Notes: generated by a model not told the origin, from the letters alone. Positions 1-10,259 are shown, counted from the stretch's first letter. The stretch: 10,259 nt of DNA from a bacterium (GCA_050125095.1 JASFEA010000115.1:1-10259), one strand, 5' to 3'. Program-made: numbers and translations.

Positions 1-968
1 GGATTAGCGTCGCGGGAGCTGTGGTAATCGGCGTTGGCAAGGATCTCATCCACCTCGGCCTGGCTGAGCCCGAGGGTCTCCGCGAGTGTCAAGAACTGGT
101 TGGAGCTCGATGTGTCCATGGGCGTCGGCGATCCCTGCACGTCGCTGGAGCCCCTCCTATCGACCTCGTCACCGGTGGTCATGATGCCCGGGACGCAGCC
201 CGTGCCGATGCAGTTGGTTCTTCCGGAGCAGTATTCGTAAACCATACACGCGGGAATCGTCGTGTCATAAGGAGTAAGGAAGCTGTGGTCATGGCCGCAG
301 ACCTCGACGTTTCCCCTGACATCAACGCCCTTGTCGCAGAAGAGGGCCGCGCGCGCATTGACGTTGATCGGATATCTTATTGCCTCGACGAGTATGTTTC
401 TTTCGGCATTGCCCCTCGTCCCGGCGAGCGTGATCACCTCTACCGGAGATCCCGTGGCGAAGTTCTCCGGAGGGAACTTGGAGGCGTCGTAAAACACGAT
501 CTCACCGCTCTCCCTCACGCCGTCGTCATCGAGGTCCTTCCACTTGTGCTCGATCGTTAGCGCCATGTCCAGGTCGGAATCCGAGCTGTACTCAAGCCAG
601 TCGGACTCCGGCTGAATGGTCACCGTATGGAACTCAGTCCCGCCCGGAGTGGGCTCCGACCCGGGCGTCGCAAGGAAGACTCTGACCTTCCAGTTGGGAT
701 CGATGGGCCTCGACGTGTCGGCAATCGCCGCGTTGATGCTGGAGCCGTTCACGTTCATGGTGGTCGGCCATGGAAGCGACAGCCTGTAGAGCGCCTCTTC
801 CACTCCTGCCTCGGCCACGTAGAGCGCCTGCACATCCTGCCTCTGGTTCCTGGAGATGTCTATGTCCGTCCTCGTCAATATGGCCATCCCGGAGCCCAGG
901 ACAAAGAGCGCCACCACAATGAGGATTGCGAACACCAGCGCCGCGCCATTCTCGTTCATACTGACCAT
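1..968 (-). CDS. pilX: PilX/GspK-like type IV minor pilin (PilX N-terminal domain); 3' end runs off the window (at least 322 aa)
   Basis: Manually translated; not in the ORF track. ATG at 968 follows SD-like GAGGTGAG overlapping the upstream stop, and the frame is open to position 1. Sequence MVSMNENG|AALVFAILIVVALFVLGSGMAILTRTDIDISRNQRQDVQALYVAEAGVEEALYRL shows a prepilin Gly cleavage site, no Glu+5 (typical of PilX/GspK) and the PilX_N-type ALYxAEAG motif. Fourth gene of a fimU-pilV-pilW series. Confidence 0.88.
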   Translation of the reverse strand, partial: MVSMNENGAALVFAILIVVALFVLGSGMAILTRTDIDISRNQRQDVQALYVAEAGVEEALYRLSLPWPTTMNVNGSSINAAIADTSRPIDPNWKVRVFLATPGSEPTPGGTEFHTVTIQPESDWLEYSSDSDLDMALTIEHKWKDLDDDGVRESGEIVFYDASKFPPENFATGSPVEVITLAGTRGNAERNILVEAIRYPINVNARAALFCDKGVDVRGNVEVCGHDHSFLTPYDTTIPACMVYEYCSGRTNCIGTGCVPGIMTTGDEVDRRGSSDVQGSPTPMDTSSSNQFLTLAETLGLSQAEVDEILANADYHSSRDAN

Positions 969-979
969 GTCAACTCACC

Positions 980-3919
980 TCAGTCTCTGAAGAACACGAC
1001 AACCTTGCCCTGGCTCAAGGAAGTCCTCGTGCCAACGGCTATATCCTGTTTCCAGTCTTTATTGAAATCATCGATGGTGAGGGTGATCACCTCTCCCACG
1101 TTGGGACTCGTCCACTCATTGCCGGATGAGGGCATGTACCCATAGCACTGGAAGACCTTGAGGGTCCCGGAGAAATCGGAGACTGTCCTCACGCCCACAG
1201 CTATGTCCGGATAGACATCTCTGTCGAAGTGGTCGACGCCGATACAGAGCACGTCGCCATTGATGTAGACCGTATCGGAGGGCTCATAGTATCCGAAGTA
1301 GTTGAGCTCTCCAAAGGTGCCGTCGCTGTTGTTGTGCCAGACCTCTACCATGCCCATCCCGGAGCCGGTTGATGTTCCGACTATAATGTCTAGATCGTCA
1401 TCCGAGTCCTCGCGCATGTCCGCGAGCACCAGGTCGTTTATCTCGCCGTACGTCTCTATGGTCGAGTGATACACGAACTTGCCGTTGGGGGCGCCGGCGT
1501 CCCTGAATATCTCAATGGCTCCCCAGCCCGCTCCCAGAGTCGTACCTGCCACAAAGTCCGGGGCCGGGCTGCCGACGAGCGTCCCCATGTCGACCGAGCG
1601 CACCTCGCCCAGGACATGCACTCCGGCCATGTCGTATACGTCGGACGCATCGCGGGTGAAGTTGCCTGCGCCGTCGCCGAACCATACTTCGGCTTTACCG
1701 TTGCCGCCCAGGAGCCTGGTCCCGATCACCGCGTCCAGCACACCGTCCGAATCGAGAAACGCAAGCTCGGCGTCCAGGATGTCACCCATGCCGCTAGATA
1801 TGAAGAAACTGTTGGGGAAGTCCGGGAGCTCGCCCTTGCTGCCGCCGCCCTGGGTGATCCATACAAGCGTCTTCCCCGTTGCCGAGGTCAGGCCCGAGAT
1901 AACGTCCTGGGTACCGTCATTGTTCAGGTCGCCGTGCGCGACCGAGAAAATGTCCTCCGCGGGAGTCCGGCTGTAGCTCGGGCTCTGGTCGAATATGCCC
2001 GAATTGGGCGTACTCGAGTTCTTCCACTTGTTGAACCAGATATTGAGATTGCTGACTCCCGTCGCGTATTTGGTACCGAGGATAATCTCTTTGTCGTTCT
2101 TATTGTCCTCGTTAAGATCGGCGGACGTAATGGACAGAGCGCGCTGCGTTTCGCCCAGTGTGATCACCGTGAAGCTCAGCTCCGACTCCAGAATATCGCC
2201 GAAGTTGACGATTGTGGTCGAGTCGGAACCCACGTGTACATTGGTCACATTGTTGATTGTAGTGGAAACGTAACCGCCGAGGTCCTCCTCCGTGACCGTA
2301 TAGGTGCCGGGAGAGACCGTGAAGGAATAAACCCCTTCCGCGTCCGTGAGGGTCGTGTCGCCCGTATTGAGACTCATCGTCACGCTGGCGATGCCCTCTT
2401 CGCCGCTGGTCAGAAGGCCGTCTTCATTCTCATCCAGATACACCGTGCCCGTGATGGTCCCGGTCTCATCCGCCGGCAGAAGACCGAACGCCACCATAAC
2501 CGTATCGCCTTCGTACTCGAGAGTACGGTCGACCGTGCTCGGGCCAACGGCGGCGTATCCTTCGGGCACATCCATGGTTATGGAGTATGTATTTACCGGC
2601 ACCAGCATCGAGAACATACCCGTGCTGGAAGTCGTATCGCGGTCGCCGGTGTTTAGGTATATTTCCACGTACGGCACGCCGAATCCTGTAGGTACGGGCG
2701 GATCGCCTTCTTCATAAAGGTCAACCCTGCCGATAATGGTGCCGTAACCGCCCATTGCGCGGTCGCCGAAGTTCGCCGTCACCGTTGATCCCTTTACGGC
2801 GTTCACAACAACCGCGTTCGGCGTTGTTGACGTATAACCGGTGGGATCGGTTTCGGTCACGGTATACGTTCCCGGGTCCACGCGGAAGCCGTAATAACCT
2901 CCGGCACCTGTCGTTCTCTTCATGCCATTGTTGAGCATAAGTAGCGCGCCGGACACGCCGGGCTCCCCGGTACCCTGAACGCCGTCGCCATTGAGATCGT
3001 CGAACACGACTCCGGTGATGATTGCCGAGCGGGAAGGCTCGTTCCTGACGTCGACTTCGGAGGCTATTATGGTCTCGCGGTACCCGTCATTGGCGTCATG
3101 ACGAATGTCCTGCGCCCGGGCCGTGCCTATCGCCGTGACGCCGACCTTCGTAATCCTGGGCAAATTCGTAGAGCTGACGGGGGTAAGCGACAAAATCTCC
3201 GACTGGCTGAGTTCCCCGTCGTTGTCGGAGTCGCCCCACAGTCGATCGGCCGTTGACCTGTCATCATCATGGTCGTACCAGTAAGTGAACAGCGGAGGCG
3301 GATAGTCACCGTCCGGGTAGGGCTCGGGGCCTCTGATCAGCGCAACCGGCCTGTTGGTCCCGCCGTTGGTTGACCCGTCATAGCCGTATACCTGCTTGAC
3401 CAGGAGGTAGTCGTACGGATTCCGTGTGCCCTCCATGTCATCATCGTACATATCCGAGGCGCTCACATAGCCGTCATTGTCGGAGTCCAGGGTGTACCTG
3501 ATAGTCTCGGCTCCGGTGTCATAGGTGCGCGTTGGGGTATAAAGCGCGGTACCCCCGGCCGGCACAGCCGAAGGGCTTGCGGAAGCGTCCATCGCCGCCG
3601 GGTAGCCCGGAGCGCTGCCGTCGTCCACCGCTGGTTCCACGTTGGCGTTGAAAATAATGTCATACGGAGCGGCATGCACTATGCCCTGCTGACCGTCTCC
3701 GTAGTCGATTTCGTAGCCGAGGGACCTTATGTCCTTGATGGGGAAGTCCACCGCCACGCGGGCGTTCTGCTGCGCCTCGGAATCTAGGTCGGCGAGCCTC
3801 GCCGTGCGACTCCCGCCCATGAGTATCTGCATAAGCGGAACGGCCAGAAGCGCCAGAATTGCGACGACTACAAGAGTCTCGATTACTGTAAACCCCTTCT
3901 CTCTGTTCTTTCCACGCAC
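980..3919 (-). CDS. Giant PilW-like minor pilin fused to 3 SdrD-B/Cna-B-like domains and a C-terminal FG-GAP/VCBS-repeat beta-propeller (979 aa)
   Basis: Class III signal REKG|FTVIETLVVVAIL, followed by PilW-type QQNARVAVD..KDIRSLGY. About aa 298-575 are three repeats of the form ITG.V..D.N.DG....GE.G...YTVTE..P.GY...NFGD. About aa 580-979 contain seven repeats resembling D(L/F)N.DG..D(I/V)..G. GTG start with AAGGGGA upstream. Confidence 0.9.
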   Translation of the reverse strand: MRGKNREKGFTVIETLVVVAILALLAVPLMQILMGGSRTARLADLDSEAQQNARVAVDFPIKDIRSLGYEIDYGDGQQGIVHAAPYDIIFNANVEPAVDDGSAPGYPAAMDASASPSAVPAGGTALYTPTRTYDTGAETIRYTLDSDNDGYVSASDMYDDDMEGTRNPYDYLLVKQVYGYDGSTNGGTNRPVALIRGPEPYPDGDYPPPLFTYWYDHDDDRSTADRLWGDSDNDGELSQSEILSLTPVSSTNLPRITKVGVTAIGTARAQDIRHDANDGYRETIIASEVDVRNEPSRSAIITGVVFDDLNGDGVQGTGEPGVSGALLMLNNGMKRTTGAGGYYGFRVDPGTYTVTETDPTGYTSTTPNAVVVNAVKGSTVTANFGDRAMGGYGTIIGRVDLYEEGDPPVPTGFGVPYVEIYLNTGDRDTTSSTGMFSMLVPVNTYSITMDVPEGYAAVGPSTVDRTLEYEGDTVMVAFGLLPADETGTITGTVYLDENEDGLLTSGEEGIASVTMSLNTGDTTLTDAEGVYSFTVSPGTYTVTEEDLGGYVSTTINNVTNVHVGSDSTTIVNFGDILESELSFTVITLGETQRALSITSADLNEDNKNDKEIILGTKYATGVSNLNIWFNKWKNSSTPNSGIFDQSPSYSRTPAEDIFSVAHGDLNNDGTQDVISGLTSATGKTLVWITQGGGSKGELPDFPNSFFISSGMGDILDAELAFLDSDGVLDAVIGTRLLGGNGKAEVWFGDGAGNFTRDASDVYDMAGVHVLGEVRSVDMGTLVGSPAPDFVAGTTLGAGWGAIEIFRDAGAPNGKFVYHSTIETYGEINDLVLADMREDSDDDLDIIVGTSTGSGMGMVEVWHNNSDGTFGELNYFGYYEPSDTVYINGDVLCIGVDHFDRDVYPDIAVGVRTVSDFSGTLKVFQCYGYMPSSGNEWTSPNVGEVITLTIDDFNKDWKQDIAVGTRTSLSQGKVVVFFRD
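983..2150 (-). repeat. Seven FG-GAP/VCBS-like repeats (probable 7-bladed beta-propeller)
   Basis: SADLNEDNKNDKEIILG, HGDLNNDGTQDVISG, AFLDSDGVLDAVIG, MGTLVGSPAPDFVAG, LADMREDSDDDLDIIVG, VDHFDRDVYPDIAVG and IDDFNKDWKQDIAVG recur at roughly 55-65 aa intervals. Confidence 0.8.
2195..3028 (-). repeat. Three tandem ~90-aa SdrD-B/Cna-B-like Ig repeats (about 2762-3028, 2480-2746, 2195-2465)
   Basis: Repeat 1 IITGVVFDDLNGDGVQGTGEPG...ANFGD; repeat 2 TIIGRVDLYEEGDPP...VAFGL (Ca-type loop degenerate); repeat 3 TITGTVYLDENEDGLLTSGEEG...VNFGD. Confidence 0.82.
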
Positions 3920-3937
3920 CTTAGATCATCCCCTTCT

Positions 3938-4321
3938 TCAGTCTCGCCTGAAACTAGCCAGGGTTACGGACCTAGTCTTGTCGCCGTGAGGATATGTCAC
4001 GGTCACCTCTATAGTTTTCAAGTCATTGGCCGGTGTATTGTCCGTTACAACCCACTGCCTGTTGAAGCTGCTTCGAATGGGATTGTCGGGGTCGTTGTGT
4101 GTGCCCGCCGTGAGGTCGGCGTGTGTGCCGTCCAGCTCAAGGAGGTCTTCCATTTTCTCCTGGGCGAAATCCGCCGCCGTTGTATGCATGCGGCTCTCGT
4201 TGAGACTGGCCATGCTTACAGGGAAAAGATTGGCAAGCCCAAGGAACGCGAAGCTTATGACCACGCATACGATCAGGAGTTCAACAAGCGTTATGCCTTT
4301 TTCATTCACGACCGACTTCAT
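3938..4321 (-). CDS. pilV: PilV-like type IV minor pilin (127 aa)
   Basis: NEKG|ITLVELLIVCVVI prepilin motif; AADFAQEKMEDL helix; C-terminal FNRQWVVTD...LKTIEVTVTY typical of PilV/GspI-like pilins; GGAGG RBS. Confidence 0.85.
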   Translation of the reverse strand: MKSVVNEKGITLVELLIVCVVISFAFLGLANLFPVSMASLNESRMHTTAADFAQEKMEDLLELDGTHADLTAGTHNDPDNPIRSSFNRQWVVTDNTPANDLKTIEVTVTYPHGDKTRSVTLASFRRD

Positions 4322-4357
4322 TGCTGATTGCCTCCATTGGGACGCAGAGACTTCGAT

Positions 4358-4882
4358 TTATCTATCACCGCCGCCTTCTTCGTAAGCAAATACCTCCGAG
4401 ATGTACACGAGACCCGTCGGCGCGCTCACATCCACACGCAACGCGTGACCGCTGCAGGCCAGCAGGACCAGTGACTGGGTCTCGCTCGCGGCCCCGCTCC
4501 CGTTGAACGTGATCTTGCTGTTCGTGAAACCGATGTCTGTGAAGGACACGTTATTGGGCAACTCATAGGGGCCGATCATGACTTCGCCGGCGTCGTATGT
4601 TGAATCACCGTCGGCGTCCTCATACGCCTGGAATGTTCCGGCGTCTTCATCGAACTCCACTATGACCGGCTTCGACGATGCGACCGCTCTTGATCTTGCC
4701 AGCTTCATCGTCGAGGATACCTCGCGGGTCGCGTTCATGAGCTTGGCGGTCTTCCTGCTCTTGTTGAAGGCTGGGAGCGAAAACGCCAGAATCACTGTGA
4801 ATATGGCGGCCACCACGAGGAGCTCAATCATCGAGAATCCTCGCTCACTTCTAAGACCCAGTTCCCCTGTCTTGTCCCTCAT
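4358..4882 (-). CDS. FimT/FimU/GspH-like minor pilin (174 aa from ATG 4882)
   Basis: SERG|FSMIELLVVAAIF prepilin motif; ATREVSSTMKLARSRAV and ITFNGSG GspH/FimT-type motifs. ATG 4882 is preferred over GTG 4891 because GAGGTGG lies 5 nt upstream of it. Confidence 0.87.
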   Translation of the reverse strand: MRDKTGELGLRSERGFSMIELLVVAAIFTVILAFSLPAFNKSRKTAKLMNATREVSSTMKLARSRAVASSKPVIVEFDEDAGTFQAYEDADGDSTYDAGEVMIGPYELPNNVSFTDIGFTNSKITFNGSGAASETQSLVLLACSGHALRVDVSAPTGLVYISEVFAYEEGGGDR

Positions 4883-4938
4883 TTCTACCACCTCTCGTCG
4901 GACAGATTATAGAATGCCATTAACTCGCCCCTTTACAC

Positions 4939-4955
4939 TGCAGATACCGTGCCCA
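4939..4955 (-). promoter_or_regulatory. Putative sigma54 (RpoN) -24/-12 promoter of the minor-pilin operon
   Basis: Minus strand reads TGGGCACGGTATCTGCA against consensus YTGGCACGNNNNTTGCW, with exact GG-N10-GC spacing. Predicted +1 near 4928, about 46 nt before ATG 4882. Confidence 0.7.
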
Positions 4956-5151
4956 TCGGGGAGTCAAACGTGGGTGCTATGACCTGTAAGAGAAGGCCGG
5001 GATCGGCCAGGAATAACGCGGATCCCGTCTCTTTCATCCAACTTCGTTTCAGATAATCCCTTAATGCCAGATCCGGCAAAGACAGCGGCATTTTGATAAG
5101 ACCTGTTAAAATTCGACCAGTGAATCCAGCAATTTCATATGCTTAAGAAAG

Positions 5152-5183
5152 TGCAATCTGCGAATGCCACATTGCAATATGCG
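5152..5183. promoter_or_regulatory. Direct repeat TGCAAT(C/A)TGCG x2 with 21-bp spacing, overlapping imperfect palindrome CACATTG/CAATATG; candidate regulator site
   Basis: Copies at 5152-5162 and 5173-5183; palindrome at 5168-5181; lies in an AT-richer divergent intergenic region. Confidence 0.4.
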
Positions 5184-5203
5184 GTCAAAGGGGGGCGACC
5201 GTG

Positions 5204-5233
5204 TTGAAACCCGCTTACGGGATATGGTATAAT
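5204..5233 (+). promoter_or_regulatory. Sigma70-type promoter with extended -10
   Basis: TTGAAA (5204-5209), 18-bp spacer, TGnTATAAT (TATAAT at 5228-5233), then RBS GGGAGGAGGTG and GTG at 5259. Confidence 0.7.
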
Positions 5234-5258
5234 TTAAACAGGGAGGAGGTGATAGTAC

Positions 5259-5642
5259 GTGACCAGAGTCCTGGCGGCGGGAATGGCCATTCTCCTGATT
5301 GTGGCATTCCTGCCCGTATACGCGCTCGCACAGGGAACCTCTTCATCGACGGAGCGTACCGAGTACGTGGCCGGAGATACGGAAGAGGAAGTAGTTGGCG
5401 GCCTGAGGCTTGCCAAGGGCAAGCATGGCAGGAAAATGTGGAGAGCGACCCGCTGGGTCGACCAGCTGTCCGGCGACAAGGCCAAGGTATTCGACTCATA
5501 CGGCATGCCGTCCAGCAGGTATCGCGAAGAAACCCTGGGCCGCGTTGAAGAAACCTGGACCTATCTCGAGCAGGGAATGGAGATAACCTTCCAGGGAGAT
5601 TCCATAATCAGGACCAAGAAGATAGCTCCAGCGACGCGCTAA
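5259..5642 (+). CDS. Secreted hypothetical protein (127 aa); C-terminal half resembles a SmpA/OmlA(BamE)/BLIP-like alpha-beta module
   Basis: Strong RBS and promoter; Sec signal MTRVLAAGMAILLIVAFLPVYALA|Q; pattern V..SYGMPS....ETWTY....ITFQGDSI. Confidence 0.72.
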   Translation: MTRVLAAGMAILLIVAFLPVYALAQGTSSSTERTEYVAGDTEEEVVGGLRLAKGKHGRKMWRATRWVDQLSGDKAKVFDSYGMPSSRYREETLGRVEETWTYLEQGMEITFQGDSIIRTKKIAPATR

Positions 5643-5696
5643 GCAACAAGGTCTCGCTCGTCCTCCATTGCTTGCCGCACAGGTCCCGGTCCGGGC

Positions 5697-5996
5697 TCAG
5701 CCCTGGAGCTTTTCTTTAACCGCCCGCTTCTTGCTCTCGATGGTCAGTTCCTTGTCGCGCCTTTCATCAATCGAAAGCGACGTAAGCACCCTTGCGGCCC
5801 CGCCTTCGAAGGCGGACTCGTGGACCTTCTTCATAAGGGCGAGTATGCTGTCCACGTCACCCTCCACTATGGTCGTCATGGCGGTGAGCTCATACTTGAG
5901 CCCGCTCTCGGCGACGATCCTGACCGCGCCGGCAACGTACTTGCTGATGCTGGCGCCGGTTCCGAACGGCAATACGGTCAGCTGGGCGACAGCCAT
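5697..5996 (-). CDS. MTH1187/YkoF-like (DUF77) thiamine-binding family protein (99 aa)
   Basis: MAVAQLTVLPFGTGASISKYVA...SGLKYELTAMTTIVEG...RVLTSLSIDERRDK matches the family pattern; AAGGAGG RBS; 25 nt downstream of the nitroreductase. Confidence 0.9.
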   Translation of the reverse strand: MAVAQLTVLPFGTGASISKYVAGAVRIVAESGLKYELTAMTTIVEGDVDSILALMKKVHESAFEGGAARVLTSLSIDERRDKELTIESKKRAVKEKLQG

Positions 5997-6021
5997 ATCG
6001 GGCCTCCTTGGCGTTTGCCTC

Positions 6022-6516
6022 TCAGTACTTCTCCCAGTGCAGTACGTCCGAGAGGTCTCGTTTCTCTTTTGCAGCCGGCTGCTCCGCCGGGTATCCGAGC
6101 GAGATCAGGCCGACCAGATTGTATCCTTCCGGCACACCGAGCATCTTCCGTACGGGTTCGCCGTAATCCTTTCCATAGCCGGCGACCCAGCATGTCCCCA
6201 GCCCGAAGGCATGGGCGGCCACCAGGATATTCTCAATAGCGGCTGAGCCGTCCTCCAGATAGTGCTTTACGGCCTTGGCATAAACGGCGACGCATACGCC
6301 GGACTGCGCGATGAATTTTCCCCAGTCCGTGAGCTCCGCGATACTCCGGCGCGTGCCGGCATCCGTTATGACGATAAATTCCCATGGCTGGATGTTGTTG
6401 GCGGTGGGCGCCAGCCTTGCCGTGTCTATGATTTCCTCGATTATCTCTTTGGGAACGGGCTTGTCTTCATAAACCCGCACGCTCCGCCGCCCCTTCAGGG
6501 CCTCAATGGCATCCAT
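6022..6516 (-). CDS. Nitroreductase family protein (164 aa, FMN-dependent)
   Basis: RRSVRVY, ARLAPTANNIQPWEF, DGSAAIENILVAAHAFGLGTCWV and ISLGYP motifs; GGGAGGTG RBS. Confidence 0.95.
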   Translation of the reverse strand: MDAIEALKGRRSVRVYEDKPVPKEIIEEIIDTARLAPTANNIQPWEFIVITDAGTRRSIAELTDWGKFIAQSGVCVAVYAKAVKHYLEDGSAAIENILVAAHAFGLGTCWVAGYGKDYGEPVRKMLGVPEGYNLVGLISLGYPAEQPAAKEKRDLSDVLHWEKY

Positions 6517-6548
6517 TATGTCACCTCCCGAGTCAGCTTTACCGCCTC

Positions 6549-6578
6549 ATCATAAACAGCGGAATCCGGGGGGCACAA
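6549..6578 (-). promoter_or_regulatory. Possible sigma70 promoter for the nitroreductase-MTH1187 operon
   Basis: Minus strand TTGTGC (6578-6573), 18-bp spacer, TATGAT (6554-6549), about 30 nt upstream of ATG 6516. Confidence 0.45.
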
Positions 6579-6648
6579 CATCTATTTCCCGGCGCATACT
6601 CCTGAGCAGTGCCTACTCCGCCGCAACGAGTACTCCCCGGTGAACTTC

Positions 6649-6675
6649 GGGCGGCGGGCATATGGCCCGCCGCCC
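6649..6675. terminator. Perfect 11-bp GC hairpin; possible terminator or RNA-stabilising stem downstream of the LTD gene
   Basis: GGGCGGCGGGC-ATATG-GCCCGCCGCCC; no clear U-tract on either strand. Confidence 0.4.
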
Positions 6676-6753
6676 TCATTCCAGCGACGCCGCGCCCTCG
6701 GCGGCGCCCGGCAACCGGCGGTTCCGGCTGGCCTCAGGTGGCACCGGGAACCG

Positions 6754-8160
6754 TTAACGGTAGAGCGCCTTGATCCCGCCCCAGGTGGAACTCGACACGC
6801 TGCTCTGCGGGTCATTGGGCTCGTGAGGACTGAACGGCACTCCATAGTCGAACTCGGACGGCAGCGTCCAGTAATCGTCGCAGTCCGGATGGCGCACCAT
6901 CGACTCGTCGCGCCCGCCCTCCGACGCATACGAGTGGAAGTCCGCGAGCCCGCCCCCGGCGTCAAGCAGGCTTATGTCATCCCCGGAGTTGGCGAGACCC
7001 AGGCTTCCTGTCGAAGCCGTATAGACCTTGCCCGCGAAGCCCGTCGGCGTTCCGCCCCCGAACACGGTGACGAACTCCCCCGGGCTGACGATGACGCCTC
7101 CTTCGAATTCATGGCGCACCTTGAGATCGTCGCGCAGCACCCAGCCGGATATGTCCACGGGCGCGGCCCCGCAGTTGAGGATCTCGATGAACTCGTCATC
7201 GGAGGCGTCGCGCTCGCCGTCACGGTTCGCGTCGCCTTCGATATCCGGTGGGGGGTCGGCCAAAATCTCATTGATCTTAATGAGCAGCGAGCACTGCCTG
7301 ACGCGGTAACCCAGCCAGGGAGAGCGCGAGATGGCGCCCGTCCCGTCCTCCAGCGAGACCCGGTAATGAACCGTATCACCCACGGCGCAGGGGAGTATCG
7401 TGAACCCCCACGTGCCCAGGTCGCCCGCTCCGGAGAGCAGCGACATCGGGAGCTCTTCGCCGTCCTCAAGGTTGATATCAAAAGCGAGCAGCGCCTGGCC
7501 GATGAAGTCGGCATCCCCTGCCGCGACCGCGATGAGGACGCTGTCGCCCCCGGCCGGATAAACCGGGAAGCGAGTCATCTCCAGTATGTGCGGCGCGGGC
7601 GAGGACGCATTCGAAGCGCATGGGGTGGGATCGGCTCCCGCTCCCCCCTTGTCCGTGAAGTGGTCGAACAGGACCCAATCGGCGGCACCATCGGGGAGCC
7701 GCCCGATGGAGACGTCGGACCCTACCTCGGAAGACGTGTATTCAACCGAGTCGATTACGACCGTATCGCCGGCGCCCACGCTTACGAGCCACAGCATGTC
7801 GCCCGCGTTGTTCAGGCTCAGCCCAATCGAAGCGGCATCGTTCCCGCTCTGCCAGGCAAGCGCGGAGCTGCCATAGACGCAGGTGAATCCGCCCGGACCA
7901 AGCTCGCCGGCGAACCCGAACACGGGCACACGGGCCTCGCCGTTCAGAAGATAGAGGCCGTCTAACTGAATCGGGGCGGCCCCCGCATTCATGATCTCAA
8001 CCCACTCATCATCCCGCGAATCCGGCTCAAAGTCGCCGTCCCAGTCGCTGCCTGGCCCCGGCATAAACTCATTGATCACGGGCCCCGACAGCACCGGGCC
8101 CGCATGAAGCGCGGCTATCGATACAAGACAAACTGAGAAAATCCACAGAGCTCTCCACAT
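6754..8160 (-). CDS. Secreted protein with two lamin-tail domains (LTD), a central probable Ig-like domain and a C-terminal TWGGIKALYR tail (468 aa from ATG 8160)
   Basis: Signal peptide MWRALWIFSVCLVSIAALHA with GGGAGG RBS. LTD motifs PVINEFMP...DEWVEIMN...LNNAGD..L and IKINEILAD...DEFIEILN...LANSGDDISL. The ORF-track start at 8265 is probably too long. Confidence 0.87.
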   Translation of the reverse strand: MWRALWIFSVCLVSIAALHAGPVLSGPVINEFMPGPGSDWDGDFEPDSRDDEWVEIMNAGAAPIQLDGLYLLNGEARVPVFGFAGELGPGGFTCVYGSSALAWQSGNDAASIGLSLNNAGDMLWLVSVGAGDTVVIDSVEYTSSEVGSDVSIGRLPDGAADWVLFDHFTDKGGAGADPTPCASNASSPAPHILEMTRFPVYPAGGDSVLIAVAAGDADFIGQALLAFDINLEDGEELPMSLLSGAGDLGTWGFTILPCAVGDTVHYRVSLEDGTGAISRSPWLGYRVRQCSLLIKINEILADPPPDIEGDANRDGERDASDDEFIEILNCGAAPVDISGWVLRDDLKVRHEFEGGVIVSPGEFVTVFGGGTPTGFAGKVYTASTGSLGLANSGDDISLLDAGGGLADFHSYASEGGRDESMVRHPDCDDYWTLPSEFDYGVPFSPHEPNDPQSSVSSSTWGGIKALYR

Positions 8161-8186
8161 CCTCCACAACCTCCCATCATTAGGTT

Positions 8187-8203
8187 CGCATTTGAAGTGC
8201 CGG
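8187..8203 (-). promoter_or_regulatory. Putative sigma54 -24/-12 promoter of the LTD gene
   Basis: Minus strand CCGGCACTTCAAATGCG has GG-N10-GC spacing with a GGCAC core; predicted +1 near 8176, immediately before the RBS. Confidence 0.5.
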
Positions 8204-8301
8204 TGCCGCCGCTGCCGCAGAGCCCTGTCCGATTCCACCCCCTTTCCCAGGGCAGCACCAAGCATATGGCCGGGTGGAAGACGCGGTCAAGAATCACCCC
8301 C

Positions 8302-8355
8302 TGGGGTCAGGTCTCAAAATGCACAACCTCTTGGGGTCAGGTCTTAAGTTGCACA
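8302..8355. repeat. Two 24-bp direct repeats TGGGGTCAGGTCTyAArwTGCACA with a 30-bp period
   Basis: 8302-8325 TGGGGTCAGGTCTCAAAATGCACA and 8332-8355 TGGGGTCAGGTCTTAAGTTGCACA (21/24 identical); partial third copy GGGTCAAAATG near 8367-8377. Confidence 0.85.
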
Positions 8356-8380
8356 GCGGCACGCCCGGGTCAAAATGGTG

Positions 8381-8409
8381 TGGAAAACGCCGGGAGCGGC
8401 CGATATATT
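8381..8409 (+). promoter_or_regulatory. Possible sigma70 promoter giving a leaderless transcript of the sulfatase-like gene
   Basis: TGGAAA (8381-8386), 17-bp spacer, TATATT (8404-8409); ATG at 8416 sits at the expected +1; no Shine-Dalgarno. Confidence 0.45.
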
Positions 8410-8415
8410 AGATGT

Positions 8416-10233
8416 ATGAGCGTCATGAAACCCGAAATCCGCAGCCTCCTGGCTGTCGCCGCAGGCATTCTCCTGGCCGTCATCGCCGGGTGCGAACGCC
8501 AGTCCCGGCCGCTCAATGTCGTGATCATCGGCGTAGACACCGTCTGTTCCGACCACCTCAGCTGCTACGGCTATGATCGTGAGACCAGCCCTGAGATCGA
8601 CAATCTCGCAGCCCGGGGCACGCTCTTCGAGAACGCAGTAAGCCAGGCGCCCTGGACCCTTCCGTCCTTTGCGACCATTTTCACCTCCCTCTATCCTGTA
8701 CAGCACGGGGCCTCGGCCCAGAACACCAAGCTGAGAACAGATCATCCCACGCTTGCAATGATGCTCCTGAAGAAGGGGTATTCCACCGCGGGGATCATCA
8801 ACGCGCCTTTCCTCAGGCCCGAATACAAGCTGGACCGGGGCTTTGAGCACTATGACTACAAGCCCCCGTTCGCGGGGAGAATCGCCGGCGGTACTACAGC
8901 GGACGCTCTCGCCTGGATAGACGAACACATAGACGAGCACTTTTTCATTTTCGTTCACTACTTCGATCCCCACGAGCCCTACGCGCCGCCTGAACCATAT
9001 GACACCAAGTTCTGTCCCGACTACAGCGGCGAGCTTTCGGCGCCTTTCAGCCTCAGCTTCTTCCCCAGGGCGCGCGCAACGGATTTCGAGACTATGAAGA
9101 CTGTGTCCGAGGCGGACTGGAACTACATAAGGGCGCTCTATGACGGTGAGATATGTTACGCCGACCAGGCCATAGGAGACCTTATCGCCGGCATCGACGA
9201 AAGGGGTCTCACGGATAACACGCTCATAGTCTTCTTGAGCGACCACGGCGAGGAGTTCTTCGAACACGGCGGATTCGAACACGGCCATACGCTCTACAAC
9301 GAGCTCGTCAAGGTGCCGCTCATCATATCTCTACCCGGGCAGATCCCGGAGAATGCGCGCATAGCTGATCACGTCCGCCTTATCGACGTCGCGCCCACAG
9401 TGCTGGACTTGCTCGGCATTACGCCCCCCGCCCACCTCCAGGGCGCAAGCCTCAAGCCCCTCATAACTGGCAAGGGCGAGGTCATCGCGCCCGAGGGCAG
9501 CCTGCTGCCGCCGGGCATCGGCTATTCGGAATCCCTGCTCTACGGGACTGAGAGAAAATCGATACTCGCCTACCCGTGGAAGTACACATATGAAGTGATG
9601 ACGGGAAACCACATGCTCTTCAACTTAATGGCGGACCCCGACGAAATGGAGGACGTTTCGGCTGCGGATGCGGAGGCGCTGCGGCCCCTGGAGGAGCTTC
9701 TGGCCAGGACGATGTTCGGAATTTCTGAAACCTGGTACATAGAGCTCTGCGGCGACGGCGATGAACATACCTTCGACATCGATGTAGATTCCCGCTCAGG
9801 GCAGCGGACCGGCAGCGTTTACATCTCGCGCGCATTCGATTCGGGCGACCGTATGGTAGACATTGGAGTAGTCGGCCGAGGTGGGGTAGCTTCCGGTGGG
9901 GTGGCGCTGAAGGGCCTCAAGCTGAGCAGCAAGGCCACCATCGCCTTCAAAGTGGAACCTGAGAACACACCGCTCAAAATAGACGCGCGAATTGATGGAA
10001 AGACCGCATTAGAAAGCGTTTATCTCGGCATGGCTCTGGAGAATCCCGCCACGATGCCCTTCGCGGTCAATACACGGCCGGGGGAGAACCTCGAGTCAGG
10101 CGTGCCTGTCGAAAGGCCCGCGGGGCCGTTCATTCTCATATGGAAATCGGGGCGAAGCCTCAGTGATGCAGCTGTCTTCGAGCTCGGCGAATCAATTGAG
10201 AACGAGCTCCGCTCCGTAGGTTACCTTCAATAG
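8416..10233 (+). CDS. Sulfatase-like (alkaline phosphatase superfamily) hydrolase/transferase lipoprotein, about 605 aa
   Basis: Lipobox LAVIAG|C; motifs NVVIIGVDT..SDHL, WTLPSFATIFTSLYP, FVHYFDPHEPY, YDGEICYAD, SDHGEEFFEHG, VRLIDVAPT and terminal LRSVGY. Start at 8416 or 8425 rather than 8197. Confidence 0.9.
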   Translation: MSVMKPEIRSLLAVAAGILLAVIAGCERQSRPLNVVIIGVDTVCSDHLSCYGYDRETSPEIDNLAARGTLFENAVSQAPWTLPSFATIFTSLYPVQHGASAQNTKLRTDHPTLAMMLLKKGYSTAGIINAPFLRPEYKLDRGFEHYDYKPPFAGRIAGGTTADALAWIDEHIDEHFFIFVHYFDPHEPYAPPEPYDTKFCPDYSGELSAPFSLSFFPRARATDFETMKTVSEADWNYIRALYDGEICYADQAIGDLIAGIDERGLTDNTLIVFLSDHGEEFFEHGGFEHGHTLYNELVKVPLIISLPGQIPENARIADHVRLIDVAPTVLDLLGITPPAHLQGASLKPLITGKGEVIAPEGSLLPPGIGYSESLLYGTERKSILAYPWKYTYEVMTGNHMLFNLMADPDEMEDVSAADAEALRPLEELLARTMFGISETWYIELCGDGDEHTFDIDVDSRSGQRTGSVYISRAFDSGDRMVDIGVVGRGGVASGGVALKGLKLSSKATIAFKVEPENTPLKIDARIDGKTALESVYLGMALENPATMPFAVNTRPGENLESGVPVERPAGPFILIWKSGRSLSDAAVFELGESIENELRSVGYLQ

Positions 10234-10259
10234 CCGGAAGTTGCGCTGATGAAAAAGAT

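Follow-up and report, generated by a model that had tools for sequence, protein, structure and literature searches.

Type IV pilins that carry additional, non-pilin modules have been described before, and the gene analysed here belongs in their company. According to Raynaud et al. (2021; PMC8179133), modular type IV pilins, i.e., proteins with an N-terminal IPR012902/N_methyl motif and at least one domain that is not specific to type IV pilus biology, comprise more than 1,200 proteins of 264 architectures and are typified by PilB (vWA module) and PilC (lectin module) of Streptococcus sanguinis. Bulky PilX-class pilins, namely the cyanobacterial PilX with its beta-solenoid and ComZ of Thermus, are reported from lineages without PilY1 (PMC13759059). 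PilY1/PilC is described as a large propeller protein preloaded in the secretin channel (bioRxiv 10.64898/2026.09.18.752573). A Myxococcus PilW enlarged at its C terminus by a bulky partner (PilW3-sfGFP) is reported to be non-functional, and the authors suggest that passage through PilQ may fail (PMC7541494).

The window, i.e., the whole analysed stretch of 10,259 nucleotides, is the entire contig C115 of a metagenome bin with 268 contigs that represents an uncultured sediment bacterium. It encodes a 979-aa pilin in which N_methyl is combined with SdrD_B, CarboxypepD_reg, FG-GAP_3 and FG-GAP in one chain, which makes it a modular pilin in the above sense. As pilins with grafted adhesion modules are already published (PMC8179133), it is a new version of a known design. 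With the S. sanguinis-type pilins, as they are described there, it shares the plan of an N-terminal pilin with a grafted non-pilin binding module and the proposed location at the tip; PF13620-type domains are also named there among the frequent grafts. It differs from them in that the carrier is a PilW/GspJ-class core minor pilin, one of four, of a diderm, that the graft of three Ig domains and a seven-bladed propeller spans about 680 residues, and that the whole chain exceeds the 860 residues of the most extreme multi-domain example given in that paper. The logic reported in PMC13759059 is the same, a core minor pilin bearing the tip bulk itself where PilY1 is missing, and there too several alternative minor-pilin sets per genome are described as making different pili; however, in those proteins a beta-solenoid is inserted in PilX, whereas here a stalk and a propeller follow at the C terminus of a PilW-class subunit.

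PilY1/PilC, as described in the two sources cited for it and for the Myxococcus fusion, resembles the giant pilin in its large beta-propeller, calcium sites and variable binding part. It is located at the pilus tip and crosses the secretin ahead of the fibre, as we propose for the head of the giant pilin. Yet PilY1 is reported to have a type I signal and to be held non-covalently, by a C-terminal strand augmenting PilK/PilX, while in the giant pilin the propeller is of the FG-GAP/integrin type and covalently part of a PilW-class pilin. Our literature searches found no publication characterising this architecture, which may be listed in Dataset S1 of Raynaud et al.; it proved to be widespread.

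Architecture of the Giant Pilin

Features of the giant-pilin locus, with coordinates counted from the first nucleotide of the window
Feature	Coordinates	Strand	Evidence or remark
PilX/GspK-like minor pilin lacking Glu5 (322 aa present, about 430 aa in full)	3..968	-	truncated by contig end
Giant modular minor pilin	980..3919	-	979 aa + stop codon
Propeller head, seven-bladed FG-GAP beta-propeller, residues 581-979	983..2179	-	Pfam, repeats, AF2, fold search
Ig-like domain 3 (Ig3), residues 484-580, SdrD_B	2180..2470	-	SdrD_B 47.9 bits; CarboxypepD_reg 26.5 bits
Ig-like domain 2 (Ig2), residues 391-483, divergent	2471..2749	-	AF2; CarboxypepD_reg E 0.049
Ig-like domain 1 (Ig1), residues 296-390, SdrD_B	2750..3034	-	SdrD_B 49.9 bits; AF2
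Pilin module, residues 1-295	3035..3919	-	AF2, fold search, invariant columns
PilV/GspI-like minor pilin, 127 aa	3938..4321	-	N_methyl 22.8 bits; conserved next to giant gene
GspH/FimU-like minor pilin, 177 aa from GTG	4358..4891	-	Pfam GspH, N_methyl; alternative start ATG at 4882
Sigma-54-type promoter motif GGCAC-N5-CTGC	4940..4953	-	about 50 nt upstream of first cassette gene

The N terminus of a type IV pilin is recognised by a short basic leader ending in Gly, Phe or Met at +1, Glu at +5 and about 20 hydrophobic residues that form alpha-1N. The giant pilin has all of these: a leader of 9 residues, the last of them Gly9, followed by Phe+1, Glu+5 and a hydrophobic stretch. It also scores above the cut-offs of Pfam N_methyl (26.2 bits, cut-off 21.2) and TIGR02532 (19.4 bits, cut-off 16.3). 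By its sequence, it possesses a class III (prepilin) signal with a predicted cleavage site, in agreement with the original prediction. AF2 places the alpha-1 helix at residues 12-65. Among the 48,161 chains covered by the fold search (VIA-align) with the AF2 model of residues 1-298 (pLDDT 85.5, pTM 0.81), the best PDB match was TTHA1219 (Z 9.3, 149 aligned residues, rmsd 3.5), followed by XcpW (Z 8.3), EpsJ (Z 7.9) and GspJ (Z 7.5); these four aligned over 133-149 residues, the fifth-ranked match dropped to Z 5.5, and the pilin module of S. sanguinis PilB also matched, at the weaker Z of 5.5. Foldseek returned the same PilW/GspJ-class proteins with a best E-value of only 4e-3. As to the sequence models, Pfam PilW gave zero matches at E <= 0.1, and TIGR01711 (GspJ), whose cut-off is 64.85, reached 15.8 bits and covered the N-terminal helix alone. 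The PilW-like character ascribed earlier to a region of about 295 residues is therefore one of predicted fold, closest to the PilW/GspJ class by structure, and not one of sequence-model membership. The likeness to TTHA1219, XcpW, EpsJ and GspJ lies in the structural match of residues from about 41 to 298, and that to the class in general also in the gene slot between the PilV/GspI-like and PilX/GspK-like genes. The module exceeds the solved proteins by about 100 residues. It also differs from them in a pair of invariant DxDxDG loops at residues 145-156 and 230-241 (family alignment and motif positions), with weak EF-hand matches at residues 144-158, and in being continued by a C-terminal extension that is absent from all four of them.

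The stalk was modelled by AF2 as three beta-sandwich domains (residues 299-388, 392-482 and 487-577). When the domains were scanned singly, Ig1 and Ig3 exceeded the SdrD_B (PF17210) cut-off of 29.7 bits, while Ig2 gave zero SdrD_B matches, its only match being that to CarboxypepD_reg. Three Ig-like domains, as had been claimed, are predicted. DxNxDG loops are found at residue 308 in Ig1 and residue 496 in Ig3, and the family profile aligned with the Staphylococcus aureus SdrD structure over residues 385-566 (E 3e-15), a span that covers Ig2. The description of the stalk as an MSCRAMM-type extender holds for the B-repeat fold only: an LPXTG motif is absent from the sequence and the Pfam scan gave no match to an A-domain family, so the giant pilin is not an MSCRAMM.

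The head matched FG-GAP_3 in two stretches (55.9 bits, cut-off 26.9) and FG-GAP (31.4 bits, cut-off 22.1). It contains seven repeats, anchored at residues 612, 673, 730, 789, 845, 906 and 960 and spaced by 54-61 residues, and was predicted as a closed propeller with pLDDT mostly above 90. Residues 580-979 superposed on seven-bladed propellers at Z 32-34, among them the integrin headpieces alpha M, alpha 6, alpha IIb and alpha 4, and the family profile matched integrin alpha-4 with E 4.4e-6. The head is thus a predicted FG-GAP/integrin-alpha-type propeller, as originally proposed. With integrin alpha it shares the FG-GAP repeats and a Z of about 32 to the headpieces, but not an integrin beta partner, a thigh or a calf domain; as with SdrD, the resemblance is one of building blocks. 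Taken together, the domain scans, two confident AF2 models and the fold searches bear out that one chain joins a pilin to an Ig stalk and a propeller like that of integrin alpha.

The giant pilin was also considered as PilY1/PilC and rejected: the PilY1 domain PF05567 was not matched at E <= 0.1, the signal is of class III, and the chain includes a pilin module. As far as this one Pfam model can tell, PilY1 was detected neither in the own genome nor in any other of the 18 same-class genomes, nor in five further genomes with a giant pilin. The 14 named control genomes gave no match either, which weakens this negative result, but the same search did recover a divergent PilY1 in genome G027, where a long frame scores 33.2 bits (cut-off 28.1).

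Integrity and Distribution of the Gene

The long ORF might be two or more genes merged by misassembly or sequencing error. The bin of origin is fragmented, and at four of the 80 related loci kept (L056, L057, L060 and L065) the gene is broken into 2-4 ORFs. However, the ORF itself is intact, with a GTG start and zero internal stops, and a single intact full-length ORF is present at 46 of these 80 loci. Of the 120 homologues listed, 110 align collinearly with 97% or more of the query; they are 959-1050 aa long, with identity as low as 34%. A single contig piece from an independent sediment metagenome (run X3) runs across window positions 1-5200 with 59 substitutions and 0 gaps, pieces from run X2 (2467-3246 and 2087-2316) bridge both domain junctions, and the confidence of AF2 holds over these junctions. 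For practical purposes, a fusion by assembly error is refuted.

As to the spread of the family, a relative of the giant pilin is encoded in 127 of 184 candidate stretches from species-representative genomes. Two wetland RNA libraries contained contigs on the gene (1865-2066, 3015-3251, 3576-3784, 1849-2126 and 3359-3591), which is a hint of its expression, DNA carry-over being possible.

The Minor-Pilin Cassette

The giant gene is the third of a four-gene cassette (GspH/FimU-like, PilV-like, giant pilin, PilX-like). The GspH/FimU-like protein matched Pfam GspH (41.4 bits) and N_methyl (28.1 bits), and TIGR01708 (gspH) below the cut-off (42.9 bits). The PilV-like protein scored below the cut-offs of both TIGR02523 (PilV, 25.4 bits) and TIGR01707 (GspI, 13.7 bits). 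The truncated PilX-like protein reached 24.8 bits with PilX_N, the cut-off being 25.5; its full-length orthologue at the closely related locus L008 (430 aa, 89% identical) reached 25.8 bits. The gene orders at the 46 intact loci are H-V-giant-X (38 loci), V-giant-X-H (4), H-V-giant (2), H-V-giant-X-X (1) and giant-X (1), so that in the window and at 38 + 4 + 1 of these loci the giant gene is flanked by PilV/GspI-like and PilX/GspK-like genes. This corresponds to the pilW position of the original prediction.

A complex of the pilin module, the PilV-like protein of the window and the L008 PilX-like protein was predicted with ipSAE 0.57, the best of three controls giving 0.00. Of 80 solved complexes, 58 pass the mark applied, as do 2 of 110 mismatched pairs; when passing values of 0.60 or less are counted alone, no more than 7 of the 80 remain, together with both mismatches. 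The runs shared at least 76% of contacts, with partner pLDDT of at least 74. The prediction thus lends weak support to contacts of the pilin module with its two neighbours, and it may reflect likeness, since a GspI-J-K complex is already solved.

Upstream of the cassette, the sigma-54-type motif is the sole match to GGCA[CT]N5[TC]TGC in the window, both strands considered. At 35 of 65 related loci, the same pattern is found no more than 260 nt ahead of the cassette's first gene; the background amounts to 61 matches per 1,247,296 nt, i.e., 0.014 expected per 290 nt. We infer that the motif may act as the cassette promoter, and its conservation fits a PilR-type regulon.

Probable Association with the Pilus Machine and Alternative Explanations

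The own genome carries PilT, PilC, PilS, PilR, PilA, PilM, PilN, PilP and PilQ on contig C10, including the PilQ that the original prediction had suggested looking for, and a prepilin peptidase (Peptidase_A24, 71.2 bits) on contig C147; both the peptidase and a full type IVa pilus machine are therefore present. Pilus-machine genes adjoin the cassette neither in this genome nor at the close relatives' loci L008 and L009. Conceivably, the cassette belongs not to a type IVa pilus but to a type II secretion-like pseudopilus, or to some other type 4 filament, the stalk and propeller staying in the periplasm or the secretin vestibule, where they might hold a substrate or plug the channel. Its proteins are equally GspH/I/J/K-like, both in the GspH score and in the rank of XcpW, EpsJ and GspJ among the best folds; contig C9 bears a T2SS-like cluster (GspG-type pseudopilin, GspE ATPase, secretin), with no H-I-J-K set seen beside it; and at the Latescibacterota locus L034 a GspF-like gene, whose product shares 43% identity with the cluster's F protein, lies upstream of the cassette. 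We nevertheless consider this unlikely. In Krumholzibacteriia, pilM-N-O-P-Q stand directly upstream of the cassette at loci L043 and L049, and pilQ, at the contig edge, at L046 and L058; the secretins of all four are of the PilQ type, being 47-48% identical to the PilQ of C10 and 25-28% to the secretin of C9. Two same-class genomes (G016 and G017) encode analogous pilins of 994/1033 aa with fn3 and Big_7 domains, which resemble the pilin base of the window in the N-terminal helix only, in the order pilR, H, V, giant, PilX_N, pilM, pilN, pilO. The fourth cassette gene matches PilX_N, no GspK model exceeding its cut-off, and a second, ordinary-sized H-V-W-X minor-pilin set on contig C70 is available for another system. 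An adhesin-like stalk and head of about 680 residues are not known to have a role in a pseudopilus. A much smaller chance belongs to the view that the class III signal and pilin module only export and anchor a surface or periplasmic protein, which does not polymerise at a filament tip, in parallel to archaeal sugar-binding proteins with pilin-like signals. In favour of this view, incorporation of the giant pilin into a pilus is a prediction, and the full module was not found in G006, G007 and G009 (89-99% complete), three of the 16 genomes from the same order or closer, own included, which implies that it is dispensable for piliation. Yet what is conserved is a complete globular module of the PilW/GspJ class, beyond a signal peptide, the gene holds its place among the four pilins, and the predicted complex weakly favours contact with the neighbours.

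The head might also be not an adhesin but an enzyme or sensor, e.g., polysaccharide-acting or calcium-sensing, borne by a pilin that would still be a tip subunit. Enzymes are among the equally scored propeller matches (aldos-2-ulose dehydratase, Z 32.3), many calcium-type loops occur along the chain, the window and the close relative L008 both have sulfatase genes, and modular pilins with predicted peptidase modules are mentioned by Raynaud et al. (PMC8179133). We regard this as improbable, though: the sequence matches no catalytic family, by sequence, the head is related to FG-GAP and integrin alpha repeats alone, and the sulfatase neighbourhood is not kept beyond close relatives (judged from ORF maps, with domain scans for L008 only). 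The same pilin base bears different heads in other phyla, and these are adhesin-type Ig domains (Invasin_D3 and Big_1); the analogous pilins of G016 and G017, with their fn3 and Big_7 domains, show the same type.

Proposed Mechanism and Meaning

The interpretation that we favour, and consider rather likely, is that the giant gene encodes a modular PilW/GspJ-class core minor pilin which itself bears the tip adhesin, its incorporation, display and adhesion being deduced from the features above. The mechanism could be as follows. The four-gene cassette would be transcribed from the sigma-54-type promoter, and the 9-residue leader removed by the prepilin peptidase. The pilin module would then join its PilV-like and PilX-like neighbours in the priming or tip complex of a type IVa pilus, built by the products of the PilT, PilC, PilA and PilMNOPQ genes on another contig. 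The C-terminal 680 residues, with three calcium-binding-type Ig domains as a stalk and the seven-bladed FG-GAP propeller, would precede the tip through the PilQ secretin and serve as the pilus adhesin, the head taking the role of the proteobacterial non-pilin propeller PilY1/PilC. The second, ordinary-sized set of minor pilins would give pili with a different tip. How a folded head could pass the secretin, a question raised by the original prediction, becomes less of a puzzle because the channel is reported to be preloaded with PilY1/PilC, which is a large propeller protein as well; it is not an empty question, given the reported failure of PilW3-sfGFP, which speaks against the favoured reading.

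Probably, then, the sticky pilus tip has here been placed on a pilin, replacing the usual separate tip protein, in a design that is conserved and unstudied. More tentatively, we suggest that, in the FCB group, several candidate phyla (Eisenbacteria, Krumholzibacteriota, Latescibacterota and Edwardsbacteria, and, with other heads, WOR-3 and TA06) may possess a type IVa pilus without PilY1, in which a PilW-class core minor pilin has been turned into an exchangeable adhesin chassis, i.e., a conserved, calcium-loop-bearing base for interchangeable units of stalk and head, the head being an FG-GAP propeller, Invasin/Big_1 domains or of unknown fold. If so, expression of the operon from a sigma-54 promoter would allow the cell to switch the stickiness of its pili by the choice of the minor-pilin set. 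PilQ would then be crossed routinely by a folded propeller (about 45 kDa) that is covalently linked to PilW, and this would provide a natural upper bound for pilin-attached cargo of the secretin.

Integrity and Domain Structure of the Giant Pilin

The giant pilin gene is genuine and not an artefact of assembly. The window is the complete 10,259-base contig C115 of a metagenome bin that comprises 268 contigs and 3.35 Mb, at 91% completeness and 3.45% contamination. In run X3, a sediment metagenome obtained independently, one contig piece runs over window positions 1-5200 with 59 substitutions and no gap, and pieces from another run (X2) span both domain junctions of the gene. Alignments to 110 of the 120 best listed homologues extend over at least 97% of the query; these proteins are 959-1050 aa long and range in identity from 100% down to 34%. 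A relative of the giant pilin is encoded in 127 of 184 candidate stretches from species-representative genomes; in 46 of the 80 loci kept, a single intact ORF reaches the end of the propeller, and in four the gene lies in 2-4 pieces. Loci with the gene split into 2-4 ORFs or truncated, perhaps as pseudogenes or perhaps through assembly indel errors, are L056, L057, L060, L065 and L010. Two wetland RNA libraries yielded contigs that map to the giant gene; of the 30 bins into which window 1-5200 is divided, they cover 12 and 8 (bins without contigs are uninformative). This hints at transcription, DNA carry-over being another possible source of these contigs.

The N-terminus of the protein is a class III signal, in which a leader of nine residues, most of them basic, ends in glycine and is followed by Phe+1 and Glu+5 with a hydrophobic helix; the N_methyl model is matched at 26.2 bits and TIGR02532 at 19.4 bits, each above its cut-off. 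Pfam recognises SdrD_B (76.3 bits, two stretches), CarboxypepD_reg, FG-GAP_3 and FG-GAP in the chain, and no match to the PilW, GspJ or PilY1 families. Three SdrD-B repeats had been predicted originally: three Ig-like domains are indeed present, of which Ig1 (49.9 bits) and Ig3 (47.9 bits), scanned singly, pass the curated SdrD_B cut-off and Ig2 falls below it. The predicted seven-repeat FG-GAP propeller is borne out by seven repeats spaced at 54-61 residues with a common hydrophobic-Gly-Thr anchor, and by the fold described below. The family profile, when searched against PDB sequences, finds SdrD (E 3e-15) and integrin alpha-4 (E 4.4e-6). The reading of the protein as an MSCRAMM was dropped because LPXTG and an A-domain are both absent, and so was descent of its propeller from that of PilY1, because there is no sequence match.

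Features of the window and of related loci
Feature	Position	Strand	Remark
PilX_N protein without Glu5	3..968	-	fourth in cassette; cut at contig end, orthologues 420-440 aa
Giant pilin ORF	980..3919	-	979 codons open from GTG
DxDxDG loops of the pilin module	3196-3231 and 3451-3486	-	residues 145-156 and 230-241
PilV/GspI-like minor pilin gene	3938..4321	-	second in cassette
GspH/FimU-like minor pilin gene	4358..4891	-	first in cassette
Sigma-54-type -24/-12 motif	4953..4940	-	GGCAC-N5-CTGC; the window's only match, upstream of first cassette gene
Nitroreductase	6022-6516	-	
Lamin-tail-domain (LTD) protein	6754-8265	-	secreted-looking
Sulfatase	8197-10233	+	
Variants with one SdrD_B	L066, L067, L071, L072, L077		
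Analogues in G016/G017	L094:5883-14371, L093:7650-12572		pilR-to-pilO gene order

Predicted Fold

AF2 modelling of the full-length protein from a 46-sequence alignment gave a mean pLDDT of 86.8, with a helix at residues 12-65, a beta-rich domain to about residue 290, three beta-sandwiches (299-388, 392-482, 487-577) and an all-beta domain (583-979) that mostly exceeds pLDDT 90. Modelled separately from 41 sequences, the pilin module reached pLDDT 85.5 and pTM 0.81. Compared by VIA structural search with 48,161 representative PDB chains, its four best matches are all of the PilW/GspJ class, namely TTHA1219 (Z 9.3), XcpW (8.3), EpsJ (7.9) and GspJ (7.5); the pilin module of Streptococcus sanguinis PilB comes next (Z 5.5), and below Z 5 the matches are unrelated folds. 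Foldseek again places the TTHA1219/XcpW/EpsJ/GspJ class on top, with a best E of only 4e-3 and nothing at E <= 0.001. A 2026 paper (PMC13759059) takes the structure of Tt1219 as its reference for homologues of PilW. The designation "PilW-like" of the original prediction thus holds for fold and gene position, and not for sequence family. The head (580-979) superposes in the VIA search on seven-bladed propellers, including integrin alpha headpieces, at Z 32-34; a Foldseek search with the full 979-aa model returned mostly the multi-propeller DDB1 at TM about 0.2 and was uninformative.

Within its PilW/GspJ-class fold the pilin module carries two invariant DxDxDG loops of EF-hand or dockerin-like type. 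A PDB sequence search with the module alignment gave pilin N-termini only, plus very weak EF-hand/dockerin loops (E > 0.02). The loops are putative calcium sites, supported by weak EF-hand-type matches. Loops of this kind are not known from solved structures of the GspJ type.

Gene Cassette and Its Machine

Gene order is conserved: among 46 intact loci, GspH-like, PilV-like, giant and PilX-like genes (H, V, giant, X) stand as H-V-giant-X in 38, as V-giant-X-H in four (L023, L041, L042 and L048, the GspH-like gene being shifted to the end), as H-V-giant at contig ends in two, and as H-V-giant-X-X and giant-X in one each. The PilX-like genes are doubled in tandem in L026 (12998-15592), and L044 (6071-7748) has an additional, inverted PilX-like/PilV-like pair. 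In the alignment of the PilX-like proteins (window 3-968, L008:12952-14244) Cys224, His228 and Cys241 are invariant, and the last 100 residues contain a Gly-rich repeat. This part may form a beta-solenoid as in cyanobacterial PilX or ComZ; a PDB sequence search with the same alignment found nothing below E 1. As to the rest of the contig, the sulfatase, LTD protein and nitroreductase genes form a block syntenic in the related locus L008, a 441-aa ORF without a family match overlaps the LTD protein gene on the opposite strand, and the ORFs at window 5201-6246 match no family either.

The genome of the window encodes two candidate machines, and its cassette adjoins neither of them. Contig C10 bears a type IVa pilus cluster (PilT, PilC, PilS, PilR, a 143-aa PilA, an ABC transporter, PilM, PilN, PilP and PilQ), contig C9 a T2SS-like cluster, and a prepilin peptidase is encoded on C147. 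Directly after pilQ in C10 (L091:14951-17749) lies a gene whose 932-aa product contains five to six Big_1/Invasin_D3 repeats. We suppose that the cassette probably serves a type IVa pilus, judging from gene neighbourhoods in relatives. In two Krumholzibacteriia loci (L043, L049) the full-length orthologous cassette directly follows pilM-N-O-P-Q, and in two more (L046, L058) it follows pilQ at a contig edge; the PilQ proteins of these pilQ-linked loci are 47-48% identical to the C10 secretin and 25-28% to that of C9. In G016 and G017, genomes of the same class as the window's, the order is pilR, H, V, an analogous giant gene, PilX_N, pilM, pilN, pilO. A T2SS-like role of the cassette, to which a GspF-like gene upstream of it in L034 would point, is less likely in view of the pilQ-linked Krumholzibacteriia loci and of the analogues flanked by pilR and pilMNO.

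The PilR of C10 is a sigma-54 activator. Of the 65 loci with enough flank, 35 have the pattern GGCA[CT]N5[TC]TGC no more than 260 nt before the first gene of the cassette; from the background, 61 matches over 1.25 Mb, about 0.014 would be expected per 290 nt. The stricter TGGCA[CT]N5TTGC is found in 14 of the 65, out of 28 matches overall. Because of the frequency of the motif, and because pilR stands directly upstream of an analogous cassette in G016/G017, it is suggested that PilR and sigma-54 control the minor pilins of these phyla.

Proposed Tip Complex and Passage Through the Secretin

Homology to the tip complexes GspH-I-J-K and PilH-I-J-K suggests that the pilin module would pair with its PilV-like and PilX-like neighbours, and that the GspH-like protein would connect these to PilA. 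A three-chain prediction from the pilin module and PilV-like protein of the window, with the PilX-like protein of L008 standing in for the truncated window gene, reached ipSAE 0.57 (best of three controls 0.00). Of the 80 solved complexes 58 attain this mark, but only 7 of them at 0.60 or under; of the 110 mismatches 2 attain it, both at 0.60 or under. Contact agreement was at least 76% and partner pLDDT at least 74. The prediction lends weak support to contacts of the pilin module with both neighbours, and it may show likeness only, because a GspI-J-K complex is already solved.

In such an arrangement the stalk and head would stand ahead of the tip and exit through PilQ first. A propeller, about 5 nm across, should fit a secretin lumen. 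The main argument against passage of the head through PilQ comes from Myxococcus, in which PilW3-sfGFP does not function and, as the authors of that work suggest, the bulky addition may block this passage (PMC7541494). The head would act as an adhesin, a role that we infer because SdrD B repeats are combined here with an integrin-type propeller and because the heads exchanged for it in other proteins have adhesin-type domains.

The PilY1 family (PF05567) has no match in any of 18 same-class genomes, that of the window included, nor in five further giant-pilin genomes, four of them titled chromosomes. Among 13 more distant genomes there is one weak match, in G027; scanned in its frame, the PilY1 domain proved real (33.2 bits versus a cut-off of 28.1), and therefore the search can see a divergent PilY1. 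The negative is nevertheless soft, because none of the 14 named control genomes gave a match and G027 is the only check of sensitivity.

Second Sets and Exchanged Heads

The window's genome has a second, ordinary-sized minor-pilin set (C70:10697-14164, or L089:3698-7165), which encodes a GspH-like protein of 189 aa, proteins of 129 and 290 aa and a 540-aa protein with PilX_N and DUF4900, with no PilY1-like neighbour beside it. In BLASTP, the pilin module resembles the 290-aa protein in the PilW position over the first 65 residues only (37%, E 5e-9), and therefore the two are not close paralogues. The full pilin module was found in 13 of 16 same-order genomes, that of the window included, and not in the other three, which are 89-99% complete. 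Because it was not found there, and the 290-aa C70-type gene is seen in many of these genomes, the giant set looks like an accessory, alternative tip.

The same pilin base also carries other C-terminal parts. Proteins of about 790-900 aa from loci titled WOR-3, TA06 and others have one SdrD_B followed by an unrecognised C-terminal half of about 450 residues; Krumholzibacteriia paralogues of 1051-1059 aa (L084-L086) continue for about 760 residues without a recognised domain; and a 1117-aa protein of a Nitrospira MAG (L087:3406-6759) joins the base to Invasin_D3 and Big_1. The analogues in G016 and G017 (994 and 1033 aa; N_methyl, three fn3, Big_7) occupy the same slot but differ from the giant pilin in the globular part of the pilin.

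Implications

How type IV pili gain binding specificity at the tip is an active question. Known solutions are a separate protein, PilY1/PilC, inserted into PilX/PilK, the small modular pilins of Gram-positives and the bulky cyanobacterial PilX, for whose beta-solenoid it was proposed that a core minor pilin takes the role of PilY1 where the latter is missing (PMC13759059). An adhesin fused to a PilW-class subunit on a rigid stalk would be a fourth one, in lineages in which no PilY1 domain was detected. Raynaud et al. (2021, PMC8179133) describe more than 1,200 modular pilins in 264 architectures, with PF13620 among the common grafts and an 860-residue multi-domain protein as the most extreme case. 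No publication that deals with a PilW-class pilin combining an Ig stalk with an FG-GAP propeller came up in our literature search, though this architecture may be among the entries of Dataset S1 of the 2021 study. The advance is incremental rather than categorical, because modular pilins as a general principle have been published before and the role proposed here is inferred, and it should be of moderate interest to specialists on pili.

The family of giant pilins is real, conserved and uncharacterised, and its supposed role is plausible and testable. As a natural counter-example to the blocking of function by a bulky PilW tag, the giant pilin would be a useful test object for passage through PilQ. 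As to its carriers, which are uncultured bacteria of sediments and wetlands, the family would offer the first concrete lead on how they attach to particles or partners.
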